A stretch of DNA of 64,000 nt from Escherichia coli (lineage in GTDB: Bacteria; Pseudomonadota; Gammaproteobacteria; Enterobacterales; Enterobacteriaceae), in assembly GCF_009931435.1 (NCBI RefSeq), contig NZ_CP043414.1; one strand, given 5' to 3'. Position numbers and translations under genes: made by a program. Below the pieces are notes generated by a model. It made no database searches and was not told the origin of the DNA. It saw nothing but the letters and a program-made list of their open reading frames with translations. Positions 1 to 64,000 of this stretch are shown piece by piece (position 1 is the first letter of the stretch; the number at the start of each line of letters is the position of its first letter).

Positions 1-580
1 GATAATTACGCAGCGTTTCTTCGGCTATTTGTAATTGCGCATAAGCCAGTTGCTGATTGAAATAGCTTTGCGCGACATTAGAAACCAGCAGAATATGCAC
101 CGCGCGCTGAGCTTCCTCAGTAGCTAAATAATTTTGTCGCTCGGCTTCGCTCATATTCTTTAAGCGACCGAAAAAATCGAGATCAAAGCTGGCGTTAAGG
201 CCAGTCGAGAACTCCCGCGTCGTGGCGGTATTCCCTTTAAGATTGCCGCTCCAGCTGCCGCTACCCTCGCCATTGAGCTGTGGGTAGCGGTCGGCATCGG
301 TCAGACGATATTGCGCCCGCGCTTCCTGCACTTTCAGCGTCGCCATGCGCAAATCCCGGTTATTCACCAGCGCCTCGCTAATCAGCGTCTTCACCTGATT
401 ATCAACAAAAAAGGTGCGCCAGCCCGCGTTCTGGTAGTTATCTACCGCGTTAACCAGGCCGTTCTGGCTGAGTGAGAACTGCTGCGGCACGGGCATTGCC
501 GGACGCTGATAATCCGGTGCCAGTGAACAACCGGTTAGCGCAAGGGCCACACAAAATGGCAGAAGTTTACAAGGAGACAT
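1..580 (-). CDS. cusC: Copper/silver efflux outer membrane factor CusC, 5' portion only (gene runs off the window start)
   Basis: Reverse-strand translation from about 580 gives a lipoprotein signal peptide and OMF-like N-terminus; divergent from cusRS as in K-12. Confidence 0.8.
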   Translation of the reverse strand, partial: MSPCKLLPFCVALALTGCSLAPDYQRPAMPVPQQFSLSQNGLVNAVDNYQNAGWRTFFVDNQVKTLISEALVNNRDLRMATLKVQEARAQYRLTDADRYPQLNGEGSGSWSGNLKGNTATTREFSTGLNASFDLDFFGRLKNMSEAERQNYLATEEAQRAVHILLVSNVAQSYFNQQLAYAQLQIAEETLRNY

Positions 581-649
581 AGGCACATAATTTCTGGTGA
601 TTTTATGCCGCCAACTTTACACGCCAGGCTCTGATTTTCCGGTGACAGG

Positions 650-671
650 AAAATGACAAAATTGTCATTTT
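650..671. promoter_or_regulatory. CusR box: palindrome AAAATGACAA-nn-TTGTCATTTT in the cusC-cusR divergent intergenic region
   Basis: Perfect inverted repeat read directly; matches the known copper-box consensus by recall. Confidence 0.6.
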
Positions 672-736
672 GCCAATAAGCGATTGCCATCTGATCCCGC
701 TACTCTAGAATTGCCCGGGCAACATGCGGAGGAAAT

Positions 737-1420
737 ATGAAACTGTTGATTGTCGAAGATGAAAAGAAAACCGGCGAATACTTAACCAAAGGGTTAACCG
801 AGGCCGGTTTTGTGGTTGATTTGGCCGATAACGGGCTGAATGGATATCATCTGGCGATGACAGGTGATTATGACCTGATAATCCTCGATATTATGCTGCC
901 GGACGTGAACGGCTGGGATATTGTGCGCATGTTGCGTTCCGCCAATAAAGGGATGCCGATTCTGTTGCTTACCGCGCTTGGCACCATTGAACATCGCGTC
1001 AAGGGGCTGGAGCTGGGAGCGGATGACTATCTGGTGAAGCCGTTCGCTTTTGCTGAACTGCTGGCACGGGTGCGCACTCTACTGCGGCGCGGGGCGGCGG
1101 TAATTATCGAAAGTCAGTTTCAGGTTGCCGATTTAATGGTTGATCTGGTCAGCCGCAAAGTCACCCGCAGCGGCACGCGCATCACTTTGACCAGTAAAGA
1201 ATTTACTCTGCTGGAGTTTTTCCTCCGCCATCAGGGTGAAGTGCTGCCCCGCTCGCTTATCGCCTCGCAGGTGTGGGACATGAATTTCGACAGCGACACT
1301 AACGCTATTGATGTGGCGGTGAAGCGGCTACGCGGCAAAATCGACAATGATTTCGAGCCAAAGTTAATTCAGACCGTACGCGGCGTAGGTTACATGCTTG
1401 AGGTGCCGGATGGCCAGTAA
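737..1420 (+). CDS. cusR: Copper-responsive response regulator CusR (OmpR family)
   Basis: ORF track 227 aa; receiver domain plus winged-helix C-terminus; followed by overlapping sensor kinase gene. Confidence 0.93.
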
Positions 1421-2852
1421 GCCGTTTCAGCGCCCGTTTTCGCTGGCAACCCGCCTGACCTTTTTTATCAGCCTTGCCACCATTGCAGCGTTTTTCGTCT
1501 TTGCCTGGATCATGATCCACTCGGTAAAAGTGCATTTTGCCGAGCAGGATATTAATGATTTAAAAGAGATTAGCGCCACATTCAAGCGCGTTCTTAATCA
1601 TCCCGAAGAGACACAAGCCCGACGCTTAATGACGCTGGAAGATATCGTCAGTGGTTATTCCAACGTGTTGATTTCTCTGGCAGATAGCCACGGTAAAACG
1701 GTGTATCACTCCCCCGGTGCGCCGGATATCCGCGAGTTTGCACGTGATGCCATACCCGATAAAGACGCTCGGAGCGGCGAGGTGTATCTCCTTTCCGGCC
1801 CGACAATGATGATGCCAGGCCACGGTCACGGGCATATGGAACACAGCAACTGGCGGATGATTAACTTGCCGGTTGGCCCGTTGGTGGACGGCAAACCGAT
1901 TTATACGCTCTACATCGCGCTGTCTATCGATTTTCATCTTCATTACATTAATGATTTGATGAATAAACTTATTATGACCGCATCGATCATCAGCATCCTG
2001 ATCGTCTTTATCGTGCTGCTGGCGGTACATAAAGGCCACGCGCCAATTCGCAGCGTCAGCCGTCAAATCCAGAACATTACCTCGAAAGATCTCGACGTTC
2101 GCCTCGATCCACAGACCGTGCCCATTGAACTCGAACAACTGGTGCTGTCGTTCAACCATATGATCGAGCGTATCGAGGATGTCTTTACCCGCCAGTCCAA
2201 TTTCTCAGCGGATATCGCCCACGAAATTCGCACGCCGATTACGAATCTTATAACGCAAACGGAAATCGCCCTCAGCCAGTCGCGCAGCCAGAAGGAGCTG
2301 GAAGATGTGCTCTACTCTAATCTCGAAGAGCTGACGCGAATGGCGAAAATGGTCAGCGATATGCTGTTTCTCGCTCAGGCCGATAACAACCAGTTAATCC
2401 CCGAAAAGAAAATGCTCAACCTGGCGGATGAAGTCGGCAAAGTGTTCGATTTTTTCGAGGCGTTAGCGGAAGATCGCGGCGTGGAGTTGCGGTTTGTTGG
2501 TGACGAGTGTCAGGTTGCGGGCGATCCGCTGATGTTGCGTCGGGCGTTAAGCAACCTGCTTTCTAACGCCCTGCGTTATACGCCGCCCGGAGAGGCAATT
2601 GTAGTGCGCTGCCAGACGGTCGATCACCAGGTGCAAGTTACCGTCGAAAACCCCGGTACGCCCATTGCGCCCGAGCATTTACCGCGTTTGTTTGACCGTT
2701 TCTACCGCGTTGATCCTTCCCGCCAGCGAAAAGGTGAAGGTAGCGGTATTGGGCTGGCGATAGTGAAATCGATTGTTGTCGCGCATAAAGGCACGGTTGC
2801 GGTAACGTCAGATGCGCGGGGAACAAGGTTTGTTATCATATTACCCGCTTAA
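1410..2852 (+). CDS. cusS: Copper/silver sensor histidine kinase CusS
   Basis: ORF track 1398..2852; ATG at 1410 (MASKPF...) overlaps the cusR stop; two TM segments, H-box and HATPase motifs. Confidence 0.9.
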
Positions 2853-3001
2853 TCCTTCAGCAATCGGCAACTTTTATAACCAGTGTAAAAATAACGTGCC
2901 GCAATAATCCTACCTATTAATGATAAAAAGCTGTCACAATTCATAAAAAACTTTAATATACGCCACCCTAAACATAACCAGCGTTAATGTAAGGTTTTTG
3001 T

Positions 3002-5239
3002 GTGGACTGGCTTCTTGATGTTTTTGCAACCTGGCTATATGGCTTAAAAGTAATCGCGATAACGTTAGCGGTCATCATGTTCATCAGCGGGCTGGACGAT
3101 TTTTTTATTGATGTCGTCTACTGGGTACGCCGCATTAAACGCAAGTTGAGTGTTTATCGCCGCTACCCGCGAATGAGTTACCGCGAACTGTATAAACCAG
3201 ATGAAAAACCGTTAGCGATTATGGTTCCGGCGTGGAATGAAACGGGCGTCATCGGCAATATGGCCGAGCTGGCGGCGACCACGCTCGACTATGAAAACTA
3301 TCATATCTTTGTTGGCACCTACCCCAACGACCCCGATACTCAGCGTGATGTTGACGAAGTGTGCGCTCGCTTCCCAAACGTGCATAAGGTAGTCTGCGCT
3401 CGTCCTGGCCCCACCAGCAAAGCCGACTGCCTGAACAACGTGCTGGACGCCATCACCCAGTTTGAGCGTAGCGCCAATTTCGCTTTTGCTGGTTTTATTC
3501 TGCATGACGCCGAAGACGTAATTTCACCGATGGAATTGCGTCTGTTCAACTATCTGGTCGAGCGTAAAGATCTGATTCAGATCCCGGTATACCCATTCGA
3601 ACGCGAATGGACGCACTTCACCAGCATGACTTACATTGATGAGTTTTCAGAACTGCATGGCAAAGATGTTCCGGTGCGTGAAGCCCTCGCCGGACAGGTG
3701 CCCAGCGCAGGCGTCGGTACTTGTTTCAGCCGCCGCGCCGTGACCGCACTGTTAGCTGACGGTGACGGTATTGCTTTCGACGTGCAGAGTCTTACTGAAG
3801 ATTACGACATTGGTTTCCGCCTGAAAGAAAAAGGTATGACGGAAATTTTTGTCCGTTTTCCGGTGGTGGACGAAGCCAAAGAACGCGAGCAGCGTAAATT
3901 TTTACAGCACGCGCGGACGTCAAACATGATCTGCGTGCGCGAATATTTCCCCGATACCTTTTCGACGGCGGTTCGACAAAAGTCTCGCTGGATCATCGGC
4001 ATTGTTTTCCAGGGCTTTAAAACCCATAAATGGACCTCCAGCCTGACACTCAACTACTTTCTCTGGCGCGACCGCAAAGGGGCAATCAGTAACTTTGTCA
4101 GCTTCCTCGCGATGCTGGTGATGATCCAGCTTTTGCTGTTACTGGCGTATGAAAGTTTGTGGCCCGATGCCTGGCATTTCCTTTCTATTTTCAGCGGCAG
4201 CACATGGTTAATGACCCTGCTGTGGCTAAACTTTGGTTTGATGGTTAACCGCATCGTGCAGCGGGTGATTTTTGTCACTGGCTACTACGGTCTGACGCAG
4301 GGGCTGCTATCTGTCCTGCGTCTTTTCTGGGGCAACCTGATTAACTTCATGGCCAACTGGCGCGCGTTAAAACAGGTGCTTCAACACGGCGATCCACGTC
4401 GCGTCGCGTGGGATAAAACAACGCATGACTTCCCCAGCGTCACTGGCGATACCCGCTCGTTGCGCCCGTTAGGTCAAATTCTGCTGGAAAATCAGGTCAT
4501 CACTGAAGAACAACTCGATACGGCACTGCGTAATCGTGTCGAAGGTCTACGCCTGGGCGGTTCAATGCTGATGCAGGGGCTGATTAGCGCCGAACAGCTG
4601 GCACAGGCACTGGCAGAGCAAAACGGCGTGGCGTGGGAGTCCATCGATGCCTGGCAGATCCCTTCTTCGCTGATTGCCGCGATGCCGGCCTCCGTGGCGC
4701 TGCATTATGCGGTGCTACCGCTGCGTCTGGAAAATGATGAGTTAATTGTCGGCAGTGAAGATGGTATTGACCCGGTTTCGCTGGCAGCCCTGACGCGTAA
4801 AGTTGGACGCAAAGTGCGTTACGTCATTGTTCTGCGAGGACAAATTGTCACCGGATTACGTCACTGGTATGCACGTCGACGCGGTCACGATCCACGGGCA
4901 ATGTTGTACAATGCGGTTCAGCATCAGTGGCTCACGGAACAACAGGCCGGTGAAATCTGGCGGCAATATGTGCCGCATCAGTTCCTGTTCGCCGAAATAC
5001 TGACCACGCTCGGTCATATTAATCGTTCAGCAATTAACGTGTTGTTATTGCGCCATGAACGCAGTTCTCTGCCGCTCGGCAAGTTTTTGGTCACCGAAGG
5101 CGTTATCAGCCAGGAAACGTTGGATCGCGTCCTGACAATTCAGCGCGAATTACAAGTTTCGATGCAATCACTATTACTCAAAGCAGGTTTAAACACAGAA
5201 CAGGTTGCGCAACTGGAGTCCGAAAATGAAGGAGAATAA
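3002..5239 (+). CDS. nfrB: Phage N4 adsorption protein B (inner membrane glycosyltransferase family)
   Basis: ORF track 745 aa, alternative (GTG) start; recognised as NfrB; K-12 gene order. Confidence 0.88.
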   Translation: MDWLLDVFATWLYGLKVIAITLAVIMFISGLDDFFIDVVYWVRRIKRKLSVYRRYPRMSYRELYKPDEKPLAIMVPAWNETGVIGNMAELAATTLDYENYHIFVGTYPNDPDTQRDVDEVCARFPNVHKVVCARPGPTSKADCLNNVLDAITQFERSANFAFAGFILHDAEDVISPMELRLFNYLVERKDLIQIPVYPFEREWTHFTSMTYIDEFSELHGKDVPVREALAGQVPSAGVGTCFSRRAVTALLADGDGIAFDVQSLTEDYDIGFRLKEKGMTEIFVRFPVVDEAKEREQRKFLQHARTSNMICVREYFPDTFSTAVRQKSRWIIGIVFQGFKTHKWTSSLTLNYFLWRDRKGAISNFVSFLAMLVMIQLLLLLAYESLWPDAWHFLSIFSGSTWLMTLLWLNFGLMVNRIVQRVIFVTGYYGLTQGLLSVLRLFWGNLINFMANWRALKQVLQHGDPRRVAWDKTTHDFPSVTGDTRSLRPLGQILLENQVITEEQLDTALRNRVEGLRLGGSMLMQGLISAEQLAQALAEQNGVAWESIDAWQIPSSLIAAMPASVALHYAVLPLRLENDELIVGSEDGIDPVSLAALTRKVGRKVRYVIVLRGQIVTGLRHWYARRRGHDPRAMLYNAVQHQWLTEQQAGEIWRQYVPHQFLFAEILTTLGHINRSAINVLLLRHERSSLPLGKFLVTEGVISQETLDRVLTIQRELQVSMQSLLLKAGLNTEQVAQLESENEGE

Positions 5240-8198
5240 CCTTAATCGCGTCATCGGATGGTCTGGTTTACTGCTGACGTCTTTATTGAGTACCAGCGCA
5301 CTCGCAGACAATATCGGCACCAGCGCAGAAGAGCTGGGGCTGAGCGATTATCGCCATTTTGTTATTTATCCCCGTCTCGATAAGGCGCTGAAGGCACAGA
5401 AAAATAACGACGAAGCAACCGCCATCCGCGAATTTGAATATATACACCAGCAGGTGCCGGATAATATTCCGCTGACTTTATACCTTGCGGAAGCCTATCG
5501 CCATTTTGGTCATGATGACCGGGCGCGGCTGTTGCTTGAGGATCAACTGAAACGTCACCCAGGAGATGCCCGACTTGAGCGCAGTCTGGCGGCTATTCCA
5601 GTTGAAGTGAAAAGCGTTACGACTGTTGAAGAACTGCTTGCCCAGCAAAAAGCGTGCGACGCTGCGCCGACCCTGCGTTGTCGCAGTGAAGTCGGGCAGA
5701 ATGCCCTGCGGCTGGCACAATTACCTGTCGCCAGAGCGCAACTGAACGATGCGACGTTTGCTGCATCGCCGGAAGGAAAAACGCTGCGAACCGATCTGCT
5801 GCAACGCGCAATCTACCTGAAACAATGGTCCCAGGCAGATACGCTATACAATGAAGCACGCCAGCAGAACACATTAAGCGCGGCAGAACGCCGTCAGTGG
5901 TTTGACGTGCTTCTTGCCGGGCAGCTGGATGATCGGATCCTGGCGCTGCAATCACAGGGGATCTTCACCGATCCGCAGTCATATATTACTTACGCGACCG
6001 CGCTGGCTTATCGTGGCGAGAAAGCACGCCTCCAGCATTATCTCATTGAAAATAAGCCGCTGTTTACCACGGACGCACAAGAGAAAAGTTGGCTCTATCT
6101 GTTATCTAAATACAGCGCCAACCCCGTTCAGGCGTTGGCGAATTATACGGTACAGTTTGCCGATAACCGCCAGTATGTTGTTGGCGCGACGCTACCGGTG
6201 CTGTTAAAAGAAGGTCAGTACGACGCAGCGCAAAAACTGCTCGCCACCCTCCCCGCCAATGAAATGCTTGAGGAGCGTTATACCGTCAGCGTGGCGACTC
6301 ATAACAAGGCTGAAGCTCTGCGTCTGGCACGATTGCTGTATCAGCAAGAACCGACAAATCTTACCCGCCTGGATCAACTGACCTGGCAACTGATGCAGAA
6401 CGAGCAGTCACGCGAAGCTGCCGATTTGTTGCTGCAACGCTATCCCTTCCAGGGCGATGCGCGCGTCAGCCAGACTTTAATGACGCGACTAGCGTCTCTG
6501 CTGGAAAGTCATCCTTACCTGGCAACTCCGGCGAAGGTGGCGATTTTATCGAAACCCTTACCGCTGGCGGAGCAACGTCAGTGGCAAAGTCAGTTGCCGG
6601 GTATTGCAGATAATTGCCCAGCAATCGTTCGCTTGCTGGGCGATATGTCGCCTTCCTACGATGCCGCCGCCTGGAACCGTCTGGCAAAGTGTTATCGGGA
6701 CACGCTACCCGGTGTGGCGTTGTATGCATGGCTTCAGGCCGAACAACGGCAACCGAACGCCTGGCAACATCGTGCGGTAGCCTATCAGGCGTATCAGGTT
6801 GAGGATTACGCCACCGCACTGGCGGCCTGGCAGAAAATCAGTCTTCACGACATGAGCAATGAGGATCTGCTTGCTGCTGCCAATACCGCCCAGGCGGCAG
6901 GAAATGGTGCGGCTCGCGATCGCTGGCTTCAGCAGGCAGAACAACGTGGGCTGGGAAACAATGCCCTCTACTGGTGGCTGCATGCGCAACGTTACATTCC
7001 TGGTCAGCCGGAACTCGCACTGAACGATCTCACGCGCTCAATCAATATTGCGCCTTCTGCCAACGCTTACGTTGCGCGGGCGACAATTTATCGCCAACGT
7101 CATAATGTCCCGGCGGCGGTGAGTGATTTGCGCGCCGCTCTGGAACTGGAACCGAATAATAGCAACACCCAGGCAGCGCTCGGTTACGCCTTGTGGGATA
7201 GCGGTGATATCGCACAGTCGCGGGAAATGCTCGAACAGGCGCATAAAGGGCTACCGGACGATCCGGCACTTATCCGACAACTGGCCTACGTGAACCAGCG
7301 TCTGGATGATATGCCTGCGACGCAGCACTACGCCCGTCTGGTGATTGATGACATTGATAATCAGGCGCTGATAACCCCACTGACCCCAGAGCAAAATCAG
7401 CAACGCTTCAATTTCCGCCGTCTGCATGAGGAGGTCGGTCGCCGCTGGACGTTCAGTTTCGATTCTTCTATCGGCTTGCGTTCCGGCGCAATGAGTACCG
7501 CTAACAATAATGTTGGCGGCGCAGCGCCAGGGAAAAGCTATCGTAGCTACGGGCAACTGGAAGCCGAGTACCGCATCGGACGCAATATGCTGCTGGAAGG
7601 CGACCTGCTCTCGGTTTACAGCCGTGTATTTGCCGATACCGGAGAAAACGGGGTGATGATGCCGGTGAAAAATCCGATGTCCGGCACCGGTCTGCGCTGG
7701 AAGCCGCTGCGCGATCAGATCTTTTTCCTCGCCGTCGAACAGCAATTGCCGCTGAACGGACAAAACGGCGCATCCGATACCATGCTGCGCGCCAGCGCCT
7801 CATTCTTTAATGGCGGCAAATACAGCGACGAATGGCACCCGAACGGTTCAGGCTGGTTTGCCCAAAACCTGTACCTCGATGCGGCGCAATATGTCCGCCA
7901 GGATATTCAGGCGTGGACGGCAGATTATCGCTTAAGCTGGCATCAGAAGGTGGCGAACGGACAGACTATTGAGCCTTACGCTCACGTTCAGGACAACGGT
8001 TATCGTGATAAAGGCACTCAGGGCGCGCAGCTTGGCGGTGTCGGGGTCCGCTGGAATATCTGGACCGGCGAGACGCACTACGACGCCTGGCCGCACAAAG
8101 TCAGTCTCGGCGTCGAATATCAACATACCTTTAAGGCGATTAATCAACGTAACGGAGAGCGCAACAACGCGTTTCTCACCATTGGAGTGCACTGGTAA
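5226..8198 (+). CDS. nfrA: Phage N4 receptor outer membrane protein NfrA (TPR-containing)
   Basis: ORF track 5205..8198; internal Met (MKENNL) gives 990 aa; signal peptide; overlaps nfrB end. Confidence 0.88.
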   Translation: MKENNLNRVIGWSGLLLTSLLSTSALADNIGTSAEELGLSDYRHFVIYPRLDKALKAQKNNDEATAIREFEYIHQQVPDNIPLTLYLAEAYRHFGHDDRARLLLEDQLKRHPGDARLERSLAAIPVEVKSVTTVEELLAQQKACDAAPTLRCRSEVGQNALRLAQLPVARAQLNDATFAASPEGKTLRTDLLQRAIYLKQWSQADTLYNEARQQNTLSAAERRQWFDVLLAGQLDDRILALQSQGIFTDPQSYITYATALAYRGEKARLQHYLIENKPLFTTDAQEKSWLYLLSKYSANPVQALANYTVQFADNRQYVVGATLPVLLKEGQYDAAQKLLATLPANEMLEERYTVSVATHNKAEALRLARLLYQQEPTNLTRLDQLTWQLMQNEQSREAADLLLQRYPFQGDARVSQTLMTRLASLLESHPYLATPAKVAILSKPLPLAEQRQWQSQLPGIADNCPAIVRLLGDMSPSYDAAAWNRLAKCYRDTLPGVALYAWLQAEQRQPNAWQHRAVAYQAYQVEDYATALAAWQKISLHDMSNEDLLAAANTAQAAGNGAARDRWLQQAEQRGLGNNALYWWLHAQRYIPGQPELALNDLTRSINIAPSANAYVARATIYRQRHNVPAAVSDLRAALELEPNNSNTQAALGYALWDSGDIAQSREMLEQAHKGLPDDPALIRQLAYVNQRLDDMPATQHYARLVIDDIDNQALITPLTPEQNQQRFNFRRLHEEVGRRWTFSFDSSIGLRSGAMSTANNNVGGAAPGKSYRSYGQLEAEYRIGRNMLLEGDLLSVYSRVFADTGENGVMMPVKNPMSGTGLRWKPLRDQIFFLAVEQQLPLNGQNGASDTMLRASASFFNGGKYSDEWHPNGSGWFAQNLYLDAAQYVRQDIQAWTADYRLSWHQKVANGQTIEPYAHVQDNGYRDKGTQGAQLGGVGVRWNIWTGETHYDAWPHKVSLGVEYQHTFKAINQRNGERNNAFLTIGVHW

Positions 8199-9089
8199 AT
8201 GCGTAAGTTCATTTTCGTATTGCTGACACTGCTTTTGGTCAGCCCTTTTTCCTTTGCGATGAAAGGTATTATCTGGCAACCACAAAACCGTGATAGTCAG
8301 GTTACCGATACCCAGTGGCAGGGGCTGATGAGTCAGTTACGTTTGCAAGGCTTCGATACCCTGGTTTTGCAATGGACCCGTTACGGCGATGCATTCACCC
8401 AGCCAGAACAGCGCGCGTTATTGTTTAAGCGTGCCGCAGCTGCGCAACAGGCTGGCCTGAAGCTGATTGTCGGGCTGAATGCCGATCCGGAATTTTTTAT
8501 GCACCAGAAACAGTCATCCGCGGCGCTGGAAAGCTATCTTAATCGCCTGCTGGCTGCCGATCTCCAGCAAGCCAGATTATGGAGCGCCGTACCTGGCGTA
8601 ACGCCGGATGGCTGGTACATCAGCGCGGAAATTGACGACCTGAACTGGCGCAGCGAAGCCGCCCGTCAGCCTTTGCTGACATGGTTAAACAACGCGCAGC
8701 GGTTGATTAGCGATGTTTCAGCAAAACCGGTTTATATCAGTAGTTTTTTCGCCGGAAACATGTCGCCCGATGGCTATCGCCAACTGCTGGAACACGTTAA
8801 AGCAACCGGCGTTAATGTCTGGGTACAGGATGGCAGCGGCGTGGATAAACTTACTGCTGAACAGCGTGAACGTTATCTACAGGCCAGCGCCGATTGCCAA
8901 AGCTCCGCCCCAGCAAGCGGCATTGTTTATGAACTGTTTGTCGCCGGCAAAGGCAAAACCTTTACAGCGAAACCGAAACCGGATGCAGAGATCGCCTCGC
9001 TGTTAGCGAAACGTTCCTCTTGTGGTAAAGACACGCTCTATTTCTCTCTGCGCTATTTGCCCGTCGCGCACGGCATTCTCGAGTATTAA
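8199..9089 (+). CDS. ybcH: Secreted protein YbcH
   Basis: ORF track 296 aa with signal peptide; immediately downstream of nfrA as in K-12. Confidence 0.75.
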   Translation: MRKFIFVLLTLLLVSPFSFAMKGIIWQPQNRDSQVTDTQWQGLMSQLRLQGFDTLVLQWTRYGDAFTQPEQRALLFKRAAAAQQAGLKLIVGLNADPEFFMHQKQSSAALESYLNRLLAADLQQARLWSAVPGVTPDGWYISAEIDDLNWRSEAARQPLLTWLNNAQRLISDVSAKPVYISSFFAGNMSPDGYRQLLEHVKATGVNVWVQDGSGVDKLTAEQRERYLQASADCQSSAPASGIVYELFVAGKGKTFTAKPKPDAEIASLLAKRSSCGKDTLYFSLRYLPVAHGILEY

Positions 9090-9271
9090 ATCTCCTCCAG
9101 GTAAGTCGGGTACGACCTGGCTTACCTCTTTCGCTCTCGTCAGAATTCCATCAAGATTAATTGCTAAAAAGCGTGCTAAAGAAAGAAGATCGTTATCGGC
9201 GAACGGGCCGATCACTCATGCAGGAAGCATAGATCCTTTGAGCGGAGTTTCTGATATCTGAGGAGTGCGAA

Positions 9272-10033
9272 ATGCAATTGAGCAGCAGTGAACCTTGCGT
9301 GGTGATCCTGACCGAAAAAGAGGTAGAGGTAAGCGTCAATAACCATGCCACGTTTACCCTTCCGAAAAATTACCTGGCCGCCTTCGCGTGCAACAATAAC
9401 GTCATTGAACTCTCAACGTTAAATCACGTATTAATCACCCACATCAACCGTAACATCATCAACGATTATCTGTTGTTTTTAAATAAGAACTTAACCTGTG
9501 TAAAGCCCTGGTCGCGGCTGGCTACCCCGGTTATCGCTTGTCATAGCCGTACACCGGAAGTGTTCCGGCTAGCCGCCAACCACAGCAAGCAGCAACCCAG
9601 CAAACCCTGCGAAGCGGAGTTGACGCGCGCATTGCTTTTTACCGTATTGTCTAACTTTCTTGAGCAATCGCGGTTTATTGCCCTACTGATGTATATCTTA
9701 CGCAGCAGCGTCCGCGACAGCGTCTGCCGCATTATTCAAAGCGATATTCAGCATTACTGGAATCTGCGAATTGTCGCCAGTTCGCTCTGTTTAAGCCCCA
9801 GCCTGCTCAAAAAGAAATTAAAAAACGAAAATACCAGCTATAGCCAGATTGTCACAGAGTGTCGTATGCGTTACGCCGTACAGATGTTATTGATGGATAA
9901 CAAAAATATCACTCAGGTGGCACAATTGTGTGGGTATAGCAGCACGTCGTACTTTATCTCTGTTTTTAAGGCGTTTTACGGCCTGACACCGTTGAATTAT
10001 CTCGCCAAACAGCGACAAAAAGTGATGTGGTGA
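9272..10033 (+). CDS. envY: AraC-family porin thermoregulator EnvY
   Basis: ORF track 253 aa; C-terminal AraC-type HTH; K-12 position next to ompT. Confidence 0.8.
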   Translation: MQLSSSEPCVVILTEKEVEVSVNNHATFTLPKNYLAAFACNNNVIELSTLNHVLITHINRNIINDYLLFLNKNLTCVKPWSRLATPVIACHSRTPEVFRLAANHSKQQPSKPCEAELTRALLFTVLSNFLEQSRFIALLMYILRSSVRDSVCRIIQSDIQHYWNLRIVASSLCLSPSLLKKKLKNENTSYSQIVTECRMRYAVQMLLMDNKNITQVAQLCGYSSTSYFISVFKAFYGLTPLNYLAKQRQKVMW

Positions 10034-10078
10034 AGGGCAAAGCGGAAACAGATAAGACTGGCATAAATGAAGAAGAAA

Positions 10079-10123
10079 TGGCGCGCCCTGCAGGATTCGA
10101 ACCTGCGGCCCACGACTTAGAAG
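10079..10123 (-). repeat. 45-bp copy of the 3' end of tRNA-Arg (prophage attachment-site repeat, distal end)
   Basis: Sequence tggcgcgccctgcaggattcgaacctgcggcccacgacttagaag identical to 58383..58427; diverges afterwards. Confidence 0.8.
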
Positions 10124-10546
10124 TTCCTAGAACGACATTTTAAGTCAACAACTTACCGCGCCATCTCTGCGCTCACACGTCCCACTACCTCAAAACATGT
10201 AAAGCCTTGCAAGCCATTGCGAGGCCTTATGTGTCTCAGTTTTGTCCCTCTTTTTTGTACTAAAAAACATAGTAATTGAGGATAAACCTCATGCTATTTT
10301 CGCTTATATGCCTCTAAAGGCATGGCACTTAAATAGATAAAAGCACCACAAAAGCATAAAAAAACCACACAGTAAAACCGAAATATGAAACAATAACAGA
10401 TAATTAAACCAAAAACAGATAGCGCATTGTGATAATCATTCAATACTAAACAAAATATAAACAGTGGAGCAATATGTAATTGACTCATTAAGTTAGATAT
10501 AAAAAATACATATTCAATCATTAAAACGATTGAATGGAGAACTTTT

Positions 10547-11500
10547 ATGCGGGCGAAACTTCTGGGAATAGTCCTGACAACCCCTATTGCGATCAGCTCT
10601 TTTGCTTCTACCGAGACTTTATCGTTTACTCCTGACAACATAAATGCGGACATTAGTCTTGGAACTCTGAGCGGAAAAACAAAAGAGCGTGTTTATCTAG
10701 CCGAAGAAGGAGGCCGAAAAGTCAGTCAACTCGACTGGAAATTCAATAACGCTGCAATTATTAAAGGTGCAATTAATTGGGATTTGATGCCCCAGATATC
10801 TATCGGGGCTGCTGGCTGGACAACTCTCGGCAGCCGAGGTGGCAATATGGTCGATCAGGACTGGATGGATTCCAGTAACCCCGGAACCTGGACGGATGAA
10901 AGTAGACACCCTGATACACAACTCAATTATGCCAACGAATTTGATCTGAATATCAAAGGCTGGCTCCTCAACGAACCCAATTACCGCCTGGGACTCATGG
11001 CCGGATATCAGGAAAGCCGTTATAGCTTTACAGCCAGAGGTGGTTCCTATATCTACAGTTCTGAGGAGGGATTCAGAGATGATATCGGCTCCTTCCCGAA
11101 TGGAGAAAGAGCAATCGGCTACAAACAACGTTTTAAAATGCCCTACATTGGCTTGACTGGAAGTTATCGTTATGAAGATTTTGAACTCGGTGGCACATTT
11201 AAATACAGCGGCTGGGTGGAATCATCTGATAACGATGAACACTATGACCCGGGAAAAAGAATCACTTATCGCAGTAAGGTCAAAGACCAAAATTACTATT
11301 CTGTTGCAGTCAATGCAGGTTATTACGTCACACCTAACGCAAAAGTTTATGTTGAAGGCGCATGGAATCGGGTTACGAATAAAAAAGGTAATACTTCACT
11401 TTATGATCACAATAATAACACTTCAGACTACAGCAAAAATGGAGCAGGTATAGAAAACTATAACTTCATCACTACTGCTGGTCTTAAGTACACATTTTAA
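10547..11500 (+). CDS. ompT: Outer membrane protease OmpT (omptin)
   Basis: ORF track 317 aa; signal peptide; recognised omptin sequence; AT-rich flanks. Confidence 0.9.
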   Translation: MRAKLLGIVLTTPIAISSFASTETLSFTPDNINADISLGTLSGKTKERVYLAEEGGRKVSQLDWKFNNAAIIKGAINWDLMPQISIGAAGWTTLGSRGGNMVDQDWMDSSNPGTWTDESRHPDTQLNYANEFDLNIKGWLLNEPNYRLGLMAGYQESRYSFTARGGSYIYSSEEGFRDDIGSFPNGERAIGYKQRFKMPYIGLTGSYRYEDFELGGTFKYSGWVESSDNDEHYDPGKRITYRSKVKDQNYYSVAVNAGYYVTPNAKVYVEGAWNRVTNKKGNTSLYDHNNNTSDYSKNGAGIENYNFITTAGLKYTF

Positions 11501-11749
11501 GAACGCCAACTAAAATTTCCCCGAGGTGAAAATCGCCCCGGGGAATAACTAGCCATTTCAATGTAACAATTAACCCTTAAAATAAACCCAGAAGGTTATT
11601 AACTAAATCACATAGAAAACCATCAATTATAGTATGTATAAAATAGGCGACAGCAACCCAATTACAAATTAATGGTTCCAGAATATCACATCAAAAAAAA
11701 CGCTGTATAATATTATAATTAACATGTAGACAACTTGTAATAAACATTA

Positions 11750-12499
11750 TCAGTCAATTGTTTTGTTTATTCCATCTGTGACGCCGATTATTTTCTCAAA
11801 ATAATGAGATGGCGTGACACCATAATAATCTTTAAATGCACATATGAAATATGAAGTACTGTTATAGCCACATTTCTGGGCTACGACATTGATAGAATAA
11901 GAGTTTGAAGTTATGAGTTTTTTTGCATACCTCATCCTAGTATCTCTCAATATTTCAGTAAATGACGTTCCTTCATCCCTTAATCTTTTTTTTATTAAAC
12001 TTTCACTCGTATAAATCAATTCCGCAATATCTTTTAAATGCCATTGCCGCTCAATATTAAAACTGATTATTCCAGTAATTTTACAGGTAAATGTATTTAT
12101 ATTTGTTAGTATAAATGAATTTACACTTTCGCGTTTTTTGAACATGGCAAGTAAGGATATACATAGTCTTTCTTTTAACCAAAGGGAGTGTGAGTCTGCT
12201 ATTTTAATCCCTTCAAACAGAGAAAAAACAAGCGATAATGGAGGTTCCTCTTCAGCAATATAGCCATTCTTATCAAGAGTAAATTTGCCAGGCAGCTCAT
12301 TATTCACGTCGATAAAAAAGGATAAACATGTTTTCTTATCTATATCAACAATTCTTAGTTTAGAGGGGCATACTGGTAACTCCCTTCTAATTTTGTCGCT
12401 TACAATAAACAATGAATTTTTTTTGAACGAGATAACTCTCCTGTTTATAATTAAATCAAATGATTGACAGATGAAAACTACGGAGCAAACATAATCCAT
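11750..12499 (-). CDS. appY: AraC-family transcriptional activator AppY
   Basis: ORF track 249 aa; C-terminal AraC HTH; low-GC gene. Confidence 0.82.
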
Positions 12500-13119
12500 C
12501 TTGCACCTATCATAAAATTAAAACAAGTTGATAGTAGTCAAATAACAACCAATTAAATACACAATCATAATCAGGATGATGTGCATTTATATTTTTATAC
12601 ACAAAATTATAGTTTGCAAATTTTAATAAATTTCATTTAAGATTAAATTATTATATGTATGTTGTTTTTTATTCTAACTTATTTCAAAGTTACATTTTTC
12701 AACGCTTACTATGCTTTTTATTAACATAAACTCACTACAACGCACCTGAAACCTCTTGCTATATATATGTCAACCGTTTGAATTTAAAATAAAAAGAGTA
12801 TCATTTTTACTTGCATTTCTTATCAAGTCACATTCAACAACAGTAAAAAAACATTATTAGAACCATTCAATTAACAAAAAACCAACATCCAGCTTGCTTA
12901 ATTTTTCTTTATTAAACGATATTGAAAATCAATTGATAAAATACATCTAAACAACCTTTTGGGGCGCAAAAGCATAACATCAAACAAACAAATAACACAC
13001 CGAAAAAACTCACAATTAATAACCTATGATATACATACTGTTTATTATGGTTGAATAAGCCACTCGATATCTGGTGCTACGGAAGTGTCCACACGGTTTA
13101 GCAGCACCCGATACTTTTT

Positions 13120-13305
13120 TCAGGCTTCCAGCAACGATCTTTCTTCCTCCGTTGCGATTTCCAGATCTACAGCATCCTGCAGTGGCGCAATATACTCACT
13201 GAATTCCTGGATGTAGAACTGTGTAGTGACGGTCTTCCAGCCATTCGGCTCCTGCTGTATTGAAGCATACCAGGCTATTTCAATATCGCTATGCTGCGGC
13301 AGCAT
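13120..13305 (-). pseudogene. tfaX: Tail fibre assembly protein remnant (C-terminal fragment, tfaX-like)
   Basis: 61-aa ORF shares the motif [23 protein letters not shown] with Tfa at 14095..14679; about 130-bp DNA direct repeat. Confidence 0.6.
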
Positions 13306-13443
13306 TTAACCCCTTGTAATTCATTGCCATAATTGATTTAATTCACAAATAAAACTATAACATGGTGAAATTAATAAAAAAACACAGATGATGGGGCTAG
13401 AATTTACACACCACTTACCCTAAAGCTTTATGACTGGTGGGTT

Positions 13444-14040
13444 TTGGGAGTATCAAATCGGCTTGCATGGGGATGTCCTACAAAGGAACACCTTCTTCCA
13501 CACCTTCTTCCACACTTTCTGGAACATTTAGGTAACAACCATCTGGATATTGGTGTTGGAACTGGGTTTTACCTTACTCACGTACCTGAGAGTAGTCTGA
13601 TATCTTTAATGGATTTGAACGAAGCTAGCCTGAACGCGGCATCTACAAGGGCTGGGGAATCAAAAATTAAACATAAAATTAGCCATGATGTTTTTGAACC
13701 TTATCCCGCGGCGTTACATGGTCAATTTGATTCCATTTCCATGTCTTACCTTCTTCACTGCCTGCCTGGAAATATATCTACAAAAAGCTGTGTAATACGC
13801 AATGCGGCGCAGGCCTTAACTGACGATGGAACTCTATACGGAGCCACAATTCTTGGCGATGGAGTTGTGCACAATAGCTTCGGTCAAAAACTGATGCGCA
13901 TTTACAATCAGAAAGGCATCTTTTCAAACACAAAAGATTCCGAAGAAGGCTTAACACATATACTCTCAGAGCATTTCGAGAATGTTAAAACCAAGGTTCA
14001 AGGTACTGTAGTAATGTTTTCCGCTTCAGGAAAAAAATAG
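13444..14040 (+). CDS. ybcY: Putative SAM-dependent methyltransferase-like protein (YbcY-like)
   Basis: ORF track 198 aa; glycine-rich motif LDIGVGTG resembling methyltransferase motif I; lies between tfa and the tfa remnant. Confidence 0.55.
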   Translation: MGVSNRLAWGCPTKEHLLPHLLPHFLEHLGNNHLDIGVGTGFYLTHVPESSLISLMDLNEASLNAASTRAGESKIKHKISHDVFEPYPAALHGQFDSISMSYLLHCLPGNISTKSCVIRNAAQALTDDGTLYGATILGDGVVHNSFGQKLMRIYNQKGIFSNTKDSEEGLTHILSEHFENVKTKVQGTVVMFSASGKK

Positions 14041-14094
14041 CATCCAACCGCAGCATGTTCTTGCTTAAGACGTGCTGCGGCATAATCCCAATGA

Positions 14095-14679
14095 TTACTC
14101 CCTGACAGGGTTCGTAGGCCACTCAATATCAGGTGCAGTTGATGTATCAACACGGTTCAGCAACACCCGATATTTTTTCCAGGCTTCCAGCAATGAGGTT
14201 TCTTCCTCCGTTGCGATTTCCAGATCTACAGCATCCTGAAGTGGCGCAATATGCTCACTGGCTACCTGCATCAGGCTGTTTTTTGTTTCTTCCGCCTCCC
14301 GAATCCGGAACAGTTTTTCTGCTTCTGCATCTTTCACCCAGGCTGTACCGTTCCACTTCTGAAACTCCCCTTCCGGCGATAACCAGGTAACATTTTCCGG
14401 TAACGGACCGAGTTCAGAAATAAATAACGCGTCCCCTGACGCTACGTCATAAACCGTTTTACCCCGATGATCTTCAACGAGATGCCACGATGACTCATCA
14501 CTGTTGAAAACAGCCACGAAGCCAGCTGGAATATCTGGCGGTGCAATGTCGGTACTGTTTGCTGGCAGACCTGTATGAGGCGGAATATATGCGTCACCTT
14601 CACCAATAAATTCATTAGTTCCGGCCAGCAGATTATAAATTGTTATGGTCCGTGGTTGTTCACTCATTCTGAATGCCAT
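14095..14679 (-). CDS. tfa: Tail fibre assembly protein Tfa
   Basis: ORF track 194 aa; start overlaps the stf stop by 1 nt; lambda Tfa-like. Confidence 0.85.
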
Positions 14680-17600
14680 TATGCAAGCCTCACAATATAG
14701 TTAAATGCGATGTTTTTGACGGTGTTTTCCGCGTTACCAGCAGCGTTAACGGTGATGGTGTGTCCATGTGAGCCAATCGCAACCGAGTGCGTATGAGCAC
14801 CAATACCGACAGTATGTGCGTGTGCACCTGCGCTTGCTGCAGTGCCGGACAGTGAGTGGGTATGAGCACCATCTGATGATGTCTTCCCTGCATTACGAGT
14901 CTGGCCACTACCGCTTGTTGTGCTCATAATCCCCGCGCTTGGATTTGAAATCGCGGTATAACCATTAGGGAAAATGCTCGTGTTCGTGCCACCAAATGCA
15001 CCGGAACTCTTGTGTTGGTGCGCACCGGCACTATTTGCGGTCCCGCTAATACTATGGGTATGCGCCCCGGTGTTATTCGTGGATTTGGTTCCGTAATCAA
15101 ACGACGATGTGGTTTTCGTCCCCAAATCCGTACTGGATGCGCTGGCGCTGTGGGTATGCGATTTAATGCCGTCCTGTTCCTGAGACAATACGGCCCGACC
15201 ACTGGCAGGTTTGCCCTTAATCGTCCAGCCACGCATATCAGGGATCACGCCTGACGGATAAGCCGCTGCAAGTTTCGGGTAGGCAGATTTGTCAAAAGCC
15301 TGCCCCTGCATCAGGGCATAGCCAGACGGAACGGTATCTGATGGCCACGGGATTGGTGCGCCGACTGGGTAGCTTTCTGGTGGAAGATTTTTCGAGGTAT
15401 AAACTTCTGCCCAGTCTTCCTCAAAACCATAGCCATCTCTTGAGGAACGGTAGAACAGACCTCCATTTCTGTAATGCGCCTTCATCTGCAGGGTCCGGCA
15501 ACTTCCGACTCCGGTATAGAAGTTAACCAGAATATAGCTGTCGCCAGAGCGGGTGACATTGTAAGCGCCTGATTCGGCATTCCAGGGAACGCCACCATCC
15601 GCATCGGCATATGTATCCGTTGCCCTTCTGGCAAAAGCAGCCACATGCGCGGCGGTTAAAGTAATATCTTTGGAACCATCAAACTCAACACCAGAAACCA
15701 GTCTTGGCGTTTGCAGCTTTGTTGCTGTTAATGCATTACCGTTCAGACTTGCGGACAGTTTGGTTCCAATAATCAGTTCGCCGGTTGCGTTATCAATAGC
15801 AAACGGTCTTAATGTATTCCAGCCACCATAAACATCACCTTGATTGGTAAGCAGCAGGTAAGTTTTAGCGCCATCATTACGCCATAATGCACCATACTCC
15901 CCACCTATCATTCGAATCTGATTACCACCACGCGCTACAATTTCGTCTGTGGCAAAAAGTTTTTTGCACGACAAGTTATCGTTAACGATTAACGAATGAG
16001 ACTCATAAAAACCACGCCCACTCTTAAAATCAAGGATAACGTCCGCCGCGATACATTCAGTCGCCGGATTTGTTGCCCCAAACTTATAGGTCGTATCATT
16101 AACAACGAGATCAGCACCAGGTGCGGATATTGACAGGCCATCTTCGATAAACGCAAAAACAGGGAAAGCAGCGCCATCAACATAGAACACAGAGCGCAAA
16201 TCATCGCCCTTATTACTCATCATTATTGAGTGGATGGCTCGTTCATTGTTTTGATATTGCCAGAACATTCCATAAGCATAACGCCCCCTGTCAGTCCAGC
16301 CACCAGGCATAACAAATCCGTTAAACTCGCAGTTATTCATCGGATCGCCTGCGGTTCGCGTTGCCGTGGTGATAATGACCCTTGATGCCAGTTCGCTTAC
16401 TGAGCCAGCAGAACGCATAACAACAACAGGGTAATATTTTCCAGATGTTGCACCTGCAGGAGCGTTAACCCGCACATAACGCATACCACGCTTATCAGCA
16501 AAGTCTGTTTTACTGACCGCGTTAATGTTGTTCAGGAAGCGTCCCTTATCGGGTATATCAGCGCCGTTCTGGTCTTTCTGCAGACGTTTCTCTGCATTGT
16601 CATAGGCTGATTTTACTGCCTTTGGCGTTGCCGCCAGCGTTTCAGACGTACTGTTGGTCGCACTGCTGAGCTGTACTACCCCCTTTTTCGTCGTGCTCGC
16701 ATCCTCAAGCGCCACGGCGGATGCAATATCCTCTGCCCGTTTTGCCGCTGTCTCGGCGCGCGTTGCCGCGGATTCCGCCGTACTTTTGCTCTGAGCTGCC
16801 GCCGTCGCACTGCCAGCTGCCTCTGTCGCCTTCGTGGATGCCGTCGTGGCGCTGCTCTTCGCTGCTGACGCTTGTCTGGTCGCCTCATCTTTTGAAGCAG
16901 ACGCAGATGATGCCGATGACGCCGCCGAACTGGCTGACGATGCGGCAGCCGTTTTTGAGGATTCTGCGCTGGTTTCCGACGCTTTCGCGTTCGTTTCGGA
17001 TGTCTTCGCTGCGGAAGCAGAACTCGCTGCTGCGCTGGCCTGTTCAGTGGCTTCGCCAGCCTTCGTTGTGGCTGTTGAAGCAGACGATGCGGCACTTTCT
17101 GCCGACTTTCCGGCAGCGGTGGCACTGGCTGAGGCCTGCCCGGCACTTGTTGACGCGGCGCTGGCAGATGATGCAGCCGCTGTTTTTGAGTCTGCTGCTG
17201 CGGAGGCACTCTGTTCCGCTGCCGTCTCAGAAGACTTAGCGTTCGTCTCGGACGTTTTTGCCGCCTTCGCGGAATTTCCTGCCGCCGTTGCCGAGGAAGC
17301 TGCGCTACTGGCGCTCGAGGATGCGTTCGTTTCTGATGATTTCGCTGCCTCTTTTGAGGCCGCCGCATCCCTGGCTGAGGTGGCAGCTTCTGACGCTTTC
17401 CTGGTCGCGGTGGATGCAGAAGTGGCTGCTGATTGTTGTGACGCTGCGGCATTCGTTTCTGACGTTTTCGCCGCACCGGCACTGGTGGCCGCCGCGCTTT
17501 TTGAGGACTCTGCAGCGGCAGCACTTTTTTCCGCTTCAGTGGCCTTTGCTGATGCCGTTCCTGCGCTGGAAGATGCTGACTGAGCCGACGACGCGGCCTG

Positions 17601-18086
17601 TCCGGCTGACGTGCTGGCTGCGCGTGCTGAGCCTGCAGCATCAGTCGCATGGGTTGCCGCCTCACTGGCAGATGTGCTGGCATCGCCGGCTGACTTCTTC
17701 GCGGCTGCCGTGTTTTGTGCCACCGCGGACGCGTTACGCGCCACCTCTTCCACCATCAGTTCAAAACGGCGCAGAGCCTCCGGACGGGCATCATCCTCCG
17801 TCATGGCACCGAGAAAATCATTCAGCGTACCGGGTCGGGAATCTTCATACACGGTGATGGTCCCGGCATGTGACGGCGGGAATCCTTCCACCAACAGAAT
17901 AACGCTGTACTGACCGTACTCAACGTCCATGCTGTAACGCCCGGCTTCATCCGGATTTTCTGAGGCCAGCGTGTTCACCACCACCGCGGTGCTGTTACGT
18001 TTTGCTTTCAGCTGGATTGTGCAGTTCTGTACCGGTTTTCCTGTGCCGTCTTTCAGTACACCTGAAATCTTTACTGCCATATTCAC
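14679..18086 (-). CDS. stf: Side tail fibre protein Stf with Ala/Ser/Thr-rich repeat region and His-rich C-terminal repeats
   Basis: ORF track 1135 aa; N-terminus and C-terminal GAHTHS/GAHAHT repeats match lambda Stf by recall; central region differs. Confidence 0.85.
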
Positions 18087-18144
18087 CCCACAAAAAAGCC
18101 CGCCTGAACAGGCGGGCTGTCATAACACTGTGTTACCTGGCTAA

Positions 18145-18744
18145 TCAGAACTTATAACCGACACCCACGATGAAACCGTCAGTGCGCCAGTCGCCACTGC
18201 CGGAGCCTTCATAAGCAATATCAATGGCCACGGATTCGGTCGGGTTAAACTACACGCCAGCTCCCCACGCCAGAGACGTGTTGCTGTGGCGACCGTCATC
18301 ACTTCCGGTCAGCACGTCGTGCGTTTTCCCCTTGTTGTCAGTTACGCGGAGATAATCCCCGGAGAAAGTCGACACACGGCTGTAAGCCATACCCGCCATC
18401 GCATACGCGCTGAACCATTCATTCACGCGCACAGACGGCCCCACCATCACGCTGAACCAGCGGTTACGCACGGAATCTTCATGCCAGCGGGTATTGCTGT
18501 AACGGGTAAGCTGGCGATTCTTGTCTCCTGCATAGCTGAATGACGTCACCAGCCCCAGTGTGTCCGTAAACTCATAACGGTATTTCACGTTAATCCCGTT
18601 AAGATCATCGCTGCCGGGAACGTTCGTCGAGGCATGAAGATACCCCGCGCTCAGCGTGGACTGATGTTCAGATGCCCATGCAGGCGCACCGGATACGGTC
18701 AGACAAATGGCTGCGGACAAAATGGCGGCATAAAGTTTACGCAT
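18145..18744 (-). pseudogene. lom: Lom-family (Ail/Lom) outer membrane protein gene interrupted by an in-frame amber codon
   Basis: ORF track 18250..18744 (164 aa) ends at TAG; the same frame continues 35 codons to a beta-barrel-type C-terminus ...GVGYKF then TGA. Confidence 0.7.
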
Positions 18745-18813
18745 AATTACCTCTCGCTTTTCTGCAATAAAAAAGGCACCATTTCTGGTGCCCTTATATG
18801 GGTTATAACAATT

Positions 18814-21800
18814 TCAACGAATACTGATGCCGGAAGCGGCTTTTTTGGTCACAATCACCGTACAGTCGGTGATATTACCTGCCCACTGATTGCCTTTATG
18901 GAAAACCTTAAACTCCAGAGTGACGCTTCCCCTGCCACTCGGCATATCAATAACCGCACTGTAGCTACCGGGAATGGCCCCTTTAGTTTCTCTGGATGCG
19001 ATTAATACACCGTTTTTGCGAACTTCAAAACCATAACCCGTGTATCTTGTACCTCCCGGGTTATTACCACTTCCCGGATCGCTATACGCTATTCCGTTAA
19101 AGATAATGGGCGGAATAATGATTTGACGGTCAAAGTTATGATCATCGCTGATGGTGACTGTAACCGTCCCGTTTGGTGTTTCCGTGTTACCCCACGTACC
19201 AGCCTGTTTCGGAAATGATTTGGATACAGCTTTAACGAAGTCACCTCTGACCTGAGTCGCCTCCAGCATGCCCTTAATTGTACAGTTTTCATTTACCGTG
19301 ACATTGTTGAGCGTCCCGGCGTTCGCATTCACACTGCCACTGATATCCGCATTTTTAGCGGTCAGCTTTCCGTCTGATGTCAGGGAAAATACCGGTGGAT
19401 TTCCACCGCTGGTAATGGTGGGGGCCGTCAGGCGCTTCAGGAACACGTCGTTCATGAATATCTGGTTGCCCTGCGCCACAAACATCGGCGTTTCATTCCC
19501 GTTTGCCGGGTCAATAAACGCGATACGATTGGCGGCAACCAGAAACTGGCTCAGCTTGCCTTCCTCCGTGTCCTCCATGCTGAGGCCAATACCCGCGACA
19601 TAATGTTTGCCGTCTTTGGTCTGCTCAATTTTGACGCCCCACATCGCATTCCATTTATCGTTAGCGTCCTTCCACTCTTTCGAAAACTCATCCAGTCTGC
19701 TGGCGTTATCCTCCGTCAGATCAACTTTTTCCAGCAGCTCTTTACCGAGATGGGATTCGGTTATCTTGCCTTTGAAAAAATCCAGGTAACCTTCCGCATC
19801 ATCGCTCGCCCGACCAACAGCCTCCACGAATGCCGATTTGCCAACGGTGTTCACACTGCGAACGTAAAAATAATAATCATGGCCCGGTTTGATATTGATA
19901 CTGGCGGCTATCCAGTACAGTGCCGTACCAAGATAACGCGCGCTGGTTTCAACCTGCCTGATATCCGCAATCCGTTTTTCCGAGAACCAGAACTCAAACT
20001 GTACCGTCGGGTCATAAACCGCAAGATGCGGCGTGGCGGTTATCTGAAAATAGCCCGGCGTCAGCTCAATCCGCGACGGCGCTGCCGGTGCGGCAATCCG
20101 GAACGATACCGACGCCGGATCGCCCTGCTGTCCCCACGCATTTACCGCCCGGACTGTCAGCGTGTACCGTCCCAGCGCCAGTTGCGTGAAGCGGTATGTG
20201 GTTTCCGTCGTCCGGGCCGTGCTGACCAGCCGCTCACTGCCGTCATCCGCTGTTACGGTCAGACGGAGCAGGAAGCTCACGCCCTTCACCACCTTCGGCG
20301 TGTCCCAGCGCGCCAGCACCTGATATTCCCCGCTGTCTGCGGTGACTTCGGCAGTCAGGTGCTGCACCGCTGGCGGCGTGACACCATTCACCGTGCCGCT
20401 CTGGTCGCCGTCAAAGTGCGCCCCGTTATCCACGATGGCTTCTTTTTCCGGTACATGCTGCACGGCGGTGATGGCATACGTGCCGTCGTCGTTCTCACGG
20501 ATACTCACGCAGCGGAACAGGCGCTGGCGCAGCGTCGGCAGCTTCAGCCCCCACACGCTGTATTCAGCAACGCCGTCAGGAACACGGCTCACTTTCACCT
20601 TCACGCCGTCGGTGACGGACTGAACCTCCACGCTGACCGGATTGCCACTTCCGTCAACCAGGCTTATCAGCGTGGTACCGGAGGATGGCAGCGTGATTTC
20701 ACGGTCGAGCGTCAGCGTCCGGGTCTGGCTGTTTACCGCCAGCACGCGCCCGCCGGTGCTGATACCGGCATAGTCATCATCACAGATTTCAATGACATCG
20801 CCCGGCACATGGCGAAGCCCTTCTGCGCCCACGCTGAAGTCCACGGTCTGCGTTTCCAGCAGTTCTGTTTTAATCAGCCATAGCCCGGCGCGATGTGCCT
20901 GCCCCCGGCTGGTACAGCCAAAGGCATCCATCTTCGTGACGTTACGACCGTAACGGGCAATGGCCTGCGTGTCCTCCACAAGCTCTGTCGCCGTCTCCCA
21001 GCCGTTATTCGGGTCAATCCAGTTCACCTCAACGGCATTATGGCGGTCCTTCAGGGCGCTGAAGCTGTAGCGGAACGGCGCGCCATCATCCGGCATCACC
21101 ACATTACTGCGGTTATAGGTCCACACCTTATCCGATGGTCGGTCCTGCACGAACGTCAGCGTCTGCCCGTTCCATACCGGCATACAGCGCATCGCCGAGC
21201 AGAAATCACTGAGCACATCCCACGCCTTGCGCTGTGTGGTCAGGTACGCATTACAGGTGATGCGCGGCTCCGTGCCGCCAAAGCCGTCCGGCACTGACTG
21301 GTCGCAGTACTGGCCGATGACATACAGCGCCCATTTATCCACATCCGCCGCACCAAGACGTTTCCCCATGCCGTAGCGCGGATGGGTCAGCATATCCCAC
21401 AGACACCAGGCCATGTTGTTGCTGTATGCCGGTTTAAACGTTCCGTCCCAGATACCGCTGTATTGCCGCGTCTGCGGGTTATAGTTCGACGGCACCTGCA
21501 GAATGCGCCCGCGCAGATGATAATTACGGCTCACCTGCTGGCTGCCGAACTGCTCCGAATCCACCTGCACGCCGACCAGTGCCGTGTTCGGGTAGCCCTG
21601 TTTCACATCGATGATTTCGGTGTATGACGACCAGAGCGTTTTGTTCTGCAGCTGGTCTGTGGTGCTGTCCGGCGTCATCCTGCGCATCCGGATATTGAAC
21701 GGGCGCGGCGGCAGGTTACCCACCACCACCGAGGCCAGATACTGCGAGGTGGTTTTGCCCTTAATGGTGATGTCTTTTTCCGTCACCCAGCCACCATTAC

Positions 21801-22227
21801 GCTGGATCTGAACCAGCAGGCGGACTTCCGACGGATTCCTGTCCCCCTTTGAGGTGGTTTCCACCAGTGCCTGCACGCCGAAGGTAAAACGCAGTCGGTC
21901 AATGTTTGCCGACGTGATGGTCCGGGTGATCGGCGTGTCGTATTTCACTTCCGTACCCAGCACCGTCTCGGAGCCGGAGGATTCAAATCCCTCCGGCGGT
22001 GTCTGCTCCTGCTCACCGGCCCGGAACACCACCGTGACGCCGGAGATATTGGTATTCCCCTCACTGTCCAGCACTGGCGTACTGTTCAGCAGCACGCTTT
22101 TTAATCCATCCACCGGACCTTCAACCGGCCCTTCGCTGATGGCATCGATCACACTCAGCAACTGCGTGGACTTCAGGTTGTCCTTCGCTTCGCGCGGAGT
22201 ATGCCCCTTACTGCTGCCTTTACCCAT
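18814..22227 (-). CDS. J: Tail tip host specificity protein J
   Basis: ORF track 1137 aa; lambda gpJ-like; follows tail assembly genes. Confidence 0.93.
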
Positions 22228-22286
22228 TCCTCACGCTCCATAAACGACAAAACCGCCCGGAGGCGGTTTCACATAAACGTTTTTCA

Positions 22287-22958
22287 TCAGCGACCAATCA
22301 CCACAACCTGACCACCATCCCCTTCGTCTGCCGTGCTGATCTCCTGAGAGACCACCCGCGACCCCACGCGCATTTCACCGTACAGAACCGGCAGAACATT
22401 GCCCTGGGCAACCATGTTATCCAGTGAGGAGAAATAGGTGTTCTGTTTGCCGTTATCCGTTGTCTGTGTACGGGGAGTTCTGGCTTTCGGTGCCAGCATC
22501 TGCGCCACACCACCGAGCACCATACTGGCACCGAGAGAAAACAGGATGCCGGTCATACCACCGGCCCCAATGGCTGCCCCCCATGCTGCAAGGGTGGCCC
22601 CGGCGGTAAAGAATGATCCGGCAATGGCGGCAGCCCCCAGGACAATCTGGAATACGCCACCTGACTTGGCCCCGGCGACTCTGGGAACAATATGAATCAC
22701 AGCGCCATCAGGTAGAGTCTCATGTAACTGCGCCGTTAATCCGGACGTGCTGACATCCTGCCCGGCAATCCGTACCTGATACCAGCCGTCGCTCAGTTTC
22801 TGACGAAACGCCGGGAGCTGTGTGGCCAGCGCCCGAATGGCTTCAGCCCCCGTTTTCACACGAAGGTCGATGCGGCGGCCAAATCGTTGCAAATCCCCGT
22901 AAAGGCAGATGCGCGCCATGCCCGGTGACGCCAGAGGGAGTGTGTGCGTCGCTGCCAT
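22287..22958 (-). CDS. I: Tail assembly protein I
   Basis: ORF track 223 aa, same length as lambda gpI; position between K and J. Confidence 0.88.
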   Translation of the reverse strand: MAATHTLPLASPGMARICLYGDLQRFGRRIDLRVKTGAEAIRALATQLPAFRQKLSDGWYQVRIAGQDVSTSGLTAQLHETLPDGAVIHIVPRVAGAKSGGVFQIVLGAAAIAGSFFTAGATLAAWGAAIGAGGMTGILFSLGASMVLGGVAQMLAPKARTPRTQTTDNGKQNTYFSSLDNMVAQGNVLPVLYGEMRVGSRVVSQEISTADEGDGGQVVVIGR

Positions 22959-23599
22959 TTGTCGGTATACCTCTCTCGTTTGCTCAGTTGTTCAGGAATA
23001 TGGTGCAGCAGCTCGCCATCACCACAGTAAATGGCGGCATGATTCGGCACCGATGAACCAAAACAGCACAGCAGCACATCGCCCGGTTGTGCTGATGACA
23101 ACGGCACCTGATACAGCCCTGTGGCCTCCAGATTATCCAGATAGAGATTCTGACCGTGACGCCACCAGTCATCCTCGCGATGAAAATCCGGCATCTCAAT
23201 CCCCGCCAGATGATAAGCATCCCGGAATAGCGTGTAACAGTCCGTCACCCCGTGTTCAAAGCGCCGCCCGGTGAGATGCGGCACACAGCGGAACTTATGA
23301 ATCGTCCCCCGGCAGACCAGCCACCACGGCAAATCACTCTGCACCTGCAGCCGCCGGTCAGCCTCACTCAGCCAGGGCAGACCACCGGGGTGGCTGTGGA
23401 CCAGCGCCACAATCTCACCCTGCATCTCTGCCCGCAGCCAGTCCTCCGGCGACATCCGGAAATACTCCTCCGGCTCACCGGAGATATTCACGCAGGGAAA
23501 ATATCTTTCCCCTTCCGGCGTTCTCACCACGAAGCCGCACGACTCCGCTGGCGCACATCGCCGGGCGTGCGCCAGAATCGCTGATTCTGTCTCTGTCAT
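22856..23599 (-). CDS. K: Tail assembly protein K (NlpC/P60-type domain); 3' boundary uncertain
   Basis: ORF track 247 aa overlapping I; lambda gpK-like. Confidence 0.8.
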   Translation of the reverse strand: MTETESAILAHARRCAPAESCGFVVRTPEGERYFPCVNISGEPEEYFRMSPEDWLRAEMQGEIVALVHSHPGGLPWLSEADRRLQVQSDLPWWLVCRGTIHKFRCVPHLTGRRFEHGVTDCYTLFRDAYHLAGIEMPDFHREDDWWRHGQNLYLDNLEATGLYQVPLSSAQPGDVLLCCFGSSVPNHAAIYCGDGELLHHIPEQLSKRERYTDKWQRRTHSLWRHRAWRASAFTGICNDLAAASTFV

Positions 23600-23604
23600 G
23601 GGAT

Positions 23605-24303
23605 TTACTGCGAAAGTTTGTTAATGGAAAGGAAGCCGCCAAAGTTGCCGACATTATTGCGGAACTTACAGCCACTCAGGCATTTGCTGCATTTATCCTT
23701 CGTGATATCGGACGTCGGCTGATCATATTCATCCGCGACAGCCGGACCTTGATAACCGCACTCATCACCGCGATAGGTCCAGGTGCAGGTATTAGCCAGC
23801 ATGATGCGCCCCGGAAAAACGGCACCATCCGTTTCCGTCGGTGTGGACAACACAAAGGAGGCACTGACCGCACTCAGTTCGCTGCACTGCTCGATGCGCC
23901 AGCGGCTGATCACCTCCTGCTCCGGATCGGCGTCGCTGTTTCCGTTGACGAAGTTCACCGCATCCAGAAAACGGGCGTAAACCTTACGCCTGACCACCGT
24001 TCCGCCGACCAGACTCTGCAGGTCTTCCGCCATCCCCGTGACCATGCCGTGCAGGTTAGAAACCGTCAGTATCGGACGGGCAGCACTGCCCTTGCCGTTC
24101 AGTTCAAATCCCGTCCCCTGAATGGGGTATGCCTGATACTGCCGCCCCTGCCAGGTAACCGGCTCACCTTTTTCGTTTTGCTCATTACAGAAAAAATAAC
24201 GTTCTCCACCGACCTCTGTCAGGTCGATTTCCCAGAGCACCACGCTGGCCGACTGCTCCGCACGGGTGCATTCATTCAGTGTTTCCTGCCGGATATCCTG
24301 CAT
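23605..24303 (-). CDS. L: Minor tail protein L
   Basis: ORF track 232 aa; lambda gpL length and position. Confidence 0.9.
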   Translation of the reverse strand: MQDIRQETLNECTRAEQSASVVLWEIDLTEVGGERYFFCNEQNEKGEPVTWQGRQYQAYPIQGTGFELNGKGSAARPILTVSNLHGMVTGMAEDLQSLVGGTVVRRKVYARFLDAVNFVNGNSDADPEQEVISRWRIEQCSELSAVSASFVLSTPTETDGAVFPGRIMLANTCTWTYRGDECGYQGPAVADEYDQPTSDITKDKCSKCLSGCKFRNNVGNFGGFLSINKLSQ

Positions 24304-24632
24304 CAGTTCACCACCTGTTCAAACTCTGCGCTGAACTCAACACGCAGCATACTGACCCGCGACGACCATTTTGCGCAGGTCACCTTTATCTGCCGCCACT
24401 CATAAGGCGGCGTCCACAGAAAGGATTTCCAGCCCCCGTGCTCTTCCAGAAACGACTCCAGTACCGTGGCCTCCTCACGGGGGACAGAAAGCGTCACGCT
24501 GTACGTTTTCAGGTTGGCATTCAGCCCGGCAGGCGCTCGCTGGGAATAGCCATCACCAAAGCGCACCTTTCTTACAGAAGGGACCGAAGCCACATCCATA
24601 CCGGGTTTCACTTTCCAGCGGAAGGTCTTCAT
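24303..24632 (-). CDS. M: Minor tail protein M
   Basis: ORF track 109 aa; lambda gpM length and position. Confidence 0.9.
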   Translation of the reverse strand: MKTFRWKVKPGMDVASVPSVRKVRFGDGYSQRAPAGLNANLKTYSVTLSVPREEATVLESFLEEHGGWKSFLWTPPYEWRQIKVTCAKWSSRVSMLRVEFSAEFEQVVN

Positions 24633-27208
24633 CGTCCACCTCCGGAGAACAGGCCACCATCACGCATCTGTGTCTGAATTTCATCACGGGCACCCTTGCG
24701 GGCCATGTCATACACTGCTTTCATCATCTGTGGACCTGGCAGACCATTCGTACCGTCGTTCTGAATCACCACGTTGTTGTTCTGCTCAAACCTGATACCC
24801 TCTGAACGCCGCATTTGCGCCGGACTTCCGGTGCCACCGACATAACCGCCGGTGGCATAGCCGCGCATCAGCCGGTAGAGATTTCCCACGCCAATCCGGC
24901 TGGTTGCCTCCTTCGTGAAGACAAATTCACCACGGTGAACAATCCCCGCTGGCTCATATTTGCCGCCGGTTCCCGTAAATCCTCCGGTTGCAAAATGGAA
25001 TTTCGCCGCAGCGGCCTGAATGGCTGTGCCGCCTGACGCGGATGCGCCGCCACCAACAGCCCCGCCAATGGCGCTGCCGATACTCCCGACAATCCCCACC
25101 ATTGCCTGCTTAAGCAGAATTTCTGTCATCATGGACAGCACGGAGCGGGTGAAGCTGCGCCAGTTCTGCTCACTGCCGGTCAGCATCGCCGCCATATTCT
25201 GTGCAATACCATCAAAGGTCTGCGTGGCTGCACTTTTTACCTGCGACATACTGTCCGTGGCGCTCTCTTCCCACTCACTCCAGCCGGACTTCAGGCCTGC
25301 CATCCAGCTCCCGCGAAGCTGGTCTTCAGCCGCCCAGGTCTTTTTCTGCTCTGACATGACGTTATTCAGCGCCAGCGGATTATCGCCATACTGTTCCTTC
25401 AGGCGCTGTTCCGTGGCTTCCCGTTCTGCCTGCCGGTCAGTCAGCCCCCGGCTTTTCGCATCAATGGCGGCCCGTTTTGCCCGTTGCTGCTGTGCGAATT
25501 TATCCGCCTGCTGCGCCAGCGCGTTCAGGCGCTCCTGATACGTAACCTTGTCGCCAAGTGCAGCCAGCTGGCGTTTGTACTCCATCGTCTCATCTTTATG
25601 CGCCAGCAGGGATTTCTCCTGTGCGGACAGCTGGCGACGTTGTGCCGCCTCCTCCAGTACCGCGAACTGACTTTCTGCCTTCCACAAATCCCGGCGCTGC
25701 TGGCTGATTTTCTCATTTGCTCCGGCATGCTTCTCCAGCGTCCGGAGTTCAGCCTGAAGCGTCAGCAGGGCAGCATGAGCACTGTCTTCCTGACGATCGC
25801 CCGCAGACACCTTCACGCCGGACTGTTTCGGCTTTTTCAGCGTCGCTTCATAATCCTTTTTCGCCGCCGCCATCAGCGTGTTGTAATCCGCCTGCAGGAT
25901 TTTCCCGTCTTTCAGTGCCTTATTCAGTTCTTCCTGACGGGCGGTATATTTCTCCAGCGGCGTCTGCAGGCGTTCGTAAGCCTTCTGCGCCTCTTCGGTA
26001 TATTTCAGCCGTGATGCCTCAGACTCGACCCAGTCCTTTGCTGCCATCTCTCTGGCCTTTTCAAGATCGGCCTGCAACGTGGCGGCTGAAAGCCCAAGTT
26101 GCGCATTCGCTCTGTCCTCCCATGCTCCCCGGAGATTGGCAAGAAATGCTGAGGTTTTACCGCGCCGGTGGCTCCGGCTCTGATACCACTGCCATTTTTT
26201 GTCCGCCTCATCAAAAGCCTTTTCTGCTTTCTCCAGCATTCCCTGGGCAGTGTCCGGGCGACCAATATCCAGCACCGAATCCCACATGGATTTGAATGCC
26301 CGTGCTGTCCTGTCTGCCCAGGTCTCCAGCGTGCCCATGTTCTCTTTCAGGCGGCGGGTCTGGTCATCAAACCCTTTCGTTGCGGCCTCGTTCGCCGCCT
26401 GCAATGCCCCGGCTTCATCGCCGGAACGCTGCAACTGAGCAACATACGCAATCTGCTCCGCCGTCACGTTATGGAACTGGCGTGCCATCGCCGTCAGCCC
26501 CGACGTCGGGTCTGTGGTCAGCTTCCCGAAGGCTTCAGCGACCTTGTCCACCTCCACGCCGGATGCAGAGGAGAAACGCGCCACACTCTGGCTGATGGAC
26601 GCAATCTGAGCCTCACCGCTTACCCCCGCCTTAACCAGTGCGCTGAGTGACTCGCTGGTCTGGTTAAACGTCAGCCCTGCCGCCTGCCCGGCTCTGGACA
26701 GGACCAGCATGCGATCTGCCGTCAGACCCGACTGATTGCCGGAAAGGACCAGCGTTTTGTTGAAATCGGACAGGGTTGAGTTGCCCTGATACCAGGCATA
26801 CGCCAGCGCACCGGTCGCCACCGCCAGCGAGGTGGCCCCGACCATCGGCAGGGTGATCGCACCGGCAAGCCCCCTGAACATGGGGATCATCCCGCCGAAG
26901 GAGTCCTTAACCTGACCACCCTGTTGCAGCAGGATCAGCCACGGACTTTGCCCGCCTGCAAACTGCGTGGCCACGTCGGTGAACTGTGCAGGCAGCATAC
27001 GCATGGCGGCTTTATACTGCCCGACGGAAATCCCCGCTTTCTGTGCAGCCAGCGCCTGTCGGCTCAGCGACTGTTCAACGACTGCCGCTGTTTTTTTCGC
27101 ATCAGTTTCCGTACCGGAAAAATGACGCCTGACTCTGGCCATCTGCTCGTCAAATCTGGCCGCATCCAGACTTAAATCAACGACCAGATCGCCTACCGGT
27201 TCAGCCAT
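24629..27208 (-). CDS. H: Tail tape measure protein H
   Basis: ORF track 859 aa; coiled-coil/Ala-rich; downstream of G-T. Confidence 0.9.
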   Translation of the reverse strand: MAEPVGDLVVDLSLDAARFDEQMARVRRHFSGTETDAKKTAAVVEQSLSRQALAAQKAGISVGQYKAAMRMLPAQFTDVATQFAGGQSPWLILLQQGGQVKDSFGGMIPMFRGLAGAITLPMVGATSLAVATGALAYAWYQGNSTLSDFNKTLVLSGNQSGLTADRMLVLSRAGQAAGLTFNQTSESLSALVKAGVSGEAQIASISQSVARFSSASGVEVDKVAEAFGKLTTDPTSGLTAMARQFHNVTAEQIAYVAQLQRSGDEAGALQAANEAATKGFDDQTRRLKENMGTLETWADRTARAFKSMWDSVLDIGRPDTAQGMLEKAEKAFDEADKKWQWYQSRSHRRGKTSAFLANLRGAWEDRANAQLGLSAATLQADLEKAREMAAKDWVESEASRLKYTEEAQKAYERLQTPLEKYTARQEELNKALKDGKILQADYNTLMAAAKKDYEATLKKPKQSGVKVSAGDRQEDSAHAALLTLQAELRTLEKHAGANEKISQQRRDLWKAESQFAVLEEAAQRRQLSAQEKSLLAHKDETMEYKRQLAALGDKVTYQERLNALAQQADKFAQQQRAKRAAIDAKSRGLTDRQAEREATEQRLKEQYGDNPLALNNVMSEQKKTWAAEDQLRGSWMAGLKSGWSEWEESATDSMSQVKSAATQTFDGIAQNMAAMLTGSEQNWRSFTRSVLSMMTEILLKQAMVGIVGSIGSAIGGAVGGGASASGGTAIQAAAAKFHFATGGFTGTGGKYEPAGIVHRGEFVFTKEATSRIGVGNLYRLMRGYATGGYVGGTGSPAQMRRSEGIRFEQNNNVVIQNDGTNGLPGPQMMKAVYDMARKGARDEIQTQMRDGGLFSGGGR

Positions 27209-27635
27209 ACCGGACTCCTCCTGCGATCCCTTCTGATACTGTCATCAGCATTACGTCATCCTCCGTCATGTCCGCCACATCCGGGGAAGCGGGGATAACT
27301 TCATTCCCGTCCGGGCCAAAGCGGACACCTCCGGCAAGCCCTGCCGCTTTCTGCATCAGCACATCATCTTCAGGCTCTTCGTCAGCCTCGCGCCGGTTAA
27401 GCAGACTGAAATCCAGCGGATGCATATCCGGATCGCTGAAAAACAGGCTGAGCACGGTGTACGTCAGCCCGGAAAAGTGCATATCCAGCAGAACATCATG
27501 AAAATAATGGGTACTGTAAAAGCGGTGCCAGTCGGCATACTCCGTGGATGACATCCCGGCAAGCATGGCACGCCAGTCGGGTCGCCCCATCTCACGCGCC
27601 AGTTTCAGGGCAAAACTCAGCTCACCGTCGAACAC
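27201..27635 (-). CDS. T: Tail assembly protein T frame (expressed as G-T fusion by -1 frameshift)
   Basis: ORF track 144 aa in -1 frame relative to G, opening at the slippery site GGGAAAG (about 27635..27641). Confidence 0.82.
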   Translation of the reverse strand: MFDGELSFALKLAREMGRPDWRAMLAGMSSTEYADWHRFYSTHYFHDVLLDMHFSGLTYTVLSLFFSDPDMHPLDFSLLNRREADEEPEDDVLMQKAAGLAGGVRFGPDGNEVIPASPDVADMTEDDVMLMTVSEGIAGGVRYG

Positions 27636-28039
27636 TTTCCCGCAGAAACAGGCTCTGCAGGCCCGGCGTCCTCTGTCTGTTCAGGGGTATTATTCACAAC
27701 AAACTCATACATTCCGGACAGCCGGTACACCACGTTTTCAGCATGAGAAATTGCCTCTGTGGGCCAGGTGGTAAGCACTTCCTGTTCAATCTGTTTAACG
27801 GCTTCATTCATGGACGGCATCTGCGTCTTCTTCGGATGGTTATGCCACAGGGACATCGCCACCACACAAGCACCGGTTCTGATGACGTCTTCCACAGTAA
27901 CCTGCCGGTTGCTGTCTGACTCCGCCTGTTCTGCCTGCCGTTTCATCAGGGCGAGATGCTCAATACGCTGCAGGGCTGACAGTTCAGAAAGCGTGACGGT
28001 CACGCCGTTATGTTCAAATGATTCGGTTTTCAGGAACAT
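27617..28039 (-). CDS. G: Tail assembly chaperone G
   Basis: ORF track 140 aa; lambda gpG-like; slippery heptamer 7 codons before stop. Confidence 0.88.
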   Translation of the reverse strand: MFLKTESFEHNGVTVTLSELSALQRIEHLALMKRQAEQAESDSNRQVTVEDVIRTGACVVAMSLWHNHPKKTQMPSMNEAVKQIEQEVLTTWPTEAISHAENVVYRLSGMYEFVVNNTPEQTEDAGPAEPVSAGKCSTVS

Positions 28040-28054
28040 CGCTGACTCTCCGGA

Positions 28055-28825
28055 TTAACTGGCGGTGACGGTGATTTCTGCAACCGCAGCAAACTCACCA
28101 TTACCGGATACGACCGGAATGTTGACCTTACCTGCAGCAACGCCATTCACGGTGATGGTCATACCACTGACCGACACGGTGGCTTTTGTTTTATCCGCTG
28201 ACACCGCACGGAAGCTCTTGTCGGTTGCGCCTTCCGGCTGGAATGCCACGGTCAGCGTGGTGCTCTGCCCTTTCACCACCGAGGTGCTGGCAGGCGTCAC
28301 AGTCATGCCGGTTGTCGCCGTCACCGTGCTGCGATCTTCTGCCATCGACGGACGGCCCACATTGGTGACCTTCACCGTGCGGGTGATCACTTCCTTCGCC
28401 GTCACCGCCTTACCGATACTGCTGACCCAGCCGCGGAACACATCGACCGTGCCGTTCGGGAAGCGGATTTTATAGGCTCGGGTATCCCCTTCATTAAACC
28501 ACGCCAGCAGCGCCTGCTGCCCCTGCTCTCCGGGCATCCACGCCAGCGTGAAGCTGGTATCTCCGGCAGATTTCTGCCCCTGTCCGGTCGCGGTCCAGTC
28601 CGCATCTTCATCATCGAGATAACTGTCGTCATAGGACTCAGCGGTCAGTTCGCCGGGCGTCAGGTCTTTAACTTTAGCCAGACGCGACCAGTCAACGTCT
28701 GAAAGCGGGTTCGCATAAGGGTCACCGTTCCCCTTATAAACCCACAGTGTGGTCCCGGCCCCTTTCACCGGTGCCAGAGGATTTGGTGTTGGCATATCGT
28801 CCTCACATTTCATAGGTAATGACAT
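28055..28825 (-). CDS. V: Major tail protein V
   Basis: ORF track 256 aa; lambda gpV-like. Confidence 0.9.
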
Positions 28826-29198
28826 AAGTCAGATCGGCTGAACTCCACAGGCCCGCATCATCGTCGCGCCGGTAGTCATAGCCACTGGCCACCATACTGG
28901 TGATCAAATCTGACAGTGCCGGGATATCGCTCATCACCGGATAAATCCGGGACTCCATCCACGAATCCAGCTCTGAATCCGGCACCTGAGCAGGCAGGAA
29001 AACTTCAATATGCAGCTCCGCCTGCCAGGTATCGCTGTCCAGCTCTTCGCCCGTGTATTCAGCGCCGGTGAGATAAACGGCAACTGCCGGAAAATCCGCC
29101 TCATCAAAAACAGCGGGGCGACCATCAAAAAACGTCGCCCCGGTGTCATGCTTCTCCAGTGCATCCAGTACGGCTGCACGGAGTTCAGTATGTTTCAT
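28803..29198 (-). CDS. U: Tail terminator protein U
   Basis: ORF track 131 aa; lambda gpU length and position. Confidence 0.88.
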
Positions 29199-29773
29199 CG
29201 CTTTATTACCATCCTCAGTTGATGCTGCAGCGCATAGCCCAGCTCTTTCGGAAGACGCTCACGCCGTATCCGCTCAATATTCTGTTTAAACGCCGTGGTC
29301 AGCGGCACCGCCATCGGAATTTTCACCACATCAATGGGGTAACGATTTTTCCCGGCCACACGCTGCATAACATGCCAGCGGCCATTTTTCAGTTGCTGAA
29401 TAAACGCGCCGGGAATACGACGGTTTCCCACCACAAGCACGCTGCCGCCACCTTTCAGGGCTGAACGCTGCCCCTTTTTACGACGCCTGCGTCGGGACAG
29501 GACAATCCGCGCGTTACCCAGCTTTATTACGGGCAAATCCCCCCGGTTAACCTTGATTCTGGCCTGCGGATTTTTGACCGTGGCCCTTTTCAGCCTGGCC
29601 CTTTCCTTTACCAGTTTCCGGCGTACCTTTGTCTCACGGGCAACCTGTGACGCCGACTGCGATATCGCGGATGAAGCAACGCGGTTAATGGCCATTGCGG
29701 CGGCACCGGGCACCGCCGTTCTGCTGATACGGCTGAGGTTTTCAACGGCCTGCTCAAGACCTTTTATGGCCAT
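29195..29773 (-). CDS. Z: Tail completion protein Z
   Basis: ORF track 192 aa; lambda gpZ length and position. Confidence 0.85.
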   Translation of the reverse strand: MAIKGLEQAVENLSRISRTAVPGAAAMAINRVASSAISQSASQVARETKVRRKLVKERARLKRATVKNPQARIKVNRGDLPVIKLGNARIVLSRRRRRKKGQRSALKGGGSVLVVGNRRIPGAFIQQLKNGRWHVMQRVAGKNRYPIDVVKIPMAVPLTTAFKQNIERIRRERLPKELGYALQHQLRMVIKR

Positions 29774-29784
29774 ACATCCCCCTT

Positions 29785-30138
29785 TCAGCGGCGACGGTTA
29801 ACGGCAGGCGGTACGCCCCGCCCAAGCCAGAGATGACAGCTTCCGCCATCATCCGGCGAAATCCGGTCTATCCAGAAGTTTTCCTCACCGATGGTCAGCG
29901 TGTCGCCGCGCCGCAGCTGCCGCACATCATCAGTCCGGACAAACAGGAACGGGCTGGAGCCTTCAACGCGCACGCCCTGTCCGGCATAGCTGATATTTTC
30001 AGGATCATCAAAAACACCACGTATCACAGCACCGGACTGCTCACCGGATGTCATGGTGGCTGACGTTCCCATGTACCCGCGTATCGTTTCATCGGCGCGG
30101 GCAATGGCAGCATCGAACAGGTTATCGAAATCAGCCAC
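29785..30138 (-). CDS. FII: Head-tail connector protein FII
   Basis: ORF track 117 aa; lambda gpFII length and position. Confidence 0.85.
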   Translation of the reverse strand: MADFDNLFDAAIARADETIRGYMGTSATMTSGEQSGAVIRGVFDDPENISYAGQGVRVEGSSPFLFVRTDDVRQLRRGDTLTIGEENFWIDRISPDDGGSCHLWLGRGVPPAVNRRR

Positions 30139-30149
30139 AGCGCCTCCCG

Positions 30150-30545
30150 TTATTGCATTCTGGCCAGGCCGCGCTCTGTCATTTCAGCTGCCACACCGGC
30201 AGAGACACGGAACGCCGTTCCCGGCAGCACAAATGCCACAGCCTCATCCCGCGTGGCGTGAAGTGCATCAGTATGCAGCGTCACCAGTGCCACAACCGTG
30301 ACCAGATCAGCCGTATCAGTCACGGTATCCGGCTGCGCTGATACAACCTCATTTTCATGTCCGGTCAGCGCATTTTCCGGGCTGACAGATGTGTCCTGAC
30401 CAGCAGCGTCATCCGTGTCATCAAGCTCCTCTTCCAGCTCTGCCACACGGAGTGCCAGTTCTTCTTTCGTCCCCGTCAGGCTGACATCACGGTTCAGTTG
30501 CTCACCCAGCACCTGAAGACGGGCAATCAGTTCATCTTTCGTCAT
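30150..30545 (-). CDS. FI: DNA packaging protein FI
   Basis: ORF track 30150..30584; internal Met (MTKDEL...) start chosen. Confidence 0.78.
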   Translation of the reverse strand: MTKDELIARLQVLGEQLNRDVSLTGTKEELALRVAELEEELDDTDDAAGQDTSVSPENALTGHENEVVSAQPDTVTDTADLVTVVALVTLHTDALHATRDEAVAFVLPGTAFRVSAGVAAEMTERGLARMQ

Positions 30546-30586
30546 GGACTCCTCCACAGAGAGAAAATGGCCCCGAAGGGCCATGA

Positions 30587-31612
30587 TTACGCCAGTTGTA
30601 CGGACACGAACGCATCAGGATCAGCCAGCAGCATCAGCGGTGCTGACTGAATCATGGTGAACTCACGCGCCGGATCGCCGGTGGTCACCCAGTTTTTCGG
30701 GTAGCGGGCAGAGGCGTTAATACCTTCGCGCTGTGCGTCCGCATCCTGAATGCAGCCATAGGTGCGCAGACCGCGTGCCTGAGTGTTCCCCAGCACCATC
30801 GTGTTGTCCGGCAGGAAGTTCTTTTTGACGTCGTTTTCCACGTACTGTCCGGAATACACGACGATCGCCGTATCGCCATACATCCCCTTATAGGACACCG
30901 CTTCGCCCAGATCTTTTACCGCTGTCTCCAGCTCGGAATGAGAGCCGCGACGGGTATCCAGCTTCTCCTTGACGGCTTTGAAGGAACGGAACAGCGCCCA
31001 GCCTTTCGGATCAAACACGATGATATTCACCACACCGCTGGCGTTCAGCGCGTAGGCTTCGATATCGTCGGTCGGGTCATACGTGGACTTGTCACGCTTG
31101 CTCCACTCCGTACCGCCGGACTGCGTGATGTTGTTCGCCACACTGCGGCCCATATCCACTTCAACCGGATCGAAGGCTTCACCGGTCATGGTATATTTGC
31201 CCTTAAGCACGGCAGAAACGGCCTGCATCTCTTCGACCTGAGCAATGGCCAGCTCTTCGTCTCGCATGTTCTGCAGAATGATGCGACGGCGGCGGTAAGC
31301 CGGGTCCGCCAGATTCTGTGGATCTTCATCCGGCAGGCGACGCAGGGTCATCTGCGGATTCACCTCATGCTTCGGCTTGACATATCCCGGTGTAAATTCA
31401 GAGGTGGAGCCGCCACGGGAGCGGATAACCTCACCGGAAACAATCGGCGAAACGTACAGCGCCATGTTTACCAGTCCCGGAATTTGTGAGAGATAGACTT
31501 TCTCCGTGGTGAAGGGATAGCTCTCACGGAAAAAGAGACGCAGAAACAGCGGATCAAACTTAAATTTCTTCTCATTTGCCGCCAGCAGCTGGGCGGTTGT
31601 GTACATCGACAT
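30587..31612 (-). CDS. E: Major capsid protein E
   Basis: ORF track 30587..31639; start at MSMYTT gives 341 aa; lambda gpE-like. Confidence 0.9.
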   Translation of the reverse strand: MSMYTTAQLLAANEKKFKFDPLFLRLFFRESYPFTTEKVYLSQIPGLVNMALYVSPIVSGEVIRSRGGSTSEFTPGYVKPKHEVNPQMTLRRLPDEDPQNLADPAYRRRRIILQNMRDEELAIAQVEEMQAVSAVLKGKYTMTGEAFDPVEVDMGRSVANNITQSGGTEWSKRDKSTYDPTDDIEAYALNASGVVNIIVFDPKGWALFRSFKAVKEKLDTRRGSHSELETAVKDLGEAVSYKGMYGDTAIVVYSGQYVENDVKKNFLPDNTMVLGNTQARGLRTYGCIQDADAQREGINASARYPKNWVTTGDPAREFTMIQSAPLMLLADPDAFVSVQLA

Positions 31613-31667
31613 AAAAAAATCCCGTAAAAAAAGCCGCACAGGCGGCCTTTAGTGATGAAGGGTAAGG

Positions 31668-32000
31668 TTAAACGATGCTGATTGCCGTTCCGGCAAACGC
31701 GGTCCGTTTTTTCGTCTCGTCGCTGGCAGCCTCCGGCCAGAGCACATCCTCATAACGGAACGTGCCGGACTTGTAGAACGTCAGCGTGGTGCTGGTCTGG
31801 TCAGCAGCAACCGCCAGAATGCCAACGGCAGCACCGTCGGTGGTGCCATCCCACACAACCAGCTTACGGGTGGAGGTGTCCAGCATCAGCGGGGTCATTG
31901 CAGGCGCTTTCGCACTCAATCCGCCGGGCGCGGTTGCCGTATGTGCCGGGTCACTGTTGCCCAGCGGCTGGTAATGGGTAAAGGTTTCTTTGCTCGTCAT
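31668..32000 (-). CDS. D: Head decoration protein D
   Basis: ORF track 31668..32006; start at MTSKETF gives 110 aa. Confidence 0.9.
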
Positions 32001-32009
32001 AAACATCCC

Positions 32010-33309
32010 TTACACTGGTGTGTTCAGCAAATCGTTAACGGCATCAGATGCCGGGTTACCTGCAGCCAGCGGTGCCGGTGCCCCCTGCATCAGACGATCC
32101 AGCGCAGTGTCACTGCGCGCCTGTGCACTCTGTGGTGCAGCTGCCAGAATGCGGCGGGCCGTTTCCACGGTCATACCGGGGGTTTCGGCCAGCACGCGTG
32201 CCTGTTCTTCGCGTCCGTGAGCCTCCTCACAGTTGAGGATCCCCATAATGCGACTGTTTTCTGCCGCAACCGCTGCGGTGATCTGCGCGTTCACGTCCGG
32301 CTGCGCCGCGCTGGCGTTCTCGCCCTCCGTCGCTTGCACCACGCCAGTAACGTCAGCCTGCGAAGCAGTGGCTGAAACAGTTGTTGATTGAGTCTCTTTG
32401 GTCATTCGCCCTCCTGAGAGACGGGATTTACGTGCATCCAGTGCATCACGCATGACGGTGATCGCATCGGTACTGTTAACAAGTTCATCAGCCAGTCCGG
32501 CATCAATGGCCTCCTGACCGCTGTACACTGCAGCCTCGGTATCCAGCACAGCCTGCACGGACAGGCCGGTATATGCCGACACCTTCTGTGCAAACATCCG
32601 GCGGGTTGCATCCATCCGGGACTGCAGTGTTTCCCGGACATCATCCGGTAGATGGCTGTAGGGGTTGCCATCCACCTTATGGCTGCCGCTGTAAATCAGC
32701 GTGATTTCCACGCCCTGTTTCTCCAGCGCAGCACCGTAATTACTGTGAGCCATCATGACGCCGATGGAGCCTGTCCGGGCGGTCTGCGTGACCAGACGTC
32801 GGGAGGCGGCGCTGGCAAGCAACTGACCTGCACTGCAGTTCATGTCGTTGGCCAGCGCCCATACCGGCTTTATGTCACGCACACGGGCGATGATGTCAGC
32901 GCAGTCAAATGCCCCTGCCACCATCCCGCCTGGCGTATCCATATCGAGCAGAATGCCGTCCACCATCGGGTCGCTGGCAGCCTGTTGCAGACGGGCGATA
33001 ATGCCGTTGTAACCGGTCATCCCCGAATACGGCTGCAGCGCCCGTGTCCGGCTGACCAGCGTGCCGGAAACCGGCAGCACGGCGATGCCGTTCATGACCT
33101 GATAACTGCGGGCCTGTCGTGGTCCGTCATCATCAACGGATAACGCCAGCGCCGCGGGTGCCTCTCCGGCAGTCAGGCTGTCGCCGGATACCGCATCCGT
33201 CAGGCGGCTGATCCCAAGCTGGCCTGCAAGCGCACAAAAGAAAACCCGCGCATAGGCGGGTTCAAGCATCAGCGGCTCATTAAAGGCCATACTGGCAATA
33301 TGCGGGAGA

Positions 33310-33329
<20 letters not shown>
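32010..33329 (-). CDS. C: Capsid assembly protease C (scaffold Nu3 read from an internal in-frame start)
   Basis: ORF track 32010..33464; 439-aa product if initiated at a Val codon (probable GTG) at about 33329, overlapping the B stop; ClpP-like fold. Confidence 0.8.
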
Positions 33330-37010
<3,681 letters not shown>

Positions 37011-37036
<26 letters not shown>

Positions 37037-37556
37037 TCAGCAACCCCGGTATCAGTTCATCCAGCGCGGCTGCTTTGTTCATGGCTTTGATGATATCCCG
37101 TTTCAGGAAATCAACATGTCGGTTTTCCAGTTCCGGAAAACGCCGCTGCACCGACAGGGGGATCCCGTCGAGAATACTGGCAATTTCACCTGCGATCCGC
37201 GACAGCACGAAAGTACAGAATGCGGTTTCCACCACTTCAGCGGAGTCTCTGGCATTTTTCAGCTCCTGTGCGTCGGCCTGCGCACGCGTAAGTCGATGGC
37301 GTTCGTACTCAATAGTCCCTGGCTGGAGATCTGTCTCGCTGGCCTGCCGCAGTTCTTCAACTTCCCGGCGCAGCTTTTCGTTCTCAATTTCAGCATCCCT
37401 TTCGGCATACCATTTTATGACGGCGGCAGAGTCATAAAGCACCTCATTACCCTTGCCACCGCCTCGCAGAACGGGCATTCCCTGTTCCTGCCAGTTCTGA
37501 ATGGTACGGATACTCGCACCGAAAATGTCAGCCAGCTGCTTTTTGTTGACTTCCAT
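37011..37556 (-). CDS. Nu1: Terminase small subunit Nu1
   Basis: ORF track 181 aa; N-terminal HTH; immediately next to cos. Confidence 0.9.
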
Positions 37557-37733
37557 TGCTCATTCCACGGACAAAAACAGAGAAAGGAAACGACAGAGGC
37601 CAAAAAGCTCGCTTTCAGCACCTGTCGTTTCCTTTCTTTTCAGGGGGTATTTTAAATAAATACATTAAGTTACGACGAAGAAGAACGGAAACACCTTAAA
37701 CCGGAAAATTTTCATAAATAGCGAAAACCCGCG

Positions 37734-37746
37734 AGGTCGCCGCCCC
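37734..37746 (-). other. cos cohesive-end site (cosN; cosB lies between it and Nu1)
   Basis: Reverse complement of 37560..37760 matches the lambda left-end sequence GGGCGGCGACCTCGCGGGTTTTCGCTATTTATGAAAATTTTCCGG... by recall; about 190 bp from the Nu1 start. Confidence 0.75.
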
Positions 37747-37944
37747 GTAACCTGTCGGATCGCCGGAAAGGACCCACAAAATGATAATAATTATCATCTA
37801 CATGTCACAACGTGCATCTACGCCATCAAACCACGTCAAATAATCAATTATGACGCAGGTATCGTATTAATTGATCTGCATCAACTTAACGTAAAAACAA
37901 CTTCAGACAATACAAATCAGCGACACTGAATACGGGGCAACCTC

Positions 37945-38139
37945 ATGTCAACGAAGAACAGAACCCGCAGAACAACAACCCGCAACATCCGCTTTCCTAA
38001 CCAAATGATTGAACAAATTAACATCGCTCTTGAGCAAAAAGGGTCCGGGAATTTCTCAGCCTGGGTCATTGAAGCCTGCCGTCGGAGGCTAACGTCAGAA
38101 AAGAGAGCATATACATCAATTAAAAGTGATGAAGAATGA
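37945..38139 (+). CDS. ylcI: Small hypothetical protein (YlcI-like)
   Basis: ORF track 64 aa; position between cos and bor as in lambda/DLP12. Confidence 0.55.
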   Translation: MSTKNRTRRTTTRNIRFPNQMIEQINIALEQKGSGNFSAWVIEACRRRLTSEKRAYTSIKSDEE

Positions 38140-38303
38140 ACATCCCGCGTTCTTCCCTCCGAACAGGACGATATTGTAAATTCACTTAATTACGAGGGCA
38201 TTGCAGTAATTGAGTTGCAGTTTTACCACTTTCCTGACAGTGACAGACTGCGTGTTGGCTCTGTCACAGGTTAAGTAGTTTGAATGATTAGCAGTTATGG
38301 TGA

Positions 38304-38510
38304 TCAGTCAACCACCAGGGAATAATCCTTCATATTATTATCGTGCTTCACCAACGCTGCCTCAATTGCCCTGAATGCTTCCAGAGACACCTTATGTTCT
38401 ATACATGCAATTACAACATCAGGGTAACTCATAGAAATGATGCTATTAAGCATATTTTTTACACGAATCAGATCCACGGAGGGATCATCAGCAGATTGTT
38501 CTTTATTCAT
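38304..38510 (-). CDS. ybcW: Small hypothetical protein (YbcW-like)
   Basis: ORF track 68 aa; conserved position near cos. Confidence 0.55.
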
Positions 38511-38672
38511 TTTGTCGCTCCATGCGCTTGCTCTTCATCTAGCGGTTAAAATATTACTTCAAATCTTTCTGTATGAAGGTTTGAGCACGTTGGCCTTACA
38601 TACATCTGTCGGTTGTATTTCCCTCCAGAATGCCAGCAGGACCGCACTTTGTTACGCAACCAATACTATTAA

Positions 38673-39206
38673 TTGAAAACATTCCTAATATTTGACATAA
38701 ATCATCAACAAAACACAAAGAGGTCAGACCAGATTGAAGCGATAAAAACGATAATGCAAACTACGCGCCCTCGTATCACATGGAAGGTTTTACCAATGGC
38801 TCAGGTTGCCATTTTTAAAGAAATATTCGATCAAGTGCGAAAAGATTTAAACTGTGAATTGTTTTATTCTGAACTAAAACGTCACAATGTCTCACATTAT
38901 ATTTACTATCTAGCCACAGATAATATTCACATTGTGTTAGAAAACGATAACACCGTGTTAATAAAAGGACTTAAAAAGGTTGTAAATGTTAAATTCTCAA
39001 GAAATACGCATCTTATAGAAACGTCCTATGATAGGTTGAAATCAAGAGAAATCACATTTCAGCAATACAGGGAAAATCTTGCTAAAGCAGGAGTTTTCCG
39101 ATGGATTACAAATATCCACGAACATAAAAGATATTACTATACCTTTGATAATTCATTACTATTTACTGAGAGCATTCAGAACACTACACAAATCTTTCCA
39201 CGCTAA
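38673..39206 (+). CDS. ybcV: Hypothetical protein (YbcV-like)
   Basis: ORF track 177 aa; AT-rich; conserved position next to bor. Confidence 0.55.
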
Positions 39207-39496
39207 ATCATAACGTCCGGTTTCTTCCGTGTCAGCACCGGGGTGTTGGCATAATACAATACATGTACGCGCTAAACCCTGTGTGCATCGTTTTTAATTA
39301 TTCCCGGACACTCCCGCAGAGAAGTTCCCCGTCAGGGCTGTGGACATAGTTAATCCGGGAATACAATGACGATTCATCGCACCTGGCATACATTAATAAA
39401 TATTAACAATATGAAATTTCAACTCATTGTTTAGGGTTTGTTTAATTTTCTACACATACGATTCTGCGAACTTCAAAAAGCATCGGGAATAACACC

Positions 39497-39790
39497 ATGA
39501 AAAAAATGCTACTCGCTACTGCGCTGGCCCTGCTTATTACAGGATGTGCTCAACAGACATTTACTGTTCAAAACAAACAGACAGCAGTAGCACCAAAGGA
39601 AACCATCACCCATCATTTCTTCGTTTCTGGAATTGGGCAGAAGAAAACTGTCGATGCAGCTAAAATTTGTGGCGGCGCAGAAAATGTTGTTAAAACAGAA
39701 ACCCAGCAAACATTCGTAAATGGATTGCTCGGTTTTATTACTTTAGGCATTTATACTCCGCTGGAAGCGCGTGTGTATTGCTCAAAATAA
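39497..39790 (+). CDS. bor: Bor lipoprotein (serum resistance)
   Basis: ORF track 97 aa; lipobox LITGC; recognised Bor sequence. Confidence 0.9.
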   Translation: MKKMLLATALALLITGCAQQTFTVQNKQTAVAPKETITHHFFVSGIGQKKTVDAAKICGGAENVVKTETQQTFVNGLLGFITLGIYTPLEARVYCSK

Positions 39791-39821
39791 TTGCATGAGT
39801 TGCCCATCGATATGGTCAGCT

Positions 39822-40283
39822 CTATCTGCACTGCTCATTAATATACTTCTGGGTTCCTTCCAGTTGTTTTTGCATAGTGATCAGCCTCTCTCTGAGGGTG
39901 AAATAATCCCGTTCAGCGGTGTCTGCCAGTCGGGGGGAGGCTGCATTATCCACGCCGGAGGCCGTGGTGGCTTCACGCACTGACTGACAGACTGCTTTGA
40001 TGTGCAACCGACGACGACCAGCGGCAACATCATCACGCAGAGCATCATTTTCAGCTTTCGCATCAGCTAACTCCTTCGTGTATTTTGCATCGAGCGCAGC
40101 AACATCACGCTGACGCATCTGCATGTCAGTAATTGCCGCGTTCGCTAGCTTCAGTTCTCTGGCATTTTTGTCGCGCTGGACTTTGTAGGCGATTGCGTTA
40201 TCACGGTAATGATTGACCGCCCATGACAGGCTGACGATGATGCAGATAATCAGAGCGGATATAATCGCGGTTACTCTGCTCAC
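39822..40283 (-). CDS. Rz: Spanin inner membrane subunit Rz
   Basis: ORF track 39822..40295; 153-aa product if started at the GTG overlapping the R stop (GTGA); N-terminal TM plus coiled coil. Confidence 0.85.
39881..40063 (-). CDS. Rz1: Spanin outer membrane lipoprotein Rz1, embedded in Rz in another frame
   Basis: ORF track 60 aa; lipobox VVGC; proline-rich; nested inside Rz. Confidence 0.85.
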
Positions 40284-40777
40284 TGTTGCCCCCACAAACA
40301 GACTTCACGCTCAATCTCACGACGAGTCATCAGGCCTTTCCATTGCTTACCGCCAGCGTATGTCCAGCGACGCAGCTGATCACATGCGCCTTTGATATCG
40401 CCCTGGTTTATTTTGCGAAGAAGCGTCGATGTTCTAAAATTGCCAGCACCCACGTTGTAAACGAATGAGTAAAGAGCGCCGCGCGTTGTTTCCGGTATAT
40501 CGACTTTGATATACGGGTTAATTTGTCTGGCGACAGTGGCAAGGTCTTTATTCAAGAGTGCTTTGCATTCTGCTTTGGTATACGTTTTACCGAGCATGAT
40601 GTCTTTTCCGGTGTGTCCGTGACATACAGTCCATACACCAACAATATCTTTGTATGGTATGTAGCTGACACCTTCCAGACCATCGTTACCACTTGGGCCA
40701 GTGATTAACACTGATGCTATAGCAATTGCTCCGCCACCAATAGCAGCAGCAACGGCTTTTCGTAATGATGGAGGCAT
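40280..40777 (-). CDS. R: SAR endolysin (lysozyme with N-terminal signal-arrest-release segment, phage 21 R-like)
   Basis: ORF track 165 aa; hydrophobic Gly/Ala-rich N-terminus followed by lysozyme-type domain. Confidence 0.88.
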
Positions 40778-40992
40778 TATTCACCTCTCGCAGCCTTGCG
40801 CTTATCTTCTTTAATCTTGAAATAAAGGTTTGTCAGGTACGTCAGCAGGCCAAATACCAGGCTACCCAGCACACCTATTGCTGCCCACTGTGAGGGAGTG
40901 ACTTTATCTAGCAGCTGTAAAAACCAGTACCCGGCACTACCTGCTGAGGTGCCATAGGCGACACCCGTTGTTAACTTATCCATGGATTTCAT
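40777..40992 (-). CDS. S: Pinholin (phage 21 S-like) with dual-start motif MKSM
   Basis: ORF track 71 aa; two TM segments; Met1 and Met4 starts. Confidence 0.88.
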
Positions 40993-41108
40993 AACCCCAC
41001 CTCGCAGACAAAGCGGGTGTAAATTGAGGGAATACTACGAAACGTAACAGACTCGGAGTCAGTGAATAACTCAGGTATTGGGTTATCAGCTAATATCGAG
41101 ACTCAAAA

Positions 41109-41140
41109 AATGGAAAAACCCGCTCGACGGCGGGTTTAAG
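41109..41140 (-). terminator. Intrinsic terminator-like hairpin on the late-gene strand, about 115 bp upstream of S
   Basis: Reverse strand reads cccgccgtcgagcggg followed by a T-run. Confidence 0.5.
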
Positions 41141-41564
41141 CTGTGTGACGAAGTAACCACTCTTAACAGCATAACCAATTTTTTACGTACGTAAACCACT
41201 AAATGATATTTGAGAGAATGCTACCGAGTATTGAAAACACCACTACAAATACATAAGCAAATCTCAACAAATAACCAAAAAATAATTTCCAGTGTTATTT
41301 TTAGCCGGTTTAAATTGAACCTTCAAATTATAGAACACTTATAAATAACAGCCGTTAATATAAATTGGCTAATAGATTTATTTTTATTCAGCCAAGAGCC
41401 ATGAATAGGATTCGATAGAAAAAAGTTCAGATAAAAATAGAGATCTACTTCACAAATCAAACGAGAAACCAAAACTTACATCTTGAAATAATCACATTGA
41501 TTAGATGAATATTTATCGCGCAGTGACATCATTTTTTAATAATAGTTCAAAAAAAGGGCTCACG

Positions 41565-42662
41565 ATGAAAAAATTAACAGTGGCAATTTCTGCTGTAGCT
41601 GCATCAGTACTGATGGCGATGTCTGCTCAGGCAGCTGAAATTTATAATAAAGACAGTAACAAGCTGGATCTGTACGGGAAAGTTAATGCTAAGCACTACT
41701 TCTCCTCTAATGATGCAGATGATGGTGATACTACTTATGCCCGTCTTGGCTTCAAAGGTGAAACCCAAATCAACGATCAACTGACTGGTTTCGGTCAGTG
41801 GGAATATGAATTCAAAGGCAACCGCGCTGAATCTCAAGGTTCCTCCAAAGATAAAACCCGTCTTGCCTTCGCTGGCCTGAAATTCGGTGACTACGGCTCC
41901 ATCGATTACGGCCGTAACTACGGTGTAGCATACGACATCGGTGCGTGGACTGACGTCCTGCCAGAATTCGGTGGTGACACTTGGACTCAAACCGACGTGT
42001 TCATGACTCAACGTGCAACTGGTGTTGCAACCTATCGTAACAACGACTTCTTTGGTCTGGTTGATGGTCTGAACTTTGCTGCTCAGTACCAAGGCAAAAA
42101 CGATCGTAGCGATTTCGATAACTACACTGAAGGTAACGGTGATGGCTTCGGTTTCTCTGCTACCTATGAATACGAAGGATTCGGTATCGGTGCAACTTAT
42201 GCGAAATCTGATCGTACCGACACTCAAGTTAATGCAGGGAAAGTTCTTCCTGAAGTATTTGCTTCCGGTAAAAATGCAGAAGTTTGGGCCGCAGGTCTGA
42301 AATATGACGCTAACAACATTTACCTGGCCACTACCTATTCTGAAACCCAGAATATGACTGTATTTGCTGATCACTTCGTTGCTAATAAAGCCCAAAACTT
42401 CGAAGCTGTTGCACAATATCAGTTCGATTTCGGTCTGCGTCCGTCCGTTGCTTACCTGCAATCTAAAGGTAAGGATCTTGGAGTATGGGGCGATCAGGAC
42501 TTAGTCAAATATGTTGATGTAGGTGCAACCTATTACTTCAACAAAAATATGTCTACTTTCGTTGATTACAAAATCAACCTGCTTGACAAAAATGACTTCA
42601 CTAAAGCACTCGGTGTAAGCACTGATGACATCGTTGCTGTAGGTCTGGTTTACCAGTTCTAA
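41565..42662 (+). CDS. nmpC: Outer membrane porin NmpC (OmpC/OmpD family), intact
   Basis: ORF track 41505..42662; start at MKKLTVAIS with signal peptide; C-terminal Phe; no IS interruption. Confidence 0.9.
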
Positions 42663-42851
42663 TCTGATTACGAAAAAGATATGTTGCGGGAGGCGTTGCC
42701 TCCCCAACATATAAGTGGCTCCCTCAAGCCACTTCCTTTAGAAGCACAACCTTGCTTCTAACTATATAAACCTTCTGTTATATATTACCCTTTATTTTTG
42801 GGGGCGTCTCAACGCCCCATTTTTAATAATTTTTAGTAAACAATTGGCATA

Positions 42852-43235
42852 TTAATTAGAGTTATTAACAACGATATCCATCTCTAACCGGATATCTAAT
42901 GCCATTAACATCCCTTCAATTATGCCCTCAGCCTTCTGTAACCTTTTCCCGATATAACCATCAGAGCAGCAATGCTTACCTGCCAGTGACATGAATGTCA
43001 TACCGACTACATAATAATCTACTAATAAATCGTGCAAATCGCTGTTGTTCTTTTTCAGACGGGCCATGCACCCGCAAATGATCATCGCGTCATCGTCACA
43101 ACATTGCGGGCGAGATTTTACTTTTGAAGTAATTAATCCCTTAAAACCGGCGGCAATGGACGACCAGGTCACATCTTCATGATTATTAGCCGCCCACGCT
43201 CCCCAACGCTCAAGAACCATCTGAATATCACGCAT
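42852..43235 (-). CDS. quuD: Late gene antiterminator Q (QuuD-like)
   Basis: ORF track 42852..43250; internal Met gives 127 aa; Cys-rich zinc-binding region. Confidence 0.82.
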
Positions 43236-43457
43236 CAACTTACTCCACAAAAATCAGACCAGAACGCCAATTACAAGCAAAAATCAACAAAACAGTATTA
43301 GTTGATTGTTATCTCTGACTTCATACTCCTGCTCCTGTCAGGGTTTTGGCGTAATTCTTCAGTATTCGGTAATCGGTCAAAACAGAACCGGGGAAACGAT
43401 ATAAGCGCAGACGCCCCCAGCGGTGGCGAAGAAGTTCTGCCATATTAAACTCAAACA

Positions 43458-43820
43458 TCATTCATTCCCCATTTCGGTGATGGTCAGTTCCAGCCTCCCA
43501 CCTTTGGTAACAGGCATCTTCACAACGCGGTAATCAACGACCTGAGCATCATCCAGCCAGAAACCTGCTTTAGTGAGTGCGTCAAAAGCGGCTTTTTGCA
43601 GATTATCCAGGTCACGGCGACGGCGATCCGGCATGTGGCACTCAATGCGGATTTTCACAGGCATAGCCAGGCCGATATCCAGCATTGCGTTTTTAATGAT
43701 TCGGGCGACGTTATCGCGGTATGCCTGCCCCTCTGCGCTGACGTGCGTGCGCCCGCGATTATGGCGGTAATAGCGATTATTGCTCGGAGGCCAGGGTAAT
43801 GTGATGCTGTAGGTATTCAC
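43458..43820 (-). CDS. rusA: Holliday junction resolvase RusA
   Basis: ORF track 120 aa; recognised RusA sequence. Confidence 0.9.
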
Positions 43821-44146
43821 GCCTTAATAACCCCCTCTTTCAGCCAGATAACCTGTGTTCTCGCCATACCTTCCAGCGCGCATTCTTTTGCATATCCAGC
43901 GTCAACAAAATGCGTGCGGCGGTCGATTTCGTCGTGGCAGGCAGAACATGCAATGGTGGCAATCAGGTCTGGCGGTTTCGTACCGGTGCCGCACAATCCA
44001 GTCAGCCGGATATGTGCCAGTACAGACGTTTCAGGGTTGCCATTACATACGCCAGGGATTCTTACCTGGCATTCCCGACCACGCGCTGCTTTTCTCAAAT
44101 CAGCCATGACTCCTCCTTGCTGCCAGTCGCAACCATTTTTTATCAA
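43817..44146 (-). CDS. ybcO: Cys-rich nin-region protein (YbcO-like)
   Basis: ORF track 109 aa; position between ninE and rusA. Confidence 0.65.
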
Positions 44147-44270
44147 CCAAGCTGGCGGTATATCCGAGCAGTGTTGGTATTTCGGATGGCTTCAGCTCAG
44201 GTTTACGCTTACGACGATTTGGTACTCTGTAGATGTGTCCGTTCATGACACGAATAAGCGGTGTAGCCAT
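44100..44270 (-). CDS. ninE: NinE-like protein
   Basis: ORF track 44100..44333; internal Met chosen (56 aa), start overlapping the ybcN stop. Confidence 0.6.
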   Translation of the reverse strand: MATPLIRVMNGHIYRVPNRRKRKPELKPSEIPTLLGYTASLVDKKWLRLAARRSHG

Positions 44271-44725
44271 TACGCCTCCTGCTTGTCGCGCAGCAGCTGG
44301 AACTCGCAGCTCTGTGGAATAGTCAGGTGGCAACCAATATTCATCGCCCAGGCTTCAACCTTACACAGGAAGACATACATCTCTCCGGTATCAAGATCGG
44401 AGGTATGGCGTAACGACTGGATAGTGGTGATATCACCGGTTACGACATCAACCAGGTCTTTGGTTTCATAACCGAGATATGTGTGTTTGAGAGCATCTTT
44501 TACCCAAGCTGGAGTGGCGAACGTTTTACCCCTGCTGATGAGGTATTCACTGATTTCGCTGTACCACATGTGGCTGAGTGCATTCTGGGAAAGACTGCGT
44601 TTCTCACGCCACGGTTTAAGCACCATGCGAAAGCATTTGCCCTCCTCCAGATAAGGCTGGATCTGCCGACCGATAGCGGTGAAGTTGCCGCGATGTAATT
44701 TGATGCCGTCTTGTGAGAGGTTCAC
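44270..44725 (-). CDS. ybcN: nin-region protein YbcN
   Basis: ORF track 151 aa; K-12 DLP12 gene order. Confidence 0.75.
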
Positions 44726-44939
44726 GCTTCCCCTCCGCAGAGGTCAAACGCTAGATGCAAAGAATTGCAGGTGCATTTCTGCATCTGTGAAGGGAGAAGA
44801 GAGTTTGGATTGTATGTGCGCATAAACGTCCCCGTTTAGCGCAGAAGTCACCGGAGTTGTTCAGGCTCCGGTGACATAATTATGCCGTGTTGATTTCCCA
44901 AAATCAAAATCGATAGAATTGCTCCTTCTTAAAACACTT

Positions 44940-45737
44940 TTACTCTCTGGAAGCTTTTCTTATCTCTCTTGGTGTTATATTAAAACGATTATGAAATCTT
45001 TCAGTAAAACGAGAAGGACACTTATAACCATTTTCTCTGGCAATCTCGCTTATAGGTTTTACCGTCGTTTGTATAGCAGACAACGCATTATTTAACCTCA
45101 CATCGTCCAGTATACTTTGGAAACTTACCCCCTCGCTTGCTAGACGGCGATGTAATGTAGAAACAGAAATGTAGAGATATCGAGCAACCTTGTTTGCTGT
45201 CCATTTTGTGCCGGGTTCGGATAGCAGCAGGTTATAACAACGACTTATCAATGATTGTTTACTATATGATAAAAGTAAATGATTAACATGATTCACTCCT
45301 AACGAAAGTAGAACGCCCATTGCTAAGTGCTCCTGAATTTTAGTTGAGAAGCCTCGGGAAACAGATGTTTTTAGTTGCTCCCAACAATATATTAACTCAG
45401 GATTCTGAGGTAAAAAGAAACTTGTTTTGTTACGTATTTGATCAGTTACCGTATAAAGTTTTTGGAAACTCTCAATTAAATCAATGGGTAAGTAAAGCAT
45501 TTCTGCAAGATAAAGCCCTGCTTCAGGATAATTCTCAATATAAAATTCATAACCACAAGGAAATAATATTATTTGATTATTATCAACAGTTAAAGTATGC
45601 GTCTCCCAATTGATAACTTTCTTTCCCTGACGGATACGACACAAAGCTGGCATAAGAGGCTTAACCCTATGAATCTCATGATGTTTATGCATCCGTATTT
45701 CTTCGATCTTTAAGTTAGTCTTACCTCTTGCCAGCAT
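44940..45737 (-). CDS. ybcM: AraC-family transcriptional regulator YbcM
   Basis: ORF track 265 aa; C-terminal AraC HTH; low GC. Confidence 0.78.
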
Positions 45738-45746
45738 ACTCTCACC

Positions 45747-46298
45747 CTACTTTATCTCATAAACTGGTGTTATCTCAGCGGTTGCGATTTTATTAGCATT
45801 AAGCATATAACCAACTAACGCTCCGCTGGAGTTAGAATCTACAGGAATCTTTTCAGTTTTTAGAGCCCATACTTTAAACTGGTAATGATGTGGTTTATCT
45901 CCTTTAGGAGGACATGCGCCACCAAACCCAGCATAGCCAAAATCATTTCGGCCTTGAACAGCACCAGTCGGCAGTTTTGTTCCATCACGTCTCCCTGCAT
46001 CAACGGGCAAATATGTTACTGTTGCTGGAATATTAACAACAGTCCAATGCCACCAACCACTGCCTGTAGGTGCATCTGGATCATATACAGTTACGGCAAA
46101 GCTTTTGGTACCTTCAGGAACACCAGACCAGGTTAATGAGGGCGATGTATTACCACCTTCACACCCAAATCCAGAAAAGACATGAGACGTTGTAAGTTGC
46201 TCTCCTGTTTTTATTTCATTACTAGTGACCTGAAATGCTGCAGCCTGCGCAGAAAATGTTATGAATGCCAATACAGTTGAAACGATAAGTGTTTTCAT
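45747..46298 (-). CDS. ybcL: Periplasmic PEBP-family protein YbcL
   Basis: ORF track 183 aa; signal peptide; recognised YbcL sequence. Confidence 0.82.
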   Translation of the reverse strand: MKTLIVSTVLAFITFSAQAAAFQVTSNEIKTGEQLTTSHVFSGFGCEGGNTSPSLTWSGVPEGTKSFAVTVYDPDAPTGSGWWHWTVVNIPATVTYLPVDAGRRDGTKLPTGAVQGRNDFGYAGFGGACPPKGDKPHHYQFKVWALKTEKIPVDSNSSGALVGYMLNANKIATAEITPVYEIK

Positions 46299-46762
46299 AA
46301 AAACCTCTTTGTTATGACCTATCGTTATTTTATTTGATATTCCTTTATCTCATTATGCATAAAGGCGCAATGTTCATGCAAAAGCAATCACAATTGTACC
46401 CCCAACCCAATTATTTGCCACAATATACACAAAGCACATTGATACTATCTAAAAACTCTGCTTTATTATTAGTAACACCTACGAAAGTCGGTGTTATTTT
46501 TTAACCTACCATTCAAAATACGTGACATACACCATTTTGCTCATAATAATTTGTCACGTATTTTCAGTATTTGAATCTGCGACCAAGAGTTCTCACCTAA
46601 CAAATGATTAAGATTGTATAGCTCATTTACTACCCCAATACAGCCGTACAAAACTCGCTTGTGGGAGCAAACAAAGTAATTACCCATTAAGTTTCGTCAA
46701 AGATAATTAATTCTGTCTTGCACTTTATCACCATAGCATAACTTAAAATCCGAGATCATTAT

Positions 46763-48289
46763 TTAGAAATAAATCTCACCATCAACCATATATTTGAGAG
46801 CACTTATCGCCTGCTGGGCGGATATTACTTTCATTAAAGGATAGTGTTTAAAAACAATGCCATTCATAAAATAGATATCACAGGTTTTATTATCCGTATT
46901 AATTATGATTTTTTCGAATGTTTTATAGGCAAGTGTACGGCATAACTCTCGTCCATTTTTACTGGTTAAGTCAATAGCATAAAAATCACTGAATGAATTT
47001 ACACCTTTACTCTTCAAAGTTTTCAATGATACCGAAGCCCTTCGTAATTCCTTATCTAATAGTCTTATTTTCTCTGCTATAGCGGTAACTTCAGGCGCGA
47101 CAGACAATGCAACGATTAAATTATTAATTTTCATCTGAAGCTCAATAATTTTTAACTCTAAAGTTTCATTAGCATCTTTCTTGTTTTCAACTGGTTGAAT
47201 TTTGCTACAATTAAAAAGCAATTCATTAATGATATTATAATCAACCAAATCTCTTTTTATTGATGGCCTGTCACATCGATGTAATCTTCTCATCGGACAA
47301 ACATAATAGCCATGCAAACTTCCAGATACCGCATGAACAATCATGGTATTACCACAAGCCTCACACTTCATAACTGTTCGAAGTAGATTTATTAGCATAG
47401 GATTCTTGCTACTATTGCTAATACCAAAAGGTGCCAACCGAATTTCCTGTACAGCGTAAAACAAATCATCTGATATGACTCTGGGATAATAGCCAGCGAT
47501 TTCACTTATCCCTTTCCCTCTTGCACGATATGAAGGTACGCAAATACCTATCAGAGCTTTATTCGCTAATAATTTTTCAATTACAGAAGGTCCCCATGCA
47601 CTTTCTTTTCCTGAGAAATTCTTTACAGCATGATCATTTAAATACTTGGCTATTGCATTCAATGAGCGCCTTTCCATCCTGAGTTTAAAAATTAGCTCAA
47701 TAGTTTTCACCCTGTCTGGGTCTGGAACAAAAGCCGTTCTTTTGTCATCTAAGGAGAGCCATCTCGGATAAGACGCCGTCATAATCGTACCTGATTCCAG
47801 TGCATCCTGCCGTTTTTTCTTCCATGATAATTTAACCCGACTTGACTTTATCTCGCTTTCTTCATTTGCCCTTTGTGCTATAAGTATGGCTTTTATTAAT
47901 GAATATGGCTCATTCAAAGAGTCAATATTATAGACTGTATTGTCGCAAAGAGTTATAACATCAATACCGTGATTCAAAATCAATTTCAGACGTTCAATCG
48001 CTTCACCGACTTTTTCTCTTGAAAGTCTGTCCAGACTTTCAACTAACAATGTAGTTCCTGGCAATATATAACCATGCTCTATAGCATCTAAAAATTCCGA
48101 AAAAGCTCCTGATTGTGCATGCTTTCCTTTGAATGCACTTAATCCTAAATCTTCATATGTTATGGTATCAAGATAATAATCACTATTTACCTTTAACCAT
48201 TCAGCAATAAGTCTTCTCTGTCGGTTTAATGAGTCGCCAGACATCTGACCTGGTGATGAAAATCGCATATATGCTATGGCTTTTTTCAT
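46763..48289 (-). CDS. ybcK: Large serine recombinase (YbcK-like)
   Basis: ORF track 508 aa; N-terminal resolvase catalytic motif (YMRFSS), Cys-rich zinc ribbon, C-terminal coiled coil. Confidence 0.82.
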   Translation of the reverse strand: MKKAIAYMRFSSPGQMSGDSLNRQRRLIAEWLKVNSDYYLDTITYEDLGLSAFKGKHAQSGAFSEFLDAIEHGYILPGTTLLVESLDRLSREKVGEAIERLKLILNHGIDVITLCDNTVYNIDSLNEPYSLIKAILIAQRANEESEIKSSRVKLSWKKKRQDALESGTIMTASYPRWLSLDDKRTAFVPDPDRVKTIELIFKLRMERRSLNAIAKYLNDHAVKNFSGKESAWGPSVIEKLLANKALIGICVPSYRARGKGISEIAGYYPRVISDDLFYAVQEIRLAPFGISNSSKNPMLINLLRTVMKCEACGNTMIVHAVSGSLHGYYVCPMRRLHRCDRPSIKRDLVDYNIINELLFNCSKIQPVENKKDANETLELKIIELQMKINNLIVALSVAPEVTAIAEKIRLLDKELRRASVSLKTLKSKGVNSFSDFYAIDLTSKNGRELCRTLAYKTFEKIIINTDNKTCDIYFMNGIVFKHYPLMKVISAQQAISALKYMVDGEIYF

Positions 48290-48543
48290 GGTGACACCTG
48301 CTAACGTATGCTTTTATAAACCTTAGTGGTGGGATATAATTTTTGTTTATTTTTTATTTAAAAAGACAATTAAGGTCACATTATCTTGAATATACAACAA
48401 TAATCGTATTGCAATTTTCTTACGCCATAATCTTGAAAGCACAAAAGAATACATAAAAAATAAAGACATTAACAAAAAGCATAAAACGAGGCTCATATAA
48501 ATATAAGAGCCTCCATATTTTAGTCGTTTAGAAACAAATTATT

Positions 48544-48876
48544 TTAATGTGGTGTGCTTCGTGACAATAAATTAATAATCAACACACCGGCACAAATCAA
48601 CATCATGCCTATAATGGCTGGCAGGTCCAGCCGTTGGCCGAAAAATCCCCATGACAGTAAGCTAATCAGGACAATACCGACTCCTGACCAGATAGCATAA
48701 GCAATCCCTGTAGGAATATAAGCCAGCGTCTGAGCTAATAACCAGAATGATGCACAATAACAAATAATTGTACCAACAGATGGCCATAACCGTGTAAAAC
48801 CTTCTGAAAACTTCATTAAGGTTGTACCAATGACCTCTGCAAGTATTGCACCACCAAGATAAATATAAGGGTTCAT
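48544..48876 (-). CDS. emrE: SMR-family multidrug efflux transporter EmrE
   Basis: ORF track 48544..48930; start at MNPYIYLGG gives 110 aa; four TM segments. Confidence 0.9.
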   Translation of the reverse strand: MNPYIYLGGAILAEVIGTTLMKFSEGFTRLWPSVGTIICYCASFWLLAQTLAYIPTGIAYAIWSGVGIVLISLLSWGFFGQRLDLPAIIGMMLICAGVLIINLLSRSTPH

Positions 48877-48943
48877 AGCATATTCTTTCCTGTTCAAACT
48901 GGAGAGAATTGTACTACAGTTTGAACTCAACTCACCTGTTTCA

Positions 48944-49246
48944 TCATTGTGTTCCCATTGATGTTCTTTTATATACCCTCAATACCCGTTTCATCGCGGC
49001 ACTCTGGCGACACTCCTTAAAAATCAGATTCGTGCTCACCTTTCCTTCCCATTCTTCTCTGGTAGCGAACCGGTAATACACCGTTCGCCAGACCTTACCA
49101 TCAACGACCAGGATTCCTGCCCGCGCCATTTTAGCCGCAGCCTGATTTATGCTGGTTACGGTTGCGCCTGTTACCGCGGCAACGTCCTGTGCACAGAAGC
49201 TCTTATGCGTCCCCAGGTAATGAATAATTGCCTCTTTGCCCGTCAT
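48944..49246 (-). CDS. ren: Ren-like protein
   Basis: ORF track 100 aa; immediately downstream of P as in lambda. Confidence 0.7.
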   Translation of the reverse strand: MTGKEAIIHYLGTHKSFCAQDVAAVTGATVTSINQAAAKMARAGILVVDGKVWRTVYYRFATREEWEGKVSTNLIFKECRQSAAMKRVLRVYKRTSMGTQ

Positions 49247-49944
49247 ACACTTGCTCCTTTCAGTCCGAACTTAGCTTTAATTTCTGCGATCTTCGCCAGA
49301 GCCTGTGCACGATTTAGAGGTCTACCGCCCATAACAGGAAGTTGTTTTACTGGTTCAGGTATCGTCTCACCACGGTTAATTCGCGCTGTCATACAGGTCA
49401 GTTCATCGGCAGCCTTGCGCCGTAATTCCGCGTCAGCCAGCGCATTGGCCCGCATGTTCTGGTACAAGTTGGTAACCAACCAGTAATGCGCGTTCGATTT
49501 CCACGGATAAGACTCTGCATCCGGATACAGGCCACGCTTCCGGCAATACTCGTAAACCATATCAACCAGCTCGCTGACGTTTGGCAGCCCGGCGTTAACA
49601 GATGCTTCTTCCCGGCACCAGGCGACAAACTGCCCGGGTGATGGCAGGAATGGTCGATTCTGCCGACGGGCTACGCGCATTCCAGCGTTAACCTGTTCCA
49701 TTGTGGTGATCCCGTTTTCCCGGAAAGCCAGAACCCACTGGCGGCGGATTTCGTTCAGTTCATTCTGGTCACGGTTAGCCAGGCTAGCCGGGAAAGTTGC
49801 CAGTAACTGGCTGAACACACCGTTGATGATCTGCGCTACCTGCTGTACCTGCGGCTTTTCGTCGTACTGTTCCGGCATATTGTTGGCGATCCGGCGCATC
49901 TGCTCACGGTCAAAGTTAACCATCTGTGCGGCGATGTTTTTCAT
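49243..49944 (-). CDS. P: Replication protein P (DnaB helicase loader)
   Basis: ORF track 233 aa, lambda gpP length. Confidence 0.9.
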   Translation of the reverse strand: MKNIAAQMVNFDREQMRRIANNMPEQYDEKPQVQQVAQIINGVFSQLLATFPASLANRDQNELNEIRRQWVLAFRENGITTMEQVNAGMRVARRQNRPFLPSPGQFVAWCREEASVNAGLPNVSELVDMVYEYCRKRGLYPDAESYPWKSNAHYWLVTNLYQNMRANALADAELRRKAADELTCMTARINRGETIPEPVKQLPVMGGRPLNRAQALAKIAEIKAKFGLKGASV

Positions 49945-50960
49945 AAATCCACCCCGTAAATCCAGTCAGTGTTCGTCAGGTCGAGTTTTGGTTTGCCGGC
50001 TGTCACGCCAGCCTGTTGCTTGTTTCGGTTGATTTCGAGCTGGGTCCACTTGTCGCGGAGTTTGGCCGGACTCAGCACGTTACCGGACCAGAAGTTGTCC
50101 TGGCATGCCCAGCGGAACAGCACGCACATGTCGCGGTGGTTACGTCCGTCACGTTCACGCATCAGGCGGATATCGTTAGCCCACCCTGCAAAATTCGGTT
50201 TTCTGGCTGATGGCGCGATGGTCTTCACCATGTCAAACATCCACTCTGCGGCGGTCAGGTCTTCTGCTGTCCCCCACTTGCTGCCACTCTGAATTGCAGC
50301 ATCCGGTTTCACCACAGGAAGGTCGTTTTCTGGCTGGTCAGAGGATTCGCCAGAATTCTCGGACGAAAAAGGTTTTATATTGTCTTTTGTTAGTTTGTCT
50401 TTTGTGTTTACCTGATTCGGGTAAACGCCTTTACCTGATTTGGGTAAACTTTTCTTACCTGATTCAGGTAAATTTACCTCTTTCAGGTAAACTTTATTTT
50501 TCTTACCTGATTCGGGTAATGTTGACCATTCACTGACCACATTATTAATGCCGATATTTCGCCCGCTCTGAATAAGAATCCCACGCTTTACCAGAACGCT
50601 TTTTGCAGCAGAACACTTGTGCGGCAATATCCCGGTCAATTCGGAAAGTTGCTCGTTGCTCACCCAATCCAGTCTTTTATTAAAGCCATATGTTTTGCGC
50701 ATGACAGCCAGGAAGACCAGAAGCTGGTGCTGTGTTAATCCGGCCAGCATCACAGCTTCCAGCAACTCATTTGCAATGCGCGTATAACCATCATCGAGAT
50801 CTGCCACGCGCGGCTCCTTTTGTGCCGCATCCGGCACTGGAAAATTGAATATCTCAGCAGTGTTTGCCATAATTCCTCCCGCAATGAGTGTGTTACGATT
50901 TGCACCTGAAAGTCGGTTCTGTTCCCGCAGACCGACTTTCGCCATTTCTGAACCTATCAT
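49941..50960 (-). CDS. O: Replication initiator O (lambda-like C-terminal half; non-lambda N-terminal half and iterons)
   Basis: ORF track 339 aa; contains ori iterons and AT-rich segment; start overlaps upstream stop (ATGA). Confidence 0.85.
   Translation of the reverse strand: MIGSEMAKVGLREQNRLSGANRNTLIAGGIMANTAEIFNFPVPDAAQKEPRVADLDDGYTRIANELLEAVMLAGLTQHQLLVFLAVMRKTYGFNKRLDWVSNEQLSELTGILPHKCSAAKSVLVKRGILIQSGRNIGINNVVSEWSTLPESGKKNKVYLKEVNLPESGKKSLPKSGKGVYPNQVNTKDKLTKDNIKPFSSENSGESSDQPENDLPVVKPDAAIQSGSKWGTAEDLTAAEWMFDMVKTIAPSARKPNFAGWANDIRLMRERDGRNHRDMCVLFRWACQDNFWSGNVLSPAKLRDKWTQLEINRNKQQAGVTAGKPKLDLTNTDWIYGVDL
50405..50525. repeat. Phage replication origin: about five iterons of the form TACCTGATTCGGGTAAAC inside the O gene
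   Basis: Direct repeats each with internal dyad TACC..GGTA, read on the + strand; adjacent AT-rich stretch. Confidence 0.7.
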
Positions 50961-51496
50961 ATTGCCCCCAGCATGGTGGTCACCATCGCCATTAATGGAC
51001 CAGCCAGATCCGGGTCCACACGAAACATCGACACAATACCTTCACTCATTTCCTTCAGTTTCTGGTGGCGTGGTGCGTTGAGAATGACAGCCTGTTTTGC
51101 CTCACTGAGTTCCTTTTCCATTTCAGCCAACCGAGTCATGAAGCTATCCTGCTCAACCAGGTAACCGCGATATTCCAGCGGTAGTACCGCCAGAATTGCC
51201 GGGGTCAGTTCACGCACGTTATTTCGGTATTTTTCAGAATCGAATTTGTTATCGAGGAAGCGGAACAGCTTCTGGCGTGCACGGCTGACATCATCAGGGA
51301 AATCGATGGTGCCGTCGCCCTGCTCCCGATACTCATTCACAATGAGTGCGGCAACGACATCCTGATTATCTACAGCCGACCAGGCGCGGACGGCATCACG
51401 GATTTTTTCGTGGCCTGGAGCTTGTTTTGTTTGAGAACGATTTATCACCGCAGTCGGAATAAATCCGCTAGTCTGTTGGTATGTAAGTGGTTGCAT
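50957..51496 (-). CDS. YdaT-like protein at the cII position
   Basis: ORF track 179 aa; follows the Cro-like gene and is coupled to O. Confidence 0.55.
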   Translation of the reverse strand: MQPLTYQQTSGFIPTAVINRSQTKQAPGHEKIRDAVRAWSAVDNQDVVAALIVNEYREQGDGTIDFPDDVSRARQKLFRFLDNKFDSEKYRNNVRELTPAILAVLPLEYRGYLVEQDSFMTRLAEMEKELSEAKQAVILNAPRHQKLKEMSEGIVSMFRVDPDLAGPLMAMVTTMLGAI

Positions 51497-51565
51497 AATT
51501 GACTCCTTTAGTTTGAATTGACTGTTAAGTTGATTGCTTATTGTTAAAGAGCGTGAAATGGAAAT

Positions 51566-51796
51566 TTAAGCTGCGTTCTTTTCGGTGTGTGGAAACAACT
51601 TCGGAAGATCCGGGCGAATCTGGTATGCCTTCACAACTCCACCAGTAGCCGTAACAATGCTGCCGACATGTTCAGGGGATACCTTTGCTTTGTTGTGAAG
51701 CCACTTATAGACGGCCTGCTGTGAAACTTCGCAGGCATCGCCTAGTTTCTTTTGTGAACCAACGATATTGATCGCTGTTTTGATTGCTGGGTTCAT
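51566..51796 (-). CDS. Cro/YdaS-like HTH regulator
   Basis: ORF track 76 aa; HTH (QQAVYKWL); divergent from repressor gene. Confidence 0.7.
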   Translation of the reverse strand: MNPAIKTAINIVGSQKKLGDACEVSQQAVYKWLHNKAKVSPEHVGSIVTATGGVVKAYQIRPDLPKLFPHTEKNAA

Positions 51797-51900
51797 AACA
51801 ACCTCCGTGGTTAATCCGAATCAAGATTAAAACTATGGTTGTTTTTAGTCAACAACCATTTTCGTTTGATGAAATAAAACCTTGGTTGTACATTTGATCT
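51797..51900. promoter_or_regulatory. Right operator/divergent promoter region with ATGGTTGTT-N7-AACAACCAT palindrome and extra TGGTTGT half-sites
   Basis: Inverted repeat read at about 51835..51859 between the divergent repressor and cro-like genes. Confidence 0.55.
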
Positions 51901-52590
51901 ATGAAAACAACACTCTCAGAAAGACTTAAAGAAGCCAGATTAGCGCGAGGCCTTACACAAAAGGCGCTTGGGGATTTGGTCGGGGTTAGCCAGGCTGCTA
52001 TTCAGAAAATCGAAACAGGGAAAGCTAACCAAACAACTAAAATCGTGGAGATCGCGAACGCTTTGGGTGTACGCGCAGAATGGTTATCTTCTGGCGTTGG
52101 AAATATGTCAGACAGTACAGTGCAACCAATACAATCAACTGTCAGCCATTCCAAATACTTCAAAATTGACGTTCTTGATATAGAAGTCAGTGCCGGGCCA
52201 GGTGTAATCAACCGTGAGTTTGTAGAAGTTCTACGCTCGGTTGAGTACTCGTTTGACGATGCTCGTCACATGTTCGATGGCAGGAAGGCGGAAAATATCC
52301 GCATCATTAACGTGCGAGGTGACAGCATGTCAGGGACGATCGAACCAGGTGACCTGCTGTTCGTTGATATCACTGTTAAATCTTTCGACGGTGATGGCAT
52401 CTATGCGTTTCTGTACGACGACACTGCCCATGTAAAACGTCTTCAAATGATGAAGGATAAGCTGCTGGTTATCTCTGATAACAAGAGCTACTCGCCGTGG
52501 GACCCGATCGAGAAAGACGAGATGAACCGGGTGTTCATATTCGGTAAGGTCATTGGAAGCATGCCGCAGACGTACAGGAAGCATGGTTAA
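51901..52590 (+). CDS. Prophage repressor, LexA/S24-peptidase type (CI analogue)
   Basis: ORF track 229 aa; N-terminal HTH plus C-terminal autoproteolysis domain. Confidence 0.85.
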   Translation: MKTTLSERLKEARLARGLTQKALGDLVGVSQAAIQKIETGKANQTTKIVEIANALGVRAEWLSSGVGNMSDSTVQPIQSTVSHSKYFKIDVLDIEVSAGPGVINREFVEVLRSVEYSFDDARHMFDGRKAENIRIINVRGDSMSGTIEPGDLLFVDITVKSFDGDGIYAFLYDDTAHVKRLQMMKDKLLVISDNKSYSPWDPIEKDEMNRVFIFGKVIGSMPQTYRKHG

Positions 52591-52819
52591 TTTATCTACG
52601 ACTTAAGGGAGCGAAGGTTAAGGTTTATACCACTCGGATTAGATATTGCACTAAATTCTCTATAAGAACGCCAAATCTGTTTGCATATTTCAGTAAATAT
52701 TCTCGTTGTTAGCTGAGATTTGTTGCTACTGTCAGCAAAATGTCTCCCTATCTCGTAGCGGTTTTTATTTCGAATCATTATGTTAAGATGTTTCTGATTA
52801 TAATGAATGGAAACATAAA

Positions 52820-53200
52820 ATGAGAAAAATCCTAATCGCTGCCATGATGGCATCTGTATTGGCTGGGTGTGCTTCTTCAGGCAACCAGCAACTCAAAAAT
52901 GAAACTGAAATTAGTGTCCAGTCTAAACTTCAGGAAGGTAAAACAACCAAGAATGAGGTTAAATCTTACTTTGGTTCTCCTGATGCTGTTTCATATACTG
53001 ACAGTGGAAAGGAGATCTGGAAGTACGCCTTTGCAAAAGTAAAAGTTAATGGCACCACTTTTATTCCATTCTATGGATTATTCCATAACGGAACGAACGG
53101 TACGAAAAAAGAACTTACTATTCTTTTTAACGATGACACGATTAAGAAATACACAATGTCAGAAACCCAAATAAACTCGAAATCAGGTTGGGCTGACTGA
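52820..53200 (+). CDS. Putative lipoprotein, unknown function (cargo gene downstream of repressor)
   Basis: ORF track 126 aa; signal peptide with lipobox LAGC; own terminator downstream. Confidence 0.7.
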   Translation: MRKILIAAMMASVLAGCASSGNQQLKNETEISVQSKLQEGKTTKNEVKSYFGSPDAVSYTDSGKEIWKYAFAKVKVNGTTFIPFYGLFHNGTNGTKKELTILFNDDTIKKYTMSETQINSKSGWAD

Positions 53201-53217
53201 TAATCATACCCGGCAAC

Positions 53218-53246
53218 CGCGCCGGGTTTTCTTTTCCTCCCCCTCA
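53218..53246 (+). terminator. Intrinsic terminator after the lipoprotein gene
   Basis: Hairpin cccggc-aaccgc-gccggg followed by ttttctttt. Confidence 0.65.
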
Positions 53247-53476
53247 TAACTCATACCGTCCAAAAAACCACCACACCTCACTTCAGTTATCGCTATGCGA
53301 TGCAAGTCACAAAATAAATCCATCCTAAATACAACCAGTTATATTTAAAACAACCGATAAAACAACTTTTGTTGTTGACGATAAAACAACTATAGTTTTA
53401 AATAAATTCATCGCAACGACACAACGATACGGTAACCACCTGTTTCACCGTTGCGATGACCGCTTAGATCCGCAGT

Positions 53477-53887
53477 TTGAATTTCAGCAGGCTTCGGGGA
53501 GTGCGAGGGGTGAAACGGACGCGTGAACGTCGGTGTGACCAGCTGAAATCAACACAACACTTTATACCTCAGTCGCTTCAACGAGGCGGCTTAGTTATGA
53601 CAACCGGCGGCCATCCACCGCCTGAATACGCGCAGAAGTCTCTATATGTTCAGCAGCCCAGCTTACGGGCAGGAGTTTTTATGGTTCATCAACATTACGG
53701 AACGCAGACCGTTAATCGAGGTGCGGTCATGCCAGGAATGCTGGTCAAACACAAAGATGGTACCTGGACTGCATCAGCTAATTTACGCGGACGGCTTTAT
53801 CTGCATCGCGGCATCGAGCGCACTTATACCCGTGATTTGCTCGTGGAAGTTTTTCTCGACGGACGCGGTAACGGCCTGAATCGCTAA
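53477..53887 (+). CDS. Hypothetical protein at the early-left position (possible start at 53597)
   Basis: ORF track 136 aa from a non-ATG start; first ATG (MTTGG...) has a weak RBS; in frame with and 75 bp upstream of gam. Confidence 0.4.
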
Positions 53888-53962
53888 TCCCCTTTCCTGT
53901 TTTCCTAATCAGCCTGGCATTTCGCGGGCGATATTTTCACAGCCATTTTCAGGAGTTCAGCC

Positions 53963-54259
53963 ATGAACGCTTATTACATTCAGGATCGTCTTGAGGCTCA
54001 GAGCTGGGCGCGTTACTACCAGCAGATCGCCCGTGAAGAGAAAGAGGCAGAACTGGCAGACGACATGGAAAAAGGCCTGCCCCAGCACCTGTTTGAATCG
54101 CTATGCATCGATCATTTGCAACGCCACGGGGCCAGCAAAAAAGCCATTACCCGTGCGTTTGATGACGATGTTGAGTTTCAGGAGCGCATGGCAGAACACA
54201 TCCGGTACATGGTTGAAACCATTGCTCACCACCAGGTTGATATTGATTCAGAGGTATAA
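53963..54259 (+). CDS. gam: RecBCD inhibitor Gam (short form)
   Basis: ORF track 98 aa; recognised lambda Gam C-terminus ...[10 protein letters not shown]. Confidence 0.9.
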
Positions 54260-54264
54260 AACGG

Positions 54265-55050
54265 ATGAGTACAGCACTCGCAACGCTGGCAGGGAAGCTG
54301 GCTGAACGTGTCGGCATGGATTCTGTCGACCCACAGGAACTGATCACCACTCTTCGCCAGACGGCATTTAAAGGTGATGCCAGCGATGCGCAGTTCATCG
54401 CATTGCTGATCGTCGCCAACCAGTACGGCCTTAATCCGTGGACGAAAGAAATTTACGCCTTCCCTGATAAGCAGAACGGCATCGTTCCGGTGGTGGGCGT
54501 TGATGGCTGGTCCCGCATCATCAATGAAAACCAGCAGTTTGATGGCATGGACTTTGAGCAGGACAACGAATCCTGTACATGCCGGATTTACCGCAAGGAC
54601 CGTAATCATCCGATCTGCGTTACCGAATGGATGGATGAATGCCGCCGCGAACCATTCAAAACCCGCGAAGGCAGAGAAATCACGGGGCCGTGGCAGTCGC
54701 ATCCCAAACGGATGTTACGGCATAAAGCCATGATTCAGTGTGCCCGTCTGGCCTTCGGATTTGCTGGTATCTATGACAAGGATGAAGCCGAGCGCATTGT
54801 CGAAAATACTGCATACACTGCAGAACGTCAGCCAGAACGCGACATCACTCCGGTTAACGATGAAACCATGCAGGAGATTAACACTCTGCTGATCGCCCTG
54901 GATAAAACATGGGATGACGACTTATTGCCGCTCTGTTCCCAGATATTTCGCCGCGACATTCGCGCATCGTCAGAACTGACACAGGCCGAAGCAGTGAAAG
55001 CTCTTGGATTCCTGAAACAGAAAGCCACTGAGCAGAAGGTGGCAGCATGA
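54265..55050 (+). CDS. bet: Single-strand annealing recombinase Bet
   Basis: ORF track 261 aa; lambda Bet-like. Confidence 0.95.
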
Positions 55051-55727
55051 TACCGGACATTATCCTGCAGCGTACCGGGATCGACGTGAGAGCTGTCGAA
55101 CAGGGGGATGATGCATGGCACAAATTACGGCTCGGCGTCATCACCGCTTCAGAAGTTCACAACGTGATAGCAAAGCCCCGCTCAGGAAAGAAGTGGCCTG
55201 ACATGAAAATGTCCTACTTCCACACCCTGCTGGCTGAGGTTTGCACCGGTGTGGCTCCGGAAGTTAATGCTAAGGCGCTGGCCTGGGGAAAACAGTACGA
55301 GAACGACGCCAGAACCCTGTTTGAATTCACTTCCGGCGTGAATATTACTGAATCCCCGATCATCTATCGCGACGAAAGTATGCGCACCGCCTGCTCTCCC
55401 GATGGTTTATGCAGTGACGGCAACGGCCTTGAACTGAAATGCCCGTTTACCTCCCGGGATTTCATGAAATTCCGGCTCGGTGGTTTCGAGGCAATAAAAT
55501 CGGCTTACATGGCCCAGGTGCAGTACAGCATGTGGGTGACGCGAAAAGATGCCTGGTACTTTGCCAACTATGACCCGCGCATGAAGCGTGAAGGCCTGCA
55601 TTATGTCGTGATTGAGCGGAATGAAAAGTACATGGCGAGTTTTGACGAGATGGTGCCGGAGTTCATCGAAAAAATGGACGAGGCACTGGCTGAAATTGGT
55701 TTTGTATTTGGGGAGCAATGGCGATGA
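55047..55727 (+). CDS. exo: 5'-3' exonuclease Exo
   Basis: ORF track 226 aa; lambda Exo-like. Confidence 0.95.
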
Positions 55728-55906
55728 CGCATCCTCACGATAATATCCGGGTAGGCGCGATCACTTTCGTCTACTCCGTTACAAAGCGAGGCTGGGTATT
55801 TCCCGGCCTTTCTGTTATCAGAAATCCACTGAAAGCACAGCGGCTGGCTGAGAAGATAAATAATAAACGGGAGGCGGTATGCACAAAGCATCTCCTGTTG
55901 AGTTAA
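55718..55906 (+). CDS. Small hypothetical protein (lambda orf60a-like)
   Basis: ORF track 62 aa; overlaps exo stop. Confidence 0.5.
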
Positions 55907-56070
55907 GAACGAGTATTGAGATGGCACATAGCCTTGCTCAAATTGGAGTCAGGTTTGTGCCAATACCAGTAGAAACAGACGAAGAATTTCATACGTTAGC
56001 CACATCCCTTTCACAAAAGCTGGAAATGATGGTGGCGAAAGCAGAAGCAGATGAGAGAGACCAGGTATGA
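55879..56070 (+). CDS. Small hypothetical protein (lambda orf63-like)
   Basis: ORF track 63 aa. Confidence 0.5.
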   Translation: MHKASPVELRTSIEMAHSLAQIGVRFVPIPVETDEEFHTLATSLSQKLEMMVAKAEADERDQV

Positions 56071-56146
56071 CAACCACTGAATGCATTTTTCTGGCAGCGG
56101 GCTTCATATTCTGTGTGCTTATGCTTGCCGACATGGGGCTTGTTCA

Positions 56147-56362
56147 ATGACACCTCAGCAAGAAAACGCCCTTCGCAGCATTGCCCGTCAGGCTAATTCT
56201 GAAATCAAAAAAGCCAGACAGCATTTTCCGGATAAAAACGTCGATGACATTTGCCGTAGCGTACTAAAGAAGCACCGCGAAACGGTAACGCTGATGGGAT
56301 TCACACCGACTCATTTAAGCCTGGCGATCGGCATGTTGAACGGCGTCTTTAAGGAACGGTGA
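56147..56362 (+). CDS. Small hypothetical protein (lambda orf61-like)
   Basis: ORF track 56081..56362; internal Met (MTPQQEN...) chosen. Confidence 0.5.
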   Translation: MTPQQENALRSIARQANSEIKKARQHFPDKNVDDICRSVLKKHRETVTLMGFTPTHLSLAIGMLNGVFKER

Positions 56363-56460
56363 ACATGAAAAGCAAAATCATCAGGGAGCTACAGGCTCCT
56401 TTTTTATTATTCGCATTTACCCTCAAGCGTATTAACCAACAATTCAGGGATTAATGAAAG

Positions 56461-56679
56461 ATGGCAGACATCATTGATTCAGCATCAGAAATCGAAGAAT
56501 TACAGCGCAATACAGCAATAAAAATGCGTCGTCTGAACTACCAGACTGTATCCGCAACTCATTGTTGTGAGTGTGGCGATCCGATAGATGAGCGAAGACG
56601 CCTGGCTGTTCAGGGTTGTCGGACTTGTGCGAGTTGCCAGGAGGAGATCGAACTTAAGAACAAACAATGGGGACTGTGA
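56461..56679 (+). CDS. DksA/TraR-family C4 zinc-finger protein (lambda Orf73-like)
   Basis: ORF track 72 aa; CxxC...CxxC motif. Confidence 0.7.
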   Translation: MADIIDSASEIEELQRNTAIKMRRLNYQTVSATHCCECGDPIDERRRLAVQGCRTCASCQEEIELKNKQWGL

Positions 56680-56726
56680 TGGCCTCAAAGCAGCAAATTT
56701 CAACATCGTCCAACTGAGGTGTAAAA

Positions 56727-57005
56727 ATGTTCAGAATCATTTTTCCTAACACCTGGTACGTCGACCACCACGGCACTCCCTGCAAAATCCTGCGTTCTAC
56801 CCACAACAAAGTTCACTACATCCGAAAAGGCAGAACATGTATCGCCAGCATGTTCCGCTTTAATCATGACTTTGAACCTGTGAATAAAGCTGATGCAGAT
56901 CGGATAGCAGAAGAGATCGAAACGGCAGAACACATTAAGAAGTTACGTGACATGCGTTCAAAAAGCAGAGGTAACCATGGAATCATACAGCCTCACACTC
57001 GATGA
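56727..57005 (+). CDS. Hypothetical protein
   Basis: ORF track 92 aa; between the traR-like gene and xis. Confidence 0.4.
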   Translation: MFRIIFPNTWYVDHHGTPCKILRSTHNKVHYIRKGRTCIASMFRFNHDFEPVNKADADRIAEEIETAEHIKKLRDMRSKSRGNHGIIQPHTR

Positions 57006-57348
57006 GGCCTGTCAGTTTCTTAAGATATCCAGACCAACCGCCACCAACTGGATACGAACAGGCCGCCTACAGGCAACACGTAAAGATCCAACCAAGCCAA
57101 AATCTCCTTACCTCACAACACGGCAAGCCTGCATTGCGGCGCTTCAGTCTCCGCTGCATACTGTCCAGGTGAGCGCGGGTGATGGCATAACAGAGGAAAG
57201 AAAATGTCACTCTTCCGCAGAAATGAAATATGGTATGCCTCGTATTCGCTCCCGGGCGGGAAACGAATTAAGGAATCTCTTGGCACAAAGGACAAGCGGC
57301 AAGCTCAGGAGTTGCACGACAAGCGAAAAGCAGAACTCTGGCGAGTAG
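56977..57348 (+). CDS. xis: Putative excisionase (HTH, AlpA/Xis-like N-terminus); 3' end uncertain, overlaps int
   Basis: ORF track 56947..57348; internal Met MESYSL..; N-terminal HTH; position upstream of int. Confidence 0.5.
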
Positions 57349-58367
57349 AAAAGCTAGGGGATTTACCTGATGTCACTTTTGAAGAGGCCTGCCTAAGATG
57401 GCTTGAGGAAAAAGCTGATAAAAAATCTCTCGATTCAGATAAAAGCCGGATTGAGTTCTGGCTTGAACATTTTGAGGGTATAAGGCTTAAAGATATCTCG
57501 GAGGCAAAGATTTACTCTGCTGTAAGCAGAATGCATAACAGAAAGACGAAAGAAATATGGAAACAGAAAGTTCAGGCCGCCATCAGGAAAGGTAAAGAAC
57601 TGCCTGTTTATGAACCAAAGCCAGTATCAACTCAGACAAAGGCAAAGCATCTTGCCATGATAAAGGCCATTCTCCGTGCTGCAGAACGCGACTGGAAGTG
57701 GCTGGAAAAAGCGCCTGTCATCAAGATACCAGCGGTCAGAAACAAGCGAGTCAGATGGCTGGAAAAGGAGGAAGCAAAACGCCTTATTGATGAGTGCCCC
57801 GAACCACTGAAATCTGTCGTCAAGTTTGCGCTGGCAACTGGTCTGAGAAAGTCGAACATCATAAATCTGGAATGGCAACAAATCGACATGCAGCGACGAG
57901 TTGCCTGGGTGAATCCAGAAGAGAGCAAATCAAACCGCGCCATTGGTGTGGCGCTGAACGATACCGCCTGTAAAGTGTTGCGTGATCAAATAGGCAAGCA
58001 TCACAAATGGGTGTTTGTACATACCAAGGCGGCTAAGCGAGCAGATGGAACATCAACGCCTGCGGTCAGGAAGATGCGCATCGACAGCAAGACATCATGG
58101 CTATCAGCTTGTCGTCGTGCAGGAATTGAAGATTTCCGTTTCCATGACCTCAGACACACCTGGGCAAGCTGGCTGATTCAGTCAGGCGTCCCATTATCAG
58201 TGCTTCAGGAAATGGGCGGATGGGAGTCCATAGAAATGGTTCGTAGGTATGCTCACCTTGCGCCTAATCATTTGACAGAGCATGCGAGGAAAATAGACGA
58301 CATTTTTGGTGATAATGTCCCAAATATGTCCCACTCTGAAATTATGGAGGATATAAAGAAGGCGTAA
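57204..58367 (+). CDS. intD: Tyrosine integrase (DLP12 IntD-like)
   Basis: ORF track 387 aa; C-terminal catalytic domain; adjacent to tRNA-Arg. Confidence 0.9.
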
Positions 58368-58382
58368 CTGATTGAATTGTAA

Positions 58383-58459
58383 TGGCGCGCCCTGCAGGAT
58401 TCGAACCTGCGGCCCACGACTTAGAAGGTCGTTGCTCTATCCAACTGAGCTAAGGGCGC
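58383..58459 (-). tRNA. argU: tRNA-Arg (anticodon UCU, argU)
   Basis: 77-nt sequence with CCA end matching argU by recall; its 3' 45 nt is the prophage attachment repeat. Confidence 0.88.
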
Positions 58460-58701
58460 GTTGATACCGCAATGCGGTGTAATCGCGTGAATTATACGGT
58501 CAACCCTTGCTGAGTCAATGGCTTTTGATCTGGTTGCTGAACAAGTGAACGACCGCGTCTGATTTTCTGATTTATTTCGCTATAGCGGCAAACAAACGTA
58601 CACCGCTGCGCGTCTGAATCAAGAAAACCCGTATTTTCATGTATCAAAGTACAATTTCCCGCCCTAACGGAAAATTGTCCGATCCTATGAGACTGATAAC
58701 T

Positions 58702-59334
58702 ATGAAACCAACGTCGGTGATCATTATGGATACTCATCCTATCATCAGAATGTCTATTGAAGTTCTGTTGCAAAAAAACAGTGAATTGCAGATTGTCCTG
58801 AAAACGGATGATTACCGCATAACCATCGACTATCTCCGAACCCGTCCTGTTGATTTAATCATTATGGATATAGACTTGCCCGGTACAGACGGTTTTACCT
58901 TCCTGAAAAGGATCAAACAAATCCAGAGTACAGTGAAAGTATTATTTTTATCATCGAAATCAGAATGCTTTTATGCTGGCAGAGCGATACAAGCTGGTGC
59001 TAACGGTTTTGTCAGTAAATGCAATGATCAGAATGATATTTTTCATGCCGTTCAGATGATTCTCTCTGGATACACTTTTTTTCCCAGCGAAACGCTCAAC
59101 TATATAAAAAGCAATAAATGCAGTACGAATAGTTCAACGGTCACTGTGCTATCTAATCGTGAAGTGACCATATTACGTTATCTGGTTAGTGGATTATCTA
59201 ATAAAGAAATTGCCGATAAGTTATTACTTAGCAATAAAACAGTTAGTGCGCATAAATCTAATATTTATGGCAAGCTAGGTTTGCATTCAATTGTAGAGCT
59301 TATCGACTACGCCAAATTATATGAATTAATATAA
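58702..59334 (+). CDS. fimZ: LuxR-family response regulator FimZ
   Basis: ORF track 58639..59334; start at MKPTSVIIMD gives 210 aa; receiver plus LuxR HTH. Confidence 0.85.
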   Translation: MKPTSVIIMDTHPIIRMSIEVLLQKNSELQIVLKTDDYRITIDYLRTRPVDLIIMDIDLPGTDGFTFLKRIKQIQSTVKVLFLSSKSECFYAGRAIQAGANGFVSKCNDQNDIFHAVQMILSGYTFFPSETLNYIKSNKCSTNSSTVTVLSNREVTILRYLVSGLSNKEIADKLLLSNKTVSAHKSNIYGKLGLHSIVELIDYAKLYELI

Positions 59335-59336
59335 TA

Positions 59337-59852
59337 TTAATTATAATTGATCATGAATATCGCATCCGCTTTCGCCACACCTGGTTGGACACCGCTGGCT
59401 AACGCTCGATAATTGGCAAAAAAGTTTAGCGTTACATTGCCATTTGCATCTACCTCCTCAGTCGGGCTCGCCTCGCCCAGCGCAAGCCGGGAGCGATCGC
59501 TCTTGCGTAATTCGATGGCGACGGTTTGTGCCATTGCGGGATCGTCCAGGGCCAGCAGGTTGGCATCGGATGCCGGCGTTCCCGTAAATAAAATCGCGAC
59601 TGATCCCGGAGGACATCCTTCCAGGCGCAGACTAAAAGGAACAAGTGCCGTGGTATCGCCAGCGGCCAGCAATTGTGTCGTGGGCCATCTGCCTAAATCT
59701 ACCGTCTTATCAACATCCGCTGTGTTTACGGTACAGGAGAAATCAACAACGTTACCGTGCAAATTGATATTAATCGTTCCTAAAGGGTCAGCTGCCCATC
59801 CACTGGAACTCCACAGTAGCCCGCAGAAACAGCTAAAGATTACTCTTCTCAT
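59337..59852 (-). CDS. sfmF: Fimbrial minor subunit SfmF
   Basis: ORF track 59337..60047; internal Met with signal peptide gives 171 aa. Confidence 0.78.
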   Translation of the reverse strand: MRRVIFSCFCGLLWSSSGWAADPLGTININLHGNVVDFSCTVNTADVDKTVDLGRWPTTQLLAAGDTTALVPFSLRLEGCPPGSVAILFTGTPASDANLLALDDPAMAQTVAIELRKSDRSRLALGEASPTEEVDANGNVTLNFFANYRALASGVQPGVAKADAIFMINYN

Positions 59853-59862
59853 TCTCCGTACC

Positions 59863-60870
59863 TCATTGATAATCGACGCGTAAATACCCCAGCGCGCTAA
59901 ACGGTCCTTCGGCAGGTTTTTGACCAGTAATACTGATAGGCCAGGCGCGAAGTGTGACATTGGCTGCCGCAGCTGCATCCAGACGGAAAGGAATAACGCT
60001 ATTGAGATCGTTAGGCGTGATCGGCGTATCGTTCTGATCGGCGACAATAAAACCTAAATCCTGATTGTCCGACACCATCGCCTGACCAGAAACGGCACTG
60101 GCTTCCAGACGCATTGTTAAATAAGCCTGCGCAGCAACATTCGTACATTTGATCGCAATATTCTTGGTTTGTGGCATGACACCATTAGGTCGATTCCCCG
60201 GCCCTGCCGCACTAAATAACGATGCACCGATATCACCAAAATCAAATTCAACAATTTGCCCGGCATTTAATTCGCAGTTTTGCGGTACTTCAACCCGGCC
60301 ACCAAAACTAATGGTATAAACAGGTGTAACCAACGGATCGTAAGGCGTTGATGTCACATACACGGTAAACATCACCTGTCTGGGGATCTCCACCATGTTA
60401 ATAAAAGGACGAATAACCTTTAAACGAAATATCAAACGAGAATCCATCACCCCGAACGGAAGGTTTTGCGAAACGTTAGGATCTGTTCCCATACGGATAT
60501 AATTTTGCGGGGGAAACTGAATATCCATCACGCTATCAACCAGACTCATCGCACCTAATAGATAATCATTTAATTGCATATATTTATAATTATCGATAGT
60601 TTCCTGAACAACAAAGTTGGTGACATAACTACGGTATGTATAATTCACCAGCGTGCCGGGTGGGCAAATTGCTGACACACCTACCCAGCCGGATTTTTCC
60701 GGTAAAACAACAATCTGACCTGGCTGGTTATTGGTGCTATTAAAGACATTTGAGAGATCATAGTGTTCATCTTCTGCTACGCCAGTACTATTTGCACAAA
60801 CAGTAGCCCAGGATATGTTTGTTAACCACAAACATGCCATTGCCAATAATGACCTGCAGATTATCTTCAT
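59863..60870 (-). CDS. sfmH: Fimbrial adhesin-like protein SfmH
   Basis: ORF track 335 aa; signal peptide; between usher and sfmF. Confidence 0.78.
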   Translation of the reverse strand: MKIICRSLLAMACLWLTNISWATVCANSTGVAEDEHYDLSNVFNSTNNQPGQIVVLPEKSGWVGVSAICPPGTLVNYTYRSYVTNFVVQETIDNYKYMQLNDYLLGAMSLVDSVMDIQFPPQNYIRMGTDPNVSQNLPFGVMDSRLIFRLKVIRPFINMVEIPRQVMFTVYVTSTPYDPLVTPVYTISFGGRVEVPQNCELNAGQIVEFDFGDIGASLFSAAGPGNRPNGVMPQTKNIAIKCTNVAAQAYLTMRLEASAVSGQAMVSDNQDLGFIVADQNDTPITPNDLNSVIPFRLDAAAAANVTLRAWPISITGQKPAEGPFSALGYLRVDYQ

Positions 60871-60882
60871 TGATAATTTCCT

Positions 60883-63492
60883 TTATGAGCCAGGATGTGT
60901 GCAAACTGCCGAAATAACAGTGACGGCTTGCTGTAAGCTTTGCTTCGGCAATACATAGTGCGCAATGCAACGTGAGTTCGCGCCGTCTCCCCACTGAACC
61001 AGTAATTCACCAGACAATGGCGCACCACTTAAATAAACTTGCCCGTCATCACCCACCATACTGGTTATTCCGGTACTGTTTTCCCGTACCAGTGATCCAA
61101 ACGGCACCGGTTTTCCGCCCTGGGTAACGGTAATGAGCGCCCGCACGCCTATGCGGGTATCAAAATTGGCACGAACCAACGCGCCTTGCGTCGGCACAAC
61201 GCTGCTAATATTTTTTTCAACATCAATGGAATTCCCCATCGTATTGGTATCAAGCGCGATACGGTTATACCGATAAACCGTGGCATACGGCATCACCGCA
61301 TAGCCGCGCCAGTCGGTTAAAATTCCAGTTTGATTTTCAATGCGTACACCGCCTGCGCCAGGCGCTTTAATCAAAACATTGGTATCCCCTAAAGGCTGGC
61401 TCAGCGTTATACCATTTTCATGCCCGACCACACCGCCAGACAGCTGCCAGTTAACGTCATGTTGATCGCGGTCGTAGTTATACCCGACCCCCAGCGTACC
61501 GTAAGCGGCCTGCCAGTTTGCCGTGGCGCTGCCCGTGTACCCATTATTCGAGGTATCGCCCTGGCTTACGTGATAACTCAGGTTGTGGCCTTCCAGTAAG
61601 GTCCCTCCAACGCCTGCCAGCCAGCTATTTTGCCCGTTGCTGTTACGGTTGGCGTTAAAGGAGGCATAAGCGCGATCGAGCGCATTTTCCCGGGTGTAGC
61701 GACGTTTGGTCAGAACATTGAAAGGCACTGAAACATTAAGTCCGACAATACGTTCGTTATCGGGGATCCCTACAGATTCATTCCACGAAAATGAGAGTGA
61801 ATAACTGATGCCAACCCAGCTGCTGGTATACCCCACCTGATACCAGGTATCTGAATCCGAAGTATTCCAGTATTTTTGATGGGTACCAGAAATATAAAGC
61901 GAGCCAAAGTCATTAAGTGATTGTGAAATATTTAACTGCAAACGGTCTTTACGACTAAAGCGTAAATTGTGGTAATTCACGATTATCGGTTCATCGCGAT
62001 GCTCACCGTCATAATCGTAATCATATTCGTACCCCTCCATTCGACGATACGCAACATCATCAAGGGTATAAAAACCTTGTGTCGAATAGCGGTAACCCAT
62101 TAACTGAAAATTGGTGCCGAAAGTGTTCATTGATTTCGCATAGAGGAAGCGAATGGAATCCCCCTCATGACGACTGTCGTCGGCTAACTGACTGCGCGCA
62201 TGCGTTACATCCAGCGACACTGCGCCCCAGTTCCCGAGGTTGCGCCCCAGCCCTAACAAAAAGGCGGTGTAATTTGCAGATAATTGCGTCCCGCCGTAGG
62301 CAGTAAATTCCTGTGGTAAACCGCCGAGTGCCGTGCCCTGAAAAAAGAAAGGCGACGATTGCTGACTATTACCGCTACGAAAATCGCCCGCCGTCAGGTC
62401 AAATTTGAAACGCCCTTCGCGTTGTAAAATTGGCACTGTTGAATACGGAATAGTGTAATTCTGCTGATTACCATCGCGCTCATCGATGGTGACGTCCAGA
62501 TCGCCATTTGAAGATGTCGGGTGCAAATCTGTAATTTCGAAAGCGCCGGGGGAAACATAGCTTTGATAGATAATAAAACCATTTTGCCGAATCGTTAGCT
62601 GGGCCGCCGTACGGGCAATCCCACGTACCGTTGGGGCAAACCCTTGCTGGCTATCTGGATACATATTATCAGAAGAATAAAGCCGTACACCTCGAAATCC
62701 GACGCCATCGAAAATATCACTCCCTGTATTACCGTCTCCCATTACCAGTTCACTTTTCAGCGGAATAATGGCGCGCTGTACCCAGGTGCCAATATTATTC
62801 CACTGTTCTGAATGATATCCATTTCCGCGAAAATAGTTCCAGGAACCATTGTTGCGTAAACGCCACGGGCCAATATTAATCCCACTGAGTTCACTAAAAA
62901 AATAGCTATCGTTACCATTACCTCTGTTACCGGTAAAATTATAATTCAGGAGTAAAGCAGGAATACCTTCATCCCACTCTTCAGGCGGAATGTAACCGTG
63001 AGCGCTACTCAACAACGCTATCTGAGGAATAGTGATGTTCAGGCGCATCGCTGCAAAATCAAAGTTAATTGTGGCATCAGGTACAGCTTTCAGTAAATTA
63101 ATGCATTTATTATTTTGCTGCTGGGCTAACTCGGGGAATGCACTGCTATTAAGGCCAATTCGTTCAAGGAGTGCCTGGTTAAAACAAGGCATTAACCCAC
63201 CTGATTTATCACCTGTATTTACTGTCGTCGATTCAAATACGATATCCTGTGAACCAATGAACTCATCATTACGCCAGAGATCCACCCGATACACACCCGC
63301 AGGTTGATGATTACCTTTCTCAAAGCGCGATAAATCAGCAACGGATGTACCATTCTCTAATAAAAATGCCGGGTTGAAATAACTTTCCGCATAGCTTAAA
63401 AAGGAGGGTAAAATGGCAATAGATGAATAACAAATTCCGGCCAGACACCAGGTATACCTCTGCGGAATATCCGTAGTAGTGGGTATTTTCAT
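60883..63492 (-). CDS. sfmD: Fimbrial usher SfmD
   Basis: ORF track 869 aa; usher family. Confidence 0.9.
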
Positions 63493-63522
63493 AATTAGCT
63501 CTGATATTGTCAGATGATTCGG

Positions 63523-64000
63523 TTAGTTTAAGTTCACTTCTCTGACCGGGGTTACTGAACCATAATCATTAACGGTCTGAAATTTCAGCTTTCCCTGTAC
63601 TCCTGAGGGTAAGGGAATTTGTGAATTAACTCTGGGTGCAGCCATAGCATTCCCCAACTTTTGGCTGCCCACTTGCAGGTTAACCAGGGTGACATAAAAA
63701 GGTGATGGATTATGAACATTGATATAGTTACCGGATCGCGAAAACTTGAGTGTGTCCGGCGCTTCTGCGGGTAATTCTTGTAGTTGAATTGGACGGAGAA
63801 ATAACTTCATGCGCGATAAAATCGCCAGTTGCAAAACATTCCTGCCGTTCAATGCATTTTTATCTACCGAAGGGATCGTCTTAACATTCATCCAGAACAA
63901 AGACTCACGATCTGCCGCCAGCGGTGGACCGGTGTAAATAATACGCAAGGTATTTTCGCTTTTGGGTTCACTAACAAACAGTGGCGGTGTAATGATGAAT
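63523..64000 (-). CDS. sfmC: Periplasmic fimbrial chaperone SfmC, 3' portion (gene runs off the window end)
   Basis: ORF track 63523..63948 is chaperone-like; reading frame continues to the window edge. Confidence 0.78.

Follow-up and report, generated by a model that had tools for sequence, protein, structure and literature searches.

A lambda Orf73 ortholog of the TraR/DksA family encoded in the early-left operon of a DLP12-type lambdoid prophage of Escherichia coli

The closest described relative of the protein presented here is Orf73 of phage lambda, which was purified along with four further phage TraR homologs (Gopalkrishnan et al. 2022, mBio, PMC9239242). Lambda Orf73 and DksA compete for one site in the secondary channel of RNA polymerase (RNAP); Orf73 also complements a dksA-null strain and inhibits the rrnB P1 promoter without ppGpp, with an IC50 of about 50 nM. 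The rpsT P2 promoter is also inhibited without ppGpp, the inhibition of both promoters was seen in vitro and in vivo, and much of the activity is gone in the D3N or D6N mutants (PMC9239242). Transcription of the lambda gene starts from pL, a promoter under repressor control; expression of Orf73 from pL in a defective lysogen brought precursor rRNA down to 29% (a more than 3-fold cut) and rpsT mRNA to 45%, and the orf73+/orf73- ratios measured without induction, at the lower temperature, stayed close to unity, at 0.95 for rRNA and 0.93 for rpsT (PMC9239242). The protein slows the growth of the host, and after induction with mitomycin C the phage yield, or burst size, was 3- to 4-fold higher in its presence (PMC9239242). 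Activation by lambda Orf73 of the three host promoters tested was weak or absent, and the authors suggest that two extra cysteines may be the cause (PMC9239242). The functional elements named in that work are the DxxDxA motif, the equivalents of R48/R49 and a C-terminal helix contacting the Si1 insertion of the beta subunit; a modelling paper gives the same hallmarks, with ExxRL in lambda Orf73 instead of ExxRK (PMC8614690). According to one earlier study, as cited in these two papers (PMC9239242, PMC8614690), lambda orf73 affected the lysis-lysogeny balance and the yield in the opposite way.

We analyzed a stretch of 64,000 nucleotides of E. coli DNA (contig NZ_CP043414.1 of assembly GCF_009931435.1), hereafter the window, in which a short open reading frame on the plus strand (Table 1) encodes the 72-residue protein MADIIDSASEIEELQRNTAIKMRRLNYQTVSATHCCECGDPIDERRRLAVQGCRTCASCQEEIELKNKQWGL. 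This length falls within the range of about 70-75 residues typical of TraR-like short regulators. The protein has six cysteines, at positions 35, 36, 38, 53, 56 and 59; a regular-expression search recovers the arrangement C35-x2-C38-x17-C56-x2-C59, which is the CxxC-17-CxxC spacing of the TraR C4 element and predicts a zinc finger. C36 and C53 are additional to the predicted zinc-binding four and correspond to the extra cysteines reported at TraR positions 38 and 55. Residues 3-8 form a DxxDxA motif (D3-I-I-D6-S-A8), an ERRRL motif occupies residues 44-48, E64 lies within the C-terminal helix, and the first 16 residues include five acidic positions as against a single basic one. Searches of the window by tblastn with this protein and with TraR of the F plasmid recovered the gene alone (56461-56676), with no second copy; a weak match at 19990-20139 (E 0.002) looks like chance. 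Phage 933W carries two copies of a TraR-like gene.

The product is a C4 zinc-finger member of the TraR/DksA family, and the match is beyond chance. The Pfam model PF01258 (zf-dskA_traR) matched residues 33-64 on profile positions 4-35 of 36 with 37.3 bits (gathering score 24.9; E 2.8e-09), and PHROG 54, the 'DksA-like zinc-finger protein', covered residues 1-70 (E 3.6e-26). Sequence matches among PDB chains were YbiI (2kgo) and TraR (5w1s, 6n57), the latter over residues 1-69. The NCBIfam model TIGR02419 (C4_traR_proteo), which describes the TraR subfamily of phages and conjugal plasmids, aligned end to end (protein 3-64 on profile 1-64 of 64, E 2e-14), with a score of 53.9 bits that lies narrowly under its cut-off of 59.7. 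Two further NCBIfam models scored well under their cut-offs, namely the F-type TraR equivalog NF010268 (25.8 bits, cut-off 108) and NF008243, of YbiI length (42.8 bits, cut-off 96). Since the scores for the F-TraR and PRK11019 equivalog models lie far under their cut-offs, the protein is a member of the family and the equivalog of neither. The limits of the reading frame and the CCECG...CRTCASC motif quoted in a preliminary description of this gene are both present in the DNA, and its call of a TraR/DksA-type C4 zinc finger preceded by an acidic N-terminal helix agrees with the Pfam and PHROG matches, the motifs and the excess of acidic residues at the N-terminus.

Forty homologs, among them F TraR, were aligned, and the result also formed the basis of an AlphaFold2 model. 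In this alignment D3, D6, A8, C35 and E64 are invariant; C38, C56, R46 and R47 are conserved in at least 90% of the sequences; R46/R47 align with R48/R49 of TraR, and E64 with its E66. The model (mean pLDDT 81.3) has helices at residues 8-27, 44-49 and 57-70, with a zinc knuckle between the first and the last of these, and its N-terminal part is one helix where DksA has a coiled coil. When compared with the PDB by Foldseek, it retrieved TraR in complex with RNAP at the first two ranks (6n57_M, E 6.3e-04, probability 1.00, TM 0.55; then 5w1s_M), followed by YbiI in third place, DksA and DksA2. The TM score is moderate, as would be anticipated when a free model is set against an extended chain bound to RNAP; a likewise modest structural match to TraR was obtained with a model of lambda Orf73 (PMC8614690). 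We rejected an identification as DksA proper, which has about 150 residues and a coiled coil and whose chains gave only partial alignments in Foldseek (target-normalised TM 0.29-0.32). Orthology with YbiI was also rejected on the grounds of length, architecture and the NCBIfam scores.

The reference record of lambda contains a 73-residue reading frame in the unannotated gap between ea22 and orf61, which is the Orf73 of the literature, also named Orf2310. In its sequence motifs, predicted fold and synteny the gene from the window is a counterpart of this frame, and the two are orthologs: their products are identical at 62 of 71 residues (87%), and the gene order exo, orf60a, orf63, orf61, orf73-like is the same in both. 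From exo as far as codon 61 of orf73, the alignment of the DNA to lambda shows scattered mismatches only, the leader and ribosome-binding region included. At codon 62 the nucleotide identity drops abruptly from 93% to 63%, which we read as a mosaic recombination junction inside the coding sequence that exchanged the allele of the C-terminal helix; the C-terminal tail differs from that of lambda because of this junction. Relative to lambda orf73 there are 10 synonymous and 9 non-synonymous codon differences, giving a pN of 0.066, a pS of 0.283 and a ratio of about 0.23 for the whole gene, and a pN of 0.028 and a pS of 0.222 for codons 1-61 alone; these values point to purifying selection, as expected if the gene is translated. 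The nine substitutions fall in the linker from the helix to the finger (27, 29, 30), at position 49 and in the tail (62, 63, 66, 67, 70), and the first four of these are conservative. D3, D6, A8, the four zinc cysteines, E44, R46, R47, L48 and E64 are unchanged, and every residue named as functional for the phage homologs is kept (PMC9239242).

The gene lies in the exo-xis stretch of a lambdoid early-left operon (Table 1). The neighboring Orf61 has 93 residues and matches PHROG 303 over its full length; in lambda, orf61 is frameshifted and cut short by a run of 7 A in place of the 6 A found here at 56207-56212, and it has already been noted that lambda Orf61 is shorter than in Stx phages (PMC8614690). 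At the other end of the stretch, the 133-residue xis frame covers positions 2-117 of the 117 in the excisionase PHROG 2907 and also matches Pfam HTH_17. In the matching genomes, the RefSeq annotation of this locus is limited to an HTH pseudogene of 66 nt labelled 'incomplete'; an intact excisionase may nonetheless be encoded.

Table 1. Positions of the TraR-like gene, its operon neighbors, candidate signals and the prophage ends within the window
Feature	Position	Strand	Remarks
Left att repeat	10077-10126		copy of tRNA-Arg 3' part
cI-type repressor	51901-52590	+	Pfam HTH_3 and Peptidase_S24; annotated cI in phage PhiR26_1
Candidate oL/pL region	53340-53405	+	putative, read by eye
kil	53681-53887	+	early-left operon, upstream
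gam	53963-54259	+	early-left operon, upstream
bet	54265-55050	+	early-left operon, upstream
exo	55047-55727	+	early-left operon, upstream
orf60a (DUF1317)	55724-55906	+	early-left operon, upstream
Second terminator-like hairpin	55788-55819	+	inside orf60a; pattern scan; equals lambda 31265-31287 (alignment)
orf63 (DUF1382)	55879-56070	+	early-left operon, upstream
orf61, full length	56081-56362	+	early-left operon, upstream
Intrinsic-terminator-like hairpin	56383-56409	+	between orf61 and TraR-like gene; pattern scan, RNA fold
Shine-Dalgarno-like AGGGA	56446-56450	+	10 nt 5' of ATG; same in lambda; putative function
TraR-like CDS, lambda orf73 ortholog	56461-56679 (stop included)	+	ATG start, 72 codons
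DUF4222	56727-57005	+	downstream; replaces lambda ea22 and ea8.5
Excisionase	56947-57348	+	downstream; overlaps int
Integrase intD	57204-58367	+	downstream
Right att repeat	58381-58430		overlaps tRNA-Arg(TCT)
tRNA-Arg(TCT), argU	58383-58459	-	then fimZ

This operon belongs to a prophage of 48.3 kb (48304 bp between the starts of the att copies), bounded by a 50-nt direct repeat with 49 of its 50 bases identical. It contains modules for tail, head, lysis, Q, nin, replication, immunity and recombination. Among its genes, intD, emrE, ybcK, ybcL-ybcO, rusA, quuD, essD/rrrD/rzpD and nohD are shared with the DLP12 prophage of K-12, and besides these DLP12-type genes the early-left, immunity, replication, head and tail modules are complete (10077-58430). 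The halves of the prophage share about 97% identity, across 82-98% of their length, with isolated phages such as Kati, PhiR34_1 and PhiR26_1; this near-identity, together with the full modules and att repeats, argues against a dead remnant. Three 22-nt direct repeats at 50403-50519, spaced by 47-48 nt inside the O-like replication gene (49941-50960, minus strand), look like origin iterons. At the tail-fibre end, Rfam recorded IS009 at 14138-14336 on the minus strand (227.8 bits, gathering score 117), and a 157-nt direct repeat of 85% identity (13056-13212 and 14115-14271) overlaps this match.

Relatives of the protein are widespread in phages and in E. coli: phages SfI, ev243, 2G7b, PhiR30_1 and Turner encode an identical 72-residue protein, 514 phage records contain a relative, and a 501-bp stretch around the gene (56300-56800) recurs at an identity of at least 90% in 3367 of 5426 complete E. 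coli genomes. In RefSeq, the protein WP_000763385.1, a 'TraR/DksA family transcriptional regulator', is encoded on DNA that is 100% identical over these 501 bp, and a large protein collection held 226 relatives, of which those with a source name are called TraR/DksA family. As the gene is an ortholog of the characterized lambda Orf73 and already bears a correct public name, it is a known gene.

The signals ahead of the operon suggest control by the phage repressor. Within the candidate oL/pL region, an AACAAC-TTTT-GTTGTT palindrome (53361-53376) adjoins a potential promoter formed by TTGACG (53375-53380), a 17-nt spacer and TTAAAT (53398-53403), and a related AACAAC/GTTGTT palindrome is seen by eye at oR (51835-51859). 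The TTGACG-17-TTAAAT site is absent from the list returned by a consensus promoter scan, and the scan recorded no sigma-70-like site on the plus strand in 53500-58600 that could serve the TraR-like gene as its own promoter. The cI-type repressor presumably silences the early-left operon in the lysogen.

Two terminator-like hairpins, at 55788-55810 and 56383-56401 within the spans of Table 1, precede the gene. The nearer one has the form AGGGAGCU-ACA-GGCUCCUU followed by a U-run and, by coordinate transfer, agrees base for base with lambda 30673-30691. The lambda counterpart of the farther one lies at what we take to be the mapped place of the terminator tL3; a full-text literature search for a paper giving tL3 coordinates found none. 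With two hairpins conserved between lambda and this prophage ahead of the gene, read-through should need antitermination, as in lambda. In the interval from the cI region to kil (52590-53700), the search revealed no N-like reading frame, nor was one recognised elsewhere in the prophage; in a 136-residue frame at 53477-53887, PHROGs recognise the Kil domain only, which is preceded by an arginine-rich N-terminal extension. Comparison by blastn with the early-left region of HK022, which holds the put RNA site, gave chance matches only, with no nut-like or put-like element found, and Rfam at gathering thresholds returned IS009 and tRNA only, with no match in the early-left leader. The predicted fold of the leader at 53405-53530 is no more stable than those of its shuffled versions (z -0.64); a long hairpin is seen at 53408-53459 in the leader as taken to 53680.

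The place that rexAB takes in lambda, past the repressor gene and ahead of the early-left promoter region, is occupied by the gene for a predicted lipoprotein of 126 residues (52820-53200), with a signal ending in LAGC, membership in PHROG 3135 and a weak Pfam BamE-domain match below the cut-off. A strong terminator-like hairpin (53208-53227) follows this gene on its 3' side. The lipoprotein may be a moron expressed in the lysogen.

Taken with the published work on lambda, we consider it very probable that this DLP12-type lambdoid prophage encodes, in its ortholog of lambda orf73, a TraR-like protein with a lambda-like mode of action. We propose that, once the repressor is inactivated, an early-left (pL-type) transcript would extend through kil, gam, bet, exo, orf60a, orf63, orf61 and the TraR-like gene. 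The N-terminal helix of the product would then enter the secondary channel of RNAP, bringing D3, D6 and A8 close to the active site; the globular domain, which binds zinc and contains R46 and R47, would rest on the beta' rim helices and Si3, and the C-terminal helix with E64 would touch the Si1 insertion of the beta lobe. Open complexes at rRNA and ribosomal-protein promoters would be destabilized, ppGpp not being required, and host resources would be diverted from ribosome synthesis, with slower growth of the host and a higher yield of the phage. It is from the experiments on lambda Orf73 and F TraR that we infer the binding to RNAP, the promoter effects, the timing of expression and the benefit in burst size. 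Expression after induction is favored because the gene follows kil-exo in the same orientation, in a prophage with a cI-type repressor and operator-like palindromes, and has no promoter of its own in the scan.

The preliminary description had further attributed the protein to a phage, which is borne out by its place in the early-left operon of an att-flanked lambdoid prophage, and had envisaged that it binds the RNAP secondary channel and reprograms host transcription, for which the 87% identical lambda Orf73 lends support by analogy (PMC9239242). Of the two occasions suggested for this action, during the lysogen or after induction, the latter is upheld by the position of the gene on the strand of the cI repressor, downstream of kil-gam-bet-exo and two hairpins, and by the lack of a sigma-70-like promoter of its own on the plus strand; the former finds no counterpart in lambda, where the transcript ratios in the uninduced lysogen stayed near unity (PMC9239242). 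Experiments of the kind suggested there have already been published for lambda Orf73 (PMC9239242).

A lysogenic-conversion role, in which constitutive low-level expression reprograms transcription in the uninduced lysogen, would exploit the fact that the gene shares its strand with cI and the lipoprotein gene, such that read-through of the maintenance transcript is formally possible. Against this stand the strong hairpin after the lipoprotein gene, the lack of a sigma-70-like plus-strand promoter near the TraR-like gene, and the equal amounts of rRNA and rpsT transcripts in uninduced orf73+ and orf73- lysogens of lambda (PMC9239242); moreover, since Orf73 slows growth, expression in the lysogen would be selected against, and we regard this role as exceedingly improbable. 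That the gene might instead be a silent passenger of a cryptic prophage, never expressed and with no present function in the host, is suggested by the neighboring xis being marked as a pseudogene in RefSeq and by the two terminator-like hairpins ahead of the gene in a prophage in which no N gene was found. The K-12 prophage DLP12, which occupies the same argU site, is defective. Set against these points are an intact reading frame under apparent purifying selection, a 48.3-kb element that has its two att repeats and in which the head, tail, lysis, replication and immunity modules are complete, the closeness of its halves to isolated phages, and an xis frame that spans the whole excisionase profile, which together render a silent passenger very improbable.

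Equally improbable is a main function outside transcription, either as a direct block of the initiation of host DNA replication (the 'bin' effect of lambda) or through a partner other than RNAP, with the TraR-like motifs being incidental. Earlier work, as cited in PMC9239242, did assign a part in the block of host replication initiation to orf73, along with ea22, ea8.5 and orf55. However, lambda Orf73 reduced dnaA mRNA only weakly, whereas it inhibited rRNA promoters strongly and directly, and the authors consider that the replication effect may be indirect, for instance through supercoiling or less new DnaA (PMC9239242). The invariance of RNAP-contacting residues across homologs also speaks against such a function, as does the absence from this prophage of the lambda partners ea22 and ea8.5, in whose place DUF4222 is found.

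One departure from lambda is the exchanged C-terminal helix. As this helix makes the beta-Si1 contact in TraR, the potency or promoter range of the protein could differ from that of lambda Orf73, and the activation seen with F TraR and missing in lambda Orf73 might be restored by the EEIELKNKQWGL tail. The joint proposition that the EEIELKNKQWGL helix alters the contact with Si1 of the beta lobe, and hence the promoter spectrum or potency, and that antitermination is in addition achieved without a recognisable N, seems to us unlikely. Beyond a correct annotation, the weight of the finding is small, in that what it contributes is a further copy of a lambdoid early gene that is already very common. 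Its practical value lies in confirming that such prophages carry what would be a ppGpp-independent inhibitor of ribosome synthesis acting after induction, and the allelic C-terminal helices of the family are possible natural variants for studies of the beta-Si1 contact.

Among the known systems, the chromosomal YbiI of E. coli (2KGO, with the depositor titles YbiI or YBIL) is the best PDB match in sequence (E 1.2e-05), but the likeness is limited to residues 31-67, the zinc-finger half, and its N-terminus differs. DksA of E. coli (1TJL, 5VSW, 7KHI) likewise has the Pfam zinc-finger domain and a DxxDxA acidic tip in the secondary channel; however, it carries this motif on the tip of a coiled coil and requires ppGpp for full activity, whereas the 72-residue protein has the single N-terminal helix and, by homology, would not need ppGpp. 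F TraR (5W1S, 6N57/6N58) is of the same size and is built from the same three parts: an N-terminal helix bearing DxxDxA, a C4 zinc domain that contains the RR pair, and a helix at the C-terminus. In structure no other PDB protein matched the predicted model better, yet F TraR is only 32% identical, and its gene sits in an operon for conjugation, not in an early operon of a phage. P2 Orf82, VHML Orf8, VP882 Orf61 and Gp34 of X. bovienii belong to the same family, with activity on RNAP demonstrated (PMC9239242), and are more distant in sequence than lambda Orf73; inhibition is weaker with P2 Orf82 and Gp34, whose DxxDxA is imperfect, in contrast to the perfect motif of the protein from the window. 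Lambda Orf73 itself differs in having 73 residues as against 72, the tail EDLELISKQRGSK in place of EEIELKNKQWGL, ea22 in place of DUF4222 as the downstream neighbor, and a phage that integrates at attB-lambda, as opposed to one at the argU site with no recognisable N gene. It nevertheless remains the nearest of these systems, sharing the DxxDxA motif, all six cysteines including the two extra ones, ERRRL, E64 and the place after orf61, along with a leader, Shine-Dalgarno-like element and terminator-like hairpin that are nearly identical.

Follow-up and report, generated by a model that had tools for sequence, protein, structure and literature searches.

The stretch of Escherichia coli DNA analyzed here (64,000 nucleotides, hereafter the window) raises the question of where an excisionase gene ends. 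The original prediction described a helix-turn-helix ORF at positions 56977 to 57348, 123 codons long, that runs about 145 bp into an integrase gene starting at 57204 in another frame, and we found the locus to be exactly as claimed. Two readings of this layout had been offered. The overlap could be genuine, with the excisionase translated through the beginning of the integrase gene. Alternatively, the real excisionase could be a shorter product, followed by a frame that happens to be open. Our comparisons favor the first reading, and from sequence comparison we place at roughly 90% the probability that the ORF is a P22-type excisionase gene whose 3′ third is truly translated over the first 41 to 48 codons of the integrase gene.

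We refer to the ORF as xis, a gene for a P22-type excisionase (recombination directionality factor), assigned by its reading frame and by homology. It lies on the forward strand and consists of 123 codons and a TAG stop at 57346–57348, and its ATG at 56977 has an AGAGG five bases upstream (56967–56971). The frame is open further upstream to a GTG at 56947, for a protein of 133 amino acids (aa); all homologues align from the ATG at 56977. On the same strand, int (57204–58367), which is intD in the RefSeq annotation, encodes a tyrosine integrase of the DLP12/ε34/P22 type (387 aa; Pfam Phage_integrase, E 5e-47). Its ATG at 57204 is preceded by the Shine-Dalgarno sequence AGAGGA at 57192–57197 and occupies the same position in 38 of 38 lineages compared. 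The two genes share 57204–57348 (145 bp), with the int frame at xis frame +2: the A of the int ATG is the third base of xis codon 76, and the third codon positions of int are the second positions of xis. Upstream, a DUF4222 ORF (92 aa, 56727–57005) shares 29 bp with the start of xis, and some database proteins of 206–207 aa join DUF4222 and Xis in one chain, presumably as artifacts of frameshifts or annotation.

Profile and sequence searches place the protein in the P22 Xis family. PHROG 2907, 'excisionase', matched residues 1–116 of the protein at positions 2–117 of a 117-position profile (E 5.9e-46), and a tblastn search with Xis matched 162 phage records, 161 of them with at least 80% query coverage. 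Identity in the tblastn search was 80% to the annotated 123-aa excisionase of phage ε34, 76% to P22 Xis (over residues 1–122), 45–47% to the APSE phages of aphid symbionts, and about 40% to HK446, HK75, and SfX; the most distant relatives that could be aligned, at 36–47% identity, came from APSE, HK446, SfX, and Edno5. The 116-aa P22 protein is UniProt VXIS_BPP22, 'Excisionase', and, as cited in PMC7498355, Mattis et al. 2008 reported that the purified P22 protein binds and bends att DNA. Pfam assigned HTH_17 to residues 6–36 (E 1.2e-8). The original prediction spoke of AlpA-type excisionases, a label that was not supported by the Pfam scan, which at E ≤ 0.1 returned HTH_17, HTH_23, and HTH_29 only, with no match to Phage_AlpA (PF05930). 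The exact 123-aa sequence is found on at least 1000 public contigs, where its usual database name is 'helix-turn-helix domain-containing protein'; one source calls it 'excisionase'. Such generic names arise because the cut-off of the NCBIfam 'excise' domain, TIGR01764, is narrowly missed: Xis residues 6–35 score 27.7 bits (E 2.7e-6), one bit short of the curated threshold of 28.8 bits.

Residues 1–58 (56977–57150, forward strand) form a predicted winged-helix DNA-binding domain, an assignment that draws on the Pfam HTH_17 match, on an AF2 model with a pLDDT of about 85–90, and on fold matches. The best Foldseek match of the Xis model was the mycobacteriophage Pukovnik Xis (4J2N; TM 0.72–0.74, rmsd 1.6 Å), followed by BldC, RacA, the N-domains of MerR proteins, and P2 Cox, and a sequence search of solved structures with Xis gave no significant match. 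In the model, the N-terminal 51–57 residues superpose on Pukovnik Xis and on MerR-like/BldC proteins with TM 0.72–0.77; these proteins, however, consist of a domain of about 55 residues alone, without the 65-residue linker and tail of the window Xis. The linker, residues 59–76 (57151–57203, forward strand), has a pLDDT below 50 and coincides with the int leader, Shine-Dalgarno sequence, and upstream region. The whole tail is predicted at low confidence (pLDDT 47–60) and includes a helix at residues 91–113 (pLDDT 50–60). The N-terminal 55 residues of Int are predicted as three strands and a helix, with a pLDDT of about 80.

Some of these features would suit a real Xis of only about 60–76 residues, past which the frame stays open by chance. 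The Pfam domain covers residues 6–36 only, the AF2 tail is of low confidence, and the full ORF is uncalled by the annotation pipeline PGAP. In addition, with the Int protein sequence taken as given, few pairs of Int codons can make a stop in the xis frame, so a single open frame is not very improbable. The comparison across diverged lineages nevertheless makes such a short product very improbable, for the reasons given in the next two paragraphs.

Our xis-int loci came from phage records and a set of genomes limited to one per species, which together covered Escherichia, Salmonella, Citrobacter, Cronobacter, Serratia, Erwinia, Pantoea, Edwardsiella, Yersinia, Xenorhabdus, Photorhabdus, Providencia, and a Hamiltonella phage; a scan with the APSE Xis alone returned three near-identical loci only. 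The overlap was exactly 124 or 145 bp, with a frame offset of 2, in all 46 intact loci. This upholds the genuine overlap, shows the layout to be kept throughout the Enterobacterales sampled, and is the opposite of a family in which every member stops short of int. Among database proteins, full-length homologues have 110, 114–116, or 122–123 aa, and none there ends near residue 76, the position of the int start, except entries marked partial. The xis stops fall at two fixed positions only, and the overlap is free of indels, with no gaps in int codons 1–55 or xis codons 77–116 among the 38 lineages. Elsewhere in xis, indels are confined to the wing (codons 35–41) and the linker (codons 71–72), always as whole codons, and those in the linker are always of 3 nt. 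The arrangement itself is already known, because it is present in curated records, those of P22 and ε34 among them: the curated overlap is 124 bp in P22, SfI, ENT47670, HK446, and SfX and 145 bp in ε34 and APSE-1. Leong et al. reportedly described the P22 overlap in 1986.

A few records depart from this layout or carry an unexpected label. In phage SEN22, xis is frameshifted by a 1-nt change in the xis-int spacing, and in the UNVERIFIED record GE_vB_TR it contains several frameshifts; both cases could be sequencing errors or real decay, and neither record annotates xis. Enterobacterial xis-int modules also appeared on a 1.6-kb contig of a 'Collinsella sp.' metagenome-assembled genome (JAIJJM010000699.1, 99% identical) and on an 800-kb contig of 'Chryseobacterium sp. 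18061' (CACSKA010000001.1, 87% identical), which are probably mis-binned or mislabeled assemblies.

If the Xis tail is translated, the codons that int uses within the overlap should reflect it, and codon-level conservation had been proposed as a check. We therefore compared 38 lineages, chosen so that int nucleotide identity stayed below 97%, asking, among pairs with the same Int residue, what fraction used different codons. This fraction was 0.418 for int codons 2–41 and 0.583 for codons 49–387 (Mann-Whitney p = 2.6e-7; the lineages are phylogenetically non-independent, so p-values are approximate), so that int synonymous sites are indeed suppressed where xis lies over them. In a sliding window, synonymous variability returned to background between codons 41 and 48, where xis ends. 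The xis frame was free of stops over the overlap in 38 of 38 lineages. As a control that takes the same alternative frame in the rest of int and preserves the phylogeny, we used 239 other 40-codon windows, in which 7% of sequences on average, and at most 34%, were stop-free. By the same control, the ratio of alternative-frame to main-frame identity was 0.72 in the overlap, against a maximum of 0.54 elsewhere in int.

The suppression is concentrated in particular codons, which are frozen against the usage of the rest of the gene. Int Leu26 is CTT in 38/38 lineages, giving Xis Leu102, while CTT makes up 18% of leucine codons elsewhere in int. Int Asp30 is GAC in 36/38 lineages and Int Asp39 is GAC in 34/38, against a background of 40%, giving Xis Thr106 and Thr115, respectively. 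A major-codon frequency of 0.9 is reached at Leu26 and Asp30, and by none of the 77 invariant-residue columns outside the overlap. At Int residue 22, which varies between Ile, Phe, and Val, the codon is always NTT (ATT, TTT, or GTT; 38/38), and Int Arg23 is always AGA (9/9) and never CGN; Xis Leu98 is invariant because of these two choices. Int Ala34, Leu37, and Gly19, which face variable Xis residues, use the full range of codons. Mean pairwise identity is 0.50 for the Xis tail, 0.62 for the Xis winged helix, and 0.70 for Int residues 1–40. Given an open frame in every lineage and int codons held so as to keep Xis residues, the shorter Xis with a fortuitously open frame fails, and we conclude that Xis residues 77–116 are, as judged from codon usage, translated and under purifying selection, with a weaker constraint than that on Int. 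The dual-coding core defined by this codon-level conservation, Xis residues 77–116 over Int residues 1–41 of the arm-binding domain, spans 57204–57324 on the forward strand.

The same suppression could in principle come from a nucleotide-level element, such as the int initiation region, an RNA structure, a promoter, or a protein-binding site, without any contribution from the Xis tail. Constraint does begin before the overlap, about 54 nt ahead of the int start codon: synonymous variability in xis is at background, 0.57, for codons 2–58 and drops to 0.28, 0.10, and 0.26 in codons 59–64, 65–69, and 70–76. Third bases fixed in this region form promoter-like hexamers. Within the overlap, however, the constraint acts on particular codons as far as int codon 39 and follows the Xis residues, as at Int residues 22 and 23, where Int varies or could use other codons and Xis Leu98 does not change. 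Between −40 and +150 relative to the int start, RNAalifold found no conserved RNA structure (−0.44 kcal/mol, no covariation), and an element of this kind leaves the missing stops, the missing indels, and the kept stop codons unexplained. Conserved antisense ORFs across the overlap were rejected in turn, being open in only 11–12 of the 38 lineages. We therefore regard a purely nucleotide-level cause as very improbable. Selection on the Xis tail and nucleotide-level constraint can coexist, and, given the constraint seen upstream, part of the suppression in the overlap could have a non-coding cause.

We examined the upstream signal for what it might encode. Besides Trp25 and codon 76, the only invariant or near-invariant third bases in xis codons 2–76 are those of codons 53, 62, 65, and 67, and across the 38 lineages these invariant third bases outline a hypothetical promoter-like signal inside xis at 57134–57178 on the forward strand. 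In the window it consists of TTGCGG (57134–57139), a 17-nt spacer, CATACT (57157–57162), and the block GTGAGCGCGG (57169–57178). Across the lineages it reads TTGCNG, an indel-free 17-nt spacer, CAYACT or CACAAT, about 7 nt, and GTGAGCGCGG, with the TTG of the first hexamer and the A2 and T6 of the second each kept in 38/38. Neither an overlapping ORF nor an RNA structure accounts for the signal. One possible reading, to which we give somewhat less than even odds, is that it is laid out like a weak sigma-70 promoter together with its start region and would give an int-only transcript, like the lambda promoter PI, which sits inside the lambda xis gene (PMC2951348). A sigma-70 consensus scan called no promoter in xis, and a literature search on a P22 PI promoter found nothing specific. 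Likewise, no cII-type site (TTGC-N6-TTGY) lies within or near xis, where the second cII tetrad is absent, and the lack of the TTGC-N6-TTGC site in the window xis is a difference from the lambda PI arrangement.

How the two proteins might work together can be outlined from their relatives. As in the P22 family, the N-terminal winged helix of Xis would bind repeats in an att arm, bend the DNA, and steer Int toward excision; the arm on which Xis would act as a recombination directionality factor is the one at the far prophage end. Free phages that carry an identical xis-int module lend this role indirect support. In lambda, the C-terminal tail of Xis is a protein-contact module. By analogy, the flexible linker and C-terminal helix of the window Xis, with the conserved motif E-L-x-x-L-L-x-x-R-T, may serve the same purpose, and the tail could contact either Int or Xis itself, the latter as Xis-Xis cooperativity. 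We modeled Xis fused to Int residues 1–60 with AF2, using an alignment in which fused rows carried deliberately mismatched partners because shared DNA would create covariation; the pLDDT of the tail was not raised, in a weak test in which contacts were uninspectable and DNA was absent. Since the int ribosome-binding site and start lie inside xis, the early-left transcript gives both proteins, and an int-only transcript would need a start inside xis. The broader proposal, that the 124 bp of dual coding encode both sides of a Xis-Int contact and that the synonymous sites of xis at 57134–57178 hold an int-only promoter and leader as well, is in our view unlikely. If the contact reading were true, one stretch of DNA would hold the whole evolving interface between excisionase and integrase, and recombination could not separate its two sides. 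In any case, codon choice in the Xis tail and in the arm-binding domain of Int is mutually limited, so that excisionase and integrase travel as a unit, and the pair offers a clean example of same-strand dual coding.

The two lengths of the overlap trace to one position in Int. Where Int residue 41 is leucine (22/22 lineages of this class), its codon (CTG, TTA, CTA, or TTG), together with a next codon that begins with A, makes a TGA or TAA in the xis frame, and Xis is 110–116 aa long. Where it is arginine, as in the window (CGA, 57324–57326), seven more residues follow before Int codon 48 (GTA or ATA, both rare) and the next base together make a stop. Across the aligned sequences, Int residue 41 thus toggles the Xis stop, with Leu giving the 116-aa class and Arg the 122/123-aa class to which the window belongs; a single Int substitution (Leu41/Arg41) alters the length of Xis.

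The extension itself, EKQNSGE and the TAG (57325–57348, forward strand), is specific to the 122/123-aa class. Among the 16 long-class lineages, synonymous variability at int codons 42–47 (0.51) is close to the background value (0.54), so that constraint is undetectable in the final 21 bp of the 145-bp overlap and the extra seven residues look neutral. The long-class stop (xis codon 124) is nonetheless kept in 16/16 lineages, whereas the equivalent stop is found in 7/22 short-class lineages, where the next xis-frame stop beyond the real one otherwise wanders. This difference suggests that translation continues to the end of xis and that selection acts against longer products.

We also assessed how the window locus compares with known systems. 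The xis-int pair of P22 shares its layout of winged helix, linker, and tail, its frame offset, and 76% full-length identity in Xis. It differs in its overlap, which is 124 bp in the curated record, and in its integration target, thrW in P22 and argU in the window. The window Xis is 7 residues longer than that of P22 because Int residue 41 is Arg (CGA), and not Leu (CTG/TTA/CTA/TTG class), which removes the stop. The layout comes closest to that of ε34, where the excisionase gp24 and integrase gp23 match the window in Xis length (123 aa), overlap (145 bp), and target (argU), and both proteins are 80% identical to those of the window, a divergence of about 20%; the backgrounds differ, ε34 being a Salmonella podovirus and the window element a lambdoid prophage of E. 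coli. The Int of DLP12 has been named as the closest known relative of the ε34 Int (PMC2629481).

The arrangement in lambda resembles that of the window in outline, with xis directly upstream of int, overlapping it, and both genes on the early-left transcript. Lambda Xis is 72 aa long, its overlap with int is much shorter, and the searches that we ran detected no sequence relation between it and the window Xis. The window-type overlap of 124–145 bp, in contrast, spans nearly the whole arm-binding domain of Int. The original remark that the ORF is unusually long for an excisionase therefore holds against lambda-type Xis only, since 110–123 aa is the norm within the P22 Xis family. None of this changes the current understanding of site-specific recombination, and its value is mainly practical, for annotation.

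The annotation of this gene often fails. In RefSeq records, PGAP gives the equivalent of 56977–57042 as a pseudogene of 66 bp ('helix-turn-helix domain-containing protein, missing C-terminus'), in spite of the intact ORF. It does so because the TIGR01764 score of 27.7 lies below the cut-off of 28.8, and a likely further cause is that gene callers penalize long same-strand overlaps. Many phage records list the integrase only, without xis, and the authors of the phage L genome report that xis was added by hand (PMC8022706). An overlap of 124–145 bp is ordinary for the P22-type family and is routinely missed by annotation software. As a result, an excisionase carried by thousands of E. coli and Salmonella genomes is, in many records, shrunk to a pseudogene or left out, and pipelines that judge prophage excision will under-call the P22-type xis family.

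Taken at face value, the RefSeq annotation implies that xis is a decaying pseudogene in the window prophage. Besides the 66-bp fragment flagged by PGAP, related loci do show damage, with the 5′ part of xis deleted in a K-12-like DLP12 and the frameshifts of SEN22 and GE_vB_TR. The window ORF, however, is intact, with a start, a Shine-Dalgarno sequence, and a stop at the position used by its family, and the xis-int stretch is 100% identical to that of the free phages Turner, 2G7b, ev243, PhiR26_1, PhiR30_1, and PhiR68_2. Both 47-bp att cores are also present in the prophage, and the narrowly missed TIGR01764 cut-off is a simpler cause of the PGAP call. Decay of the window gene is accordingly the least probable of the readings that we weighed, and we continue to treat xis as an intact excisionase gene.

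Comparison with DLP12 xisD had been suggested as a way to settle the length of Xis. K-12 DLP12 (intD and a xisD remnant) shares with the window its argU att site, a 47-bp repeat, and a near-identical int. In a K-12-like O16:H48 genome, homology begins only at window position 57109, so that the start and the DNA-binding domain of xis are gone while int is intact. Xis is unannotated in this K-12-like DLP12, and the window carries the complete 48.3-kb form. The xisD of K-12 is a poor comparator, of little use here, because the 5′ part of xis is deleted there.

The surroundings of the locus describe the element that carries it. The integration target is argU, a tRNA-Arg(UCU) gene called by ARAGORN at 58383–58459 on the reverse strand, and fimZ lies beyond it, matching the RefSeq context. 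The int-proximal 47-bp att core at 58381–58427 is an exact repeat of the far-end core at 10077–10123, and a 47-bp argU-derived repeat has been reported for DLP12 (PMC6379469). Together, argU, fimZ, and the paired att cores show that the prophage in argU is complete, a 48.3-kb element that represents DLP12 in its intact form. The prophage measures 48,304 bp between the att cores, compared with 48,223 bp for the free phage Turner and 48,207 bp for PhiR26_1, and given this similarity in size and the match to Turner and PhiR26_1 across xis and int, it is probably inducible, unlike the decayed DLP12 of K-12. The arm that an excisionase would be expected to bind runs rightwards into the prophage from 10124, next to the far-end core. 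At 10207–10220, about 85 bp farther in than this core, we also observed a cII-type motif, TTGCAAGCCATTGC, which in the circular phage lies in the att arm distal to int. At the equivalent place, the ε34 record annotates a 'putative CII-binding site'.
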